DNA of 64,000 bases from a bacterium (GTDB taxonomy: Bacteria; Krumholzibacteriota; Krumholzibacteriia; LZORAL124-64-63). Position 1 is the first letter of the stretch, and the number at the start of each line of letters is the position of its first letter. The position numbers were made by a program, and so were the translations under genes. Shown piece by piece: positions 1 through 64,000 of the stretch. The notes under the pieces were generated by a model. It worked only from the letters and a program-made list of their open reading frames with translations. It had not been told where the DNA came from and did not search any database. The stretch lies in the NCBI GenBank assembly GCA_031441465.1, contig JANOEP010000046.1, forward strand, positions 64,001 to 128,000, read 5' to 3'.

Positions 1-1369
1 GGTCCAGGACGAAGGCGGCCACCATGGTGTCGAAGCGGGGTCCTGCCAGGGGCAGGCCGTGGCGCGCGAGGATCCACTCGTCGAATTTCAGATTCTGGCC
101 GACCTTCTCGCGCGTGGGGTCCGCCAGGACCGGCGCGAGCAGGGGGCGGACCCACGCCAGGTGGTCGATCTCGGCCGCGGCGGCGAAGAGGGAGCCCTGG
201 GCCTCGCCGCGCCGCTCCAGCACCGGGATGTAAACCGCGGCGCCTGGCCGGACCGCCAGCGAGACGCCCACCAGGCGGGCGCGGTCGGTCCGCAGCCCGT
301 CGGTCTCGGTGTCGACGGCCAGGGGCGCGCCCGGGGGCAGTTCCTTCAGCCAGGCCGCGAGGTCCGCCGGCGTCGCGAGCAGCCGGTAGTCCGGCCAGTC
401 CGCCGGCGCCGGGGTCGCCCGCTCGTCCACCGCGTCCACCACGGCGTCCGGCGCCGCGACCGACCCCGAGTATGGGGGTCCGGCGCCAATGCCGCGCGCG
501 ACGAGCCGGTCGCTGAGCGCCACGACCTGCCGCAGGCCCAGCTCGGCCAGCAGGGCGCGCGCGGTGTCGTTCGCCGGCAGCACCGTGCGCAACGACTCCC
601 AGTCCGGTACGAGCGGGACCTGCTCGTCGATGGTGAACAGGCGGCGCGAAAGTTCGACCTGCTCGCGGTTCTCCAGCAGGATCCGGCGCAGGCGCGTGGT
701 GACGCCCGGCCGTTCCAGGTTGCGGTACAGGTCGTCGAGGGAGCCCGCCTCGGCCACGAGCTTGGCCGCGGTCTTGATCCCGATGCCGGGAGCGCCCGGG
801 ATGTTGTCGCTGCTGTCGCCGGAGAGGGCGAAGACGTCGATCAGGGTCCGCGGCGCCACGCCGTATTCGCGCTGCACGTCCCGCGGGCCCACTTCGACGA
901 TGTCGGCGCCGCGCGCCCCGGGCTTCAGCATGCCCGTCCGATCGTCCAGCAACTGCTGGAAGTCCTTGTCGCCGGTGTAGAACCACACCCGGTCGGCCAC
1001 GCCCGCGCTGAGCCGGGCCAGCGTGCCCATCAGGTCATCCGCCTCGTAGCCGTCGAGTTCCAGCACCGCGACACCCCAGGCGGACAGCACCTCGCGCAAC
1101 CGCGGCAGCTGGGAGGCGAGTTCCGGGGGCATGGGTTTGCGGTTGGCCTTGTAGGCCGGGAACATCTGGTGGCGGAAGACGGGGCCCGGGCGGTCGAAGA
1201 CCACGGCCAGGTACTCCGGCCGGCGCTCCTCGATCACACGCAGCACGCCCATGCAGAACCCGAAGGCGACCGATGTCGGCTCGCCGGCCGGCGAATTCAG
1301 CGGCCGGCCCGCGAACGCGAAGTGCGCCCGGTAGACCAGGGCCGAACCGTCGACCAGGATCAGCGACAA
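1..1369 (-). CDS. polA: DNA polymerase I (N-terminal part; runs off the window start)
   Basis: Not in the ORF track; translated by hand from TTG at 1369 (AAGGA RBS upstream). 5'-3' exonuclease motifs MSLILVDGSALVYRAHFA, YKANRKPMP and GYEADDLMGTLA, then 3'-5' exonuclease motifs LAVDTET, KVGQNLKFD and FDTMVAAFVLD. Confidence 0.97.
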   Translation of the reverse strand, partial: MSLILVDGSALVYRAHFAFAGRPLNSPAGEPTSVAFGFCMGVLRVIEERRPEYLAVVFDRPGPVFRHQMFPAYKANRKPMPPELASQLPRLREVLSAWGVAVLELDGYEADDLMGTLARLSAGVADRVWFYTGDKDFQQLLDDRTGMLKPGARGADIVEVGPRDVQREYGVAPRTLIDVFALSGDSSDNIPGAPGIGIKTAAKLVAEAGSLDDLYRNLERPGVTTRLRRILLENREQVELSRRLFTIDEQVPLVPDWESLRTVLPANDTARALLAELGLRQVVALSDRLVARGIGAGPPYSGSVAAPDAVVDAVDERATPAPADWPDYRLLATPADLAAWLKELPPGAPLAVDTETDGLRTDRARLVGVSLAVRPGAAVYIPVLERRGEAQGSLFAAAAEIDHLAWVRPLLAPVLADPTREKVGQNLKFDEWILARHGLPLAGPRFDTMVAAFVLD

Positions 1370-1968
1370 GGGGTGTCCTTTCGATGACCGTACAGCCCGC
1401 GTTCGCTGACATAGGCGGCGACCGCGGGCGGCAACAGGTCCGCGGCCGCCTGTCCCCGGCGCAGCCGCTCGCGGATCTCGCGGCTGGCGTCCGGCGCCGC
1501 GAAGTCCGGCAGCACCACCGAACCCGGCGGCAAGTCCGCCGGAACCGGCGCTCGCCCGTCGCGGGAGAGCACGATCGGTCGGGCCAGCGCCAACACGCGC
1601 CCGGGCCGGCGCCATCCGGCCAATCCCCGCCAGGCGTCCTCCCCCAGCACGAGCCAGAGCTGGTCCTGCGGGTGGAGCGCGGCGAGGGACTCGAGCGTGT
1701 CGACTGTCCAGCTGGTTCCGTCACGCACGACCTCGCCGTCCCAGACCTCGACGCCGCCGAGACCCTCGACGCCGAGACTCGCGACACCGAGGCGGACCAT
1801 GGCCAGACGGTCGTCAGCCGTGGCCTGCGCCGGCGGTTTCAGGGGCGATTGCCCCGCGGGCACCACCAGCACCCGGTCGCAGAGGTCTCGGGCCAGCAGT
1901 TCGCGGATCACGGCCAGATGGCCGCCGTGGAAGGGATCGAAGGCGCCGCCGAACACCGCCAACCTCAT
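1360..1968 (-). CDS. nadD: Nicotinate-nucleotide adenylyltransferase
   Basis: MRLAVFGGAFDPFHGGHL (HxGH motif), SPLK, SWTVDTL, LVLGED, ASREIR; start moved to ATG 1968. Confidence 0.93.
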   Translation of the reverse strand: MRLAVFGGAFDPFHGGHLAVIRELLARDLCDRVLVVPAGQSPLKPPAQATADDRLAMVRLGVASLGVEGLGGVEVWDGEVVRDGTSWTVDTLESLAALHPQDQLWLVLGEDAWRGLAGWRRPGRVLALARPIVLSRDGRAPVPADLPPGSVVLPDFAAPDASREIRERLRRGQAAADLLPPAVAAYVSERGLYGHRKDTPCR

Positions 1969-1987
1969 GATTCCGTCCGCCTCACGA

Positions 1988-2752
1988 TCACGGCGCGACG
2001 GCCGGCAACCCGTCGAGGAGCCGCCGCGATTCGGCTGCGAATTTGCCATCTGGCTGCTCGCGCAGGAGCGTCTCCAGGACTTCGCGGGCCCGCGGCGCCT
2101 CGTTCTGGCGCAACGCGAGCCGGGCCCGGTCCATCAGGATCCGGTCCCGGTACTGCGTCTCCGGCTCCTCGGCGATGAGCCGGTCGAGGGTGACCGCCAT
2201 CGCGTCGGGCTTGTGGAGCTGGCGGTAGACTTCGATCACGCCGAGTTGCTTGAGCGCCAAGACGTCGCTGATCTCCACGAGGTGAGACCGGGCCGCGTCG
2301 GCGCGCGGCGAGGTCGGGTAGGTCTGCAGGAAGCTGCGGAACAGCACGCGGGCTTCGCGGGCCGGCGTGACGTCCCGCTGCACGCTGCCGACCTGGAGCA
2401 GGTGCGAGCGCGCCTCCTCGAACAGGGCCTCCTCGACCAGGTCGCTGTTGGGGTACTCCTGGCGCAGGATCTGCAACTCGACCGCGGCGAGGGGGTACTC
2501 CTCGGTGACGAGGTAGGAACGGGCCTTCTCCAACTGGGCGCGGGCGGCCAGGCTGTCGGTCGGGCTGCGGCGCAGGAACGCGGTGTAGGCGTCGACGGCT
2601 TCGCGGTGCTTGCCGCGGTCGGCGTAGGCCAGCGCGCGCTCGTAGGAGCCGGCAGGGTGGGGGTTGGTGTACCCGCAGCCGGCGAGCGCGGCGGCCACGC
2701 AGGCCGCCGTGATCAGGAACGGCCATCGCGTCGTGGAGCGGCTTGCCTGCAC
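1988..2752 (-). CDS. bamD: Outer membrane protein assembly factor BamD (TPR lipoprotein)
   Basis: C-terminal part of ORF 1988..3967; GTG 2752 with GGAGGA RBS; lipobox LAGC; TPR repeats, YPNSDLVEEA, QRDVTPAREA, FLQTYPTS. Confidence 0.82.
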   Translation of the reverse strand: MQASRSTTRWPFLITAACVAAALAGCGYTNPHPAGSYERALAYADRGKHREAVDAYTAFLRRSPTDSLAARAQLEKARSYLVTEEYPLAAVELQILRQEYPNSDLVEEALFEEARSHLLQVGSVQRDVTPAREARVLFRSFLQTYPTSPRADAARSHLVEISDVLALKQLGVIEVYRQLHKPDAMAVTLDRLIAEEPETQYRDRILMDRARLALRQNEAPRAREVLETLLREQPDGKFAAESRRLLDGLPAVAP

Positions 2753-2778
2753 GTGTCCTCCCGGGTTCCGGCGGCGAT

Positions 2779-3465
2779 TCAGTTGCCGGAGTTGGCGAAA
2801 TAGACCGCCACGAGGCCGGTCAGGGCGCCCACGACGACGAGTTCCTCGAGGATCGCGCGCACCCCTCCCTCGGCGGGTTCGGCGGTGGTGAAGGCGTAGG
2901 TCGCCGCATCCACGGCTGCGAGGTGTTGCGCCGGGATCCGGTCGGTGTAGCCGCGGGCCAGCCTCTTGTCGAGCAGCAGGCGCCCGGTGGCCTTCTCGAG
3001 CACCGTCACCTGCACGACCGCCTGGAACTCCCGGTCCAACCAGCGGCGCCAGAGGCCGAAGCGCCGGCCCACCCGCGGGTAGCTCAGGTCCACGTCCTCG
3101 ATGTAGTAGCGGAACTCGTAGTCGGCCCCGACTACGGTCGCCGTCTTGGTCGCCGCCACGTCCGTCTCGTCCAGCAGGACCGCGTGACCGGCGGCCGTCA
3201 ACTCGGCGAAGGCGGCCGTGTCGAAGAGCGGCTGGGCGACGTGCTTGGCGCGGGGGCGCAGCGCGACGCGGGAACTGTCGGGCGGCAGCACCGCGGCGGC
3301 CTCGCGCACGATGTCGGCGAACAGAGCCCGGGTCAGCCAGAGGTTCGTGCGCACGGTGTCGGGACCGGCGGCGGCGAAGGGGGGCGGCGCGTCCTGGGCC
3401 GCGACGGCGCCGGACAGCGCCAGGCTCAAGGTCAGGGCCGTCGCAACGGCGGCGAGCAGTCTCAT
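2779..3465 (-). CDS. Exported hypothetical protein with a C-terminal hydrophobic helix
   Basis: ATG 3465 overlaps the rimO stop; signal peptide MRLLAAVATALTLSLALSGAVAA-QD; C-terminal LEELVVVGALTGLVAVYFAN. Confidence 0.75.
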   Translation of the reverse strand: MRLLAAVATALTLSLALSGAVAAQDAPPPFAAAGPDTVRTNLWLTRALFADIVREAAAVLPPDSSRVALRPRAKHVAQPLFDTAAFAELTAAGHAVLLDETDVAATKTATVVGADYEFRYYIEDVDLSYPRVGRRFGLWRRWLDREFQAVVQVTVLEKATGRLLLDKRLARGYTDRIPAQHLAAVDAATYAFTTAEPAEGGVRAILEELVVVGALTGLVAVYFANSGN

Positions 3466-4874
3466 CGAAATTCCTTTCCCCGCGCCGCGGCCCGCACGCC
3501 CAGGACGTCGAAGGGCGTGACGGCGGCGAAGCGGGCCGTGAGCCAGTCCCCGGCGGCGAGACCGCGCCCGTCGAGCAGCACGACCCCGTCCGTTTCGTAG
3601 GCGAAATGCCGGCTGCGGGCGACGGCGACCGGTCCCGCGGCCAGCGAACCCGGATCCGCGGTCCCGGGTTCCCGATCCCCGCCGGCGAGGTCCTCCAGCA
3701 GGTCCGCCCACTCGGCGCCGTCGCCGACGCTGTCGACGACGACGTCGAACTCCTCCCCCAGCCTGGTGAGCTGCCGATCGCGGGCGATCTCCGACTGGAG
3801 GTCCATGATGCGGGCCTCGCGGTCGGCGACCTCCTCGGTGTCGGGCGCGTCGTCGAAGCCAGCGCCGGCGGTCCCCGCCTCGGGAGAATAGCGGTAGGTG
3901 CCCACGTGGTCAAACCGGATGCGCTCCAGGAAGTCCGCCGTGACTTCGATGTCCTCCTCCTGCTCACCCGGGAATCCCAGCAGCAGCGTGGTGCGCAGCA
4001 CCAGGTCGGGACGGTCGCGGCGCAGTTCTTCGAAGAAGCGCGCCAGCTTCTCCGTGTCGAAGGGCCGGTTCATGCGGCGCAGCACCGCCGGCGAGGCGTG
4101 CTGGACCGGCATGTCCACGTAAGGCAGCACCTTGGGCAGGTCGAGCAGGCGGCGGAAACGGTCCACCCCGATCAGGCCCGGGTAGAGGTAGTGCAGCCGT
4201 ACCCAGCGCAGATCGGCGACCTCCGCCAGCGCCGCCGCGAGGTCGAACAGGTCTTCGCCGGCCCCGCGGCCGAAATCGCTGGTGTTCTGGGAGACCAGCA
4301 TCAGCTCGCGCACCCCCCGCGCCGCCAGCCGGCGGGCCTCGTCGACCAGTTCGGCGACCGGCCGCGAACGCTGGTCGCCGCGAATCAGGGGGATGCGGCA
4401 GAAGGCGCAGCGGAAGTTGCAGCCCTCGGACACCTTCATGAATGCCAAGTGCGGCGGCGTCAGCAGGGGGCGGTCGGCCATCCCCTCGTAGCGGGCCTCT
4501 TCGGGGCGCGCCACGGGGACCCGGTCCTGTCCCAGTTCCAGGGCGTCGAGCAGCCGATCGAAGTTGCCGACGCCGTTGACCAGGTCGATCCCGGGATGGT
4601 CGCGCGCGATGCTCTCGCCGTGCTCCTGGGTCAGGCAGCCCGTCACCACGAGGGTGCGCCCACCCTTGGTGGCGCACATTTCGGCGATGGCTTCGTAGCT
4701 GTCGAGGCGCGCGGCCTCGATGAAGCCACAGGTGTTCAGCACCCAGATGTCGGCGCCGGCGGGGTCGGCCGTGGTGGGGATGCCCCGCGCGACGAAGCGG
4801 CCGAGCAGCGCCTCGCTGTCCACCAGGTTCTTGTCGCAGCCGAGGGTGCGGCAGTGGACGGTGCGCCGGGTCAC
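3462..4874 (-). CDS. rimO: Ribosomal protein S12 methylthiotransferase RimO
   Basis: LGCDKNLVDSE, NTCGFIEAA, radical SAM KVSEGCNFRCAFCRIPLIRG, LHYLYP, YETDG; GTG 4874 overlaps the ftsK stop. Confidence 0.95.
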   Translation of the reverse strand: MTRRTVHCRTLGCDKNLVDSEALLGRFVARGIPTTADPAGADIWVLNTCGFIEAARLDSYEAIAEMCATKGGRTLVVTGCLTQEHGESIARDHPGIDLVNGVGNFDRLLDALELGQDRVPVARPEEARYEGMADRPLLTPPHLAFMKVSEGCNFRCAFCRIPLIRGDQRSRPVAELVDEARRLAARGVRELMLVSQNTSDFGRGAGEDLFDLAAALAEVADLRWVRLHYLYPGLIGVDRFRRLLDLPKVLPYVDMPVQHASPAVLRRMNRPFDTEKLARFFEELRRDRPDLVLRTTLLLGFPGEQEEDIEVTADFLERIRFDHVGTYRYSPEAGTAGAGFDDAPDTEEVADREARIMDLQSEIARDRQLTRLGEEFDVVVDSVGDGAEWADLLEDLAGGDREPGTADPGSLAAGPVAVARSRHFAYETDGVVLLDGRGLAAGDWLTARFAAVTPFDVLGVRAAARGKEFR

Positions 4875-7247
4875 GTGAGGCTGTCCTCCTCGAATTCGCG
4901 CAGGGCGCTGAGGTCGTCGGGCTTCATGACGACCTCGCGGGCCTTGCTGCCGATGAACGGCCCCACCACGCCCGCCTGCTCGAGCAGGTCCATGAGCCGT
5001 CCGGCGCGCGCATAACCGATCTGCAGCTTGCGCTGCAGCATCGAGGTCGACCCGTGCTGGGACAGCACGATGATCTCGCGCGCCTTCTCGAACAGCGGGT
5101 CGTCGTCGAGATCCAGCACGGAGGCCTCCTCGCGCTCCTCCTGCAGGGTGATGGGCCGCGTGACGTGCTTGAACTGTCGCCAGTGGGCGGCCAGGGCCTC
5201 GCACTCCTCGATGTCGATGAACGCGCCGTGGACGCGCACCGGCGTGGCCCGGCCCGGCTGCAGGTACAGCATGTCGCCCTTGCCCAGGAGCTTCTCGGCT
5301 CCGTTCGCGTCCAGGATGGTGCGCGAGTCGTTCTTCTGGATGACCCGGAAGGCGATGCGGCAGGGGATGTTGGCCTTGATCACGCCGGTCAGCACGTCGA
5401 CGCTCGGGCGCTGCGTCGCCAGCACCAGGTGGATGCCCACGGCGCGCGCCTTCTGGGCGATCCGGGTGATCGGCATCTCGATCTCCTGGCCGAGCTGGAT
5501 CATGAGATCCGCCAGTTCGTCGACGATGCAGACGTAGTAGGGCATCGGCTCGCTGATCGCAACGCCGTCGTCGCCTGCAATCTCGCCGGCGGCCACCTTG
5601 CGGTTGTAACCCTCGATGTTGCGCACGCTGTGGCGCGAGAGGCGCCGGTAGCGGTGGTCCATCTGGGCTTCCATCCACTTCAGCGCCCGCAGCGCGTCCT
5701 TGGGGTCGGTCACCACCGGCAGCAGCAGGTGCGGGATGTCGTTGTAGACGTTCAGCTCCAGCATCTTGGGATCGATCAGCAGCAGCCGGACCAGGGAGGG
5801 GTCGCAGCGCAGCAGCAGCGAGCTGATCATGGCGTTGACGCAGACGCTCTTGCCGCTGCCGGTCGAGCCGGCCACCAGCAGGTGGGGCTGCTCGGCGAGG
5901 TCGATCGTCACCGCCTCGCCGAAGACGTCGCGGCCCAGCACCACGCTCAGCGGGGTGCGCATGCGGTCGGCGGCCTGGACGAAGACCTCCTTCATCGAGA
6001 CGATCTGCTGCGTCGGGTTGGGGATCTCGATGCCGACGGCCGCCTTGCCGGGGATGGGAGCCTCCATGCGGATGGAGCGGGCCTTCATCGCCAGGGCGAG
6101 GTCGTCGGAACGCTGCACGATGGCGTTGACCTTGATCCCGGACGCCGGCTGGTACTCGTAGGTGGTCACCACGGGGCCGGGCCGGACGTCCTTGACCGCG
6201 CCCTCGACGCCGAACGAGCGCAGCGTCTCCTCGAGCAGGTCGGCCGCGGCGTGCAGCAATTCCGCGGAAACGGCCACGCGGTCGGTCGGCGGTTCGCGCA
6301 GCACCGAGAGGTCGGGCAGCGGCAGCGGCACCGCCGGATCCACCAGTCCCGAGGTGACTTCGGCGAATCCCTCGGCAGAGCCGGCGGCCGAGGCGCGGCG
6401 GCCCGCCACCGGCGGTCCGTCATCTTCGTCGAAATCCCTCGCCGAGGCGCGGTCGTGGTCGGGCGGGGCGTGCACGACGCGCGGGGTTGCGGCGGCCGGG
6501 GCCGGTTCCGCACGGGAACGGGCGGGCGCGACGGCCGACGCCACGGCCGCGGGCTTCACGACGCGCCGTTCGGCCTCGTCCCTGGCCGTCGCGGCCGCGC
6601 CGCGCCAGGTCCGGGCGATCCCGCGCACCAGACGCCACGGCAACATCAGAACCCAGAGCAACGCGCGCCAGGCGGCCACCAGTCCCGTGCCCAGCGCCTC
6701 TCCCCAGGGTCCCAAGCGGCCGAGGAAGGCCGGCAACCAGGGGTGCGTGGCGCGCAGCACGGCGGTCAACAGCAGGAACGACAGGAAGATGCCGGCGCCC
6801 CAGCGTCCGAAGAGGGCGCCGAATCCGCGCGCGAGGCCGTAACCGGGAGCCCCGCCCCACGCCGCGGCCGGCGCCGCTTCCAGCGGCCAGCCGGATTGCC
6901 CCAGCCAGGCGACCGAGGCAAGGCACAGCGGGATCAACCGGCTGCCCAAGTACAGTCGAGGCGCCTCACCGCGCGCCAGCAGGACCAGGCCGCGGATCGC
7001 CAGCAGCAACGGCAGGGCCCAGCACCAGAGCGCGCCCAGACCGGCGCGCAGCGCCAGCGCGACCAGGGCGCCGACCGGACCGCCGGGGTTGCCCTGGGGC
7101 ATCAATTCGGAGCCGGGATCGCCGTTCGCCAGGGACCACCAAGAGGCGGCCGGGCCGCTGAGCGCGAGCGCCGCGTAGACGGCCAGCACCACGTGCAGCA
7201 GGCCGCCGAGCCGCGGGGACCGCCACCAGCTTGCGGCGTTGGTCTGG

Positions 7248-7270
<23 letters not shown>
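4871..7270 (-). CDS. ftsK: DNA translocase FtsK/SpoIIIE
   Basis: N-terminal TM segments, [49 protein letters not shown], gamma domain [21 protein letters not shown] 7270 with AAGGAGG RBS. Confidence 0.96.
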
Positions 7271-8633
<1,363 letters not shown>

Positions 8634-8697
8634 CCGCGTCTCTCCTGTCGTGGCTCGGTACGGGAACGGCGGCGGCGGCGGCCGCTGCCGCCGGACG

Positions 8698-8726
8698 ATT
8701 GTCCGGCCGGCGCCGGAAAATGGCAA
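8698..8726 (-). promoter_or_regulatory. Putative sigma70 promoter for accC-ftsK-rimO and downstream genes
   Basis: TTGCCA-N17-GACAAT on the minus strand in the accB/accC gap. Confidence 0.5.
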
Positions 8727-8745
8727 GCCTGGAAGCGGGACGGGA

Positions 8746-8776
8746 GCGGCGCGCGCCCCCCGGGGACGCGCGCCGC
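8746..8776 (-). terminator. GC-rich stem-loop after accB (terminator or mRNA 3' stabiliser)
   Basis: RNA GCGGCGCGCGUCCC-CGG-GGGGCGCGCGCCGC, a 14-bp stem with one G-U pair, 14 nt after the accB stop; no clear U-tract. Confidence 0.5.
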
Positions 8777-8790
8777 GGCTGGACGACGGT

Positions 8791-9255
8791 TCAGGCGGGA
8801 TCCACGAGGAACAGGATCGCCTCGGCTTCCACCGGCGTGGCGTTCTCGACCAGGATCTCTTTGATGACCCCGCCGAATTCGGCCTCGATCTCGTTCATGA
8901 CCTTCATGGCTTCGATGATGCACAAGGTCTGGCCCGGCTTGATGGTGTCACCCGTGTTGACGAAGTTCGGCACGTCCGGCGCGGGACCCCGGTACAGCGT
9001 GCCGACGATGGGCGAGCGGATCTCGCGCCACTTCGCCCGTTCGGGGTTGGCCGCGGGAGCGGCGGGCGCCGCCGTCGCGGAGGCGGCGACCGGCGCGGCC
9101 GCCGCCGGGGGCAACGTGGCGGCGTAGGCCAGGTGGGCCGACGGCGCGGCGTGCTTCTGGATGCGGATGGTGGTGTCCTTGTCGATCACTTCGAGTTCGT
9201 CGATGCGGCTGTCCTCGACCAGCTTGACAAGCTCGCGCACCTTGCTGAGATCCAT
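8791..9255 (-). CDS. accB: Biotin carboxyl carrier protein
   Basis: Ala/Pro linker, [23 protein letters not shown] biotinylation motif. Confidence 0.97.
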
Positions 9256-9279
9256 GGTCTCCCCTTCCGGCCGGAGGCG

Positions 9280-9837
9280 TCAGACGCGCCCCAGGTACTT
9301 GCCCGTGCGGGTGTCGATCTTGAGGACCTCGCCCTCCTCGATGAACAGCGGCACCTGGACGACGAGCCCCGTCTCCAGGGTCGCCGGCTTGGAGGCGCCC
9401 TGGGCGGTGTCGCCACGCAGACCGGGATCGGTCTGGGCCACCTTCAGCTCGACGGTGTTGGGCGCCTCGACGGTCACCGGCACGCCGTCGCGCAGGAGCA
9501 TGTTGACCGTCTCGCTCTCCTTGACGTACTTGGCCACATCGCCCAGCGTGTCCCGGGGCAGCGAGATCTGCTCGTAGGTCTCGAGGTTCATGAAGGTCAG
9601 AAAATCGCCGTCCACGTAGAGGAACTGGAAGTCGCGACGCTCGAGCCGGACCTCCTCGAACTTCTCCCCGGAACGGAACGTGTCCTCGACGACCTTCCCG
9701 GTGGAAACGTTCTTCAGCTTCGTGCGCACGAAGGCCGAGCCCTTGCCCGGCTTGACGTGCTGGAAATCGACGATGGCCCAGAGACTGTTCTTGTAGTTCA
9801 GGACCATGCCGTTGCGAAAATCGCTCGTGTCAGCCAA
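9280..9837 (-). CDS. efp: Translation elongation factor P
   Basis: TTG 9837 with AGGAG RBS; FQHVKPGKGSAFVRTKLKN, TDPGLRGDTA, KPATLETG, KIDTRTGKYLGR. Confidence 0.97.
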   Translation of the reverse strand: MADTSDFRNGMVLNYKNSLWAIVDFQHVKPGKGSAFVRTKLKNVSTGKVVEDTFRSGEKFEEVRLERRDFQFLYVDGDFLTFMNLETYEQISLPRDTLGDVAKYVKESETVNMLLRDGVPVTVEAPNTVELKVAQTDPGLRGDTAQGASKPATLETGLVVQVPLFIEEGEVLKIDTRTGKYLGRV

Positions 9838-9892
9838 CTCGGCCTCTCCTGTGCGAGTGACGCCCTGCCGGGCAGCGTGAAAATGCCCACTA

Positions 9893-9921
9893 TTGATAAC
9901 ATCTGTTCCGCGAGATGGCAA
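9893..9921 (-). promoter_or_regulatory. Putative sigma70 promoter for efp-accB
   Basis: TTGCCA-N17-TATCAA with a TG extension, in an AT-richer gap. Confidence 0.45.
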
Positions 9922-10374
9922 TCAGGCGTTGCCGTCTCCCAGCAGCCCCTTCACGCCCCGCAGGGCAAGGCGGTAGCTGTCGACGCCGAAACCGCAGATC
10001 GAAGCCCTGACGACGTCCCGCAGCAGGTTCTGCCGGCGGAACGGCTCGCGGGCGTCGGGATTGGAAAGGTGGACTTCGACCACGGGCGTCGCCACGCAGA
10101 GCAGCGCGTCGCGCACCGCCACCGAGGTGTGGGTGTAGGCGGCGGCGTTGACCACCAGCGCCGCGGCCTCGTTCCCCCAGTGATGGATCAGGGTCACGAG
10201 TTCGCCCTCGACCTCGGTCTGGTGGCAGACGACGCGCAGCCCCAGCGCGGCACCTTCGGCCACACAGACGGCGTCGAGCTGCGCCAAGGTGAGCGCGGGG
10301 TAATGCTCGGCCTCGCGACGGCCGAGCTGGCTCAGGTTCGGCCCGTTCAGGACCGCGACCAGGGGTGCGGTCAC
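9922..10374 (-). CDS. aroQ: Type II 3-dehydroquinate dehydratase
   Basis: LNGPNLSQLGRRE..HY, NAAAYTHTSVAVRDA, VEVHLSNPDAREPFR. Confidence 0.95.
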   Translation of the reverse strand: MTAPLVAVLNGPNLSQLGRREAEHYPALTLAQLDAVCVAEGAALGLRVVCHQTEVEGELVTLIHHWGNEAAALVVNAAAYTHTSVAVRDALLCVATPVVEVHLSNPDAREPFRRQNLLRDVVRASICGFGVDSYRLALRGVKGLLGDGNA

Positions 10375-11213
10375 GCCGGGCCGCCCTGCTGCCGGTCGAT
10401 CCAGGCTTCGAAGCGGGCGCGGTTGTGGTCGGCCGGCGGTGAGCCGGCGACGGGAGCCGCCGGTTCCGGCGCCGCGGCGCCGGCGGGGACGCCCCCTGCC
10501 GCTCCCGGCGCACAGGGCGTCGCGTCCGCCGTCGCGTCGACCGCTTCCAGGCTGGCGATTTCACGGGCCACGTCGGCGCGCTCCGGGTGCTCGGCCAGCA
10601 GCCGGCGCAGGATCGCGAGCGCCTTCTGACGGTGTCCCTGGGCCAGATAGATCTCGGCCAGGGTCTGGGTCAGGAATCGCGGCGCCGGGCCGATGTCCGC
10701 GACGGGTGGGGACGCCGCCACCGCCGGCGCGGTCTCGGCTGGCGGCGCCCACGGCTGATCGGCCCCGGCCGCCGGTTCGTCGTCGGTCGCCGCATCGGCC
10801 GGGATCATGTCTTCCTGGATCGCAGCTACCGGGAACACTTCCGTCGGGCCACCACCGACCGGCACGTCGACGAATGTCGCCGTTGCGGCCGCGATCCCGG
10901 CGGGCGCCGCCGGTTCGCGATCCGGCAGGGCCAGCAACTGTGGCGCTTCACGGTGGCCGGCATCGCGATCGAGCACCGCGCGGGCCAGGTCGCGCGCCTC
11001 GGCCGGTCGTCCTTGATCACGGCGGACGCGGGCTAGGACGACCCGGGCCGACAGGGAGTCGGCGCACCGTTCGAGCCCCTCCTCGAGCAGGGCCGAGGCG
11101 GCTTCCAGCCGGCCTTCCGCCCGGTAGAGTTCGGCCAGAGGGATGAAGAACCGGTCGCGCGGCCGGCGGTCCTGCTGCATCTCGAAGTAGCGGATCATGC
11201 GATCGTGGGTCAC
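10371..11213 (-). CDS. Tetratricopeptide repeat protein
   Basis: N-terminal TPRs (LAELYRAEG.., LARVRRDQG..), Ala/Pro/acidic linker, C-terminal TQTLAEIYLAQGHRQKALAIL; GTG 11213 with GAAGGA RBS. Confidence 0.8.
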   Translation of the reverse strand: MTHDRMIRYFEMQQDRRPRDRFFIPLAELYRAEGRLEAASALLEEGLERCADSLSARVVLARVRRDQGRPAEARDLARAVLDRDAGHREAPQLLALPDREPAAPAGIAAATATFVDVPVGGGPTEVFPVAAIQEDMIPADAATDDEPAAGADQPWAPPAETAPAVAASPPVADIGPAPRFLTQTLAEIYLAQGHRQKALAILRRLLAEHPERADVAREIASLEAVDATADATPCAPGAAGGVPAGAAAPEPAAPVAGSPPADHNRARFEAWIDRQQGGPA

Positions 11214-11297
11214 GCCGTTTCCTTCAACCAACTGGTGATCGTCGCTGCAACGAGCGTGTCGGTCGCGACCCGCGGCGGGCCCGCTGGCCGACGGTTC

Positions 11298-11327
11298 AGT
11301 CTAGGCACTCGCATGGTCCGCCGTCAA
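11298..11327 (-). promoter_or_regulatory. Putative sigma70 promoter for TPR-aroQ
   Basis: TTGACG-N18-TAGACT. Confidence 0.55.
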
Positions 11328-11345
11328 GCCGCCTGCGGGAATCGT

Positions 11346-12038
11346 TCACAAGATACCCAACCAGGGCCCCAACAGTTCCTGGAACCTGCCGACCAGCAGC
11401 GCCACGCGCCCCATGACGGCCGAACCGAAGGAGGCGCCGAAGGTGATCATCAGCACCAGCAGGCCCCAGCGGGCCACCCGCCCGTAGGCGCCCTTCTGTT
11501 CGCGCGTGTTGACGAAATAGACCAGGCCGCTGACCGTGCCGGCCAGCACCAGCAACTGGGCCAGGCTCTCCTGCCAGAGCCAGCGGCCGGCCGCCGTCGG
11601 GGCCAGCCCCGCGCCGATGGTCGCCTGGATCTGGTAGAGGAAGTCCGAACGCAGGTAACGGACCAGCGAATAGCCGGCGGTGGTGCCGAGGGCGAACGCG
11701 GTGGGCCACTTGCCGAGCCAGGACAACCGCGGCCACAACCGCGCCAGCATCAGCAGACCCAGCGCCGCGGGGATCAGGGCCACGGGGTCCCAGGCGCCCA
11801 CCGGCGCCTCGGGGCTGGACCAGCGGCCAGCGGCCGGGAAGAGCTTCAACACGAGGGCGGGCCACAGGGTCGTCCAGAAGCCCATCACCATCCAGTAGGC
11901 CGCCGACACGCCGACGAACACGTGCTCGGCGAACTTGTAGAACGGGTTGTCCCGCCACAGGAAGGAGAAGACCATCAGGGTCAGCAGCGCGCCGATCCAG
12001 ACCTGCAAGTCCCCGCTGAGGTGGATCGCGGCGATCAC
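11346..12038 (-). CDS. Uncharacterised polytopic membrane protein (module gene 4)
   Basis: C-terminal part of ORF 11346..12920; GTG 12038 overlaps the upstream stop; about 6 TM helices; FSFLWRDNPFYKFAEHVFVGVSAAY, LMITFGASFGSAVMGR. Confidence 0.8.
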   Translation of the reverse strand: MIAAIHLSGDLQVWIGALLTLMVFSFLWRDNPFYKFAEHVFVGVSAAYWMVMGFWTTLWPALVLKLFPAAGRWSSPEAPVGAWDPVALIPAALGLLMLARLWPRLSWLGKWPTAFALGTTAGYSLVRYLRSDFLYQIQATIGAGLAPTAAGRWLWQESLAQLLVLAGTVSGLVYFVNTREQKGAYGRVARWGLLVLMITFGASFGSAVMGRVALLVGRFQELLGPWLGIL

Positions 12039-12910
12039 GGCGTCCTCCGGCGCGCGAGGCGGCGCAGCAGCAGACCCGCGTTGCCCAGCAGGATGAAGGC
12101 GACGATCACCAGGTGCGCCGCCGACTGGGGGCCCATCCCGCGGGTGGCCTGCTGATTGGCGGCCACGAACTCGGGATGGCCCCGGGCGAGCGCGCCCTCG
12201 TACTCGGCCGCCCCCTTCAAGGCGCTCATCAGGCCGAGGATCTGCAACGGGTAGTAGGGGAAGAACTGCGGGGCGCCCACGCCGGTACAACCGCCGGCGA
12301 GCGGCACGTCCAGCACATCGCCGGCGTAGAGGATCCACTCCTTGAGACCCGGCTGCCCCGCCGAAAGGCTGACGATCAGGCCGAAGTCGGCCAGGCCGCG
12401 CACGCCGCGCAGCGCGGCGATCTGCCGCAGCGGCCGGCCGGCGACGTCCGTGGGGTAGCGCGCGGTCAGCGAATCGCGCAGGCTGTTGATGAGCATCTCC
12501 CCGCCGACCTGGAAGCCGAGCGAGACCCAGTCGCGGCCGGGGGCGGCCTGCGGGAATTCCCGCGCGATGACGCGCTCCTCCACGCGCGAGATCATGTTGT
12601 TGCCCGTGGGGTACAGCGACATGTAGCAGATCGGGTGGCCGGTCAGCAGCGCGTGCTGGGTCAAGGCGTCGGCCATGGGCTCGAGTTCCGGGGCGGAGCT
12701 GGGCGAGTAGTCCAGCGACAACAGGATCGGCGCTCCGGCCGGCAGGTTTTCGATGCGGTCGTAGATCGGCTGAACGACGGAGGTGGCCCGATCGGGCGTG
12801 CTCACGCCGGTGAGCAGCGACACCACGACGACCGCGGCCAGCACCAGGAAGATCCAGCGCCGGTCCAGGGACTCCAGCCGCGAGGCGAGCCGATCGTACC
12901 GGTGGATCAC
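12035..12910 (-). CDS. Uncharacterised protein with N- and C-terminal TM anchors and an alpha/beta soluble domain (module gene 3)
   Basis: DRRWIFLVLAAVVVVSLL TM; LLSLDYSPSSAPELEPM; GLMSALKGAAEYE; MGPQSAAHLVIVAFILLGN TM. Confidence 0.8.
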   Translation of the reverse strand: MIHRYDRLASRLESLDRRWIFLVLAAVVVVSLLTGVSTPDRATSVVQPIYDRIENLPAGAPILLSLDYSPSSAPELEPMADALTQHALLTGHPICYMSLYPTGNNMISRVEERVIAREFPQAAPGRDWVSLGFQVGGEMLINSLRDSLTARYPTDVAGRPLRQIAALRGVRGLADFGLIVSLSAGQPGLKEWILYAGDVLDVPLAGGCTGVGAPQFFPYYPLQILGLMSALKGAAEYEGALARGHPEFVAANQQATRGMGPQSAAHLVIVAFILLGNAGLLLRRLARRRTP

Positions 12911-13623
12911 GACCCGTCACCTCCGGAGCGGGGGTCCTTCTCCAGGCCGGCGATCATGCGCACCGCCAGGGCGATGACGCCCAGGGCGATCCCGATCATC
13001 AGGGCCCGCTGCCCGGCGGTGTTGGGCACGCGCAGGATCCAGAGGGACAGTTCCTCGACCCGCAGGAAGGCGACGGGCTCCGGGATCCAGGCCGTCAGGT
13101 AGCGCCCGGCGGGGATGCGGCCGAGCAGGACCACCAGGGCCGAGGCCAGCAGCAGGGTCGACTCGAGGGACCGCGCGCGGAAGGCGCGGTACGAGGCCGA
13201 CGCGATGTAGAAGGCCAGCAGGCTGTAGAGCGTCGCGTGCAGCGGGCTGAGCACCGCATCGAACACCGTGCTCAGCCAGCTGCCGGGCGCGGTGACGTCG
13301 CCCTGCAGGCCGGGCGGGCCGCCCAGCTTGGCCATGCCGACCACCAGCACGATCACGAACGAGACCAGGGTGACGAGGGAGTAGTAGCGGTCCGGACCGC
13401 GGTCCCTGATCTTCACCAGGTGCGTCGCGACGAGGTTCAAGCCGCCGAGCAGGAAAGCGAAGACCGTCAGGATGCTGAACCAGGTGGCGAACTCCTGGTC
13501 GGCGAAAGCCAGCATCCGCTGCACGTAGGGCGCGTTCCCGTCCTCGGGACGGGCGATGAAAGCCGAGATGATCAGCAGCACCGCCGTGACGGACAGGATG
13601 ATCTGCGGCACGCGCTGCTTCAC
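12907..13623 (-). CDS. Uncharacterised polytopic membrane protein (module gene 2)
   Basis: GTG 13623; about 6 TM helices; PLHATLYSLLAFYIASASYRAFRARS, WILRVPNTAGQRALMIGIALG. Confidence 0.8.
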   Translation of the reverse strand: MKQRVPQIILSVTAVLLIISAFIARPEDGNAPYVQRMLAFADQEFATWFSILTVFAFLLGGLNLVATHLVKIRDRGPDRYYSLVTLVSFVIVLVVGMAKLGGPPGLQGDVTAPGSWLSTVFDAVLSPLHATLYSLLAFYIASASYRAFRARSLESTLLLASALVVLLGRIPAGRYLTAWIPEPVAFLRVEELSLWILRVPNTAGQRALMIGIALGVIALAVRMIAGLEKDPRSGGDGS

Positions 13624-13628
13624 GGGGC

Positions 13629-14441
13629 TCACCCCGCCCGGAAGACGTTGAGGAAGGCGTCGCGCAGGAACGTCCAAGGCGCCGCCCCGGTCACGTCCGC
13701 CACGGTCACCACCAGGCTGCCCGCGACGAGGCAGACCGCGGCCGCGAGTTTGCAGAGATCCTGGCCGCGCAGGCTGCCGAGCCGGGCGGCGTCGCCCTCC
13801 AGGGAAGCGGCCGCGGCGAAGAGTTCCTCGCCGAGCAGCACGTGATCGCACGACGCCACCAGGAAGGGCAGCTGGACCGCGCTGGCGGTGCCCGCGATCT
13901 GGACCGCTCCGACCTGGTGCCCACCTTCGGCCAGCAGCAGCGATTCCGAGGCGAAGAAGCCCATCAGGACGCAGAGGCCAGGGCGCTCGCGGGCGATGAG
14001 CCCGTCCACCCGCGCCACGAAACCGAGGTGGTCGTCCGAGATGTAGGCCACCCAGTCGTCGCGCCAGAGATCGGCGCGGCCGGCGTCGGCGTAGGCGAGG
14101 CGGCAGATCTCACGCGCGTTGTCCATGACCAGGCTGCGGTTGGTCGGGACGAACAGGCGGCCGCCGGCTTCGGCGACCTTGCGCGCGAGCGGCCGCAGCA
14201 CGGCCAGCGCCGCGACCGTCTGCATGTTGTCGAGATCCTGGGAGCCGGCGACGAAGTAGACGGGCCGTCCGGCGGCGACGGCGTCGGCGACGGCGCGGTC
14301 GAGGGCGAGCAGAGGCGGCAGGGCGCGCACCGACACCGTGGCGCCGCGGCGGGCCCGCAGGACCGAGAACCCGATCAGGGCGCACACGAACGCGCCGACC
14401 AGGGCGACGTTCCAGGTCCCGGGTGCGAGCCAGCCGCTCAC
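13629..14441 (-). CDS. DUF6754-like membrane-anchored protein (module gene 1)
   Basis: GTG 14441; N-terminal TM followed by RARRG; VRALPPLLALDRAV..A..GRPVYF..G; FFASESLLLAEGG, QIAGT, QLPFLVASCDHVLLGEELFAAAA, LGSLRGQD. The family name is recalled from memory. Confidence 0.72.
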   Translation of the reverse strand: MSGWLAPGTWNVALVGAFVCALIGFSVLRARRGATVSVRALPPLLALDRAVADAVAAGRPVYFVAGSQDLDNMQTVAALAVLRPLARKVAEAGGRLFVPTNRSLVMDNAREICRLAYADAGRADLWRDDWVAYISDDHLGFVARVDGLIARERPGLCVLMGFFASESLLLAEGGHQVGAVQIAGTASAVQLPFLVASCDHVLLGEELFAAAASLEGDAARLGSLRGQDLCKLAAAVCLVAGSLVVTVADVTGAAPWTFLRDAFLNVFRAG

Positions 14442-14731
14442 GGGCCCGTCTCCGGACGCGGGCCTTCCAGCAGGTCCAGCAGGCGGTCGAAGTGGCAGCG
14501 CTGCTCCAGGATGCGCGCCAGGCGCGCCGTACCGGAGCGCGGCACCACGAGATCGCAGAAGGGACTCGCGACGTGCAGGGCCTGCGAGCCCAGGAACGAC
14601 AGCGGGCTGGAACTCGCGAGCCACAGCAGGGCCGGCGTCGCCAGGCCCGCGCCGCGCACGCGCGCCGCCAGGCCGGCGAGGAACGCGTCGTCGGCGGGGT
14701 CGAGGCTCGGCGGGCGGCCGGCGTCGCTCAT
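14438..14731 (-). CDS. Small hypothetical protein
   Basis: 97 aa, start/stop overlaps on both sides; GLATPALLWLASSSPLSFLGSQAL. Confidence 0.7.
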   Translation of the reverse strand: MSDAGRPPSLDPADDAFLAGLAARVRGAGLATPALLWLASSSPLSFLGSQALHVASPFCDLVVPRSGTARLARILEQRCHFDRLLDLLEGPRPETGP

Positions 14732-16389
14732 GTCACCTTCGCCTTCACGTGGGCGGTCACCACCACCATGTCGTCCAGCAGCCCCTCGCTACAGGCGAGC
14801 GGATCGCTGCACGCGAGCTTGGCCAGGAACTCGCGCGGGGTCTCCCCGTCCGGCGGCAGAACGGCGACCGCACAACCGGCGGCGCAGGTCGCGGCGCCGT
14901 CGCGCACGGCCGCCAGGGCCAGGCGGGCGTTCACCCGGCTCATCACGGCGACGGCCGCCGCCTCGGCGTACCCCGCCGCGGCCAGCGCGGCCGCGCGGCG
15001 GCAGAAGGCGCCGGCCACCTCGCAGGCGGTCATCATGTCGGCCAGACGGAACAGCACCGACTGGCGGCCGTTCGTCTTGCGGGCGTGCACGAACTGGATC
15101 GTCGCGTTGAGGTCGCGGACGGCCGCGGCGGCGAGACCGGCGCCCACCTCGCCGTGGGAGACGTGGAGCGCGTCGAGGCCGGCGGCTGCTTCCTCGTACC
15201 AGGCGCCCCGGGTGCGCACGGTCGACTTCCAGCGGTACAGACCGATGATGCTCTGCTGGATCTCGCTGGTGCCTTCGTAGATCGTCGTGATGCGAACGTC
15301 GCGCTTGATCTTCTCGACCATGTACTCGCGTGCGTAGCCGTAGCCGCCCAGGGCCTGGATGGCCGCCTCGGCCGCCCGGTTGCCGGCCTCGGTGCACCAG
15401 TACTTGGCGATCGAGCCCTCGACCTGCAGGTCGCGCTCGCCGCCGTCGAGGCGCAGGGCGATCTCCTCCACGTAGGCGCGGCCGGCGGCCAGCGCGATCC
15501 AGTGGGGCGTGATGAGCTTGCTGCTGTAGCCTTCCTTGTCGATCAGAGGCGCGCCGAACTGGATGCGTTCGCGGGCGTAGCGCACGGCCCGGTCGAGCGC
15601 CGCCTGGCCGGCGCCCAGGCCGAACGCGCCGACCATCACCCGCGTGTAGCCGAACACGGCGTTGGCCTGTTTCAGCCCCTGGCCCTCCACGCCGCCGATC
15701 AAATGGGAGACCGGGACCTCCACGTCCTCCAGCACGACGCCGCTGGTGTCCGAGGCGCGGATGCCGTGCTTGTCCTCGTGCTTGCCGGCGCTGAGGCCGG
15801 GTGTCGCGCGCTCCACGACGAAGAACGAGGGACCATCGGGCGTCTTGGCCAGGATGGTGTACAGCTCGGCCACGCCGCCGTTGGTGATGAACTGCTTGGT
15901 GCCGTTGAGGCGGTACCCGGTGACGGCGCCGGCGGCGTCGGTCAGGCGGTCGGCGCGCGTCTGCAGCGCGGCCACGTTGCTGCCGGCGGCGGGTTCGGTC
16001 ACGCCGTAGGCGACGATCAGGCCTTCGGCGGCGATGCGGCCCAGCCAGTGGTCCTTCTGCTGCGGCGTGCCGCCGACGATGATCGGGTCGGTGCCCAGGC
16101 AGATCGCCAGGAAGGCGGTCGCCACGCCCAGGTCGATGGCGGCCATCTCCTCGCTGACGCGGCAGATGTCCAGGGCGCCGCCGCCGAGCCCGCCGACGGC
16201 CTCGGGCAGGAAGATCAGGTGCAGGCCGACGTTGGGCGAGAGCAGCTCCCTGATGAAGGCGACGGGGAACTCGTCGCGCGCATCCAGGCCGAGCAGGATG
16301 TCGTCGGGCAGGTCCCGTTGCACGACCTGGCGCAGCGTCTGGACGATCATCTCGCGCATCTCGGGCGACAGGCCGGCGGTCTGGGTCAT
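14728..16389 (-). CDS. Acyl-CoA dehydrogenase with a C-terminal extension
   Basis: AYGVTEPAAGSNV, LNGTKQFITNGG, EDKHGIRASDT, RIQFG, QALGGYGY, RDVRITTIYEGTSEIQ, plus about 150 extra C-terminal residues. Confidence 0.92.
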   Translation of the reverse strand: MTQTAGLSPEMREMIVQTLRQVVQRDLPDDILLGLDARDEFPVAFIRELLSPNVGLHLIFLPEAVGGLGGGALDICRVSEEMAAIDLGVATAFLAICLGTDPIIVGGTPQQKDHWLGRIAAEGLIVAYGVTEPAAGSNVAALQTRADRLTDAAGAVTGYRLNGTKQFITNGGVAELYTILAKTPDGPSFFVVERATPGLSAGKHEDKHGIRASDTSGVVLEDVEVPVSHLIGGVEGQGLKQANAVFGYTRVMVGAFGLGAGQAALDRAVRYARERIQFGAPLIDKEGYSSKLITPHWIALAAGRAYVEEIALRLDGGERDLQVEGSIAKYWCTEAGNRAAEAAIQALGGYGYAREYMVEKIKRDVRITTIYEGTSEIQQSIIGLYRWKSTVRTRGAWYEEAAAGLDALHVSHGEVGAGLAAAAVRDLNATIQFVHARKTNGRQSVLFRLADMMTACEVAGAFCRRAAALAAAGYAEAAAVAVMSRVNARLALAAVRDGAATCAAGCAVAVLPPDGETPREFLAKLACSDPLACSEGLLDDMVVVTAHVKAKVT

Positions 16390-16430
16390 GATTCACTCCT
16401 GATGAACGGTGGCGGATGGTGGCGACGGTC

Positions 16431-17357
16431 TCAGAGGACCGAACCCTGATCGAAGCGCAGGCGGCCTTGTGCGAGCAGGACGCCGTGCCCGCCCACGCGG
16501 ATCGCGCCGCAACGGCCGTCGTGGACCTCGGCCTCGGCGTACAGGCGGCTCGGGCGCCTCATTTCCAGTCCCTGCTCGCAGACGATGCGGACGTGGGGCT
16601 GCGGCGGCACCAGGCGGTGCTTGATCATGTACGCGATCAAGGCGCCCGCGGCGCTGCCGGTCGCCGCGTCCTCGGGGATGCCGAAGTCCTGGGCGAACAT
16701 GCGGCAGTGCACGTCGACCCCGGCGCCCTCGGCCTCGCAGGTGAAGACGAAGAGGTCGCCGAAGCCGAGGTCGCGGGAGATCTCCCGCGCCGCGGCCCGA
16801 TCGAAGCGGATGGACTGCACGGCCTCGAGCGAACCCATCGGGACGATGTGGATGGGCAGGCCCGCCGAGACGATCTCGCAGGGCAGGCCCGTGATGGCGA
16901 TGTCCGTTTCCTCGACGCCCAGCGCCCGGGCCACCTTGCCCCGCTGGTAGTACTGCCCGATGAACTCCGCGGGCTCGTGGACCAGCGAGTACAGCGTGGC
17001 GCCGTCGACTTCCGACAGCACGACGGGGAACTCGCCGGCCTCGGTCCGCCAGTGGAAGCGGGTCTCGTCGCCCCCCCGTGCGATCCGGCCGCAGGCGTCC
17101 AGGCCGCAGGTGGCGCCCAGGATCGAAAGCCCCGACAAGGGGATCTCCCCCTTGGGCGTGAAGATCCGCAGCCGGGCGCGGTTGACGCCGCCGGGGTCCG
17201 GCTCCGCGAACACCGTCTCGCCGGTGCCCATCTCGCGGGCGATGACCTGGAGCAGGGCGGTCGGCACGCCGGCCGCGTCGGGGAACAGCGTCAGACGGCT
17301 GCCGCCGAACGGCACGCGCGTGTACAGGTCCAGGTGCATGAATTCGCGTTCGAACAA
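16431..17357 (-). CDS. PhzF/diaminopimelate-epimerase-fold protein
   Basis: IAREMGTGETVF, RLRIFTPKGEIP, RMFAQDFGIPEDAATGSAAG, EQGLEMRRPS; start placed at TTG 17357 (GGGGA RBS) because ATG 17402 lies inside the predicted -10 box. Confidence 0.88.
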   Translation of the reverse strand: MFEREFMHLDLYTRVPFGGSRLTLFPDAAGVPTALLQVIAREMGTGETVFAEPDPGGVNRARLRIFTPKGEIPLSGLSILGATCGLDACGRIARGGDETRFHWRTEAGEFPVVLSEVDGATLYSLVHEPAEFIGQYYQRGKVARALGVEETDIAITGLPCEIVSAGLPIHIVPMGSLEAVQSIRFDRAAAREISRDLGFGDLFVFTCEAEGAGVDVHCRMFAQDFGIPEDAATGSAAGALIAYMIKHRLVPPQPHVRIVCEQGLEMRRPSRLYAEAEVHDGRCGAIRVGGHGVLLAQGRLRFDQGSVL

Positions 17358-17400
17358 GCGGATCCCCGTGGTTGCGTTGGGCTGCGGCAACTCAGCGGGC

Positions 17401-17429
17401 ATCCTAACCGCTCGCCCGCGGCGGTGCAA
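17401..17429 (-). promoter_or_regulatory. Putative sigma70 promoter for the phzF-like/ACAD/membrane-module operon
   Basis: TTGCAC-N17-TAGGAT. Confidence 0.5.
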
Positions 17430-17468
17430 GCAGGGGATGACGGGCAGGGGTGGCGGGGGGGGGCGCCG

Positions 17469-17837
17469 TCAGTCGAGGACCACGACGGCCATGGCGATCT
17501 CGCGCTCGTGGCTGAGGGACAGCAGGACGCGCCCTCCCCCGCGCTCGCGCAGGGCCTCCGCCGCGCCGCCGTGCAACCGCAGGACCGCAGGACCGCCCTC
17601 GCAGTGGACGACCTCGACGTCGCGGTAGGCGATCGGGCCGGCGACTCCGATCGCCTTGACGAAGGCCTCCTTCGCCGCCCAACGCGAGGCGAGGGTGGCC
17701 GGACCCTGGGCGCCGCGCCGCGCCGCCAGGGCGATCTCGTCGGGCCGGAAGCAGCGCTGCAGGAAGCGATCGCCGTGACGCTCGACCGCGGTGCGGATGC
17801 GCGCGACCTCGACGATGTCGCTGCCGAGCCCGCGCAT
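17469..17837 (-). CDS. acpS: Holo-ACP synthase
   Basis: MRGLGSDIVEVARI, LASRWAAKEAFVKA, LSLSHE. Confidence 0.95.
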   Translation of the reverse strand: MRGLGSDIVEVARIRTAVERHGDRFLQRCFRPDEIALAARRGAQGPATLASRWAAKEAFVKAIGVAGPIAYRDVEVVHCEGGPAVLRLHGGAAEALRERGGGRVLLSLSHEREIAMAVVVLD

Positions 17838-18538
17838 CAGTAGGCTCCCTTGCGCTCGATCACGGCGGGGATCGTGCGCGACAGGATCCGCAGGTCGAAG
17901 ACCGGCCCGCGCCGCCGCACGTACTCGAGATCCAGTTCCATCCAGTCCTCGAAATCCAAGTGGCTGCGCCCCGACACCTGCCACAGGCAGGTCAGCCCGG
18001 GCTTCACCTGGAGCCGCCGCGCCTGGGCGGGCGTGTACGCGGCCACCTCGCTGGGGATCTGCGGACGCGGGCCGACCACCGACATCTCGCCGCGCAGCAC
18101 GTTGTACAGCTGCGGGAACTCGTCGAGGCTGCTGCGCCGCAGGAAACGGCCGACGCCGGTGATGCGGGGGTCGCGCTCGATCTTGAAGGCGGCGCCGCTG
18201 GCCTCGTTCAGGTGGGCGAGGTCGTCCTTGCGGGTCTCGGCGTCCACGACCATCGAGCGGAACTTGTAGCAGTCGAAGGCGCGCCCCCGCAGGCCGACGC
18301 GGCGCTGGCGGAAGAACACCGGGCCCGGGGTGTCGAGCCTGATCAGGATGACGAGCAGCGGGAAGACCGGCAGCACCAGCAGCAGGCCGACGGCGGCTCC
18401 CAGGAGGTCCACGAGGCGCTTGACCGCGGCGCCGGCGGGATTGGCGGTGGGCACGGGCCCGTGGGGGTCGCGCGCGATGAAGGCGGCGTAGCCGCCGGCG
18501 GCGGCGTAGACATCCGCGTCGTCGAGGTGAGGGCTCAC
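17837..18538 (-). CDS. Monotopic phosphoglycosyl (sugar) transferase, WbaP/WcaJ C-terminal family
   Basis: KRLVDL, GPVFFRQRRVG, YKFRSM, DPRITGVGRFLRRSSLDEFPQLYNVLRGEMSVVGPRP, VKPGLTCLWQVSGRS; GTG 18538. Confidence 0.93.
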   Translation of the reverse strand: MSPHLDDADVYAAAGGYAAFIARDPHGPVPTANPAGAAVKRLVDLLGAAVGLLLVLPVFPLLVILIRLDTPGPVFFRQRRVGLRGRAFDCYKFRSMVVDAETRKDDLAHLNEASGAAFKIERDPRITGVGRFLRRSSLDEFPQLYNVLRGEMSVVGPRPQIPSEVAAYTPAQARRLQVKPGLTCLWQVSGRSHLDFEDWMELDLEYVRRRGPVFDLRILSRTIPAVIERKGAY

Positions 18539-20112
18539 CGGACGGCCTCCCCGCCCGCCGCGGGCGCGCGCCGCCAGTGCAGGGCGGTCACGCCGGGGAA
18601 CTCGCGCACCGCGACCACGTCGCCCAGATCGTCGAGCGCCGCCGGGAAGTGATGGCCCGGGTCGAGCGTCCCGCTGCGGCACAGGACCAGCCAGGCCTGG
18701 TCGGCGTCGCCGATCCGTTCGGACAAGGCGCCGACCACGGCGTCGCGGCCGACGAGCGCCCCGAGACCCCAGAAGTCGCGCACCTCGCCGCGGCCGTCGT
18801 AGTAGAGCCGGAACAGGTCGGTGACCACGGGCACGAGCACCGGGTCGCCCGCGGCGTCCTGGTTCGCGATCCAGACCGCGGCAGCCCGCACGTCGTCCTT
18901 GGCGTAGCGAGGATCGAGGTGGTAACTGCCCGACGACCACAGGGTCAACCCGAGCAGGGCCAGGCTCGCCACCCTCACCGTCCAGCCGTGCATCACGCTG
19001 AGCCCGTGTCCGGCCGCCAGCAGCAGGAAGGGGGCCGCCACCGCCAGGTAGCGGGGCGTGAAGGTCTTCACGTCGAGCAGGCGCATCGCGATGAGAGCGA
19101 CGAACGGCACCACGATCCACAGCGCCGTTTCCCGGCGCCGCCGGCTGCGCCACCAGCCCGTGACCGTCGGGAAAGCGGCCGCGAGCGCGCCTGCGGCCAA
19201 CAATGGCAGGTAGCGGCGGACGATCTCCAGGCGGTCGGGCCGGTGCAACTCCTCCAGCGTCGGGCCGAGGCTGAAGCCGTAGAAGAATGTGAACAGGGCG
19301 TAGGGGACGGCCAGGGGCGTCAGGCGTTCCTGGCCCTCGGGCAGCAGCCCGCCCCCGCCTCCCGGCGCCAGGCGTCCGGGATACCAGTAGCCTGTCGCCT
19401 GCAGCAGCCAGGGCAGGATGATCAGACCGGTCACCCCGAAGGCGACCGCCCAGCCGCGCCGGGCCTCGCCGCTTTGCGGGCGGTGCAGCAGGACCACACC
19501 CAGGACGTGGGCCACGATCAGCAACAGGGCCGACATGTTGCTCAGCACGGCGAGTCCGGCGAGCAGGCCGTAGGTCAACCCGCCCCGCGTCGAGGCGCCG
19601 TGCCGCTGCATGCGCAGCAGCTGCAGGGTCGCCGCCATGGCGAGCAGGACCATCAGGGAATAGCCGCGCGCTTCCTGCCCGTACCAGACGTGGAACGGGT
19701 TGAGGGCGAGCAGCAGGGCCGCCCAGGCACCGGTCGACCGGTCGCGCCATTCGCTGCCGAGTTTGTACATCAGCGGGACGGCCAGGATGCCGGCCAGCGC
19801 CGCCGGCAGCCGCAATAGCCATTCGGGGGAGGCCGGTTGCCCGGGGCGCCAGCTCAGCAGCAGGTACAGGGGCCCCTGGATGTTGTCGCGGAACTGCTCC
19901 CAGAGCCCGTGGCCGGCGCCGGGATGGAGGTTGTGCCAGGTCTGGTACTCGTCGATCCAGAGCGGCGAAGCGCCGAGGTGGTAACCGCGCAGGATGGCCG
20001 CCGCGGCCGTCACCAGGATCACGAACAGGAGCCTTTCGCTGCGCCGACCGGCGGGATCGAGCGCGGGCATGGCCCCCAGTCGAAAGTCGGCGTGCTCCCG
20101 GCGCGAACTCAT
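18535..20112 (-). CDS. GT-C fold glycosyltransferase (family 39/ArnT/PMT-like)
   Basis: LWIDE, GPLYLLL, LRLPAALAG, NPFHVWYGQEARGYSL, PRYL; many TM helices. Confidence 0.85.
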   Translation of the reverse strand: MSSRREHADFRLGAMPALDPAGRRSERLLFVILVTAAAAILRGYHLGASPLWIDEYQTWHNLHPGAGHGLWEQFRDNIQGPLYLLLSWRPGQPASPEWLLRLPAALAGILAVPLMYKLGSEWRDRSTGAWAALLLALNPFHVWYGQEARGYSLMVLLAMAATLQLLRMQRHGASTRGGLTYGLLAGLAVLSNMSALLLIVAHVLGVVLLHRPQSGEARRGWAVAFGVTGLIILPWLLQATGYWYPGRLAPGGGGGLLPEGQERLTPLAVPYALFTFFYGFSLGPTLEELHRPDRLEIVRRYLPLLAAGALAAAFPTVTGWWRSRRRRETALWIVVPFVALIAMRLLDVKTFTPRYLAVAAPFLLLAAGHGLSVMHGWTVRVASLALLGLTLWSSGSYHLDPRYAKDDVRAAAVWIANQDAAGDPVLVPVVTDLFRLYYDGRGEVRDFWGLGALVGRDAVVGALSERIGDADQAWLVLCRSGTLDPGHHFPAALDDLGDVVAVREFPGVTALHWRRAPAAGGEAVR

Positions 20113-20939
20113 GGCCGGACCTCCGATGACAGGGGACGGCCGAGCCGGAACGATTTCAAGGAAGCGTCGATGGCGCCGACCTTCACTTTCGTCTTCATGA
20201 GCACGGGCAGGCGGTGCTCGTCGTCGCTCAGCCAGATCGTGAGGTCGCCCTCGAACTGGAAGAGCCCTTCGCCCTGGATGACCGGCTGCACGACGAGGCA
20301 GTCGAACGTGCCGGCCGCCACGGTGATCCGCTCGCGTCCCTGGACGTTGACAACGAGGTCGTAGGTCTTGCGCGAACTGTGCGTGGTCACGAGCGCCGGC
20401 TGCCCTGGTTCCAGCGGCAGGGTGCGGACGAAGTAGAACGCCGACAAAATGTCCTGGACCCCGGTCGGAACGTCCTCGTCGTGGCCGTCGAGATGGCGGG
20501 CCTTCCCCGCCTCCTGTTCGTAACGGATCGCCACGTTCTTGCGATAGTCGCCTTCGCGCAGCCGCTTGCTGAAGTAGCGCGTCGCGAGTGTCCGCACGTC
20601 GATGTGGGTGATGACCTTGTCCCGGACGAGGTAGAACGCCGAGAAGAATCGGTTGGACGTGGCCTTGCTCTCCACGGGATAGCACGGGTGGCCGCCGGAA
20701 TCGATGACCTCCCCGACTTCCAGGGAGGCCTCGCCGGCGTTGACGGGTCCGTAGTCGATCGAAAAGACCAACAGCTCGCCCGGCCCGTAGGGAACCGGGT
20801 GGATCGCGGCGGCAGTATCCGGTGCGGAGGCGGTCGTTTCCGCGCCAGCGGCCACGGCGGGGGCGGTCGCCAGGACGGCGAGCGCCGCCGCGGCCAGGGC
20901 CGCCGGCAGGGTTCCCGCCCGGCCTCGTCGCAGGTTCAT
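20109..20939 (-). CDS. DUF3108-like exported protein
   Basis: Signal peptide; GELLVFSIDYGPVNAGEA, QDILSAFYFVR, GRERITVAAGTFDC, IWLSDDEHRLPV. Confidence 0.8.
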   Translation of the reverse strand: MNLRRGRAGTLPAALAAAALAVLATAPAVAAGAETTASAPDTAAAIHPVPYGPGELLVFSIDYGPVNAGEASLEVGEVIDSGGHPCYPVESKATSNRFFSAFYLVRDKVITHIDVRTLATRYFSKRLREGDYRKNVAIRYEQEAGKARHLDGHDEDVPTGVQDILSAFYFVRTLPLEPGQPALVTTHSSRKTYDLVVNVQGRERITVAAGTFDCLVVQPVIQGEGLFQFEGDLTIWLSDDEHRLPVLMKTKVKVGAIDASLKSFRLGRPLSSEVRP

Positions 20940-22009
20940 GTGGCCTCCCTCGCTGCGCCCCGCAGGCGCTCCAGAATGGTATCCAGGGCCTCCAGCACGC
21001 GTTCGGCACGCAGACCGGTCATGCAGGGATGACCGGCCACCGGACACTCCAACAAGTCGCAGGGGGAACATGGTTCCCCGGTTCGCACCATGATATGCAA
21101 GGGATGTTCCGGGTTCCAGCCTCGCGGGTCCGTCGGGCCGAACAGGGTGACCGTCGGCACGCCCAGACCGGCGGCGATGTGGCGCGGGCCGCAGTCGGTC
21201 GCCACCAGGACGTCGAGCCGGCTCAGGAGGCCGGTCAGATCCAGCAGATCCGTGTTCGGGGCGACCGGCAGACTGGGATCTTCCGCCCGGACGGCCGCCA
21301 CGAGCGCGCCGTCGCCGGGACCCGGAATCAGCAACACGGCGGCGCCGCGCGCGACGAGAGCCTGCATCAGTCGCACGGCCTCGGCGGCCGGCCAAGCCTT
21401 GACGGGCCACGTCGCACTCAGGGTCAGGCCGATCCGGGGGCGGCCTCCGGTTCCGGGCCAGCCGATCCCGGGCGCCGCCGCGACCCGGTCCGGCCCAGCT
21501 GGTTCCGCGGTGAAATCGCCGGGCCGCCAGGGCTCGGCCTCGGCGCCCAGGGTCCGGACGAGATCCAGAAATCCTTCGGCCGCGAACTGCCGCAATCGCC
21601 GCCCCTCGAGACGGTCGCGCGGCACCGGCAGGTTGTAGGCCCATCGGCGCCAGCGCAGTGCGTAGCCGGCCCGCCAGCGGGCGCCGCTCAAGGCGGTCCA
21701 CAGGGCCGTGCGCGGCGTGCTCAGGACGTCCACCACCAGGTCGTACCGCTGCGCGCGCAGGTGGGGGATCCAACCCGCCGGCGCGTCCGCACGCTCCGGA
21801 GGCCAACCCACCACCCGGATGCGGTCGGCGACTTCGCGCAACAAGGGGACGAAAGGCCGGTCCACGAGCAGATCGACCTCGGCCTGCGGGCAAGCCGCGG
21901 CCAGCGCCCGCACCGCCGGCAGCGTGACCACGACGTCGCCGAGGGCTCGCCGGCGGATCACCAGGATCCGGCGCAGCTGCGGCAGCTCGGCGAAGAAGGA
22001 CCGGTTCAT
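20936..22009 (-). CDS. Glycosyltransferase family 9 (heptosyltransferase-like)
   Basis: ILVIRRRALGDVV, ATWPVKAWP, TDCGPRHIAAGLGVPTVTLFGPT, CSPC. Confidence 0.92.
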   Translation of the reverse strand: MNRSFFAELPQLRRILVIRRRALGDVVVTLPAVRALAAACPQAEVDLLVDRPFVPLLREVADRIRVVGWPPERADAPAGWIPHLRAQRYDLVVDVLSTPRTALWTALSGARWRAGYALRWRRWAYNLPVPRDRLEGRRLRQFAAEGFLDLVRTLGAEAEPWRPGDFTAEPAGPDRVAAAPGIGWPGTGGRPRIGLTLSATWPVKAWPAAEAVRLMQALVARGAAVLLIPGPGDGALVAAVRAEDPSLPVAPNTDLLDLTGLLSRLDVLVATDCGPRHIAAGLGVPTVTLFGPTDPRGWNPEHPLHIMVRTGEPCSPCDLLECPVAGHPCMTGLRAERVLEALDTILERLRGAAREAT

Positions 22010-23157
22010 CGTCCGGCCCCCGGACCGCCGAGTGCCGACAGCGCCTCGGCGACGACGGCGGGCGACAAGGCGGGCAGGCAGACGAATTCCTCCGGTGGGC
22101 AGGCGTGGCGGTCGCAGGGATGGCAGGCGGGCCGCGTGCACAGCACCCGGTAGGGCCCGAAGCTCTCGTAGGGGAACCAGATCGCGGGATCCGTCGGACC
22201 GAACAACGCCAGCGTGGGCCGGCCGCAGGCCACCGCAGCGTGGGTGAGGCCGCCGTCGACCGCCACGACCGCATCCGCGCCGGCGACCACCGCCAGCGCA
22301 GCGGCCAGTCCCAGCAACGGCAGTCGTCCGCCCGGCGTACCGTCGGTCCACGCGCCGCCCGTCAGCACGCCGCCGGGCGCGGCAAGCTCAACGACGGGCC
22401 GCCGGTCCGTAACGGCCAAACGGGTGTGCAAGTCGTCCCACGACGCGCGGGGCCAGGCCTTGGCCGGCCAGGTGGCGCCGGGCGCGAACAGCAGGTACGG
22501 TCGGCCCGCGCCGATGCCGAGCGCCGCCAGCGCGGCGCCGGCCGCGGCGCTGGGCGCCACGTGCAGACGTGGCGGCAATCCCCGCGGGTATTCGCGCAGG
22601 TACCAGTCCCGGAACGACAGACCGCTCGGGACGTGCGCCAACGGCAGCAGACGGCCGAGGAGTTCGCCCAGCCCGCCGGGAGCGGCGGCGCGGAACGCCG
22701 GGTCCTGCTGCAGCGACGGGACGCTGACGGGATGCGTGGCGAGTCGGCGGCGCCATCCCCGATCACCGCCGATGCGCCGCGGCGCACCGGCCAGGCGCAG
22801 CAGCAGGGCGCTGCGCGGGTTGGCGAAGAGGTCCACGGAGAGGTCGTAGCGGGCGCGCCGCAAGTCGCCGACCGTCGCCGCCGCGGTGCGGCCTCCCGGC
22901 CCGTCGGCGGGCGCCGTCGGGCGCGAGGCGGCGCCGGAGCCGCGCGCGTCCCGCGCCAGCACGTGCAGGCGCTGCAGGCGCGGGTCACCGGCGAGCAGGG
23001 GGGCGGCCGGCGACTCGCAGAGGTAACCGAGGCGCAGTTCGGGATCGCCGCGGCGCAGGACTTCGAGCACGACGGTCGACATCACCACGTCGCCGAGGAA
23101 GCGCAGCCGGCTGACCAGGATCGCGCCGAGGGGGCGCCCGTCGAGGGTCCAACTCAC
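22006..23157 (-). CDS. Glycosyltransferase family 9
   Basis: LVSRLRFLGDVVMST, PGATWPAKAWP, VDGGLTHAAVACGRPTLALFGPT, CHPC. Confidence 0.92.
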   Translation of the reverse strand: MSWTLDGRPLGAILVSRLRFLGDVVMSTVVLEVLRRGDPELRLGYLCESPAAPLLAGDPRLQRLHVLARDARGSGAASRPTAPADGPGGRTAAATVGDLRRARYDLSVDLFANPRSALLLRLAGAPRRIGGDRGWRRRLATHPVSVPSLQQDPAFRAAAPGGLGELLGRLLPLAHVPSGLSFRDWYLREYPRGLPPRLHVAPSAAAGAALAALGIGAGRPYLLFAPGATWPAKAWPRASWDDLHTRLAVTDRRPVVELAAPGGVLTGGAWTDGTPGGRLPLLGLAAALAVVAGADAVVAVDGGLTHAAVACGRPTLALFGPTDPAIWFPYESFGPYRVLCTRPACHPCDRHACPPEEFVCLPALSPAVVAEALSALGGPGAGR

Positions 23158-24821
23158 GCCTTCGCCTCCCGCAGGACATGATCGACGGCGCGGGCCAGGT
23201 TCGCCACGGTGGGCACGCGCCAGGCCGGATCGAGGTCGCGGGCGCTCAGGTTGCCCTTGCCCGTGCGCACCAACACGGCGCTCAGGCCCGCATGACGCGC
23301 GAGCAGCACGTCGGACACCTTGTCGCCCACCATCCAGGCGCGCGCGGGCTCCCACGCATAGTGGCGGGCAGCGGCCTGGAGCAGGCCGGGGCGCGGCTTG
23401 CGGCAATGGCAGTCCGCATCGGGCGCGTGCGGGCAGTAGTAGACGCCGTCGAGGTACACGTCGTCCGCGGCGAGCAGGGCGTCGACGCGCTTCTGGACGG
23501 CGGCGAACTCCTCGAACGTGTAGTAGCCGCGGCCCAGCCCCGACTGGTTGGTGAGCATGATCAGGCGGAACCCGGCCAACTGGGCCTTGCGCAGGGCCGC
23601 GCCGGCGCCCGCGATCAGCGCCACGGCGCGCGGGTCGTGGAGGTAGTCGCCGTCGTGGATGACCACACCGTCGCGGTCCAGGAACAGGGTCGGCCGTACG
23701 GGCTGCGGCTCCCTCACGCCCAGAGGTTTCCAGACACCCGCCTCCCCCGACTCCTGCCCGGGGACCAGGGAGCGGGCCGCGGCCAGGACGCGGCGCGGTG
23801 TGATCGTCTCGAGGCAGAAGCGCGGCTCGGGGCACGTGCGCAGGAAGCAGGGATGACAGGGGAAATCCTCGACCGCCACGACCGTGGTGCGCGCGCCGCG
23901 GGGTCCCGTCCAGATGGGACTGGAAGAGCCGAACAGCCCCACCGTCGGCGTGCCGAGGGCCGCCGCCAAGTGCATCGGCCCGCTGTCGTTGCCCACGAAG
24001 AGGTCCGCCCCGCGCAACAGCGCGGCCAGGCCGGGCAGGCTCGTGCGACCGACCATATCACAGCAGCCGGGCGTCGTGCCGGGGTTGCCGGTCCCCTGGT
24101 CGTCCGACCAGGGGGCGCCGCAGGCAGCGCGCACGCGTTCGGCCAGCCGGCGCGCCGGCGGGTCGCCGATCAGCACGACGCGCGCGCCGGCCTCGGCAAC
24201 GGCCAGTTCGACGAAGCCGGCGACGGCGTCTGGTGGCCAGCTCTTCGCGTCGCCGTAGGTCGTGCCGACGGACACGACCCAGACGGGCGGCCCGGGCGGG
24301 ATGGGCGGCGCGGCCTCGGAACACACCTTGCCCGCCAGGGTCGGCGCCGGCGCCGCGGACCATTCCCCGCCGCGCCATGCCTGCGCCAGCAGGGCGAGTT
24401 CCTCGGTGTAGTGGCGCGAACAGCGCGGCGGTCTGGGCAGCGCGTCGGTCAGCAGGGCGCCGCGCTGCTCGCCGCGGAACCCCAGGCGCCTCGGGATCCC
24501 GGCCAACCGCGCCACCGCGGCCGCGCGCAGCGACGGCGGCAACACGAACACGGCGTCGAAGTCTCCCTCGCGCCACTGCCGCGCCAGGCGCAGCGCGCCT
24601 CGCCAGCCCGCGTGGTCGCCTTCGCGTTCGTAGATCAGGAGTCCGTGGAGGCGGGGGTCGCCTTCCAGCAAGGGAGCCCAGCGGTCCCGCACCGCGACGT
24701 GGATTTCGGGCGGCGCCTCGCCTTCCCGCGCCGCGACCAAGGAGGCCAACAGCGAGGTCGACATCACGAGGTCCCCGAGCCAGTTCGGGGCCACGACGAG
24801 CAGGCGCGGCCGTCGGGACAT
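23154..24821 (-). CDS. waaF-gmhB: Fused heptosyltransferase II (WaaF-like) / heptose-1,7-bisphosphate phosphatase (GmhB-like)
   Basis: N-terminal PNWLGDLVMS, GTTYGDAKSWP, GNDSGPMHLAAALG; C-terminal FLDRDGV, TNQSGLGRG, CPH...CHCRKP, MVGDKVSD. Alternative start at 24839. Confidence 0.9.
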   Translation of the reverse strand: MSRRPRLLVVAPNWLGDLVMSTSLLASLVAAREGEAPPEIHVAVRDRWAPLLEGDPRLHGLLIYEREGDHAGWRGALRLARQWREGDFDAVFVLPPSLRAAAVARLAGIPRRLGFRGEQRGALLTDALPRPPRCSRHYTEELALLAQAWRGGEWSAAPAPTLAGKVCSEAAPPIPPGPPVWVVSVGTTYGDAKSWPPDAVAGFVELAVAEAGARVVLIGDPPARRLAERVRAACGAPWSDDQGTGNPGTTPGCCDMVGRTSLPGLAALLRGADLFVGNDSGPMHLAAALGTPTVGLFGSSSPIWTGPRGARTTVVAVEDFPCHPCFLRTCPEPRFCLETITPRRVLAAARSLVPGQESGEAGVWKPLGVREPQPVRPTLFLDRDGVVIHDGDYLHDPRAVALIAGAGAALRKAQLAGFRLIMLTNQSGLGRGYYTFEEFAAVQKRVDALLAADDVYLDGVYYCPHAPDADCHCRKPRPGLLQAAARHYAWEPARAWMVGDKVSDVLLARHAGLSAVLVRTGKGNLSARDLDPAWRVPTVANLARAVDHVLREAKA

Positions 24822-24835
24822 GACTTCCTCTCGGC

Positions 24836-25909
24836 TCATCGAGCGGCGCGGATCGCCGCGAACGCGTCCAGCAGGGTGTCGGGATCGATCCGCTGCCCGT
24901 CCTTGACGCGCAGGATCCGCACCTGCGGCTGCTCGGTGGGCACCCACTCGGGCCCGTCCTGCTCCAGGAACAGGCCCAGGGTCGGCACGCCGGCCGCCGC
25001 CGCGAAATGGAAGAGGTCCGTGTTGCCGGCGATCACCACGTCACAGACCGCAGCGAACAGCACGACGTCGAACAGCGTGTCGCACGGCAGGCTCATCGGG
25101 GCCGCGCCGAGACCGGCCACCAGGGACGCGACACGCTCGGTGTCCGCGGACACGGTCAGGGGCAGCACCCGGCACGGGACCTGGCTCTCCAGCTGGCGCA
25201 ACAGGTGATGGAAGTTCGGCGCCGCCAGCGCGACACCCGACTTGCCCGCCGTCGGATCGAAGCCCACCAGGACCTCGTCCTGCCGCGGCTTGTTGAAGTG
25301 CACGAGCTGGCGCGCGCGCCGCAGTTTCTCGTCCGGCAAGGGCCAACCGCGACGGGCCGCTTGGCGGGGCAACCCCAGGAACGGGGCCGCCGCCGCCAGA
25401 CACTCGCCGCGGTAGCGCACACCGTCGTCGCGGCGGCGGATCTCGAAGTTGACCGCCGGGTAAGCGCCCGGGTGCGACGGCCCCATCCGCAACGGCGCTC
25501 CGGTCGCCAGCGACACCGTCTCGAGGGCGGGTTGCGGCGCGAAGGACATCACCAGGCTGAAGTCGTACGCTTCCTTGCGCACGCTCTTGAGCAGGGCGTG
25601 GCAGGAGGGGCTCCACAGTTTCAACTGGCGCGGCTGGTAGACCAGGCACTGGCGCGCGATCCCGCTGGGCGCGACCAGGGACACGTGCGCCTCGGGCAGC
25701 AGGAAATCGATGCGGGCGCGCGGATGGCGCTCGCGGATCGCCTGCAGCAGCGGCATGTGGAACAGCAGATCGGACAGGTCGCCGGTGTCGATGGCCAGCA
25801 GCAGCGGCTCATCCCCCAGCTCCCCCGGCAGCGAGAAACCCTCGCTCCCGCCCCGCAGGAAGAAACGGTCGACGAGGCTCCTGACCAGTCTGCCCTCGGC
25901 GAAGCTCAT
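24836..25909 (-). CDS. Divergent GT9-family glycosyltransferase
   Basis: [52 protein letters not shown]. Confidence 0.75.
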
Positions 25910-25925
25910 GGCCGGCCGCCGGCGC

Positions 25926-28304
25926 TCACGAGGTGAACTCCTCGGGGAAGAGTTCCGCCCAGACCTCCTCGACGCGCTTCACGCAGACGAACTCGATGTC
26001 GCGGGACACCTCGGTCGGGATCTCTTCGAGATCGTGCTCGTTCTCCTTGGGCAGCAGGAGGCGGCGGATGCCGGCGCGGTGCGCGGCCAGGACCTTCTCC
26101 AGCAGCCCGCCGATGGGCAGCACGTCGCCGGTCAGCGTGATCTCCCCGGTCATGGCCGTGCGCCGGTCGACCGGGCGACCCACCATCAAGGAGAAGAGCA
26201 CCGTCGCCATGGTGATGCCGGCGCTCGGGCCGTCCTTGGGCACCGCCCCGGCCGGGATATGGATGTGGAGGTCGTGCTCGCGGAAGAAGGCGCGGTGGCG
26301 TTCGCGGTCGCCGTAGCGGGCGCGCAGGTAGGAGTAGGCGGCGGCCGCCGACTCCTGCATGACGCTGCCGAGCTGGCCGGTCAGGCGCAGCTGGCCGGAG
26401 CCCGCCGGCAGGGCCACGCCTTCGAGGTAGAGGATCTTGCCGCCGGCCGAGGTCCAGGCCAAGCCCGTGGCGACGCCCACGCGGGCGCGGCTGCGCAGCC
26501 GGTCGGGATCGTAGTCGGGCTGGCCCAGATACTCGGGCAGGGTCTGGGCGGTGATCGCGTGCCGGCGCCGGCGGCCGCGCGCCACGGTCTTGGCGACCTT
26601 GCGGCACACGGCGCCGATCTTGCGCTCGAGGCCGCGCACACCGGCCTCGCGGGTGTGGCCGTTGATCAGGGCGCGCAGGCCGGCGTCGGTGAAGCCCACG
26701 TGCTTGGCGGTCAGGCCGTTCTCCTGGAGCTGCCTCGGCACCAGGTAGCGCTTGGCGATCTCCAGCTTCTCGAGGTTGGTGTAGCCGGGCAGCTGGATGA
26801 CCTCCATGCGGTCCAGCAGGGGGCGCGGGATGGTGTCCATCATGTTGGCCGTGGTGATGAACAGGGTGTGCGAGAGGTCGAACGGCAGCGACAGGTAGTG
26901 GTCGGTGAAGGAGAAGTTCTGCTCCGGGTCGAGGACCTCCAGCAGGGCGCTGGCGGGGTCGCCGCGGAAATCCTGGCCCAGCTTGTCGATCTCGTCGAGC
27001 ATGATCAGCGGGTTGTTGGTGCCGCAGTCCTTCAGGCCGGCGATGATGCGCCCCGGCATGGCGCCGACGTAGGTGCGGCGGTGCCCGCGGATCTCGGCCT
27101 CGTCGCGCATGCCGCCGAGCGAGAAGCGGAAGAACTTGCGGCCGATCGCCTCGGCGATGCTCCGCCCCAGCGAGGTCTTGCCCACGCCGGGCGGCCCGAC
27201 CAGGCAGATGATGGGCCCGCGGTGGTCGTTCTTGAGCTTCCGCACGGCCAGGAACTCTAGGATGCGCTCCTTGACGTCGGCGAGGCCGTAGTGGTCGCGC
27301 TCCAGGATCGCCTCGGCGCGCTTGATGTCCAGCTTGTCCTCGCTGGACACGAGCCAGGGCAGGTCCAGCAGCCAGTCGATGTACGTCTTGCTGACCGTGT
27401 ACTCGCTGGCGCCCGGGGACATGCGGGCCAGACGGTCGACTTCCTTCTCGGCGACGGCGCGCACGTGCTCCGGCAGCTGGGCCTGCGCCAGCCGCTCCTG
27501 CAGTTCCTCGATCTCCACCGTGCCGTCGTCGGTGTCGCCCAGCTCGCGCTGGATCGCCTTGAGCTGCTGGCGCAGGTAGTATTCGCGCTGGTCCTTGTCG
27601 ATGCTCTTGCGGACCTTGGACTGGAGCTTCTGCCCCAGCTCCGCGACTTCCAGTTCGCGCACGACGATCTTGGCCAGGATCTGCAGGCGCTCCAGGGGAG
27701 CGACGGCTTCCAGCACCTGCTGCTTCTCGGCGATCTCGATGTCGAGGTTGGTGGCGATCAGGTCGGCGAGCCGGCCCGGATCGTCGATGTTCATCACCAC
27801 GACCTTCAGCTCGTCCGAGAGGCTCTCGCTGGCGTCGACGATCTTCAGGAAATTGTTCGCGACGCCCCGCATGTAGGCCAGCGTGCGGGGGTCGGAGGCC
27901 TTCGGCTCCGGCAGCCCCTCCACTTCGGCCTTGAGGTACGGCTGTTCGGACACGAACTCGCCGATGCGAATCCGGGCCACGCCCTGGCCCAGCAGGCGCA
28001 TGCTGCCGTCGGGAAAGCGCAGCATCTTCTGGATCTTCACCGCCGTGCCGACGCGGTACAGCAGGTCCTTCTCGTCGGGATGGTCCTCGTGCTCGCCCGG
28101 CTCCCGCTGGGAAACCGCGCCGAGCATCTTGTCGCCGGCGAGGCAGTCGTCCGCCAGGCGGATGAGGTTCTCGTCGCTCAGCACGAGCGGGACCATCATG
28201 TAGGGGAAGATCACCGCGTCGCTGATCGGCAGGACCGGCAGCACCGCGGGCACCAGGGCCTCGGGCGCATCGCTCGACCGTCGCTGACGCTCGTCGCCGT
28301 TCAT
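25926..28304 (-). CDS. lon: ATP-dependent protease Lon
   Basis: LON N-domain, [51 protein letters not shown]; alternative start at 28355. Confidence 0.98.
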
Positions 28305-28344
28305 GGGCACAGTTCCTTCCGCGTCCGCCTTGCTCCGGCGCCGC

Positions 28345-28800
28345 TTACTTCCCATTGCGCACGTCCACGCGCCGCCGGCTGCCGCCGGCCGCCGGTCCCT
28401 TGCGGAACGTGACGTAGAGGAAACCGTTGCGATAGCGGGCGGCCGCGGTTTCGGGCTGCACCGACACCGGCACGACGATGCGCCGGGCGAACGGCCCGAC
28501 GCTGATCTCCATCTTCGAGTAGTGCTTCTTGCCGGCGGGCGCGATGTCCTGGCGCGTGCCGCGCACGGTCAGGGTCTCGCCGTCGGTGAAGACCTCGATC
28601 GCCGCGGGATCCATGCCCGCCAGGTCCATCTGCACGACGAAGGCTTCCTCGGTCTCGTAGGCGTCGGTGGCCGGCCGCCAGGTCAGGTCGTCGTCGAGGG
28701 GCAGCCGCCCCAACCCGCGGGCGTGGGCCGTGACCAGGATCTCGAAGATGTCGTCCACGGAACCGGAATCTCCGGCCTCGCGGGGTGCCGTCGTGATCAT
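28345..28800 (-). CDS. Hsp20/alpha-crystallin family protein
   Basis: WRPATDAYET, MDLAGMD, LTVRGTR, MEISVGPFARRI, ARYRNGFLYVTF; AAGGAGG RBS. Confidence 0.9.
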   Translation of the reverse strand: MITTAPREAGDSGSVDDIFEILVTAHARGLGRLPLDDDLTWRPATDAYETEEAFVVQMDLAGMDPAAIEVFTDGETLTVRGTRQDIAPAGKKHYSKMEISVGPFARRIVVPVSVQPETAAARYRNGFLYVTFRKGPAAGGSRRRVDVRNGK

Positions 28801-28830
28801 GGCGGGCCTCCTTGAGCGTTGACCCACCGC

Positions 28831-28859
28831 ATGCTAGCGGCGGGGAGGCGGGGCGTCAA
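28831..28859 (-). promoter_or_regulatory. Putative sigma70 promoter for the hsp20-lon-LPS operon
   Basis: TTGACG-N17-TAGCAT. Confidence 0.55.
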
Positions 28860-28888
28860 CCCGCGACCGGGAAGGGCGGGCGGGGCGC

Positions 28889-28918
28889 TTGTCCCGTGCG
28901 ACGGCTGCATGGTAGGAT
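28889..28918 (+). promoter_or_regulatory. Putative sigma70 promoter for the HIT gene
   Basis: TTGTCC-N18-TAGGAT with a TG extension. Confidence 0.45.
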
Positions 28919-29004
28919 GCGGGGAAGTCGGGGCGGCGAGTCCCACCAACACCGGGACCCGGCGGCTGCTGGTCCCGGCACCTCCAGCCGAGAGGCGGCG
29001 CACG

Positions 29005-29349
29005 ATGGCCGACTGCCTGTTCTGCAAGATCGCCGCCGGTGCGATCCCCGCCGACATCATCCACGCGGACGACGAGTTCGTCGCCTTCCGGGACATCGCC
29101 CCCCGCGCCCCGGTCCACGTCCTGGTGATCCCCCGTCGTCACATCCCGTCGCCGGGAGACCTCGTCGACGGCGACGAAGCCCTGGCCGGGCGCCTGCTGG
29201 TCACCGCGGCGCGGATCGCGCGCGACTCGGGACTGGACGCCACGGGGTTCCGCTGGGTCCTGAACTGCGGCGCCGACGGGGGACAGACCGTCCCCCACCT
29301 CCACCTGCACCTGCTCGGCGGGCGAGAACTCGGCTGGCCGCCCGGGTAA
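29005..29349 (+). CDS. hinT: Histidine triad nucleotide-binding protein (HinT)
   Basis: MADCLFCKI, FRDIAPRAPVHVLVIP, GGQTVPHLHLHLLGGR..WPPG. Confidence 0.93.
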   Translation: MADCLFCKIAAGAIPADIIHADDEFVAFRDIAPRAPVHVLVIPRRHIPSPGDLVDGDEALAGRLLVTAARIARDSGLDATGFRWVLNCGADGGQTVPHLHLHLLGGRELGWPPG

Positions 29350-29375
29350 CGCAGGGCCGCCGACCGCACCCGCCG

Positions 29376-30050
29376 TCACTTCACCTTGTACTGGCCCCGT
29401 CCGGCGCTGACGAGGATCTTGCTCGTCGACAGGGTGCGCCGCAGCACGTTCGCGAAGTTACCGCTCTTGCTCTTGACGAGTTTTCCCTTGGCGATGGCGC
29501 CCAGGATGTCCTGGACGGACATTTTGCCGCCGTTGGCGCGGATCAGGCCCGCCACGACCGACTCCAGGGTGGCCTTGCCGGACTTCCCGGCGGCGGCTTT
29601 GCGGGACGCGCCCTTGGCGGGCGCCGCCTTCCCGGCGGCCTTCTTCTTCCCGACCGGCTTCTTCGCGGTCTTCTTCTTCGCGACCGGCTTCTTCGCCGAC
29701 GCCTTCTTGGCGATCTTCTTCTTCGCTCTGGTCGTCTGCGCGACGGTCTTCTTCGCCGCAGCCTTCTTCACGGCGACCTTCTTCGCCGGCTTCCTGGCCG
29801 ACTTCTTCACCGACTTCTTCGCTGCGGCTTTCCGGCGCGCCGGGCCCCGCCCGCGACGGGCCGCGACCGGCGCGGCGGCGACGGGACCGCCCTTCACGAG
29901 ATCGGCGATGGCGGTGCGGACCGCGGCGAGTTCGGTCTCGAGCTCGCTGCGCCGCGATTCCAGAACGGTGAGCTGTTCCTTGACGGCGAGGAGGCGTCGG
30001 AGATCGTCGAGGGAAAGCTCCCCGGCGAGTGCGGCGAACTTGCGCATCAT
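29376..30050 (-). CDS. Lysine-rich putative DNA-binding protein (coiled coil, histone-H1-like linker, winged-helix-like C-terminus)
   Basis: GGAGG RBS; heptad segment KEQLTVLESRRSELETELAAVRTAIADL; K/A-rich repeats; C-terminal TLESVVAGLIRANGGKMSVQDIL...AGRGQYKVK. Confidence 0.8.
   Translation of the reverse strand: MMRKFAALAGELSLDDLRRLLAVKEQLTVLESRRSELETELAAVRTAIADLVKGGPVAAAPVAARRGRGPARRKAAAKKSVKKSARKPAKKVAVKKAAAKKTVAQTTRAKKKIAKKASAKKPVAKKKTAKKPVGKKKAAGKAAPAKGASRKAAAGKSGKATLESVVAGLIRANGGKMSVQDILGAIAKGKLVKSKSGNFANVLRRTLSTSKILVSAGRGQYKVK
29575..29835 (-). repeat. Imperfect KKxxx/KKPVA coding repeats (H1/Hc2-like)
   Basis: Recurring (t)tcttc units on the + strand encode KKSVKK, KKVAVKK, KKASAKK, KKPVAKK and KKPVGKK. 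Confidence 0.8.
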
Positions 30051-30098
30051 CAAGAACCTCCGGGTTGGACTGTTCGGGCGGGCGAGAATATTACCGAC

Positions 30099-30128
30099 AC
30101 CCTAGTTCCGGTGGCCGGGACTTGTCAA
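30099..30128 (-). promoter_or_regulatory. Putative sigma70 promoter for the lysine-rich DNA-binding gene
   Basis: Perfect TTGACA -35, N18, then TAGGGT. Confidence 0.5.
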
Positions 30129-30151
30129 CTGCGCGGTAAGATCGCGGGCGG

Positions 30152-31810
30152 TCAGCGCCGATCGGCGGGCGAGATCCACCAGTCCTGGACGTTCTGGTAG
30201 GTCGAGAGCACGTGGGGCGCCACGCCGCGCAACCGGCGCCGCACCGCCACCACCTGGTCGGGGTAATAAAGCGTGGCGACCGGCGAGTCGGCCACGATCA
30301 GACGCTGGAAGGCGTCCCAGACGGGTTTGGCCAGGGAGCGGTCGCGCTCGGCGAGCCCCCGGGCGAGCAGGGAGTCGGCCGCGGCGCTGGCGTAATGGCC
30401 GTAGTTGAACAGCGACCAGGCGTCCGAGGCGAAGCGCGGCGAGGGGTCCACCGCGAGCCGTTCGGAATAGACGCCCAGGTACGCTTCGAAGCGGCCGGAC
30501 TGGACGAGGTCGACGGCCGCGCCCATCTCCATGATCCGGGGCCGGCACTCCACCCCCACCCGCCCGAGATGGTCGCGGACGGCGGCGGCGCCGTTCTCCC
30601 GCACCGCGTCCCCTTTGCGCGTCACCAGGCTGAAACTCAGCGTCTCGCCGCCGCGCTCCCGCACGCCGTCGCCGTCGGCGTCGCGCCAACCGGCGGCGTC
30701 GAGCAGCTCCCGCGCGCGGGCGGGGTCGTAGGGTTCCGCCGGCAGCTCGCGGTCGAAGGCCCAGAGCGCGGGCGGCAGCGGGCCGCCGCCCGCGCGCGCG
30801 CAGCCCTCCAACAGCCCGTCCACGAAGAGCGAACGGTCGACGGCCAGCGACAGCGCGCGCCGCACGCGTGGGTCGGCGAAACGGGGGTCGGCCAGATTCC
30901 ACACGATCTGCCCCACCAGGCGTCCCGCCAACCGGTGCACGACCACATCGCCCCGCTGTTCCAGGCGGCCGAGCGCGTGCACGGGCACGTCCTCCAGCAG
31001 GTCCGCGCCGCCGGTCTCGAGTTCCACCAGGCGGGCCGTCTCGTCGGGGATGATCCGGAACACGAGCCGCTCGAGGCGGGGACGCGGCCCCGGGTAGGAC
31101 TCGTTGCGGCGCAGGACCAGCATCTGGTTGCGCTCCCAGGACTCCAGCACGAAGGGGCCGCTCGAGAGCGGGTGTTCGTTGAGCGTCCAAGCGCGCACCG
31201 CCGCCGGGTCGAGCGCGTCGGTGACGTGGGCGGGCAGGATGAAGTGGCCGAGCGTCGCCACGAGGTCGTTGCGGCTCTCCCGGAACTCGTAGCGCACGGT
31301 CGAGTCGTCCATCGCGGTGACGGACTTCACGTTGTTGAAACGGCCGCCGCCGCGCGGGCTCGCCACACGCGGGTCGACGAACAACCGGAACGACGCCGCG
31401 ACGTCGCGGGCCGTCAGCGGTGCGCCGTCGGACCAGCACCAGGGACGCAGCCGGACCGTCACCGCGAGGCTGTCGGGAGTGAATTCCAGACCGGCAGCGA
31501 TGCACGGCCGATAGGTGAAGTCCTCGCCCATTTCCACGAGGCCGTCGCCGAGCAGGTCGAGGATCTGGCCGGCGTGGGCGGAGGTGTAGAGCAGCGGGTT
31601 CAGGACGTCGGGATCGGCCGGGAACGCGATCACGGCCGTGCCGCCGGCGGTCGGCTCGTCGGCGGCTCCCGGCCGGGGTTTCGCCTCGCGGCCACAGCCG
31701 ATGGGCAGGACCGCCAGCACGGTCAACGCGACGAGCAACAGGGCGACGGCCGGCGACGGCGTCCCGACGTCTCCCGCCTCCGTGCCGGCGCTCCTGGTAT
31801 TCGCTCCCAT
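30152..31810 (-). CDS. ABC transporter family-5 (peptide/nickel) substrate-binding lipoprotein
   Basis: Lipobox LPIGC; DPDVLNPL, WSDGAPLTARDV, SSGPFVLESW, DPRVRRALSLAVDR, DGDGVRERGG. Confidence 0.9.
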   Translation of the reverse strand: MGANTRSAGTEAGDVGTPSPAVALLLVALTVLAVLPIGCGREAKPRPGAADEPTAGGTAVIAFPADPDVLNPLLYTSAHAGQILDLLGDGLVEMGEDFTYRPCIAAGLEFTPDSLAVTVRLRPWCWSDGAPLTARDVAASFRLFVDPRVASPRGGGRFNNVKSVTAMDDSTVRYEFRESRNDLVATLGHFILPAHVTDALDPAAVRAWTLNEHPLSSGPFVLESWERNQMLVLRRNESYPGPRPRLERLVFRIIPDETARLVELETGGADLLEDVPVHALGRLEQRGDVVVHRLAGRLVGQIVWNLADPRFADPRVRRALSLAVDRSLFVDGLLEGCARAGGGPLPPALWAFDRELPAEPYDPARARELLDAAGWRDADGDGVRERGGETLSFSLVTRKGDAVRENGAAAVRDHLGRVGVECRPRIMEMGAAVDLVQSGRFEAYLGVYSERLAVDPSPRFASDAWSLFNYGHYASAAADSLLARGLAERDRSLAKPVWDAFQRLIVADSPVATLYYPDQVVAVRRRLRGVAPHVLSTYQNVQDWWISPADRR

Positions 31811-31830
31811 GCTCCGCCTCCCCGCCGCGG

Positions 31831-31865
31831 GAAACGGCCCGGCCCCGTCGGGACCGGGCCGCTTC
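31831..31865 (-). other. 16-bp RNA hairpin in the leader of the substrate-binding protein gene
   Basis: GAAGCGGCCCGGUCCC-GAC-GGGGCCGGGCCGUUUC; fully paired (two G-U pairs) only on the minus strand. Confidence 0.65.
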
Positions 31866-31878
31866 GGCAGCCCCGCGC

Positions 31879-31907
31879 AGTGTAGCGGGTGCGCCGGCCG
31901 CGGTCAA
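31879..31907 (-). promoter_or_regulatory. Putative sigma70 promoter for the substrate-binding protein gene
   Basis: TTGACC-N17-TACACT. Confidence 0.6.
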
Positions 31908-31922
31908 CGCGGCCGGCGGCGG

Positions 31923-34900
31923 CTATTTCACGAGCAGCATCTTCAAGGTGCTGCCCTCGGCGCCGCGCTGTGCGCGCAGGAAGTAGACGCCGCTGGCCTG
32001 GGGACGTCCGGCGTCGTCCTGGCCGTGCCAGGTCACCGTCAACCAACCGGGCGCCACCGGGCCTCGGTGCAGGCTGCGCACGAGCCTGCCCTGCACGTCG
32101 AAGATCTCGACCGACAGCGGTCCCTCCCCGCCCGCGGGCACGTAGAGACGGGCCGTGGTGCTGGGGTTGAAGGGGTTGGGGACGTTGGGCATGAGCGACA
32201 GCCTGGCCGCCGGCGGCGGCGCCTCCTCGACCGGCGTCGTGGCGATGAACCGGAAGACGCCGTCGCGCAGGTAATTGCCGCGGAACGTCGGCCAGGGCAT
32301 CTCGTTCGGGTAGTAGGTCGCCGGCAGGTCCCAGACGTGGATCTGCAGGTCCCAGCCGCCGTAGACCAGGTTGACGTAGCCGTCCTGATCGAGGTCGCAG
32401 ATCACCGGCGCGGGCCGGATGGGTCCGCCGAGGGTCAGCGGGAAGCCGTCGAGGTCCACGCCGGCGTGCGAGAAGGCGTAGATGTTGTTCGGGGACTCGG
32501 TGTCGCCGCCGCCGATGCCGAACACCACATCCGGCAGATGGTCGCCGTTGAGGTCCCCGACCACCGGACTGGACTCCGTGTTGCCGGGCACCGAACGCGG
32601 CCAACCGCTCATGGTCTGGCCGCTGGTGCCGCCGGCGACATCGGTGTCGACGACGTGGACGCTGGACGACGAGGCGCCGAACACTTCCACCGCCACGATC
32701 TCCAGCCGGCCGTCGTTGTCGAAGTCGCCCACGGCCGGGCTGGGGCAGGTCACGTCGCCGTTGGTGCTCTGGGAGCGGAAATAGCGGGGGAAGCCCGGAT
32801 AGCGCGTGCCGTTCTGGCGGACCACCCGCAGCGAGTCCTCCTCCGAAATGTAGATGATCTCCTTCAGCCCGTCGTTGTCGAGATCGGCGATGGTGGGGCT
32901 GCACATGATGTTGCCGCCGCTGCCGGCGGTGATCGGGAAACCCGGCACCTGGGTGCCGTTGTGGCGGTAGGCCAGCAGCAGGTTGGTGGCGACCGTGCGG
33001 TAGCGCGTCCCGAAGACGATGTCCTTGGCGCCGTCGCCGTCGAGGTCCGCGAGCGCGGGCGCGGAACGGCACCACTCGTCGTAGGGCAGCACCGCGGAGC
33101 GGTCGATCAGGACGCCCTGGGTGGCGGGGTTGTTGTCCCCGTCGCGCACTTCGGTGCCGTCGGCGTGCCAGGCGAGCGTGCGGCCCGCGAGGTTGTTGGC
33201 GACGACTTCGACCTCGCCGTCGCCGTCGATGTCCCCCACCGCGGGCGGCGCCCAGACCCACATCGTCCCGGTGGACCGCGGCCAGCCGGGCACCTGCGAA
33301 CCGTCGGCGTTGTAGGCGAACATCAGCTTCAGGTCGCGCTCGGCGCAGAGGATCTCCAGCGCCGGGTCGCCGTCGAGGTTCGCCAGGGTCACGCCCATCG
33401 GCGACAGCCTGGCGTTGAGGTTGGTGATCGGGCCGAGGGTCTGCGAATCGTTGTCGCCGTCGAACAGCTCCTGCCCGTCCTCGGTCCACACGTAGACCTC
33501 GTCGGACGCCATGACGATCTCCAGGCGGTGGTCTCCGGTCACGTCGCCGACGGCGCAGTGGCTGCTCGTCTCGACCGCGAAGGGGAGCGGGAAGGGCGCG
33601 AGTTCCGAGGGAGACGTGCTCTTGGCGAAGACGGTCGAAGCGGCGCCCTCCACGAGGAACGAGTCGACGCAGGTGACGCGGTAGTAGTAACGCGTCAACA
33701 GGTCCAGCCCGGTGTCGCGGAAGTAGGAAATCCGTCCCAGCAGATCGTAGTTGGACCGCGTGAACGGCCCGGCCGCGTTCTGGCTGCGGTAGACGTGGTA
33801 GCCTCGCACCCCGGGCTGGTTCACAGGAGTCCACTTCAGTTCGATGACGTCGGGGCCCAGCGCGGTGACGGAGGAGAGGTCGGTCGGCACCGCGGGCGTC
33901 GTCATCTTGAAGGAGTGCACGAAACGGCGCCCGCGCGAGTCGGTGACCACCAGCCGGGCGTCGTAGGGCAGGGTGACGTTCAAGACCTTCAGCGACACCA
34001 GCGCCGTGCCGCTGGACGTCTGCAGCAGGTCGAGGTTGGGGTAGGTCAGCAACGAGTCGTAGAGCACGACGTTGGGGCTGCTGGTGCGCAGCACGGCGGC
34101 GAGGCCGTCGGCGCGGCCGGCGCCGAAATTCTCCAGGGTCATCAGCACCGTGACGCGCTCGTTGTTCTCCAGGAGGCCGTCGTTGTCGCCGTAGGGCGCG
34201 TCGAACCAGTCTAGGGCGATGGCTTCGACCTCGGGGGCCTTGACCACCAACTCCCAACGGGAGGTCCAGGGGCCGGCGGGGAGGTTGTCGGCGACCACGG
34301 TGAAGGTGACGTGGTTGCCGTCGGCCATCGCCGCGTCGAAGCGGACCAGGAACGTGTCCAGGGCGTTGGCGCTGCCCCCGCTCGGGATCGTGGCCACGGC
34401 GGCGTTCCCGTCCAGGATGGTCACGCCGGCGGCGGCCGAACTCAGCACCGCGGTCACGCCGGCGGCGCCGCCGCTCCCGGTGTCCTGGAAGCGCGCCGTG
34501 AAGGCGACGGTCTCCCCAGCCTCGGCGATGCCGTTGCCGTTGCCGATGGTGCCGCCGGTCCCGTTGTCGGTGACGGTCATGCTCTGCAGGGCGATGTAGG
34601 CGCCGGTCCCGGTCACCGGCAGCGACTGGACCTTGCGGGCGGAGTTGCGGGCGGTCACGGTCAGGGTGAGCGAGCCGGTGTCCACCGGCACGATGTTCAG
34701 CGAAACCTGGCCGGCGCCGTCGGTGTCGCCCCAGACATAGACGTCGCCGCTGCGGCTGAGCACGACCCGCGCGCCGACGACGGGCAGCCCGCCCGACGTG
34801 ATCGTGATCGGCACGTTCTGGGCGCCGAGCGGCAGCGAGGCGGGCACGCTCACCGTCAGGGCGGCGGGCGACGCCGTCCACATGCTCTGGCCGGGATCTC

Positions 34901-36812
34901 CGAGCAGCGTGTAGTTCAGGTACGTCCAGCGGGTGAAGCTGTTGGCCGGCGCGTACGCCAGCCAGGGCAGGCGGCTCGCGGTCATCAGGTCGCCGAGCCG
35001 GGGCTGGGCGTCGCACATCATGGCCTCGAAGAAAGCCTTCTGGAAATCGTTCGCGGTCGCCGGGAAGGCCGCCCGCGTGGCGCCGATCGAGGCGAAGGAG
35101 CCGCCGTTGGGGTTCTGCACGAACCGCTCCATGAGGCAGCCGTAGTCGAAGGCCGCCGAGGCGCAGTTCAGGGCGTACATCAGGAACGGCCGGGTGATGC
35201 CGTTGTGCAGGTTGTCGGCGTCGTTGATCGTGATGTTGGCGTCGCCCATGTTCATGTTGAAGAAGAAGCCGTGGCCGATCTGGTTGAAGACGTTGAAATG
35301 GCCGGTGTTCAGGCTGTCCAGCGCGGCGAGGCGGGTCTCGCGGACCGCCCCGGGGTACATCGGCTGGCCGAGGCCGTCCAGGCGGTCCCAGGCCTCGAAC
35401 ATCCGCACCGCCGTCATGTCCGTGCAGGGAGCCACGACTTCGTCCACGAGGGCCTGGGCGTATGTCGCGCCGTCGAGTGTGATGTCGCCCTCGGAGTTGG
35501 TGAACAGGACTTCGGCCGCGGTCAGGAAGCGGTTGGCGTAACCGGCGCCGGTGGCGGCGTTCTCGTAATTGAGGACCTTGGTCACGAAGGTGTTCACGTC
35601 CGCCACGGAACTCACCGGTGCGCGGCCGAAGGAGATGTCGCTGGCGACGTCGCAGTCGTCGCCGGGGTTGGATTCGTTGACGTTCGGCTCGCCGAAGTCG
35701 GCGTCCCCGTCCAGGTTCCAGTTCCCGTCGAGGCAGGCGAAGTAGAGGTCGGCCGGGATCAGGGTCGTGCCTCCGGGCGGGTAGAAGTTGCTCAGCGCGT
35801 AGCGCGCCGGCACGACGTCCGTATCGCCGCCGAGCAGGACGTACTGGACGCCCCAGCGTTCGTAGGCGTCGCGGATGAACATGCGGACCGTCTCCTGGAT
35901 GTCGACCCCGTGACGGTAGTTGGCCTCGATCCACTCCAGGGACTTGACGACGGCGGGCAGGCCCTGGGAAGTGCGGTAATCGGCCAGCGGCTGGAACGCG
36001 GCCGCCAGCGCGTCGCTGGTGATGATCAGGTAGGACACCGCCGAGCCGCTGAGGCTGGGCGTCTTGTCGGGGGAGAAACCGCCGACGGCCGTCGCGACGT
36101 CGGCCCCGTCCTCGCGGACGTACCCGGACAGCGCCTCGGGGTTGGCCAGGACGCCGGCGAGTCGCTGTTCGATCTTCTGGCGTTCGCCCGCGACCCGGCG
36201 CTGGCGCACGGCGACATCGGCCTGTCCGGCGGCAGCCGGCGCGGGCAACAACCGGATCTCGTAGCTCTCGAGCAGTTCGACCTCGCGCCACGAGCCGTCC
36301 GCCGCCTGCAGCGCGCGCAACGGGAACACCGTGACGGTGACCAGCCGGTACCCGTTCATGACGTGGTTGCCGCCGAAACGCCCCCAGACGGACGGGAAGG
36401 ACGTCTTGCTCCCGGGCACGACATCCTGGCGGCCGGGCACGCCCTCGCTGCTGAGCGGAGCGGCGGCCAGCGCCAGGTCCCCGGGCACGCGCAGTTTCCG
36501 CGTGGAGAGGGGCACGACTTCGACGGCTCCGTACGAGGTCGCCATCGGGACCAGCAGGGTCAGCGAGCGGCCGACCAGGTCGGGCCGACCGGTCTCCTGC
36601 AGGGGCTGCGTGTCGACCAGGCGCGGCAACACGTCCCCGCCCGGCTGCGTCGACCAGGCCAGGTCGGCCGCGGCGAACGAGCCCCGGTAGACGACGTCTC
36701 CGGCGGCCTGGGAGCCGGTGGTCGCCAGCAACGGCAACAGGACCGCGGCGAGCCCCCAGAGGGCGCGCGCGGCGCGAGGACCGACAGAGTCGTTGCGGTT
36801 CTTCCGATGCAT
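31923..36812 (-). CDS. Gingipain-like C25 cysteine peptidase with Ig-like, FN3, FG-GAP and FlgD-Ig/T9SS-type C-terminal domains (paralog 1)
   Basis: ATG 36812 with GGGGAGA RBS; signal peptide; YLIIT, YVLLGGD, ADLYFACLDGNW, GRAP, catalytic dyad NQIGHG / LNCAS, YTLLGDP; GDxDGDG repeats; PNVPNPFNP...SGVYFLR...KMLLVK. Confidence 0.92.
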   Translation of the reverse strand: MHRKNRNDSVGPRAARALWGLAAVLLPLLATTGSQAAGDVVYRGSFAAADLAWSTQPGGDVLPRLVDTQPLQETGRPDLVGRSLTLLVPMATSYGAVEVVPLSTRKLRVPGDLALAAAPLSSEGVPGRQDVVPGSKTSFPSVWGRFGGNHVMNGYRLVTVTVFPLRALQAADGSWREVELLESYEIRLLPAPAAAGQADVAVRQRRVAGERQKIEQRLAGVLANPEALSGYVREDGADVATAVGGFSPDKTPSLSGSAVSYLIITSDALAAAFQPLADYRTSQGLPAVVKSLEWIEANYRHGVDIQETVRMFIRDAYERWGVQYVLLGGDTDVVPARYALSNFYPPGGTTLIPADLYFACLDGNWNLDGDADFGEPNVNESNPGDDCDVASDISFGRAPVSSVADVNTFVTKVLNYENAATGAGYANRFLTAAEVLFTNSEGDITLDGATYAQALVDEVVAPCTDMTAVRMFEAWDRLDGLGQPMYPGAVRETRLAALDSLNTGHFNVFNQIGHGFFFNMNMGDANITINDADNLHNGITRPFLMYALNCASAAFDYGCLMERFVQNPNGGSFASIGATRAAFPATANDFQKAFFEAMMCDAQPRLGDLMTASRLPWLAYAPANSFTRWTYLNYTLLGDPGQSMWTASPAALTVSVPASLPLGAQNVPITITSGGLPVVGARVVLSRSGDVYVWGDTDGAGQVSLNIVPVDTGSLTLTVTARNSARKVQSLPVTGTGAYIALQSMTVTDNGTGGTIGNGNGIAEAGETVAFTARFQDTGSGGAAGVTAVLSSAAAGVTILDGNAAVATIPSGGSANALDTFLVRFDAAMADGNHVTFTVVADNLPAGPWTSRWELVVKAPEVEAIALDWFDAPYGDNDGLLENNERVTVLMTLENFGAGRADGLAAVLRTSSPNVVLYDSLLTYPNLDLLQTSSGTALVSLKVLNVTLPYDARLVVTDSRGRRFVHSFKMTTPAVPTDLSSVTALGPDVIELKWTPVNQPGVRGYHVYRSQNAAGPFTRSNYDLLGRISYFRDTGLDLLTRYYYRVTCVDSFLVEGAASTVFAKSTSPSELAPFPLPFAVETSSHCAVGDVTGDHRLEIVMASDEVYVWTEDGQELFDGDNDSQTLGPITNLNARLSPMGVTLANLDGDPALEILCAERDLKLMFAYNADGSQVPGWPRSTGTMWVWAPPAVGDIDGDGEVEVVANNLAGRTLAWHADGTEVRDGDNNPATQGVLIDRSAVLPYDEWCRSAPALADLDGDGAKDIVFGTRYRTVATNLLLAYRHNGTQVPGFPITAGSGGNIMCSPTIADLDNDGLKEIIYISEEDSLRVVRQNGTRYPGFPRYFRSQSTNGDVTCPSPAVGDFDNDGRLEIVAVEVFGASSSSVHVVDTDVAGGTSGQTMSGWPRSVPGNTESSPVVGDLNGDHLPDVVFGIGGGDTESPNNIYAFSHAGVDLDGFPLTLGGPIRPAPVICDLDQDGYVNLVYGGWDLQIHVWDLPATYYPNEMPWPTFRGNYLRDGVFRFIATTPVEEAPPPAARLSLMPNVPNPFNPSTTARLYVPAGGEGPLSVEIFDVQGRLVRSLHRGPVAPGWLTVTWHGQDDAGRPQASGVYFLRAQRGAEGSTLKMLLVK

Positions 36813-37022
36813 GTCTCCCCCATGTCGTAAAGGGATGCGCCCGGCGCGGTCGCCGGACAGTTCCTGGTCTTCATTTCGGCTCATGTGAGCACTTGCCGGC
36901 GGAACAGCGTCGCTCGAGTTTCCGCCGGCGTCTGGCCGGCGATCCGACTCGTTAACCTCGTTGCTCTCGCGTCCTCCCGGCAAGCGTTGGGGGCTGGCTG
37001 CGGCCATCGCCGCAGGTGAGGG

Positions 37023-37051
37023 AGTATAACGCAACCCGGGCGCGATGACAA
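37023..37051 (-). promoter_or_regulatory. Putative sigma70 promoter for C25 paralog 1
   Basis: TTGTCA-N17-TATACT, implying a leader of about 200 nt. Confidence 0.65.
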
Positions 37052-37076
37052 TAGCCCGGACGGCGAAAACGCCGTT

Positions 37077-40000
37077 TCAACGCACCAATGACATTTTCCC
37101 GACGGCTTCGCCCGCCGCGGAGCGCAACCGGTAGAGGTAGACGCCCGCCGGGACCGGCCTCCCGGCATCGTCCTCGCCGCGCCAAACGACGGCGTGGCCG
37201 CCGGCGGTCCGGACTTCGTTCAGCAAACGGCGGACTTCGCGGCCGAGCAGATCGTAGACGGTCAGCGCAACCTCGCCGCGGAATCCCGCCGGCAACTCGA
37301 ACTCGATGCGCGTGGCGGGATTGAAAGGATTGGGCACGTTTTGGCGGAGGGCCAGGACCGCGCCCGGCAACGGATGTCCGGCGCCGGTCGCCGTGTCCGG
37401 CAGCGTCCAGACCCCCGTGCGCGCTCCGTTCGCGTGGAAGGTCGGCCACGGCATGTTCTCCGGGCTCCAAGGTTGCTGCAGGTCCCAGACGTGCATGGCC
37501 AGGTCCCAGCCGCCGTACACGAGATCCACATCCCCGTCCCGGTCGAGGTCCGTCAGGGTCGGCGTGGAGCGGACCGGCCCGCCCACGACCAGCGGGAAGC
37601 CCGGCACCGTCGTGCCGTCGTGCCGGAAGCCGTAGATGTGGTTCGGGGACGTGTCGGTGCCGCCGCCGATGCCGAAGATGACGTCGGGACGGCCGTCGCC
37701 CGTGATGTCCCCCACCAGCGGCGACGCCTCCGAGTTGCTCGCCAGCAACTGGGGCCAGCCCGCGATCACCGTGCCGTTCTTGCGGTAGGCGCAGAGGTAC
37801 GAGGTGTGGCCGTCGACCACCTTGACCGCCACGATGTCCAGCACGCCGTCGCCGTCCAGGTCGCCGAGGGCGGGCGACGGGCAGGGGATGCCGGCTTGCC
37901 CGCTGTTCGCCGTGAAGGCCAGCGGGAACGGCGCCACCGCCTGGCCCGTCTCATCGATCACATAGAGCTTGTCGTTCTCGGTGACGAACACGATCTCGAG
38001 CACGCCGTCGCCGTCGAGGTCGCCGGCCGCGGGCGAACAGATAGACGAGGACCAGGCGCCCAGCATGAAAGGCCAGCCGGCGGCGTCGACGGCGTTGTTG
38101 CCCAGGGCGTGCACACGGTCGGCCGCGCCGTTCATGTAGCGGGACACGACCACGACTTCGCGCCGGCCGTCGTGGTCGACGTCGACCAGCAACGGCGCGC
38201 CGAACTGGTAGGACTCGCCGGTCCGGACCTGGAAGACGCCGACGGTGGCGGGGTTGGCGTCGCCGTCGAAGAAGTCGCGGCCGTCGTGGTGCCAGACGTA
38301 GGTGATGCCGGCGGTCGAGGTGACCACGACTTCGGCGTCGCCGTCGCCGTCGAGGTCGCCGACGGCGGGCGCGGCCCAGTTCCAGGCGTTGATGGTGCGC
38401 GGCCAGCCGGGCGCCGTGGTGCCGTCTCCCTGGAAGACGTAGATGGAATTGCCGCTGCGGCACGAGGCGACGATCTCGAGACCGGGATGGGGCGTGAGGT
38501 CGGCCAGGGTGACGGCGGCCGGCGTCCAGGTCTGACCGATGCTGATGAACGGGCCGCTGGTGGCGGGGTTGGCGTCGCCGTCGCGCAGTTCCTGCCCGGT
38601 GGCGTCCCAGGCGTAGATGGCGTCCGCCGCGGTCACGACATCCAGGACGCCGTCGCCGTCGATGTCGCCGACCGCGACATGGCTGGACGTCTCGGCGTGC
38701 ATGGCGATCGGGAAGCCGCCGATTTCCGTCGGCGAAGAATCGAGGAACCCGGTCGACGACTGCCGGCCCTCCAGACCCGAGGAATCCTGGGCGGTGACCC
38801 GGTAGTAATAGCGGGTCAGGGCGGCGAGTCCCAAGTCCTGGAAGAATCCGCCGTGCACGGGCTCGGCGGTCAGGCGCTGGAAGCCCGAGTTCGGCGTCGT
38901 CGAGCGGTACACGTGGTAGCCCGCGATGTCGGTGGCGGACGAGGGTGGCCACGAGATCGCGGCCGTCAGCGCGGCGGGGCTGGCGACCGACGGCAGACTG
39001 ACCTGGTCGGGACGGCTGAAATCGAACTCGTGGACCCACGTGCGGCCCAGACCGTCGGCGATGTGCAGGCGGGCCCGGCGGCTGTTCGAGATGGAGTTCA
39101 TGCTCAGCAGGAACTCGGTCGCCTGCTGGACCTCGCCCCGCGGTCCGAGCACCGGCCAGGACGTCGTGCCGGCCGTGATGTTGACGCCCGGCAGCCCCGT
39201 CTCCAGCCATCCGGTCAGGCCGGCCGCGCCGCCCCGGCCGTCGTTGCGCAGGTCGAACCAGACGCGGATCACTTCGTTGACGTCGATGGTGCCGTTGCCG
39301 TTGCCGTAGGGAAAATCGTTCCAGCGCAGGATTCCGGGCGAGAGCGCCGGCGCCACGACTTCCAGGGTGAAATCCTCCCGACAGACGGCATACCCGTCGG
39401 AGCTGCCGAGGGTGAAGAGCAATTCGGTCCGGTCGGCCAGGTCGCGGTCCAGACCGATCAGCAGCGGCGCGCCGGCGGGACCGCTCGCTCCGGCCGCGAG
39501 CGCCGGCGCCTGGCAGGCGGCGACGAGCAGGTCGACGGCGGGATGCGCGCAGGCGAGCGACAGCGCGGCGGGTTGCAGCAGCGGGGCGTCGCCGCCGTTG
39601 CGCAGGACGGGCAGCACGGCGATCACTTCGCCGGCGTCCGGGAGGCCGTCGGCGTTGCCGGCGGAGCCGTAGGCGCCGTTGTCGAAGATCGTCAGCGTGG
39701 CGAGACCCAGATAGGGCTGACCGGAGCCGCCGACGGCGACGCCGCCCGCGTACGGGATGCAGTCCGCGGCGGTCACGGTGAGGTCCAGGTCGCCGGCGCT
39801 GTTCGGCACGACGTCGAGCGCGACGGTGCCGTCGGCGCCCGTCAGTCCCGTGGCCAGCACGTCACCCGCTTTGTAGAGGCAGACCCGGGCGCCGGCCAGG
39901 GACACGCCGGCCCGCCGCACCTCGATCAGGGCCGTCGACGGCCCGAGCGGCAGGACTGCGGGCGCGGTGACCGTGAGCGTCTGCGGCGCCGCGGTCCAGA

Positions 40001-41906
40001 GCTGCAGCGACGGATCGCCGAGCACCGCCATCGCCATCTGCGTCCAGCGTTCGACGGTGTTCTGCTGGGAGGCGGCGAGCCAGACCAGGCGGCTCGCATC
40101 CACCGCGGCGCCCGCGGACGGCTGGCGCTCGTCGAACACGGCGGCGTAGAAGCTCTTCTGGAAGTAGCCCGCCGTCTGGGCGAACGCCGCCCGGGAAGAG
40201 CCGATCGCCAGCACGGCGCCGCCCTGGGCGTTGGTCATGAACCGTTCCATGATGGAATGGTAGTCGAAGGCCGCCGAGGCGCAGTTCAGGTTGTTCAGGA
40301 TGAAGGCGTGGGGGCTGTTGACGAGGGCTGCCGCGTCGGTCAGGGACAGGGTCTTGTCGCCCACCGACATGTCGAAGAAGAACCCGTGACCGATATGATT
40401 GATGTAGCCGTACAACCCGGTGTTCATGGCGGCCAGCACGCCGGCCTTCGTCTCGGGTAGCGAGCCGGGCCACAGGGGGCTCGCTTCGTAATGCCTCGTG
40501 ACCGGAACGTTCTTCCCTTCGAGCACCTCGGTGATGATCGCCTCGCTGTACGCGGCGCCGTCGATCTCGATCGGGGTTCCCGGCGTGTAGGCGCTCGGGA
40601 ACAGGACTTCGCTGAGGAACAGGACCTGCGCGAGGTGCGGGCCGACGGCATCGCGCTCGTGGGCGAGGATCTTCGCCACGAACACCTGCGCCTCCGCGGC
40701 CGACCTGACCGGTGCGCGCCCGACGTGCAGTTCGGGGGCCAGATCGGCGCCGTCGCCGGGATCGTAGGTATTGAAGTAGGGCTCGCCCGGCGTCTGGTCG
40801 CCGTCGGCGTTCCAGTCGCCGTCCAGACCGCCGTAGTAGAGATCGACCGGGATGTGGGAGCCCGTGCCCGAAGGGTAGAAGGAGTTGTAGACCATCCGGA
40901 CCGGCAGCAGTTCGACGTCGCCGCCTAGCAGGGCGTAGTCGGCCCCCCAGCGCACGTAGGCGTCGGTCAGGAACGAGCGGATCGTCGCCGGCAGATCCTC
41001 CCCCGCCGGATAGGTCGCCTGGATCCAGGACAGTGTCCTGACGACCGTCGGGAGCCCCCGCGCGGTCTTGTAGTCGGCCAGTTGCTGGAACACGGACGAC
41101 AGTTCGTCGGTCGTGACGATGACCATGCCCACCGCGGGGCCGTCGAGGCTGGGCACGAGCGTCGGCGCGAAGGCGTCACCGGCCGCCCGGTCCCCGGAGA
41201 CGGCCGCCGGTATCGCGTACGCGTCGCGGGCGGACGGGTTGGCGACGAGCCGCGCCAGCGCAGCCGGCTGCAGGTCCGCGCCGCCGGGGTGGGAGCGCAG
41301 GCGCACGGCGCGCGGCGCCGGGTCGTCGTCCAGCTGCAGCCGGATCGTGAAGTCCGTGGCCGACTCGCGCTGGTCCCATGGCTTGCCCGCAGAAGTGCGG
41401 CGCAAACGCTCGGGATGGATGCGGACCGTCGCCAGCCCCATCCCGTGCCACACGGCCTGCCCCGTCAATTCGCCCCAGGACGCCGGATACCTGTCGTCCG
41501 CCTCGCCGGCGACGTTCCCGGCGCCCGGCAAACCTTCCGACGAAAGCAACGGCGGGCACGGGGTGGTGTCTCCCGGCGGCAGGGCCACGATCCCGTCGAC
41601 CGGAACGACCTCGGCCGCGAGCGCGCGTTGGCCGGGAGGCAGCAGGATCAGCAGGTCGCGGAACGGCATCTCGGGCCGGCCCGGCGCGCGCAGGAACCCC
41701 GCCGTCACCGGCGCGCCGGCTTGGTCGACACCGGTCACTTCCAAAACCAGCTCCCGATTCCCGGGGCCGGCGGCCCCCTGGGACGCTCCGACCGGGGCGA
41801 CGGCGAAGCCGACCAGGGTCAGCCAGGCGAACCCGCGCAGCCGGTTCCGCCATGACGGACCGGCTACCTCGAACCAGGGGCGGGACTTGGCGACGTACCG
41901 GTGCAA
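37077..41906 (-). CDS. Gingipain-like C25 cysteine peptidase with the same architecture (paralog 2)
   Basis: TTG 41906 with AAGGA RBS (starts MHRY, cf. MHRK in paralog 1); YALLGGD, VDLYYGGLDGDW, NHIGHG / LNCAS, VLGDP; FG-GAP repeats; QNVPNPFNP...AGVYLYRL...KMSLVR. Confidence 0.92.
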   Translation of the reverse strand: MHRYVAKSRPWFEVAGPSWRNRLRGFAWLTLVGFAVAPVGASQGAAGPGNRELVLEVTGVDQAGAPVTAGFLRAPGRPEMPFRDLLILLPPGQRALAAEVVPVDGIVALPPGDTTPCPPLLSSEGLPGAGNVAGEADDRYPASWGELTGQAVWHGMGLATVRIHPERLRRTSAGKPWDQRESATDFTIRLQLDDDPAPRAVRLRSHPGGADLQPAALARLVANPSARDAYAIPAAVSGDRAAGDAFAPTLVPSLDGPAVGMVIVTTDELSSVFQQLADYKTARGLPTVVRTLSWIQATYPAGEDLPATIRSFLTDAYVRWGADYALLGGDVELLPVRMVYNSFYPSGTGSHIPVDLYYGGLDGDWNADGDQTPGEPYFNTYDPGDGADLAPELHVGRAPVRSAAEAQVFVAKILAHERDAVGPHLAQVLFLSEVLFPSAYTPGTPIEIDGAAYSEAIITEVLEGKNVPVTRHYEASPLWPGSLPETKAGVLAAMNTGLYGYINHIGHGFFFDMSVGDKTLSLTDAAALVNSPHAFILNNLNCASAAFDYHSIMERFMTNAQGGAVLAIGSSRAAFAQTAGYFQKSFYAAVFDERQPSAGAAVDASRLVWLAASQQNTVERWTQMAMAVLGDPSLQLWTAAPQTLTVTAPAVLPLGPSTALIEVRRAGVSLAGARVCLYKAGDVLATGLTGADGTVALDVVPNSAGDLDLTVTAADCIPYAGGVAVGGSGQPYLGLATLTIFDNGAYGSAGNADGLPDAGEVIAVLPVLRNGGDAPLLQPAALSLACAHPAVDLLVAACQAPALAAGASGPAGAPLLIGLDRDLADRTELLFTLGSSDGYAVCREDFTLEVVAPALSPGILRWNDFPYGNGNGTIDVNEVIRVWFDLRNDGRGGAAGLTGWLETGLPGVNITAGTTSWPVLGPRGEVQQATEFLLSMNSISNSRRARLHIADGLGRTWVHEFDFSRPDQVSLPSVASPAALTAAISWPPSSATDIAGYHVYRSTTPNSGFQRLTAEPVHGGFFQDLGLAALTRYYYRVTAQDSSGLEGRQSSTGFLDSSPTEIGGFPIAMHAETSSHVAVGDIDGDGVLDVVTAADAIYAWDATGQELRDGDANPATSGPFISIGQTWTPAAVTLADLTPHPGLEIVASCRSGNSIYVFQGDGTTAPGWPRTINAWNWAAPAVGDLDGDGDAEVVVTSTAGITYVWHHDGRDFFDGDANPATVGVFQVRTGESYQFGAPLLVDVDHDGRREVVVVSRYMNGAADRVHALGNNAVDAAGWPFMLGAWSSSICSPAAGDLDGDGVLEIVFVTENDKLYVIDETGQAVAPFPLAFTANSGQAGIPCPSPALGDLDGDGVLDIVAVKVVDGHTSYLCAYRKNGTVIAGWPQLLASNSEASPLVGDITGDGRPDVIFGIGGGTDTSPNHIYGFRHDGTTVPGFPLVVGGPVRSTPTLTDLDRDGDVDLVYGGWDLAMHVWDLQQPWSPENMPWPTFHANGARTGVWTLPDTATGAGHPLPGAVLALRQNVPNPFNPATRIEFELPAGFRGEVALTVYDLLGREVRRLLNEVRTAGGHAVVWRGEDDAGRPVPAGVYLYRLRSAAGEAVGKMSLVR

Positions 41907-42020
41907 GGCTGGGTTGTCCTTCGGGCTGGTGTGTCCGGCAGGGCCGGGGCGAAACACATCCGCCGGAAACCGCAACTGTCAACACGGTGGGTAACATCCC
42001 GTTACCGATTGACTTACTCC

Positions 42021-42049
42021 ATATTACCACGTGGGCCCCGACCCGTCAA
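42021..42049 (-). promoter_or_regulatory. Putative sigma70 promoter for C25 paralog 2
   Basis: TTGACG-N17-TAATAT with a TG extension. Confidence 0.65.
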
Positions 42050-43368
42050 TCGCCCCCCTGCACTCCAGAGCGGCGGGAAGGCCCGTCGACGAGGCGGGAT
42101 TCGCCGGCGGCGGCGAAGAAGAGGCGTCCCCCCGGCAGCACGACCGGGCGCCTGGCATGCGAGAGGTTGCGCACCCAAAGCCCGTCCCCCGCTTGGCGCC
42201 ACGAGGTGCCGCCGCGCGACAGGCGCGCCACTTCCACGTCGGTCAGGTAGAGCGGTTCGTCGCCCAGAGCCGACAGGAGCCCCGCCAAGGCTTCCCGCCC
42301 CTCGGTCGCGACCTCCGGTTCGAGGTGGGCGTAGTTGACCCGGTGCGACTCGACGACGGCGGGTTCGCCCCGATTCCAGGCGCGGCGCACGCGGCGTTCG
42401 GCCCGGGCCGTCGCCTCTGCGGGGTCGCCGATCTGGGCCGTCTCCAGCCGGACATTGCGCTCGAGGTAGACGAGCCGGTGTTCGCTCAACCGGCGCAGGG
42501 GCCGGGCCAGGGCCTTGCGCAGACGACCGAGCGGCCCCTCGTAGTCCGGATGCCGTTGCTCGCGCTGGGATTGCACGACCGTCAAGCCCGCGGCGCGCCA
42601 CAGCCGCTCGTGCCGGCGGGACCAGTGGTAATCGGGGGCGATGACCGCGTCAGGGGCACGGCCGAAGACGACTTCAAAGGCCGTCAATCCCGTGGCGAGT
42701 TCGGCGGCGACCAGGGCGAGGGGGCGCGCGTCGTCCAATTCGAACGAGTGCTGGCTCCCCGGAAAGAGCAGGAACCCCCGCCGGGCCGCCGCGGCGGCGA
42801 TCGGATCGCGTGCGCAGGCGGCGGCGCGGGCCGCGGGATCGTAGTGCCAGAGCCCGTGGTATTCGGGGTACCACACGCCCGCCGCGACGGCGTCCGCCAC
42901 GGCCTTCCAGAGGCCGGGGCGCGCATATTCCGCGGGGAATTCGGGCAGGGTGCCGCTGCGGAAGGCCGGGCCGCCCGGCGAACCGGTCCCGGAGCCCGCC
43001 GCCAGCCAGCCCATGATGTAGTTGGGCTGCAGGACGGCCGGACCGCCGTCCCGGCCGCGGCATCCCGACAGCACGGCGGCCAGCGCGCTGACCGCGGCGC
43101 TGTCTTCCAGCGTCGAATTCAGGTAGGCGGCCGGGGTGTTGCCGGTGCGCAACCGGGCGAGGTTGTCGGCCACGACTCCGGAGCCGGCGACGGCGTCGGC
43201 GTCGGGCGCGTAACCGCACAGCCCCCAATCGTCGCTCTCGATCACCACGGCCCGCGCCGCCCGCCAGTCCACCAGGGACGGGGCGCCGCCCAGAACCAGG
43301 CCGAGACCCAGCAGGAGCGCGGCCGCCACGAGTGCGGCGCGTCCCGGTGTGAGCAGCCTTCCCGTCAT
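42046..43368 (-). CDS. Membrane-anchored hypothetical protein, polysaccharide deacetylase/NodB-like fold possible
   Basis: N-terminal TM; VVIESDDWG, PEYHGLWH, IAPDYHW, VESHRVNY resemble DD/HxxxH metal-binding motifs. Confidence 0.55.
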   Translation of the reverse strand: MTGRLLTPGRAALVAAALLLGLGLVLGGAPSLVDWRAARAVVIESDDWGLCGYAPDADAVAGSGVVADNLARLRTGNTPAAYLNSTLEDSAAVSALAAVLSGCRGRDGGPAVLQPNYIMGWLAAGSGTGSPGGPAFRSGTLPEFPAEYARPGLWKAVADAVAAGVWYPEYHGLWHYDPAARAAACARDPIAAAAARRGFLLFPGSQHSFELDDARPLALVAAELATGLTAFEVVFGRAPDAVIAPDYHWSRRHERLWRAAGLTVVQSQREQRHPDYEGPLGRLRKALARPLRRLSEHRLVYLERNVRLETAQIGDPAEATARAERRVRRAWNRGEPAVVESHRVNYAHLEPEVATEGREALAGLLSALGDEPLYLTDVEVARLSRGGTSWRQAGDGLWVRNLSHARRPVVLPGGRLFFAAAGESRLVDGPSRRSGVQGGD

Positions 43369-44024
43369 GGCGCCGTCTCCCCTCTCCAGCGGGCCCACCA
43401 GTACCACCCGTAGTCGAGCCCATCGCGCGCGATGGCCGCGGTGAGGGCGGCGGTCGCGCGGTCGGGCGCGCCGCCGTCGCCACGCAGCAGCGCCAGCACC
43501 CCTTCCCGATCGGGGGGCTCGGCGCGGTTGAGGTCGCGGCCGAAGCTCCATCCCGCGAGACCGACGGATCCGGCCAAGGCGCCCCGCAGCTCCTCGAGCG
43601 CCGGCAGGCGCCCGCGCGAGGGGACCAGGCGGGCCAACCAATCCCGCAGATCCCGGTCGTTGCGGCGCGCCGGGGTGTCGGCCCGCGGATCGTCCTGCAG
43701 GAGGTGCAGGCAGCCGCCCGGAGCCAGGCAGCCGATCCAGGCCGTCGCGTCCGCGACGACGTCGGCGGCGCCACCGAGATGGTGAAGCAGGTTCGCGGCC
43801 ACGATCAGGTTCACCGCGCCGGGGCGCACCGGCAACGCGCGGGCATCGCCCACGATACCGCCGGTGGGACCGGGTCGCCGGTTGTCCAGGGGGACCACGT
43901 CCGCGCCCGCCTCGCCCAACGCCCGCGTGAAGCGCCCGTCTCCGGCGCCCAGTTCGAGGACGACCCCGCCCCGCAGGCGGGCGAGGTCACTCCGCAGGAG
44001 GTCCGGGAGTGGTGAGAACGACAT
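43365..44024 (-). CDS. Class I SAM-dependent methyltransferase
   Basis: VLELGAGDGRF, GDARALP, NLLHHL, LAPGG. Confidence 0.85.
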   Translation of the reverse strand: MSFSPLPDLLRSDLARLRGGVVLELGAGDGRFTRALGEAGADVVPLDNRRPGPTGGIVGDARALPVRPGAVNLIVAANLLHHLGGAADVVADATAWIGCLAPGGCLHLLQDDPRADTPARRNDRDLRDWLARLVPSRGRLPALEELRGALAGSVGLAGWSFGRDLNRAEPPDREGVLALLRGDGGAPDRATAALTAAIARDGLDYGWYWWARWRGETAP

Positions 44025-45273
44025 CGTCGGCTTCCGGGCGCGCCGGGCGCGGGACGTCGCGGCGCGTTTCGGTGACGGTCGTGCCGCCGCCGGCCGCGGC
44101 GACGATCCGCTCGACCTTCTGGCGTTCGACCTGGATGTCGATGATCTCGGCGACCTGGCGGCGGCGGCGCCGGAAGGAATCCTCGACCTGGTCGTCGAGG
44201 CCGAGGACGAAGAACAGTTCGCTGAAGAAATCGAGCGTGGGACCGCTCGCCTCGTGCCGGCGGCGATCGCCCCAGATCTTGATCGGCCACAGCCAGCAAG
44301 CCAGCGCGGGCAGGCCCAGCCAGGCCTGATTCAGGTAGTCGCTGAGACCGAACATGATCGAACCGGCGGTGATCAGCAGCAGCAGCCGCACGGCGGCGCT
44401 CGGCTGGAAGCCCAGCCGCACCAGGCGGTGGTGCAGGTGGTAGTCGTCCGCTTCGAAGATCGAGGCGCGCTTGCGCGAGCGGCGGATGATCGTGGTGCCG
44501 GTGTCCCAGATCGGGACGATCATCGGCGCGAGCAGCAGCAGCAACGAGACGCCGCCGTGCTGCCCGAGGTGCATCAGGAGCATGGCCAGCACGAGGCCCA
44601 TCCACATGCTGCCCGAATCGCCCAGGAAGATCTTGCGGCTGCTCATGTTCCAGTACATGAAGGCGAGGGTCGCGCCGCCGAGGGCCGCGGCGTACACCAG
44701 CGAGGTGCCGTCGCCCAGGGCGGCGGCGATCGCGACGATGCCGCAGCAGGCCAGCACGCCGATCCCGCTGGCCAAGCCGTCGAGGCCGTCGATGAGGTTC
44801 ATGGAGTTGATGAAGCCCAGGTACCAGAGCAGGCTGATCGGCCAGGCCCAGCCCCCGAGATCGAAGGTGCCGAACAGCGGCAGGTCGATGGTCTGCAACC
44901 TCTGGCCGGCTACCATCAGGCCCAGGATCACCAGCAGCTGCCCGTAGAGCTTCTTCTCCGCGTGGATGTGGAAACGGTCGTCGCCCACGCCGAGGGCGAG
45001 GATCGCCAGACCGGACCCGCCGAGCACGGCCAGCCACGACCAGGGCAGAGCCCGGTGGAAGACCACGTTGTCCAGGATGAACAGGGTCACGAAGAAGGAG
45101 ATGAAGATGGCCATGCCGCCGGTGCGCGGCACCGGCACGCGGTGGGTTCGGCGGTAGCCGGGGTGGTCCACGATCCCGGTCAGGAAGCCCAAACTGCGAA
45201 AATGGGGCTGGACGAGCCATGAGAGCGCAAAGGCAACCATGGCCGCGACCAGGACGATGGACTGGTTGTTCAA
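43987..45273 (-). CDS. MraY/WecA-family polyprenyl-phosphate HexNAc-1-phosphate transferase
   Basis: RRTHRVPVPRTGG, GVGDD, NSMNLIDGLDGLA, IFLGDSGS, DDYHLHHRL; TTG start. Confidence 0.92.
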   Translation of the reverse strand: MNNQSIVLVAAMVAFALSWLVQPHFRSLGFLTGIVDHPGYRRTHRVPVPRTGGMAIFISFFVTLFILDNVVFHRALPWSWLAVLGGSGLAILALGVGDDRFHIHAEKKLYGQLLVILGLMVAGQRLQTIDLPLFGTFDLGGWAWPISLLWYLGFINSMNLIDGLDGLASGIGVLACCGIVAIAAALGDGTSLVYAAALGGATLAFMYWNMSSRKIFLGDSGSMWMGLVLAMLLMHLGQHGGVSLLLLLAPMIVPIWDTGTTIIRRSRKRASIFEADDYHLHHRLVRLGFQPSAAVRLLLLITAGSIMFGLSDYLNQAWLGLPALACWLWPIKIWGDRRRHEASGPTLDFFSELFFVLGLDDQVEDSFRRRRRQVAEIIDIQVERQKVERIVAAAGGGTTVTETRRDVPRPARPEADDVVLTTPGPPAE

Positions 45274-45324
45274 ATTGATCCCCTTGGCATTCCCGTCGAT
45301 CCGTCGTCGGGACGAGCCAACCGA

Positions 45325-45353
45325 ACCCTAGGTCAGCCCCAGGGTGGTGGCAA
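45325..45353 (-). promoter_or_regulatory. Putative sigma70 promoter for the wecA-like gene
   Basis: TTGCCA-N17-TAGGGT. Confidence 0.45.
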
Positions 45354-45356
45354 CGA

Positions 45357-46490
45357 TTAATTGGCGCCGTCGGTGCGAACGTCCAATAGCCTGAGGTATG
45401 CCGCGAGCGTCCTTTCCGCGGTGGAGCGCCAGGTCCAGATCGGGATCCGCGCCTCCCCGGCGCGAACCAGCCGATCGGCGAGCCCGGGCTCGCTCGAGAT
45501 CCTGTGCATGGCGTCGGCGATGCCCCGAGGGGATTCGGGATCGACCAGCAGGGCGGCGTCTCCCGCCACCTCCCGCATGGCCCCCCGATCGGATGTGATC
45601 ACCGGAAGGCGGGCCGCCATCGCCTCCAAGATCGGGAAACCGAACCCTTCGTGCAAGGAGGGAAAGAGCAAGGCCCGGGCCGAAACGAACTCCGCCCAGA
45701 GGGAATCACGGTCCCGGTACCCGACCAGCTCGACGGCGCCCGCGGCCACGGATCGCTGCAATCGCTCCAACAACGGGCGGTTGCACCAGCCCGGCGCGCC
45801 GATCACGCGCAAGCGGGGCGCCGGCGCCCCGGCCCCGGTCCGTGCCCGTGCGATTTCCAGGGCCGACAGGATGTTGTCGAGATTCTTGCGGGGCTCCAGG
45901 GCGCCGACGAACAGGAACGGCGCCCTGGCGGGCCGCTCGCGAGGAGCGGCGCGGCCCGCGGTCCAGGCGGGCGTGCCGAACGGGGTGGGCAGGATCTTGC
46001 CGGTGGTGAACGGAAAGGCCGCCGCCACCTCGCGGCCGGTCGCCGCCGAATTCACCAGCACGGCATCGGCGCGGCGCAACCCGGCCGGCAGGGTCGCCGC
46101 GTACCAGAGACGTCGCGCCGTCGGCACTGACCCCGGCAGGGAACGGAAGGCCAGGTCGTGGACGGTGACCGCCAGCCGGCAGGGCGTCCACAGCGGAGGC
46201 GGGATCGTCAAGGAGTGCAGGACGCCGGCGCCGAGCCGGCGGGCCACGCTCCCGAGCCGCCAACCGACGCTCGCCAGCCGCCCCGCGGGCAACGCCACCA
46301 GCTCCCATTGCGCGCGCCCCGGCGCGGCGTCGAGGCAGGTGAACAGCTCGGGATGGGAGGTCGCCAGGGCGAAGCGCAGCGGTCGCTCCTCGGCCGCCAG
46401 GGCCGTCACCAGCTCGACCATCGACCAGGCCACGCCCGTGCAGGGCGGCCGGGCGGCCGAGGCGTCCAGCAGGACCAGCGGCCGGCTCAC
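45357..46490 (-). CDS. Glycosyltransferase family 4 (GT-B)
   Basis: VTVHDLAF, FVGALEPRKN, FPSLHEGFGFPILEAMA, EVAGDAALLVDP; GTG 46490. Confidence 0.93.
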   Translation of the reverse strand: MSRPLVLLDASAARPPCTGVAWSMVELVTALAAEERPLRFALATSHPELFTCLDAAPGRAQWELVALPAGRLASVGWRLGSVARRLGAGVLHSLTIPPPLWTPCRLAVTVHDLAFRSLPGSVPTARRLWYAATLPAGLRRADAVLVNSAATGREVAAAFPFTTGKILPTPFGTPAWTAGRAAPRERPARAPFLFVGALEPRKNLDNILSALEIARARTGAGAPAPRLRVIGAPGWCNRPLLERLQRSVAAGAVELVGYRDRDSLWAEFVSARALLFPSLHEGFGFPILEAMAARLPVITSDRGAMREVAGDAALLVDPESPRGIADAMHRISSEPGLADRLVRAGEARIPIWTWRSTAERTLAAYLRLLDVRTDGAN

Positions 46491-47944
46491 GGCGACCCCT
46501 CCCCGGTGTTCGTGCGCTCGGGGCACGTCGCCGCCAACAGCATCCCCAGCGCCACCCAGATGTGGGGCAGGTTGTCCTGGGAGAAGGTCAGCAGTTGGGA
46601 CCAGACGCCGACGACGGCGGCGGCCGCGGCCACGATGCGCAGGCGCTCGTCCGCCCGGGGCGTGACGGCCACGGTCAGCGCGCGCCAGGTCCGCCGCGCT
46701 GTGGCGACGACACCGGCGAGGAACACGGCCAGACCCGGCGCACCGGTCTCGCCGAGGATCTTCAGCACCACGTTGTTCGCGACCGGCCAGGCGAACTGGC
46801 TCTGCAGGCCCATCGGCTCCACCAGCAACGGGAAATGGAAACCGTACTGCCCCCAGCCCACGCCGGTCCAGGGCGCCGCCAGGAAGCAGCGCCAGGCGGC
46901 CTGCATCGAATACCACCGCGTGAGGTTGGACCAGTCCTCGGTGCTGAAGGTCTGGAGCAGGCGCCTCAGGATCAGCAGCGGGCCGTCGCCGCCGGTGACC
47001 GCGACGGCGACGGTGACGACGGCCGCCACGGCCAGGACGGGGCGCAGCCAGCGCCGCCGCGGCGGCAGGACGCCCGCCCGCGCGCCGGCGACGACCGCGC
47101 AGACGGTCGACAGGCCGGCCGCGAACCAGGCGCCGCGCGACCAGGTCAGCAGCAGCAGCGCGAGGCCGCCCCCGATCAGCGCCTCCCGGCGGTAGCCGGG
47201 ACGACCGGCGGCCCACAGCCACGGCAGGACCGCCAGCAGGTAGTTGCCGAGGTAGAGGGGTTCGCAGATCGTCCCGCGCAGGCGCGGGATGCCGACGAAG
47301 CCGCGGCCGAGGTAGAGTTCCTCCGAACCGCTGAGGATCGACGCGTTCGACGTGACCACGTGCTCCGTCCAGGCGAACGCCGCGCCGGGTCGGTAGAAGC
47401 CCCAGGCCTGCCACGCGGCGTACAGCAACTGCAGGATCAGGCCCGCGGCCAGCGCGCCGACCGCCGTGCGCCAGCGGCGCTCGTCGCCGCGCAGCCACCA
47501 CGCCGTGTGCAGGGCGAAGACGGCGGTCACGCCCCACTGCACGACCTGTTTCGCGTAGCGCAGCCAGGCTTCCTGGGGCGAGGCCAGCGAGGGCGCCAGC
47601 ACCAAGCCGAGGGCGGACAACAGGAGCGCTCCGAGCGCGGCGAGCCACGGCCAGCCGCCGACGTCGGCCCAACCGGCCAGCAAGCGCCGCGGCCCGACGT
47701 TGACGGCGGCCAGGGTCACGGCCGCGGCCATCAGCAGGTACGAGGGCTGGAAACCGGCACCGGGATCCCGGCCGGTCAGCAACGTGACCAGCCCGACCCC
47801 GGCCAGGGGCAAGCTGGCGAGAGCGGCGACGACCATGGCCTCGGCCCCGTGTCCCAGGGCCGAACGGTGTCCATGAAGAGGGCCGGCCCCGCGTTGGTCA
47901 GGCGAGGGGGGCCGGCCCCACCGGATCGGCATGCGTCGGTTCAT
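46487..47944 (-). CDS. O-antigen ligase/polymerase (Wzy_C) family membrane protein
   Basis: RLRGTICEP, LLTWSRGAW, SNLTR, PWTGVGWGQY, NNVVLKILGETG; about 11 TM helices. Confidence 0.85.
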   Translation of the reverse strand: MNRRMPIRWGRPPSPDQRGAGPLHGHRSALGHGAEAMVVAALASLPLAGVGLVTLLTGRDPGAGFQPSYLLMAAAVTLAAVNVGPRRLLAGWADVGGWPWLAALGALLLSALGLVLAPSLASPQEAWLRYAKQVVQWGVTAVFALHTAWWLRGDERRWRTAVGALAAGLILQLLYAAWQAWGFYRPGAAFAWTEHVVTSNASILSGSEELYLGRGFVGIPRLRGTICEPLYLGNYLLAVLPWLWAAGRPGYRREALIGGGLALLLLTWSRGAWFAAGLSTVCAVVAGARAGVLPPRRRWLRPVLAVAAVVTVAVAVTGGDGPLLILRRLLQTFSTEDWSNLTRWYSMQAAWRCFLAAPWTGVGWGQYGFHFPLLVEPMGLQSQFAWPVANNVVLKILGETGAPGLAVFLAGVVATARRTWRALTVAVTPRADERLRIVAAAAAVVGVWSQLLTFSQDNLPHIWVALGMLLAATCPERTNTGEGSP

Positions 47945-47950
47945 GCGGGC

Positions 47951-47979
47951 ACTCTAACGCGACCGGACCCGCCGTACAA
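47951..47979 (-). promoter_or_regulatory. Putative sigma70 promoter giving a leaderless mRNA
   Basis: TTGTAC-N17-TAGAGT ending 6 nt before ATG 47944; no Shine-Dalgarno sequence. Confidence 0.5.
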
Positions 47980-47991
47980 GCGCCGGTGCGC

Positions 47992-49386
47992 TCAGTGCGC
48001 GGACAGGTAACGGTCGAGTTCCCACGGATGGACCTGCGAGATGTAGTCCTTCCAGACGCTTTCCTTGTGGTCGATGTAGTGGAGGAAGACGTGGTCGCCG
48101 AGCACCTCGCGCATCAGCGGATCCTTGCGGAAGAGGATCAGGGCCTCTCCCAGGTTGCCGGGCAGCTGCGTGATGCGCAGGCGGGCCTTCTCGCGATCGC
48201 TCATGATGAAGATGTTCTTGTTGACCGGCTCGCCGGCCTCGCGCTTCTCCACGATGCCGTCGAGGCCGGAGGCCAGCATCACGGCGAACGCGAGGTAGGG
48301 GTTGCAGCTGGGATCCGGCATGCGGACTTCGACGCGCGTGCCCACGCCGCGGCGGGCGGGCACCCGAGCCAGCGGCGAACGGTTGTGCTCGCTCCAGGCG
48401 ACGTTGACGGGCGCTTCGTAGCCCGGCACCAGGCGCTTGTAGGAGTTGACCAGCGGGTTGGTGATCGCCGCGAAGGCCCGCGCGTGGTGCAGGATGCCGC
48501 CGATGTACCAGCGAGCCATGTCGCTCAGCTCGTACGGCGCCTTGGGATCGTAGAACGCGTTCTCCAGCTTGCCGCGCCGGTCCTGGAACAGCGACTGGTG
48601 GACGTGCATGCCGGAGCCGTTCTCGCCGAAGATCGGCTTGGGCATGAAGGTGGCGTGCAGGTTGTAGTCCAGCGCGATCTTCTTGACGATCATCTTAAAG
48701 GTCATCACGAAATCGGCCGATTGAAGGGCGTCGGCGTACTTGAAGTCGATCTCGTGCTGGCCGGGCGCCACCTCGTGGTGGGCCGCCTCGATCTCGAAGC
48801 CGATCTTCTCGAGCACGTTGACGATGTCGCGGCGGCACTCTTCGCCCTTGTCGATGGGCAGCAGGTCGAAGTAGCCGCCCTTGTCGTGCGTCCGGACGGT
48901 CGGCTTGCCGTCTTCATCGCGCTCGAAGAGGAAGAACTCCACTTCCGGGCCGCAGACCGGGTGCAGGCCGAGCGCCGCGAAGCGCGCGATGGTGCGCCGC
49001 AGCGTCAGACGCGGGCAGCCGGAGAAGGGCGAGCGGTCGCTGTTGTAGACGTCGCAGATCAGTCGGGCCTCGCGGCCCTGGATCCCCTCGAAGGGGAAGA
49101 CCACGTAACTGTTCAGGTCGGGGACCAGCAGCATGTCCGATTCCTCGATCCGGGTGAAGCCCTCGATCGACGAACCGTCGAACATGATCTCGCCCTGCAG
49201 GGCCTTCTCGATCTGGCCCTCGGGCACTTCGACGTTTTTGTTGTGCCCGAGCACGTCGGTGAACATCAGGCGCAGGAAGCGGACCTTGTCCTTCTTCATG
49301 CGTTCGAGCAGGGCCTTGCGCTCGGTTTCCGGCGCGATGACGCCGTCGGCGAAGGGCTTCAGGAAGATGCTTTCCGTTTCGGCCAT
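47992..49386 (-). CDS. glnA: Glutamine synthetase type I
   Basis: MFDGSSIEGFTRIEESDM, GPEVEFF, HHEVAPGQHEIDF, FMPKPIFGENGSGMHVHQSL, NSYKRLVPGYEAP, EVRMPDPSCNPYL. Confidence 0.98.
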   Translation of the reverse strand: MAETESIFLKPFADGVIAPETERKALLERMKKDKVRFLRLMFTDVLGHNKNVEVPEGQIEKALQGEIMFDGSSIEGFTRIEESDMLLVPDLNSYVVFPFEGIQGREARLICDVYNSDRSPFSGCPRLTLRRTIARFAALGLHPVCGPEVEFFLFERDEDGKPTVRTHDKGGYFDLLPIDKGEECRRDIVNVLEKIGFEIEAAHHEVAPGQHEIDFKYADALQSADFVMTFKMIVKKIALDYNLHATFMPKPIFGENGSGMHVHQSLFQDRRGKLENAFYDPKAPYELSDMARWYIGGILHHARAFAAITNPLVNSYKRLVPGYEAPVNVAWSEHNRSPLARVPARRGVGTRVEVRMPDPSCNPYLAFAVMLASGLDGIVEKREAGEPVNKNIFIMSDREKARLRITQLPGNLGEALILFRKDPLMREVLGDHVFLHYIDHKESVWKDYISQVHPWELDRYLSAH

Positions 49387-49477
49387 GAGACGCTCCTTCT
49401 CTCCTCCCGGAGATGGTTTGATTCACCGACCATTGTATTGTGCCAAAGATGCGTTATTTCTGTGTCGTAGATCGGTT

Positions 49478-49486
49478 ATTATAGCA
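49478..49486 (-). promoter_or_regulatory. Extended -10 element (TGCTATAAT) upstream of glnA
   Basis: Perfect TGnTATAAT within an AT-rich intergenic island. Confidence 0.6.
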
Positions 49487-49582
49487 CCATATCGGCATAG
49501 TCCAGGATTAATTTAGCATTTTATGCATATTATTTGAGTCATTCCGCAACCAGCCCCGGGCCGGCGCCGACGCGAATCGGCG

Positions 49583-49611
49583 TCGACCGCCCCGGGGGGC
49601 CGTGCTAGCCT
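49583..49611 (+). promoter_or_regulatory. Putative promoter for the PIN-PhoH gene
   Basis: TCGACC-N17-TAGCCT with a TG extension. Confidence 0.4.
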
Positions 49612-49657
49612 TGTCCCGGCGCCCTCCCGGCGCCAGCGACGACCAAGGAGGGTCCGC

Positions 49658-50998
49658 ATGACCGCGCACGGCCTCAACGGCATCAAGATCTCCGCCATGA
49701 CCGGCTCCTGCTTCCTGCTCGACACCAACGTGCTCCTGCACGATGCGACGTCCCTGGAAGCCTTCGAGGAGCACCACATCATCCTGACCGTCGACGTCCT
49801 GGAGGAGTTGGACCGCTTCAAGCGGGAGAACGACGAGCGCGGCCGCAACGCCCGCCGCGTGATCCGGACCATCGACGAGCTGCGTCAGCGCGGACCGCTG
49901 CGCGAGGGGGTCCCCCTGCCAGGCGGCGGCAAGCTTTTCGTGCTGGTCGACAATTACACGGATCGGCTGCCGACGGGCATGGACCGCGCCATCCCCGACA
50001 ACCGCATCCTCGCGGCCGCCCTCTACCTGAGCCAGGAGGGGGTCGACGTCCGGTTCATCACCAAGGACCTCAATGCGCGCGTCAAGGGCGACGCCCTGGG
50101 TGTCCGCTCGGAGGACCTGCAGCGCAGCACGGTCAACTTCGACGAGCTGTACACGGGCTGGACCGAGGTCGACTGCTCCGGCGACGTGATCGAGCAGTTC
50201 TACGCGACGGGCGCGACCGAGGTGGCCGGCGACTTCCAACCGAACGAGGGCGTCCTGCTGCGCAACGAGACCAACCCCAAGCAGACGGCGCTGGGCATCT
50301 GGCGCGGCGTCAGCGGGCGGGTCGAGAAGCTGGTGCACGAGGAGACGCGCCCCTGGGGCCTGCAGGCGCTGAACCTGCAGCAGCACTTCGCGCTGGAACT
50401 GCTGCTGCGCGACGATATCCAGCTGGTCTCGATGCTGGGCCAGGCCGGCACCGGCAAGACCCTGCTCGCGCTGGCCGTCGGGCTGCACAAGGTGGCCGAG
50501 CAGAAGGTCTACCGCCGGATCATGGTCTCGCGGCCGATCATGCCGCTGGGGCGGGACATCGGCTACCTGCCGGGTTCCAAGGAGGAGAAGCTCGCGAGCT
50601 GGATGGAGCCGATCTTCGACAATCTCCAGTACCTGGTCGACCCGCAGATGGAGCAAGCGGGCGACAAGGTGGACTACCTGTTCGACACCGGGGTGATCGA
50701 GGTCGAGGCCGTGACCTACATCCGCGGCCGCAGTCTGCCGAAGCTGTTCATCATCATCGACGAAGCCCAGAACCTCACGCCGCACGAGATCAAGACCGTG
50801 GTCAGCCGGGCCGGGCAGGACTCGAAGGTCGTCCTGACCGGCGACGCCTACCAGATCGACAATCCCTACCTGGACGCTTCGAGCAACGGGTTGACCTACG
50901 TCGTGGAGCGTTTCAAGGGCCAGCCGATCTACGGCCACATCACGCTGGCCAAGAGCGAGCGCAGCCGCCTGGCGAGCCTCGCCGCCGAACTGCTGTAG
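49658..50998 (+). CDS. PIN-PhoH (PhoH2/YlaK-like) protein
   Basis: PIN motifs FLLDTNVLLHD, LEELD, DNRIL, ITKDLNAR; PhoH motifs GQAGTGKT, IGYLPGSKEEK, YIRGRSL, IDEAQNLT, GDAYQID. Confidence 0.94.
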   Translation: MTAHGLNGIKISAMTGSCFLLDTNVLLHDATSLEAFEEHHIILTVDVLEELDRFKRENDERGRNARRVIRTIDELRQRGPLREGVPLPGGGKLFVLVDNYTDRLPTGMDRAIPDNRILAAALYLSQEGVDVRFITKDLNARVKGDALGVRSEDLQRSTVNFDELYTGWTEVDCSGDVIEQFYATGATEVAGDFQPNEGVLLRNETNPKQTALGIWRGVSGRVEKLVHEETRPWGLQALNLQQHFALELLLRDDIQLVSMLGQAGTGKTLLALAVGLHKVAEQKVYRRIMVSRPIMPLGRDIGYLPGSKEEKLASWMEPIFDNLQYLVDPQMEQAGDKVDYLFDTGVIEVEAVTYIRGRSLPKLFIIIDEAQNLTPHEIKTVVSRAGQDSKVVLTGDAYQIDNPYLDASSNGLTYVVERFKGQPIYGHITLAKSERSRLASLAAELL

Positions 50999-51011
50999 CG
51001 GGCTCCCGCCG

Positions 51012-51806
51012 CTAACTCCCGTCCAGGGGGTGCTCGGTCAGCCACTGCCGCAGCTGCCCCAGCAGGCAGGCGTTGCAGCGCTTGACGGCCTGGGGCAACA
51101 GGCGCTGCGCGAAGTGCGCGTCGCGCCGTGAAACCGCCGGCTCCGCCACGGAGTCGTTGATCTCCCCGATGCAGTCCTGCCGCCACAATTCCTTCCCCCC
51201 GCGATCCCGCAGGACCAGCTCCACTTCCGCTTCCGCCCGCACCTGCAGCGGCACGGGCAGGGCGCCGAGGGCCGCGACCGACAGCACGAGCCCGCGCTTC
51301 AGTTTCGACGACGTGTCGTCGCCCCAGAAGAAACCGCCGACCAGCCCCACGCCGACCGGCAAGGCGTAGGCCAAGCCGTTGCGCTCCATCCGGCAGTGGA
51401 ACGAGTGGACCGTGGCCTCGAGCGTGTAGTCCGCCCGGGTCGATAACGGCACCGGCTCGGCCAGGCTGGTCTGCTCGATGTCCTGGAGCAGCGCGTCGTG
51501 GTAAAGCTCCGTGATCGGCCGGCTCCAGCTGGCGTCGTCGGGGAACGTGATGCCGACGAAGTGGCCCTGCCCCTCGCGCTGCTCGGCGGGGCGCTCGTCC
51601 GCGACCGGCAGGACCTGGATCCGCGGCAGGCGCGTCTCGGCCGGCGGGAAGATCAACGATTCGCGCGAGTAGGGGAAACCGACCGGCGAGCCGCCGCAGC
51701 CGGTCAGCAGCGGCAACAGCAACGCCAGCAAGCCCGGCCAGGCAACCGGCCGGGCCAAGGAACGGCGATCCCGAATCCGGAACGATGGCGGCGAAGTGCG
51801 GAACAT
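51012..51806 (-). CDS. Hypothetical lipoprotein
   Basis: C-terminal part of ORF 51012..52892; ATG 51806 with GGAGG RBS; lipobox LLTGC; VADERP; internal Gly-rich hydrophobic hairpin. Confidence 0.7.
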   Translation of the reverse strand: MFRTSPPSFRIRDRRSLARPVAWPGLLALLLPLLTGCGGSPVGFPYSRESLIFPPAETRLPRIQVLPVADERPAEQREGQGHFVGITFPDDASWSRPITELYHDALLQDIEQTSLAEPVPLSTRADYTLEATVHSFHCRMERNGLAYALPVGVGLVGGFFWGDDTSSKLKRGLVLSVAALGALPVPLQVRAEAEVELVLRDRGGKELWRQDCIGEINDSVAEPAVSRRDAHFAQRLLPQAVKRCNACLLGQLRQWLTEHPLDGS

Positions 51807-51961
51807 GTTCCTCCCCCAGGCTGGAGACGCCTCATCGGCAGAGTGCGGGTCATGGCGGCGAAATTGTCCCGGAGCGGCGAGGCCCCCCTTCCCGCGGCAG
51901 GAGGGACAATCCAGAGGCCACCACCGAAAATCTACATCGACGGGCGAACCGGGGCCACGAT

Positions 51962-52837
51962 TCAATCTTCCCGCAGCAGCCCGCTCCCCGCCGCGCCTTC
52001 GCGGATGATCGCGAGCATCTCGGCGTGCAGGCCCGGCGCGGCGGCCAGCACGTGGCGGCCGTGGAGCGCGTCGGCGCCGCCGTCGAGGTCGGTGACCACG
52101 GCGCCCGCCTCGCGCGCGACGAGCACGCCCGCCGCGACGTCCCAGGGCTGCAACCGGAACTCCCAGTAACCGTCGAGTCGGCCGGCGGCGACGTGGCAGA
52201 GGTCGAGTGCGGCGCTCCCCCCCCGGCGGATGTCGTGGCAGCGCCGCAGCAGGAAGTTCTTCACGAGATCGCAGTTCAGGGCGGCGACCTCGCCGCGCTC
52301 GTAGGGGAATCCGGTCGCCAGCAGGGCCCGCTCCAGCGCAACCGGCCCGGCCAGCGCGAGCGGTCGCGCGGGCTCCCCCCGCCCCGGCCGCTCGAGCGTC
52401 GCGCCGCCGCCGCGCCGGGCCAGGTAGAGTTCGTCCAGTTCGGGCGCGTAGACGGCCCCCAATTCCGGCCCGTCGGCGCCGGCGCAGCCCAGCGACACGG
52501 CGTAGAACGGGTAGCCATGGACGTAGTTCGTGGTGCCGTCCAGGGGATCGACGTGCCAGACGCGGCCGCTGACTCCGGACCGCCCGGCCCCTTCCTCGGC
52601 GCGGACGCCGTCCTGCGGGAAAACCTCGCCGAGGCGGTCGAACAGGTAGGCTTCGACGCGCCGGTCCACATCCGTCACCATGTCGGTGGCCGACTTGTAG
52701 ACGATGTCGCGACGGTGCCCGCGGCCCTCCTGCTGGATCGCGCCCGCGGCGAGCGCGATGAGCCGCAACCGGGCGGCCTCGGCAGCGAGCCGGTCGTCCC
52801 CGGCATCGGGCCGGTCGCCGCTGGGGTTCATGTCCAT
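51962..52837 (-). CDS. suhB: Inositol monophosphatase family protein
   Basis: DMVTDVD, AEE, WHVDPLDGTTNYVHG, ATGFPY, RRGGSAALDLC.VAAGRLDGYWE..LQPWDVAAG. Confidence 0.92.
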   Translation of the reverse strand: MDMNPSGDRPDAGDDRLAAEAARLRLIALAAGAIQQEGRGHRRDIVYKSATDMVTDVDRRVEAYLFDRLGEVFPQDGVRAEEGAGRSGVSGRVWHVDPLDGTTNYVHGYPFYAVSLGCAGADGPELGAVYAPELDELYLARRGGGATLERPGRGEPARPLALAGPVALERALLATGFPYERGEVAALNCDLVKNFLLRRCHDIRRGGSAALDLCHVAAGRLDGYWEFRLQPWDVAAGVLVAREAGAVVTDLDGGADALHGRHVLAAAPGLHAEMLAIIREGAAGSGLLRED

Positions 52838-52871
52838 GGTCCTCCGTTGTCGCGACGACCCGCCGGTACGG

Positions 52872-52899
52872 TTGACATCCTCGGGCCGTCAACTAGCTT
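52872..52899 (+). promoter_or_regulatory. Putative sigma70 promoter for nfu
   Basis: TTGACA-N16-TAGCTT; overlaps an inverted repeat GTTGAC-N11-GTCAAC. Confidence 0.45.
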
Positions 52900-52938
52900 G
52901 GTGGGAATCGCACCGCCCGCCTACGGAAAGGAAGCACG

Positions 52939-53157
52939 ATGGAACAGAAGATCCGCCAGGTCCTCGAAAAGGTCCGCCCCGCCCTGCAGGCCGACGGCGG
53001 CGACGTCGAGTTCATCGATTACCAGGACGGCATCGTCACGGTCCGCCTCAAGGGCGCCTGCGGCTCCTGCCCCATGTCGACCATGACGCTCAAGCACGGC
53101 ATCGAAGCCCGCCTGCGCGAAGAGATCCCCGAGGTCCGGGCCGTCGAATCCCTGTAG
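52939..53157 (+). CDS. NifU C-terminal domain (Nfu) Fe-S carrier
   Basis: VRPALQADGGDVE, LKGACGSCPMSTMTLKHGIE. Confidence 0.95.
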   Translation: MEQKIRQVLEKVRPALQADGGDVEFIDYQDGIVTVRLKGACGSCPMSTMTLKHGIEARLREEIPEVRAVESL

Positions 53158-53168
53158 CTTCCGACCGC

Positions 53169-54926
53169 TTACGGCAGGTCCCAGGTTTCGAACCCGCCGG
53201 CATCCGGCGGACGGCTCGGCACGGCGCCGGCCGTCCGCAACGCATCCCGCCAGAACACCAGGCGCGGGTCGGGGTCGCCCGCGCGCATCTCGGCCGAGGT
53301 CACACCGGCCACCCGCAACGCCGCCAGCAGTTCCCGCGGGTCCCGTTCCCCCCGCTCGCAAGCCGCCAGGTCGCGGCGAAGGTCACGCGCGCCCGGCGGC
53401 ACCCAGCCCGAGGCGCCGCCGGTCACGGCCCGGCCGGTGGCGAGCGCGCGCAGGAGCCAGGCGGCTTCCCGCGCATCTTCCCCGTACACGTCGCGCGGGG
53501 CGGGCAGGGTCAGGACGGCGCCCGCCGCCTGCGGCGACGGCGGCGTCCCCGCGTCGGGGATCGCGACCGCGGGGACTCGGGCCGGCCAGGACTCCAACAG
53601 CAGCAGGAGCACGACCAGCCCCGGCAGCAGTCGCCGCCGCCACGGCGCCCGCGCGGCGGCACCGGGCAGCGTGGACCAACCTACCGCCGCCCACCACGCC
53701 GCCGCCACCGTCGCCAATTGTCCAAATCGCCAGGCGGCCCGGAAGGCCCGGGCCGGCGGGAAGATGTCGTGCAGCAAGCCCAGGGGCAGCGGCAGGCGCC
53801 AGCCCGTGCCCGGGATCCCCACCGAATCCCCGAAGGCCAGGATGAGACCGCAGCCGCCGGCCAGCAACAGGCCGCCGCCGAACCGCCGCTGCTCCGGCGC
53901 GAGCGTGCGGCGGCGCCACCAGCCCAGACCGGCCAGCGACAGCGCGATCCAACCCGGATGCAGCACCTGGCGCGCCGCCCGCGACTCGCGCGTGGCCGCA
54001 TCCGCCCCCTGCCCCACCCAGTCGGCGGGGCCCGCACGGTGGGCTCCGGTATTGATAAGATGCTTGAGGTCAGCGCTGTACCACCTTATTTCACTGATGG
54101 TTCGCTCGTAGGTTGATTCGCGGGTCGACACCCGCACATAGGGGAAGGCTGCCAGGGCGACGGCCACGGCACAGAACAGAGCCGGCCAAGCCACCCCCCG
54201 CAGCAACCCGCGGCGGGCGTCCTGACCGGTCCCACCCCTCGCCGCCAGCACCATACCCAGCAAGCAACCAGCCGCGAGCAGCGACTCGGCGAAACCGTAC
54301 CAGCCCCAGATCGACTGCGCCGAGAGGCAGCCGGCCAGCGCCCACCAGGCCCGGCGGGGCGACAGGCCACGGCGCCGGCGAGAGGACGCCCAGGCCAGCG
54401 CCGCGGCGGCGGCGGGCACGCCCGGCGGCGGCAACTGGTTGAGGTGCCCGAGCTGGGCCAGCGTCATCGGCGCGCCGAGCAGGGCCAGCGCGGCGATCGG
54501 CGCCGCGGCCCGCGCCCCTCCCGCCGCGCGCCAGGCCCAGGCCATCGCCGCGGCGGCGAGCACGAGGCTCGTGAGCAGCGCCGCGTTGTAGCGCGCGGCG
54601 ACCGTCGGCAGCAACGCGCGCCAGGGCGCCACGGCGAGCGCCTGCCCGAGCAGGGAGTCCATGGAAGCGATGACGTCGCGTGCGGGATGGAAGATGGGGA
54701 CGTGCGGCCAGACCGTCGGCTGCCACCAGTGACGGGCGCTCCATTCGAGCAGGCCCGCCTGCAGCAGGGCGTCCACGCCGCCGTAAGGACCGGGCACCCA
54801 GCGACGCGGGTCCGGCAGCGCCGGGGCGAGCAGACCGAGGATCAGCAGCCCGACCGCCAGCCAGGCCAGCTTCGAGGCGCCGGATCGGGAGGCCGGCGGC
54901 ACGCTCGCGACGTCGGGCTGCTTCAT
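53169..54926 (-). CDS. Polytopic membrane protein, GT-C/YfhO-like
   Basis: ATG 54926; many TM helices; DALLQ..LLEW, PIFHP, HLN, RAAWRF, ESWP, GGASGW. Confidence 0.6.
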   Translation of the reverse strand: MKQPDVASVPPASRSGASKLAWLAVGLLILGLLAPALPDPRRWVPGPYGGVDALLQAGLLEWSARHWWQPTVWPHVPIFHPARDVIASMDSLLGQALAVAPWRALLPTVAARYNAALLTSLVLAAAAMAWAWRAAGGARAAAPIAALALLGAPMTLAQLGHLNQLPPPGVPAAAAALAWASSRRRRGLSPRRAWWALAGCLSAQSIWGWYGFAESLLAAGCLLGMVLAARGGTGQDARRGLLRGVAWPALFCAVAVALAAFPYVRVSTRESTYERTISEIRWYSADLKHLINTGAHRAGPADWVGQGADAATRESRAARQVLHPGWIALSLAGLGWWRRRTLAPEQRRFGGGLLLAGGCGLILAFGDSVGIPGTGWRLPLPLGLLHDIFPPARAFRAAWRFGQLATVAAAWWAAVGWSTLPGAAARAPWRRRLLPGLVVLLLLLESWPARVPAVAIPDAGTPPSPQAAGAVLTLPAPRDVYGEDAREAAWLLRALATGRAVTGGASGWVPPGARDLRRDLAACERGERDPRELLAALRVAGVTSAEMRAGDPDPRLVFWRDALRTAGAVPSRPPDAGGFETWDLP

Positions 54927-54940
54927 CGTCACCCTGCCGG

Positions 54941-56893
54941 TCAATAGCCCAGGCTGCGCAGCTGCCGTTGCAACGTCCGGTCGGGCGCCACGAGCCGGGG
55001 CTGCGGACCGGACAGACTCCGCGCGGCGAGATCGCCGGCCGCGCGGATCGAATCGACGACGGACAGCACGAACGACGCCGACGTCGGCGGCGCCCCCAGC
55101 GGCAGCACGGCAGCCGAATCGGCGGCGAGGTCGTACCATTCCGTCGGGGCGTCCGGGGACAGGATCGCGTAGTACGGCCACGCCCGCACCGCCGTCCGAG
55201 GGGGGCCGTACAGGAGGTTTTCCAGGACCGCCGGCGTGGCGGGTCCCGTCCACACCGGCGTTGCAGCGGCGGCGCCGGTGGGCCAGAGATCGGCGCGGCC
55301 GCGCAGGCTGTCCGGTCCCACCCAACCCAGCGCGGCGCACAGCGTCGGCAACAGGTCCGCGCTCGAACGGTCGCCCTCCAGGCGCCGGCCCGCGATCCCG
55401 CCGGCGGGCAGCTTGACGATGAGCGGCACGGCGCTCACTTCGGGCAGGAGGCTGTGCCCGTGTTCGAAGCCGCCGTGGTCGAAGAGTTCCTCGCCGTGGT
55501 CGGCGGTCACCACGATCAGGGTCGAATCCCAGAGACCCGCCGCGCGCAGCGCCGCGAAGAGGCGCTCGAGTTGTTGGTCGGCATACCGGACCTCACCGGC
55601 GTAGAGGTCCTTGATGGCGGCGCGCACCTCCGGGGAGAGCCCGCCGAGTCCGTCGCGCACCTCGCTCAGCTTTTCCGCCGCCAGGCCGTGCTCATTCAGC
55701 AGGGCGTGCCGGGGCAGCGGGGCCGCCGGAGCGTCGCCCGGCAAATGCCGGACGGTGTAGGGCAGGTGAGGGTCCAGCAGGTGCAGCCAGAGCAGGAACG
55801 GGCGGTCCTGCGGGCGCGACGGCAGCCAGCGCAACGCCTTGGCGACCACGTATTCCGCGGCGTCGAGTTCGACGAAGCGGTCGACCCAGTGGGTCAGTTC
55901 GCGCGCCAGCACCGAGCGCGCCGCGGGCTGCAGGGGTTCCAGCACCAGGGCATGCTCGTACTCCGCGAAGCCGCGATCGAAACCGTAGGCGCTCGTCAGG
56001 TAGGGGTTGGTCGCGAACGCGGCCGTGTGCCAGCCGTGGGACCAGGCGACCTCCGCCAGCGTCGGCGCGCCCGAGGGCAGGGGGCGGTGCCGCGCGACGT
56101 CCAGCTCCCGCGGCGAACGGCCGGTCATCAGGGTGCCCATCCCCGGCAGGGTCCAGCAGCTGCTCGACCAGTGATCCGGGTAGAGCAGCCCTTCCCCGGC
56201 CAGACGGTCGAGCCCCGGTGTGAGGTCGTCGCGGCCGACGAGCGCGCCCAGGTGGTCGCGGCGCCAGGCGTCGATGGTCACCAGGACCACGTTGGGACCG
56301 GACGGGACCGCCGTGAGCCGCGCGAGCCCACCGCACCGCTCCTCGCGGCCCTCGTCGCGCCAGTCGGGCCAGAGACTGGTGAAGACCAGCAGGAAGATCA
56401 CGGTCAGGAAAAGATTGCGGCGCGGCGTCAAGACCAGCGTTTCGGCCATCACCGTCAGCGGGCGCACCAGCAGCACGGTCAGGAGCAGGAAGAGCCCGGC
56501 CTGCAGGGCGAAACCCGCGCGCAGTTCGTGTTCCGCCCACCAGAGCGGCCACAGGTGCTCGCGCCCCGCGTAACCGGCGTAGAAGAAGACCAGCGAGGCG
56601 ACGGCCGTCGCCGTGGTCAACGCGTAGGCGCGCAGGCGCGCCTGCGGATGGCGACGCACGGCCAGGGCGTAGGGCGCGAACAGCAGGGCCGCGATCGCCA
56701 TCGCGAACCAGCTGTAAAGCGTGACCGACGGAGCGACGCTGCGCACGAAGCCGGACTCGCCGCCGCCCGCGGTCCAGCCCCCGAAGCGGGACCACTGGCT
56801 GACGCCCTCCACGAAGCCCGCCAGACCGGCCAGCACCCCCGACCACAGCAAGGCCGCGGCGTAGGCGCGCACCCACTTCCAGAGTCTCCTCAT
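54941..56893 (-). CDS. Membrane-anchored sulfatase/alkaline-phosphatase superfamily protein
   Basis: About 5 N-terminal TM helices; PNVVLVTIDAWRRDHL, WTLPGMGTLMTG, WLHLLDPHLPY, YAGEVRYAD, TADHGEE, HGHSL; ATG 56893 with GGAGG RBS. Confidence 0.88.
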   Translation of the reverse strand: MRRLWKWVRAYAAALLWSGVLAGLAGFVEGVSQWSRFGGWTAGGGESGFVRSVAPSVTLYSWFAMAIAALLFAPYALAVRRHPQARLRAYALTTATAVASLVFFYAGYAGREHLWPLWWAEHELRAGFALQAGLFLLLTVLLVRPLTVMAETLVLTPRRNLFLTVIFLLVFTSLWPDWRDEGREERCGGLARLTAVPSGPNVVLVTIDAWRRDHLGALVGRDDLTPGLDRLAGEGLLYPDHWSSSCWTLPGMGTLMTGRSPRELDVARHRPLPSGAPTLAEVAWSHGWHTAAFATNPYLTSAYGFDRGFAEYEHALVLEPLQPAARSVLARELTHWVDRFVELDAAEYVVAKALRWLPSRPQDRPFLLWLHLLDPHLPYTVRHLPGDAPAAPLPRHALLNEHGLAAEKLSEVRDGLGGLSPEVRAAIKDLYAGEVRYADQQLERLFAALRAAGLWDSTLIVVTADHGEELFDHGGFEHGHSLLPEVSAVPLIVKLPAGGIAGRRLEGDRSSADLLPTLCAALGWVGPDSLRGRADLWPTGAAAATPVWTGPATPAVLENLLYGPPRTAVRAWPYYAILSPDAPTEWYDLAADSAAVLPLGAPPTSASFVLSVVDSIRAAGDLAARSLSGPQPRLVAPDRTLQRQLRSLGY

Positions 56894-57097
56894 CGACGGT
56901 CCGTCCTCCCCGTCCGGCGCTTGGCGTCGGAACCTCCTGTTTTTAGACGCGTTTCGCCACAGGGTCAAGGAGTGCTTCGGAAGGTGGGAGTCCGGCAAAT
57001 CTCGCCGGGGGTGCGGCCGCGGCCGGAAGCGCGGGGTTGCAGGCGGGCGGGGTGATGCTATCCTCGTTCGGGATGGACCTTAACCCGAGGTGCGGCC

Positions 57098-58264
57098 GTG
57101 AAACCCTACGAGGGCGTCGACTATTACCGGATCGAACAGGATCTCGGCGACGAGGAGCGCGCGGCGCGCGACCTCTGCCGGAGCTTCGTCGAGCGGAGCT
57201 TCCTGCCCGTGGTGCGCGAACACCACCGCGCCGGCACGTTCCCGATCGAGCTGGCGGCGGAGATGGGGGCGCTCGGCCTGCTCGGCACCTCGGTGCAAGG
57301 GCCGGGCTGCCCGGGGCTGTCGTCGATGGTGTACGGGCTGGTCTGCCAGGAACTCGAACGCGGGGACAGCGGCCTGCGCAGCTTCGCTTCGGTGCAGGGC
57401 AGCCTGGTGATGTGGCCGATCGCGACGTACGGCACCGAGGCCCAGCAACGTCGCTGGCTGCCCGAACTGGCGGCCGGCCGCAGGATCGGCTGCTTCGGCC
57501 TGACCGAGGCCGGGCACGGCAGCGACCCCGGGGGGATGGAGACCCGCGCCGTGCGCGACGGCAAGGGCTGGGTCCTGACCGGTGCCAAGATGTGGATCAC
57601 CAACGCCGATCTGGCCGACGTGGCCGTGGTCTGGGCGCGCGGTCCCGAACGGGTGCTGGGTTTCCTGATCGAGCGCGGCACGCCCGGCTTCTCGGCGCAA
57701 CCGGTGCACGGCAAGTTCAGCCTGCGCGCCAGCGACACCGGGGAACTGAGCTTCGACGAGGTCCGCGTGCCGGAGAGCTGCCGGCTGCCAGGCGCCGCCG
57801 GGCTCGTCGCGCCGCTGTCGTGCCTGAACCAGGCGCGCTACGGCATCGCCTGGGGAGCGGTGGGCGCGGCGGCGGCCTGCTACGACCACGCGCGGCAGTA
57901 CGCGCTGGAACGCGCGCAGTTCGGCCGGCCCATCGCGGCCTTCCAGCTGGTGCAGCAGAAACTCGTGGAGATGCTGACGGCGGTGACGACGTCGCAGGCG
58001 CTCGCCCACCAGTTGGGAAGACTCAAGGATCGCGGCATCGACGAAGTGCCCCTGGTGTCCCTGGCCAAGCGGCACAACGTGGCCGCGGCGCTGCAGGTCG
58101 CCCGCCAGGCCCGCGAGGTGCTCGGCGCCGCGGGGATCACCGACGAGCACCCGATCGGGCGCCACCTCACGAACCTCGAGTCGGTGTACACCTACGAAGG
58201 CACGCACGACATCCACACGCTGATCGTCGGCGCGGATCTCACGGGACTGCCCGCCTTCCGCTGA
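57098..58264 (+). CDS. Acyl-CoA dehydrogenase, glutaryl-CoA dehydrogenase (GcdH) family
   Basis: ELERGDSGLRSFASVQGSLVM, GCFGLTE..GSDPGGM, KMWITN, KFSLRAS, LNQARYGIAWG, NLESVYTYEGTHDIHTLI. Confidence 0.9.
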   Translation: MKPYEGVDYYRIEQDLGDEERAARDLCRSFVERSFLPVVREHHRAGTFPIELAAEMGALGLLGTSVQGPGCPGLSSMVYGLVCQELERGDSGLRSFASVQGSLVMWPIATYGTEAQQRRWLPELAAGRRIGCFGLTEAGHGSDPGGMETRAVRDGKGWVLTGAKMWITNADLADVAVVWARGPERVLGFLIERGTPGFSAQPVHGKFSLRASDTGELSFDEVRVPESCRLPGAAGLVAPLSCLNQARYGIAWGAVGAAAACYDHARQYALERAQFGRPIAAFQLVQQKLVEMLTAVTTSQALAHQLGRLKDRGIDEVPLVSLAKRHNVAAALQVARQAREVLGAAGITDEHPIGRHLTNLESVYTYEGTHDIHTLIVGADLTGLPAFR

Positions 58265-58280
58265 CGCGGAATGCCGGCGG

Positions 58281-59798
58281 TCAGAAGGTCATCTGCCGGA
58301 AGGTGTGGGCCGCCAGCGCGTAGAACGAACCCGGGACCACGCCGAGCAGCAGCACCAGCAGCGCCAGCACGCCGCAGGTGAACGCCGCCTCCCAGCTGTG
58401 GCCGTCGTGCACCTGGCCCTCGGCCGGCTTCATGTACATCACCACGATGACGCGCAAATAATAGTAGGCCGACAGCAGCGAGTTGATCACGCCCCAGATG
58501 GCCAGCGGCAGCAGGCCGGCCTTCACCACCGCGTCGAAGACGTAGAACTTGCCCACGAAGCCGGCGGTGGGCGGGATCCCCGCGAGCGAGAACATGAACA
58601 CCGCCAGCGTCGCCGCCACGAAGGGGCGGCGACGGGACAGGCCCGCGTAGCCGTCGATGGCGTCGGCCTCCTCGTTGCGGCTGCGGCTCAGGCAGGCCAC
58701 CACGCCGAAGGCGCCCAGGTTCATCAGGGCGTAGACCACCAGGTAGAACAGGATGGCGCCGCCGGCGGCGTCGCGGACCGCCGCGGCCTGCACGGCCGTG
58801 GCGCTGTCGCGGCTGGTGTTGAGCACCGCCAGCACGCCCAGCAGCAGGTAGCCGGCATGGGCGATGCTCGAGTAGGCCAGCATCCGCTTCATCCCGTTCT
58901 GGGACAGGGCCACGAGGTTGCCGTACGTCATCGTCAGGACCGCGAGCACCGTCAGCAGAGGGAACCAGACTTCGGCGACCGGCGGCAGCAGCCAGACCAC
59001 GCGCAGCAGCGCGGCGAAGGCCGCGGCCTTGACGCCCGTGGCCATCAGTCCCGTCACGTAGGCGGGCGCGCCGTCGTAGACGTCCGGCGTCCACATGTGG
59101 AAGGGCACCATGGCCACCTTGAAACCCAGGGCGATCAGCACCAGCCCGCAGGCCAGGGGCAGCAGGAGCCCGCCGGCGGGCGCCGCCTCGATCGCCCGGC
59201 GGATGGAGGCGTAGTCGGTCGCTCCGGCCTGGCCGTACAGCAGCGCGAGGCCCATCAGCAGGAAAGCGGAAGCGAACGCGCCCAGGATCAGGTACTTGAA
59301 GCCGGCCTCGCTGCTGCGCAGCGAACCGCGGTTGCCGGCGACCAGGGCGTACACGGCGAGGCTCATGGTCTCGATGGCCAAAAACAGGCTCAACAGGTCG
59401 GTCGCCGCGGCCAGCAGCATCATGCCCAGGGCGGCGAACAACACCAGGGGATAGAAGTCGGTCCGGTAGCGCCCGTCGCGCTCGAACATGCTGGTCGCGA
59501 AGACCGTCGTGAGCATGGCGATCGTCACGACCAGCAGGTTGAAGAAGCGGCTGAAGCGGTCGGCTGCCAGCATGCCTCCCATCAGGGACGCGCCGCGCGG
59601 GTCGGCGTGCACCGCGCCCTGGGCGACCGCGACGCACAGCAGCACCAGCAACGTCAACAGCGACAGGTGGTCCTTGCGCCGGCCGCCGGTGAAGGCGTCC
59701 GCGAGCATCACGACCAGGCCGCCGACGGCCAGGACGAGGTAGGGCGCCAGCTGGGCCAGGTCGCTGCCGAGCGTCGTCGCGTGGGCCGGGCCGTTCAT
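58281..59798 (-). CDS. nuoN: NADH-quinone oxidoreductase subunit N
   Basis: SEAGFKYLILGA, GFKVAMVPFHMWTPDVYDGAP, KRMLAYSSIAHAGY, SLAGIPPTAGFVGKF. Confidence 0.96.
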   Translation of the reverse strand: MNGPAHATTLGSDLAQLAPYLVLAVGGLVVMLADAFTGGRRKDHLSLLTLLVLLCVAVAQGAVHADPRGASLMGGMLAADRFSRFFNLLVVTIAMLTTVFATSMFERDGRYRTDFYPLVLFAALGMMLLAAATDLLSLFLAIETMSLAVYALVAGNRGSLRSSEAGFKYLILGAFASAFLLMGLALLYGQAGATDYASIRRAIEAAPAGGLLLPLACGLVLIALGFKVAMVPFHMWTPDVYDGAPAYVTGLMATGVKAAAFAALLRVVWLLPPVAEVWFPLLTVLAVLTMTYGNLVALSQNGMKRMLAYSSIAHAGYLLLGVLAVLNTSRDSATAVQAAAVRDAAGGAILFYLVVYALMNLGAFGVVACLSRSRNEEADAIDGYAGLSRRRPFVAATLAVFMFSLAGIPPTAGFVGKFYVFDAVVKAGLLPLAIWGVINSLLSAYYYLRVIVVMYMKPAEGQVHDGHSWEAAFTCGVLALLVLLLGVVPGSFYALAAHTFRQMTF

Positions 59799-61366
59799 CG
59801 GTCCCCCTTCAACGCCGCGATCGCGGCGGCGGTCTGGTCAGCAGGCTCCCGGACGGCCAACCCGTACGTGGATTCGGTCGGACGGACGGCGGCGACGGGA
59901 GCCAGGATCCGCTCGAGCGAGGGCTCCAACCGCTCCAGCAGCGGTGCAGGGTGGACGCCCAGCACCACGATCATGATCAGGATGGGCAGCAGGACGGCCC
60001 ACTCGCGCGGGCTGAGGTCCGGCAGGTCGCGGTTGCGTTCGCCGAGCTTGCCCAGGAACACGCGCTGGTACATCCAGAGCATGTAGATGGCGCCCAGCAC
60101 GACGCCGGTGGCCGCCAGAGCCGTCAGCAGGCGGGCGTGCGGCAGCAGCCGGCTGCCGAAGGTGCCGAACAGGATCAGGAACTCGCCGGTGAAACCGCAG
60201 AGGCCGGGCAGCCCGATGCTGGCCAGGGTCACGAACAGGAACACCGCGGCGTAGCGCGGCATCGCGTGGGCGAGGCCGCCGAACTCCGAGATCAGGCGCG
60301 TGTGGCGCCGCTCGTAGACCATCCCCACCAGCAGGAAGAGCGCCCCGGTCGACAGGCCGTGGGCCAGCATCTGCACCACGCCGCCGGCGGCGCCGGTCAC
60401 CGTCAGGCTGAACAGGCCCAGCACCACGAAGCCCAGGTGGCTGACGCTCGAGTAGGCCACGAGCTTCTTGACGTCCTGCTGGACCATGGCCACCAGGGCC
60501 CCGTAGACCACCCCGATCACGGCCAGCCAGGCGAGCCAGGGGCCGAGCGACAGCGCGGCCAGGGGGAACAGCGGGATCGCGAAGCGCAGCAGGCCGTAGG
60601 TGCCCATCTTCAGCAGGATGCCGGCCAGGATGACCGAGCCGGCGGTCGGCGCCTCGACGTGGGCGTCGGGCAGCCAGGTGTGGAAGGGGAACAGGGGCAC
60701 CTTGATCGCGAAGGCCAGCGCGAAGGCGAGGAACAGCCACGACTGCTGCCCGCGCGACAGTTCGAGTTGCAGGAAGTCGGCCAGCGCCATGCTGCCCGCC
60801 TGCTGGTAGCACCACAGGATGGCGACCAGCATGAAGACCGACCCGACCATCGTGAACAGGAAGAACTTCACCGCGGCGTAGACGCGCCGCTCCCCGCCCC
60901 AGATGCCGATCAGGAAGTACATGGGGATCAGCATCGCCTCCCAGAACACGTAGAACAGCAGCATGTCGCGGGCCAGGAAGGTGCCGATCATCGCGGTCTG
61001 CAGCAGCAGCAGGAAGGCCATCGCCTCGCGCACGCGTTCGGTGATCGCGCGCCAGGTGCTGAGGATCACCAGGGGGCCCAGGAAGGTCGTCAGCAGGACG
61101 AGCCAGAGCGAGACCCCGTCCAGACCCAGGCTGTAGGCGATCTTGCCGCCGGCGAGCCAGGGGGCGTGCTCGACGAACTGGTCGGCGCCGTTGCCGACCG
61201 CGAAGTGGCGCAGCAGGTGCAGGGAGAGGACGAAGTCGGCCAGCGCCGCGCCCAGGGCGAGCCGTCTGGCCGCGCCGGGGCTGCGCCCCGCCAGCAGGAC
61301 CAGGACGGCCCCGAGCGCGGGCGCGAAGGCGACCCAGCTCAGAATGTGGTCCGTGATGAAAGCCAA
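59795..61366 (-). CDS. nuoM: NADH-quinone oxidoreductase subunit M
   Basis: FYVFWEAMLIPMYFLIGIWG, AIKVPLFPFHTWLPDAHVEAPTAGS, KKLVAYSSVSH, SIGLPGLCGFTGEF; TTG start. Confidence 0.96.
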   Translation of the reverse strand: MAFITDHILSWVAFAPALGAVLVLLAGRSPGAARRLALGAALADFVLSLHLLRHFAVGNGADQFVEHAPWLAGGKIAYSLGLDGVSLWLVLLTTFLGPLVILSTWRAITERVREAMAFLLLLQTAMIGTFLARDMLLFYVFWEAMLIPMYFLIGIWGGERRVYAAVKFFLFTMVGSVFMLVAILWCYQQAGSMALADFLQLELSRGQQSWLFLAFALAFAIKVPLFPFHTWLPDAHVEAPTAGSVILAGILLKMGTYGLLRFAIPLFPLAALSLGPWLAWLAVIGVVYGALVAMVQQDVKKLVAYSSVSHLGFVVLGLFSLTVTGAAGGVVQMLAHGLSTGALFLLVGMVYERRHTRLISEFGGLAHAMPRYAAVFLFVTLASIGLPGLCGFTGEFLILFGTFGSRLLPHARLLTALAATGVVLGAIYMLWMYQRVFLGKLGERNRDLPDLSPREWAVLLPILIMIVVLGVHPAPLLERLEPSLERILAPVAAVRPTESTYGLAVREPADQTAAAIAALKGDR

Positions 61367-61379
61367 GGCCGGCCCTCCC

Positions 61380-63353
<1,974 letters not shown>

Positions 63354-63357
63354 GGCG

Positions 63358-63663
63358 TCACTCCATCAGCGTGTTGAGGTCGTCCACGTTCACCGACCGG
63401 CGCAGCCGGTAGATCTCCACCAGGATGGCCAGGCCGATGGCCGCCTCGGCGGCCGCGACGGCGAAGACCATCAGCACGAAGACGTGACCCGCCAGGTCGC
63501 CGTGCAGGCGCGAGTAGGCGGCGAACACGAGGTTCGCGGCGCTGAGCATGATCTCGATGCTCATGAACATGATCAGGCTGTTGCGGCGGATCAGGACGCC
63601 GGCCATCCCGACCAGGAACAGCGCCGCCGCCAGCACGAGGTAGTGCGTCAGTCCCACGGTCAC
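63358..63663 (-). CDS. nuoK: NADH-quinone oxidoreductase subunit K
   Basis: GVLIRRNSL..FMSIEIML, VAAAEAAIGLAI. Confidence 0.96.
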   Translation of the reverse strand: MTVGLTHYLVLAAALFLVGMAGVLIRRNSLIMFMSIEIMLSAANLVFAAYSRLHGDLAGHVFVLMVFAVAAAEAAIGLAILVEIYRLRRSVNVDDLNTLME

Positions 63664-64000
63664 GGCAGAACCTCCTGCTTGCGGCCCAGCGCCATCACGC
63701 CCACGATCGCCACCAGCAGCACGATCGAGATCAGTTCGAACGCCAGGAGGTAGCGGTTCAGCAGCAGGGACGCCACGGCCGCGGCGGTGCCCGTCACCGG
63801 CGTCGCGCCGAAGGCCGCCTCGCGGCCCCGCACCGCCCAGCTGATCAGGATCACCGCGATGGCGGCGGCGGGCAGGGCCAGCACGACCTTGCGCCCGACG
63901 GTGCGTCCCGCGACCTCCGCCGGCAGGACCGGACCCTGCAGCATCATGATCACGAACAGGAACAGCACCATGATGGCGCCCGCGTAGATCAGGATCTGCA
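63660..64000 (-). CDS. nuoJ: NADH-quinone oxidoreductase subunit J (3' part; start lies outside the window)
   Basis: QILIYAGAIMVLFLFVIMML, YLLAFELISIVLLVAIVG. Confidence 0.95.
   Translation of the reverse strand, partial: QILIYAGAIMVLFLFVIMMLQGPVLPAEVAGRTVGRKVVLALPAAAIAVILISWAVRGREAAFGATPVTGTAAAVASLLLNRYLLAFELISIVLLVAIVGVMALGRKQEVLP

What the first reader, a model, noticed from the sequence alone, without database searches (positions are those of the whole stretch)
11346..14441. Uncharacterised four-subunit membrane module (DUF6754-like): candidate novel transporter or transmembrane complex
Seen: four tightly coupled genes (two GTGA overlaps, one 5-nt gap). Two encode ~6-TM proteins (11346-12038, 12907-13623); two encode a ~200-aa alpha/beta domain between terminal TM helices (12035-12910, 13629-14441). 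There is no Walker A, Fe-S or heme motif and no ABC, TRAP or ECF signature. Charged or polar residues lie in or beside TM helices (FAEH, MGR, SYRAFR, GQRA, QSAAH, GQD.K). Recalled, not verified: similar four-gene sets occur unannotated in several candidate phyla and some archaea. Inference: an undescribed secondary transporter or ion-coupled complex, possibly for amino acids, peptides or acyl compounds given the co-transcribed PhzF-like and acyl-CoA dehydrogenase genes.
Basis: partly seen in the sequence, partly recalled or inferred. Interest (0 to 1): 0.8.

Follow-up and report, generated by a model that had tools for sequence, protein, structure and literature searches.

The report
Undescribed conserved four-protein membrane module
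Four tightly coupled genes encode a membrane protein set that recurs in the same order across many bacterial phyla, usually beside an actin/Hsp70-fold ATPase that this organism has lost, and it matches no described transporter or machine.

Summary
Four minus-strand genes (D 13629-14441, C 12907-13623, B 12035-12910, A 11346-12038) are joined by two GTGA overlaps and a 5-nt gap. A fifth small gene, E (14438-14731), is joined by a third GTGA overlap. D is Pfam DUF6754. C, B, A and E match no Pfam, NCBIfam or PDB sequence.

The order D-C-B-A is kept in 20 of 20 loci from relatives. It is also kept after 99 of 117 D genes in 79 loci from other phyla (16 are cut by a locus end, 2 are odd).

The module belongs to a larger undescribed cluster: F, E, a GlmL/MutL-like ASKHA ATPase, X, then one to four D-C-B-A modules. 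The window's lineage lost F, the ATPase and X, but keeps E-D-C-B-A under purifying selection (dN/dS 0.10-0.38).

AlphaFold models give D and B the same plan: a Rossmann-like domain between two membrane helices. By prediction the two domains face opposite sides of the membrane.

The link to acyl-CoA dehydrogenase and PhzF is lineage-specific, so the amino-acid/acyl secondary-transporter reading is weakly founded. My best reading is a translocation or transduction module of a new kind, cargo unknown. Function is inferred, not shown.

The parts
14438..14731 (-). E: a 97-aa protein with no known family. Its stop overlaps D's start (GTGA) and its start overlaps the acyl-CoA dehydrogenase stop. In other genomes it sits in front of, or is fused to the N-terminus of, a GlmL-like ATPase.
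   Evidence: no Pfam or NCBIfam hit; homologues upstream of D in 14 of 20 relatives' loci; E-ATPase fusions in L026, L041, L045; own HMM E 1e-37 on the window.
13629..14441 (-). D: 270 aa, Pfam DUF6754. Plan: TM helix, Rossmann-like (beta-alpha)x6 domain, TM helix. The domain is predicted to be cytoplasmic. This is the short form, lacking the signal peptide and FN3-like N-terminal domain found in most phyla.
   Evidence: E 1.5e-78; AlphaFold2 model, pLDDT 94.4; only generic Rossmann matches; long forms.
12907..13623 (-). C: 238 aa, about 6 TM, no known family. Invariant motif AF..AS.SYRAFR and R206. In other genomes the loop between TM3 and TM4 is a hot spot for inserted domains.
   Evidence: no Pfam hit; 0 PDB sequence hits at E<=10; 3114 cluster representatives at E<=0.001; inserts.
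12035..12910 (-). B: 291 aa, no known family. Plan: Arg-rich N-terminus, TM helix, Rossmann-like (beta-alpha)x6 domain, TM helix, Arg-rich C-terminus. The domain is predicted to be periplasmic.
   Evidence: AlphaFold2 model, pLDDT 95.1; best structural match PDB 1kjn, Z 10.7; no Pfam hit in any of 120 listed homologues nor in 21 members scanned.
11346..12038 (-). A: 230 aa, about 6 TM, no known family. Near-invariant D30, N31, E38 and invariant R211.
   Evidence: no consistent Pfam hit; 0 PDB sequence hits at E<=10.
14728..16389 (-). Acyl-CoA dehydrogenase. Its stop overlaps E's start. It is a neighbour of the module only in this lineage.
   Evidence: Pfam Acyl-CoA_dh_N/M/1; adjacent in 6 of 79 loci outside the close relatives.
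16431..17429 (-). PhzF-family isomerase upstream of the dehydrogenase. Also a lineage-specific neighbour.
   Evidence: Pfam PhzC-PhzF E 1.2e-41; adjacent in 4 of 79 loci.
11298..11327 (-). Sigma-70-like promoter match between A's stop and the next gene (a TPR protein, 10371-11231). It suggests the coupled gene run ends with A.
   Evidence: 1 site found against 0.2 expected from shuffles; a consensus match only.

Best explanation
The four genes encode the membrane core of a widely conserved, so far undescribed multi-protein system.

Shown: D-C-B-A is a fixed gene set. In most lineages it follows F (a small 2-TM protein), E, a GlmL/MutL-like ASKHA (actin/Hsp70-fold) ATPase, and X (barrel-sandwich domain, central domain, KOW-like domain). 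Often one to three further D-C-B-A modules are present in tandem or elsewhere in the genome. The window's lineage lost F, the ATPase and X, and keeps E-D-C-B-A under purifying selection.

Inferred: the four proteins form one inner-membrane complex of about 16 helices. C and A, the two polytopic subunits, would form a polar path built from their invariant Arg, Asp and Glu residues. D would hold a Rossmann-like domain on the cytoplasmic face and B a like domain on the periplasmic face. E would be the cytoplasmic adaptor through which the ATPase docks where it is present. The complex would work as a translocation or transduction device that passes a cargo or a conformational signal between cytoplasm and periplasm. 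In the full system it would be driven by ATP. In this reduced form it would be driven by something else, such as ligand binding or an ion gradient. The cargo is unknown. A macromolecular or envelope-linked cargo fits the add-on domains better than a small solute does.
For: Gene coupling. Fixed order in 20 of 20 relatives' loci and after 99 of 117 D genes, 16 of the rest cut by a locus end. The C family alone has 3114 cluster representatives at E<=0.001. Record titles of the 79 loci name at least a dozen phylum-level groups.

ATPase link: PF13941 was found over its cut-off in 12 of 41 related genomes. All 12 are among the 21 that carry DUF6754, and each has a PF13941 match within about 3.5 kb of a DUF6754 match on the same contig. 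E, ATPase and X lie together beside D-C-B-A in 24 of 79 loci, and ATPase plus X in 9 more. In 5 of 5 genomes whose fetched locus showed D-C-B-A alone, a single GlmL-like gene lies elsewhere inside an F-E-ATPase-X cluster, followed by D-C-B-A in 4 of the 5. E is fused to the ATPase in L026, L041 and L045.

Reduced form: the window's D nests with SH-like support 99 in a clade of 14 rows, of which 10 directly follow X. PF13941 and F were not found in G000, which is 96.8% complete. dN/dS against a same-genus genome is D 0.15, C 0.38, B 0.21, A 0.10, E 0.31, and 0.24 for the neighbouring dehydrogenase.

Architecture: AlphaFold2 models of D (pLDDT 94.4) and B (95.1) show the same order of elements, TM-helix-(beta-alpha)x6-TM. 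Long D forms begin with a signal-peptide-like segment and an FN3-like domain before TM1. Positive charges flank B's helices on the N- and C-terminal sides and D's helices on the domain side.
Against: No assay, no solved structure and no validated complex model exists; function is inferred from anatomy and neighbours alone. The Rossmann-like domains match only generic folds, in flat lists at Z about 8-10, so they do not point to a ligand. The window's genome lacks the ATPase, so any ATP-driven mechanism does not apply here directly. One of 38 long C variants scanned carries an FHA domain in the TM3-TM4 loop. FHA domains are usually cytoplasmic (recalled knowledge), which sits badly with my charge-based topology placing that loop outside. 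Topologies of B, C and A rest on the positive-inside rule read by eye, not on a dedicated predictor. Neighbours in some paralogous loci are ordinary solute carriers (Na:alanine symporter, SSF), which would suit a small-solute role.
Confidence: 0.4

Rival explanations
1. One reading: a secondary (ion-coupled) carrier for a small solute such as an amino acid, peptide or acyl compound, feeding the PhzF and acyl-CoA dehydrogenase encoded upstream.
For: Two 6-TM subunits with conserved charged residues. This genome has no ATPase partner. The module is translationally coupled to an acyl-CoA dehydrogenase through E. Na:alanine and SSF symporter genes lie beside paralogous modules in L013, L021 and L022. 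B's domain resembles, among many other folds, a lobe of a periplasmic sugar-binding protein (3rot_B, Z 8.1).
Against: The dehydrogenase and PhzF are adjacent in only 6 and 4 of 79 loci. The ancestral and widespread partner is an ATPase. Add-on FN3-like, FG-GAP, TPR and WD40 domains are unusual for solute carriers. No carrier family was hit in Pfam even at E<=1.
Confidence: 0.15
2. A non-transporting envelope scaffold or assembly machine. The complex would anchor or position periplasmic or cell-surface partners through FN3-like, propeller and TPR add-ons, and link them to a cytoplasmic actin/Hsp70-fold ATPase. This would be comparable in logic to MreBCD or FtsA-based assemblies (a comparison from general knowledge, not tested).
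For: Protein-interaction domains are inserted in C's TM3-TM4 loop and at D's exported N-terminus. Module paralogues are conserved across Zixibacteria and Ignavibacteria in fixed positions of three-module arrays, as if they were distinct parts of one machine. The ATPase is of the ASKHA fold.
Against: The window's D and C carry none of these add-ons. The module is patchily distributed even within one family: 17 of 24 genomes in f1, and 0 of 13 in four other families of the class. That argues against a core envelope role. No similarity to any known scaffold protein was found.
Confidence: 0.2
3. A membrane-bound enzyme or ion-translocating energy-converting complex with an Nqr/Rnf-like layout. This would comprise two roughly 230-aa 6-TM subunits in opposite orientation, one anchored periplasmic domain, one anchored cytoplasmic Rossmann-like domain, and a soluble barrel-sandwich subunit (X) comparable to NqrA/RnfC N-terminal domains.
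For: The subunit inventory and predicted orientations resemble that layout (my reading). X gives weak RnfC_N and Biotin_lipoyl hits, the best being 28.3 bits against a cut-off of 22.1. Transhydrogenase domain III is among D's structural neighbours (4j16_C, Z 9.7).
Against: C and A contain no cysteine, and no flavin, Fe-S or heme motif is present. The Rnf/Nqr subunit family is not among Pfam hits of 21+21 members at E<=1. The hairpin lysine of X's barrel domain is not conserved. There is no NqrB/RnfD-like partner.
Confidence: 0.1
4. A decaying remnant: having lost F, the ATPase and X, the window's E-D-C-B-A genes no longer function.
For: F, PF13941 and X were not found in G000 nor, for PF13941, in six same-genus genomes.
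Against: All frames are intact, and every family-invariant residue is present in the window's proteins. dN/dS is 0.10-0.38, like the neighbouring dehydrogenase. The reduced form is kept in three genera. An E-D-C-B-A locus without the ATPase also occurs in an Eisenbacteria record (L090).
Confidence: 0.03

Closest known systems
Pfam DUF6754 (PF20539)
   Same: D is a full-length member (residues 5-248 on profile positions 6-249 of 257).
   Different: The family is only a catalogue entry without function. It covers one of the four (or eight) proteins. No paper in the searched library mentions DUF6754 or PF20539.
GlmL/MutL accessory protein of glutamate mutase (PF13941; ASKHA fold)
   Same: The ATPase that accompanies the module in other genomes matches PF13941 at E 1e-105 to 1e-126. 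MutL/GlmL is described as a chaperone involved in reactivating glutamate mutase (PMC4682846, Fig 4 legend; passage seen).
   Different: These proteins score below the cut-offs of all three NCBIfam GlmL models (156-158 bits against 204 for the family model). They are about 150 aa longer, carry E at or before their N-terminus, and lie beside membrane genes. I saw no glutamate mutase gene among the neighbours scanned. The gene is absent from the window's genome as far as searched.
Na+-NQR / Rnf complexes (architecture only)
   Same: A comparable parts list: two small 6-TM subunits predicted in opposite orientation, one TM-anchored periplasmic domain, one TM-anchored cytoplasmic Rossmann-like domain, and a soluble barrel-sandwich subunit. 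This comparison is from general knowledge.
   Different: No sequence relation, no cysteines in C or A, no cofactor motifs, and no large NqrB/RnfD-like subunit.
ECF and ABC importers that share one energising module among several membrane modules
   Same: One ATPase gene per genome serves, by inference, one to four D-C-B-A modules lying in tandem or dispersed.
   Different: The ATPase is ASKHA-fold, not an ABC NBD. There is no Walker A motif in the window's proteins and no EcfT, S-component or ABC permease family hit.
RCK/KTN (TrkA/KtrC) regulatory domains, and PDB 1kjn (MT0777, a hypothetical protein)
   Same: These are among the best structural neighbours of both D (6i8v Z 10.0, 1kjn Z 10.0) and B (1kjn Z 10.7, rmsd 3.5, 140 residues aligned; 4g65 Z 8.9).
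   Different: The match lists are flat and mix SDRs, sirtuins and GT-B halves, so this is a generic Rossmann-like sandwich. There is no GxGxxG motif. B's domain is predicted to be periplasmic, where RCK domains are not found.

Membership tests
Pfam DUF6754 (PF20539) | Whole-protein score above the curated gathering cut-off (27 bits). | tested here: met
   D scores 263.9 bits, E 1.5e-78.
ABC transporter | A nucleotide-binding subunit with Walker A and ABC signature, and an ABC permease family, in or beside the module. | tested here: not met
   No Walker A in E, D, C, B or A. No ABC family among Pfam or NCBIfam hits. The neighbours are an acyl-CoA dehydrogenase, a PhzF-family protein and a TPR protein.
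TRAP / TTT / ECF transporters | Membership of the membrane subunits in DctQ/DctM, TctA/TctB or EcfT/S-component families. | tested here: not met
   None of these appears among Pfam hits at E<=1 for 21 C, 21 A and 21 B sequences.
Rnf / Na+-NQR | 6-TM subunits of the RnfA/E-NqrD/E family with conserved cysteines; flavin or Fe-S sites. | tested here: not met
   The family is not among Pfam hits at E<=1. C and A have 0 Cys, and there is no CxxC or CxxCxxC motif.
RCK/KTN (TrkA_N) domain, for D and B | Dinucleotide-binding GxGxxG loop after beta-1. | tested here: not met
   No GxGxx[GA] in D or B.
RCK/KTN (TrkA_N) domain, for D and B | A specific fold match standing above unrelated Rossmann folds. 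| tested here: inconclusive
   KtrC 6i8v Z 10.0 for D and TrkA 4g65 Z 8.9 for B, both within flat lists.
GlmL/MutL (PF13941) as partner of the module | A PF13941 gene in the same genome or locus. | tested here: not met
   0 matches in G000 (96.8% complete) and in 6 of 6 same-genus genomes; none in the 64-kb window with my own HMM. The feature is met in 12 other related genomes and in 5 of 5 genomes of other phyla.
MTH777-like fold (PDB 1kjn), for B | A structural match covering most of the domain and standing above the rest of the list. | tested here: inconclusive
   Z 10.7, rmsd 3.5, 140 of 152 residues; the next rows are at Z 8.9. 1kjn itself has no known function.
Known anti-phage defence systems (PADLOC) | Any protein of the set matching a PADLOC model. 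| tested here: not met
   0 families at E<=0.01 for 8 proteins: E, D, C, B and A from the window, and the ATPase, X and F from L027.

The most novel reading that the evidence does not exclude
D+C and B+A are two inverted-topology halves of one pseudo-symmetric 16-helix machine, each half being a 2-TM Rossmann-domain protein plus a 6-TM protein. The complete system, F-E-GlmL-like ATPase-X-(D-C-B-A)n, would then be a new class of primary active membrane translocase or envelope machine. It would be powered by an actin/Hsp70-fold (ASKHA) ATPase rather than by an ABC, P-type, V/F-type or AAA+ motor. The window would show that the membrane core can persist and work without that motor.
Probability: 0.2. 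Interest if true: 0.9.

Novelty: categorically new. Interest (0 to 1): 0.72.

Why it matters
If the inference holds, this is a whole membrane system present in thousands of protein clusters and in many mostly uncultured phyla. These include Krumholzibacteria, Zixibacteria, Ignavibacteria, Gemmatimonadota, Planctomycetota, Acidobacteriota, Cloacimonadota and others, going by record titles. No function, structure or paper could be found for it. Three of its four core subunits, and three of its four accessory proteins, have no family in Pfam or NCBIfam. Pairing a GlmL-type ATPase with a membrane complex would be a new way of coupling ATP to a membrane process; GlmL is so far known only as a reactivating chaperone of a B12 enzyme. 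The window's natural minimal version (E-D-C-B-A without the ATPase) offers a small, intact set for expression and structure work.

Tried and rejected
**Complex prediction.** The verdict was 'no answer'. The score was 0.57/0.59/0.57 and the two partner-replaced controls scored 0.00, but the control with B replaced scored 0.62. It therefore counts neither for nor against binding.

**Ancient duplication.** Profile-profile comparisons of D against B and of C against A found no relation, with either shallow or deep alignments (hhalign probabilities 0.1-1.4%). The duplication idea rests only on the like order of secondary-structure elements and on shared structural neighbours.

**PDB sequence searches with profiles.**
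- D and B gave only chance-level rows.
- C and A gave 0 rows at E<=10.
- X gave only weak KOW-like and sandwich-barrel rows.

**Fold searches.** Foldseek found nothing at E<=0.001 for D, and one weak GT-B row for B at 5.3e-4 with rmsd 13.

**Other family searches.**
- Pfam scans of all members of C, A and B at E<=1 found nothing consistent. DUF5693 hit 1 of 21 A sequences.
- The ESM Atlas returned only hypothetical clusters for X and no usable named cluster for C.
- Among 88 long C forms there were no fusions to known domains.
- PADLOC found none.

**Literature.** DUF6754, PF20539 and PF13941 each returned 0 papers. The word 'GlmL' alone returned noise.

**RNA evidence.** Contigs from four metatranscriptome runs of three studies lie on parts of A, B, C and D at about 85-95% identity, so they come from relatives. 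Examples are a 907-nt contig on 12028-12930 and an 885-nt contig on 12158-13042. The tool warns that DNA can be present in such libraries and that contigs show no transcript, so I count this only as a faint hint of expression in relatives.

**Terminators.** The scan found no convincing terminator after A.


Full report
**1. Observation**

The window has about 72% G+C. The region carries a run of minus-strand genes. ORF listing and translation give:
- D, 13629-14441, 270 aa
- C, 12907-13623, 238 aa
- B, 12035-12910, 291 aa
- A, 11346-12038, 230 aa

Reading the junctions confirms two GTGA stop/start overlaps (C/B and B/A) and a 5-nt gap (D/C). There is also a third GTGA overlap, which couples an upstream 97-aa ORF, E (14438-14731), to D. 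E's start in turn overlaps the stop of an acyl-CoA dehydrogenase (14728-16389), which follows a PhzF-family gene (16431-17429; Pfam).

A hydropathy scan gives D and B one hydrophobic helix at each end, and C and A five to six segments each. No Walker A, CxxCH, CxxC or GxGxxG motif occurs, and C and A have no cysteine. A sigma-70-like site lies between A's stop and the next gene, a TPR protein.

**2. Families and folds**

D is Pfam DUF6754 (E 1.5e-78). C, B, A and E hit nothing in Pfam or NCBIfam. This holds when 21 members of each of C, A and B are scanned at E<=1. It also holds for PDB sequences searched with profiles, where C and A gave 0 rows at E<=10.

AlphaFold2 models built on alignments of 121 and 114 sequences are confident: D has pLDDT 94.4 and B has 95.1. 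Both show the same plan: TM helix, one helix, six beta-alpha units, TM helix.

Fold searches return only generic Rossmann-like neighbours.
- D: a flat list at Z about 10, including SDRs, sirtuins, KtrC/RCK, transhydrogenase domain III and GT-B halves.
- B: PDB 1kjn, a protein of unknown function, at Z 10.7, then Z 8.9 and below.

Profile-profile comparison finds no sequence relation between D and B or between C and A.

**3. Conservation**

DUF6754 occurs in 21 of 41 related genomes, often in several copies. I fetched 20 such places, and all 20 have D, C, B and A in that order.

A scan of one genome per species found 617 stretches encoding a relative of D. The best 79 loci come from records whose titles name many groups: Krumholzibacteriota, Zixibacteria, Eisenbacteria, Gemmatimonadota, Planctomycetota, Ignavibacteria, Cloacimonadota, WOR-3, Stahlbacteria, Fermentibacteria, Acidobacteriota, Marinimicrobia, Rifleibacteria, and MAGs labelled Deltaproteobacteria and Bacillota.

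With my own HMMs I counted 117 D genes in these 79 loci.
- 99 are followed by C, B, A.
- 16 are cut by the end of the locus.
- 2 are odd: a split D in L084, and L114, where only C follows.
- 16 loci hold three modules in tandem, 3 hold two, and 1 holds four.

The C family alone has 3114 representatives of 50%-identity clusters at E<=0.001, and 2347 at 1e-10.

**4. The larger system**

Pfam on the neighbours showed a 'MutL protein' (PF13941) beside the module in several loci. PF13941 is the GlmL-type ASKHA protein. It is followed by a roughly 375-aa protein with no family, which I call X.

In the related genomes PF13941 passes its cut-off in 12 of 41. All 12 also have DUF6754, and in each a PF13941 match lies within about 3.5 kb of a DUF6754 match.

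In the 79 loci, E, ATPase and X together precede D-C-B-A in 24. ATPase plus X occur in 9 more, X alone at a contig edge in 6, E alone in 1, and none of them in 39. For five of the 'none' loci I searched the whole genomes. All 5 have exactly one PF13941 match elsewhere. It lies in an F-E-ATPase-X cluster that is followed by a further D-C-B-A in 4 of the 5.

F is a roughly 150-aa protein with two hydrophobic helices. It sits directly upstream of E in 11 of the 79 loci, with weak sub-threshold bacterial-PH hits in 3 of 10 sequences scanned.

E is fused to the N-terminus of the ATPase in L026, L041 and L045.

X has a weak barrel-sandwich (Biotin_lipoyl/RnfC_N) hit and a KOW-like C-terminus. Its hairpin lysine is not conserved, so I do not take it for a biotin or lipoyl carrier.

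The ATPase scores below the cut-offs of all NCBIfam GlmL models. MutL/GlmL is described as a chaperone that reactivates glutamate mutase (PMC4682846, Fig 4 legend; passage seen).

**5. The window holds a reduced form**

PF13941 was not found in the window's genome (96.8% complete) or in the six same-genus genomes. F was not found there with one query. My HMMs find only E, D, C, B and A in the 64-kb window.

I built a FastTree tree of 121 D sequences (SH-like supports, midpoint root). In it the window's D lies with support 99 in a clade of 14 rows, 10 of which directly follow X. Within that clade, a subclade of 4 rows with support 100 (the window, L029, L030, L032) has E directly before D. The simplest reading is that this lineage lost F, the ATPase and X.

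The remaining genes are not decaying. All family-invariant residues are present. dN/dS against the same-genus locus L029 is 0.15 (D), 0.38 (C), 0.21 (B), 0.10 (A) and 0.31 (E), compared with 0.24 for the dehydrogenase.

**6. Topology and add-on domains**

In most phyla D is about 400 aa long. It begins with a signal-peptide-like hydrophobic segment and an FN3-like domain before TM1. This places D's N-terminus outside and its Rossmann-like domain in the cytoplasm, and it agrees with the Arg/Lys cluster after TM1.

B has invariant Arg-Arg before TM1 and an Arg-rich tail after TM2, so its domain should be periplasmic. This is inferred from the positive-inside rule.

By the same rule C would be N-in/C-in and A would be N-out/C-out. 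That reading is mine and is not computed.

C's TM3-TM4 loop is a hot spot for inserts of 60-400 aa with no extra hydrophobic helix. Of 38 long forms scanned, one carries FG-GAP repeats, one TPR, one WD40 and one FHA; the rest have no Pfam family. Two further forms with FG-GAP were seen earlier. The FHA case fits poorly with an outside loop.

**7. What it is not**

- There is no ABC, TRAP, TTT, ECF or Rnf/Nqr family hit and no cofactor motif.
- There is no PADLOC defence model hit.
- The dehydrogenase and PhzF neighbours are lineage-specific. They are adjacent in 6 and 4 of the 79 loci, nearly all from the same lineage, and in the orthologous loci of the same family.

**8. Explanation**

I take the four proteins to be one inner-membrane complex that forms the core module of a larger system. 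Its conserved partner is an ASKHA ATPase, docked through E. The most likely job is translocation or transduction across the inner membrane, with cargo unknown (confidence 0.4).

The rivals are:
- a small-solute secondary carrier (0.15)
- a non-transporting envelope scaffold (0.2)
- an Nqr/Rnf-like energy-converting or enzymatic complex (0.1)
- a dead remnant (0.03)

The remainder is 'something else'. What is shown is the anatomy, the conservation, the partner genes, the loss in this lineage and the purifying selection. What is inferred is the assembly, the sidedness of B, C and A, the role of E, and the function.

**9. Novelty**

No paper in the searched library mentions DUF6754, PF20539 or PF13941 (0 papers). 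The library lacks most subscription journals. Source names for homologues are 'hypothetical protein', 'DUF6754 domain-containing protein' or 'fibronectin type III domain-containing protein'. I found no described system with this composition, so I rate it as a new kind. The caveat is that its function is unknown.

Noticed in passing
L026:9933-12110 (-), L041:4706-6844 (+), L045:4736-6865 (+): The small protein E is fused to the N-terminus of the GlmL-like ATPase (709-725 aa; PF13941 begins near residue 111-125). This fusion links E to the ATPase.
   Followed up: partly
e.g. L103:3656-4138, L080:2926-3381, L116:4417-4836: A further conserved gene, F (about 150 aa, two hydrophobic helices plus a small domain), lies directly upstream of E. 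It occurs in 11 of 79 loci and in all 5 extra clusters fetched. Bacterial-PH hits are weak and sub-threshold (3 of 10 scanned). It was not found in the window's genome with one query.
   Followed up: partly
Proteins P0354, P0359, P0388, P0474; L058:12713-14488; L062:12491-14269: C's TM3-TM4 loop takes inserts of very different domains (FHA, TPR, WD40, FG-GAP; most have no family). An FHA domain in a loop predicted to face outward is odd and unexplained.
   Followed up: partly
L052, L058, L062, L063, L064, L068, L073, L084, L107, L109 (e.g. L062:16160-16477): A conserved, very basic protein of about 105 aa lies 300-700 bp downstream of the last A gene of the three-module arrays. It occurs in 10 loci of Zixibacteria and Ignavibacteria type, and its family is unknown.
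   Followed up: no
L118 (G043:C5:1-14000): Here F-E-ATPase-X is not followed by D-C-B-A within about 6.7 kb, unlike the other four clusters fetched with it. The same genome has a D-C-B-A locus elsewhere (L057).
   Followed up: no
window 10371-11231 (-): A TPR-repeat protein follows A, after a promoter-like site. A TPR protein lies in the same position in L023, a genome of the same family. Whether it belongs to the system is open.
   Followed up: partly
window 17469-17984 (-): A 4'-phosphopantetheinyl transferase (ACPS) gene lies just upstream of the PhzF gene on the same strand (Pfam E 4.5e-17).
   Followed up: no
window 7000-20000, both strands: Many long ORFs overlap the real genes on the opposite strand or in other frames (for example 12113-13102 +, 13842-15110 +). 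This is expected at 72% G+C, and I treated them as spurious.
   Followed up: no
window 11346-14731, coded RNA runs X17-X20: Metatranscriptome contigs from three studies lie on all four genes at about 85-95% identity. One 907-nt contig spans the A/B and B/C junctions. They come from relatives and are not proof of transcription.
   Followed up: partly
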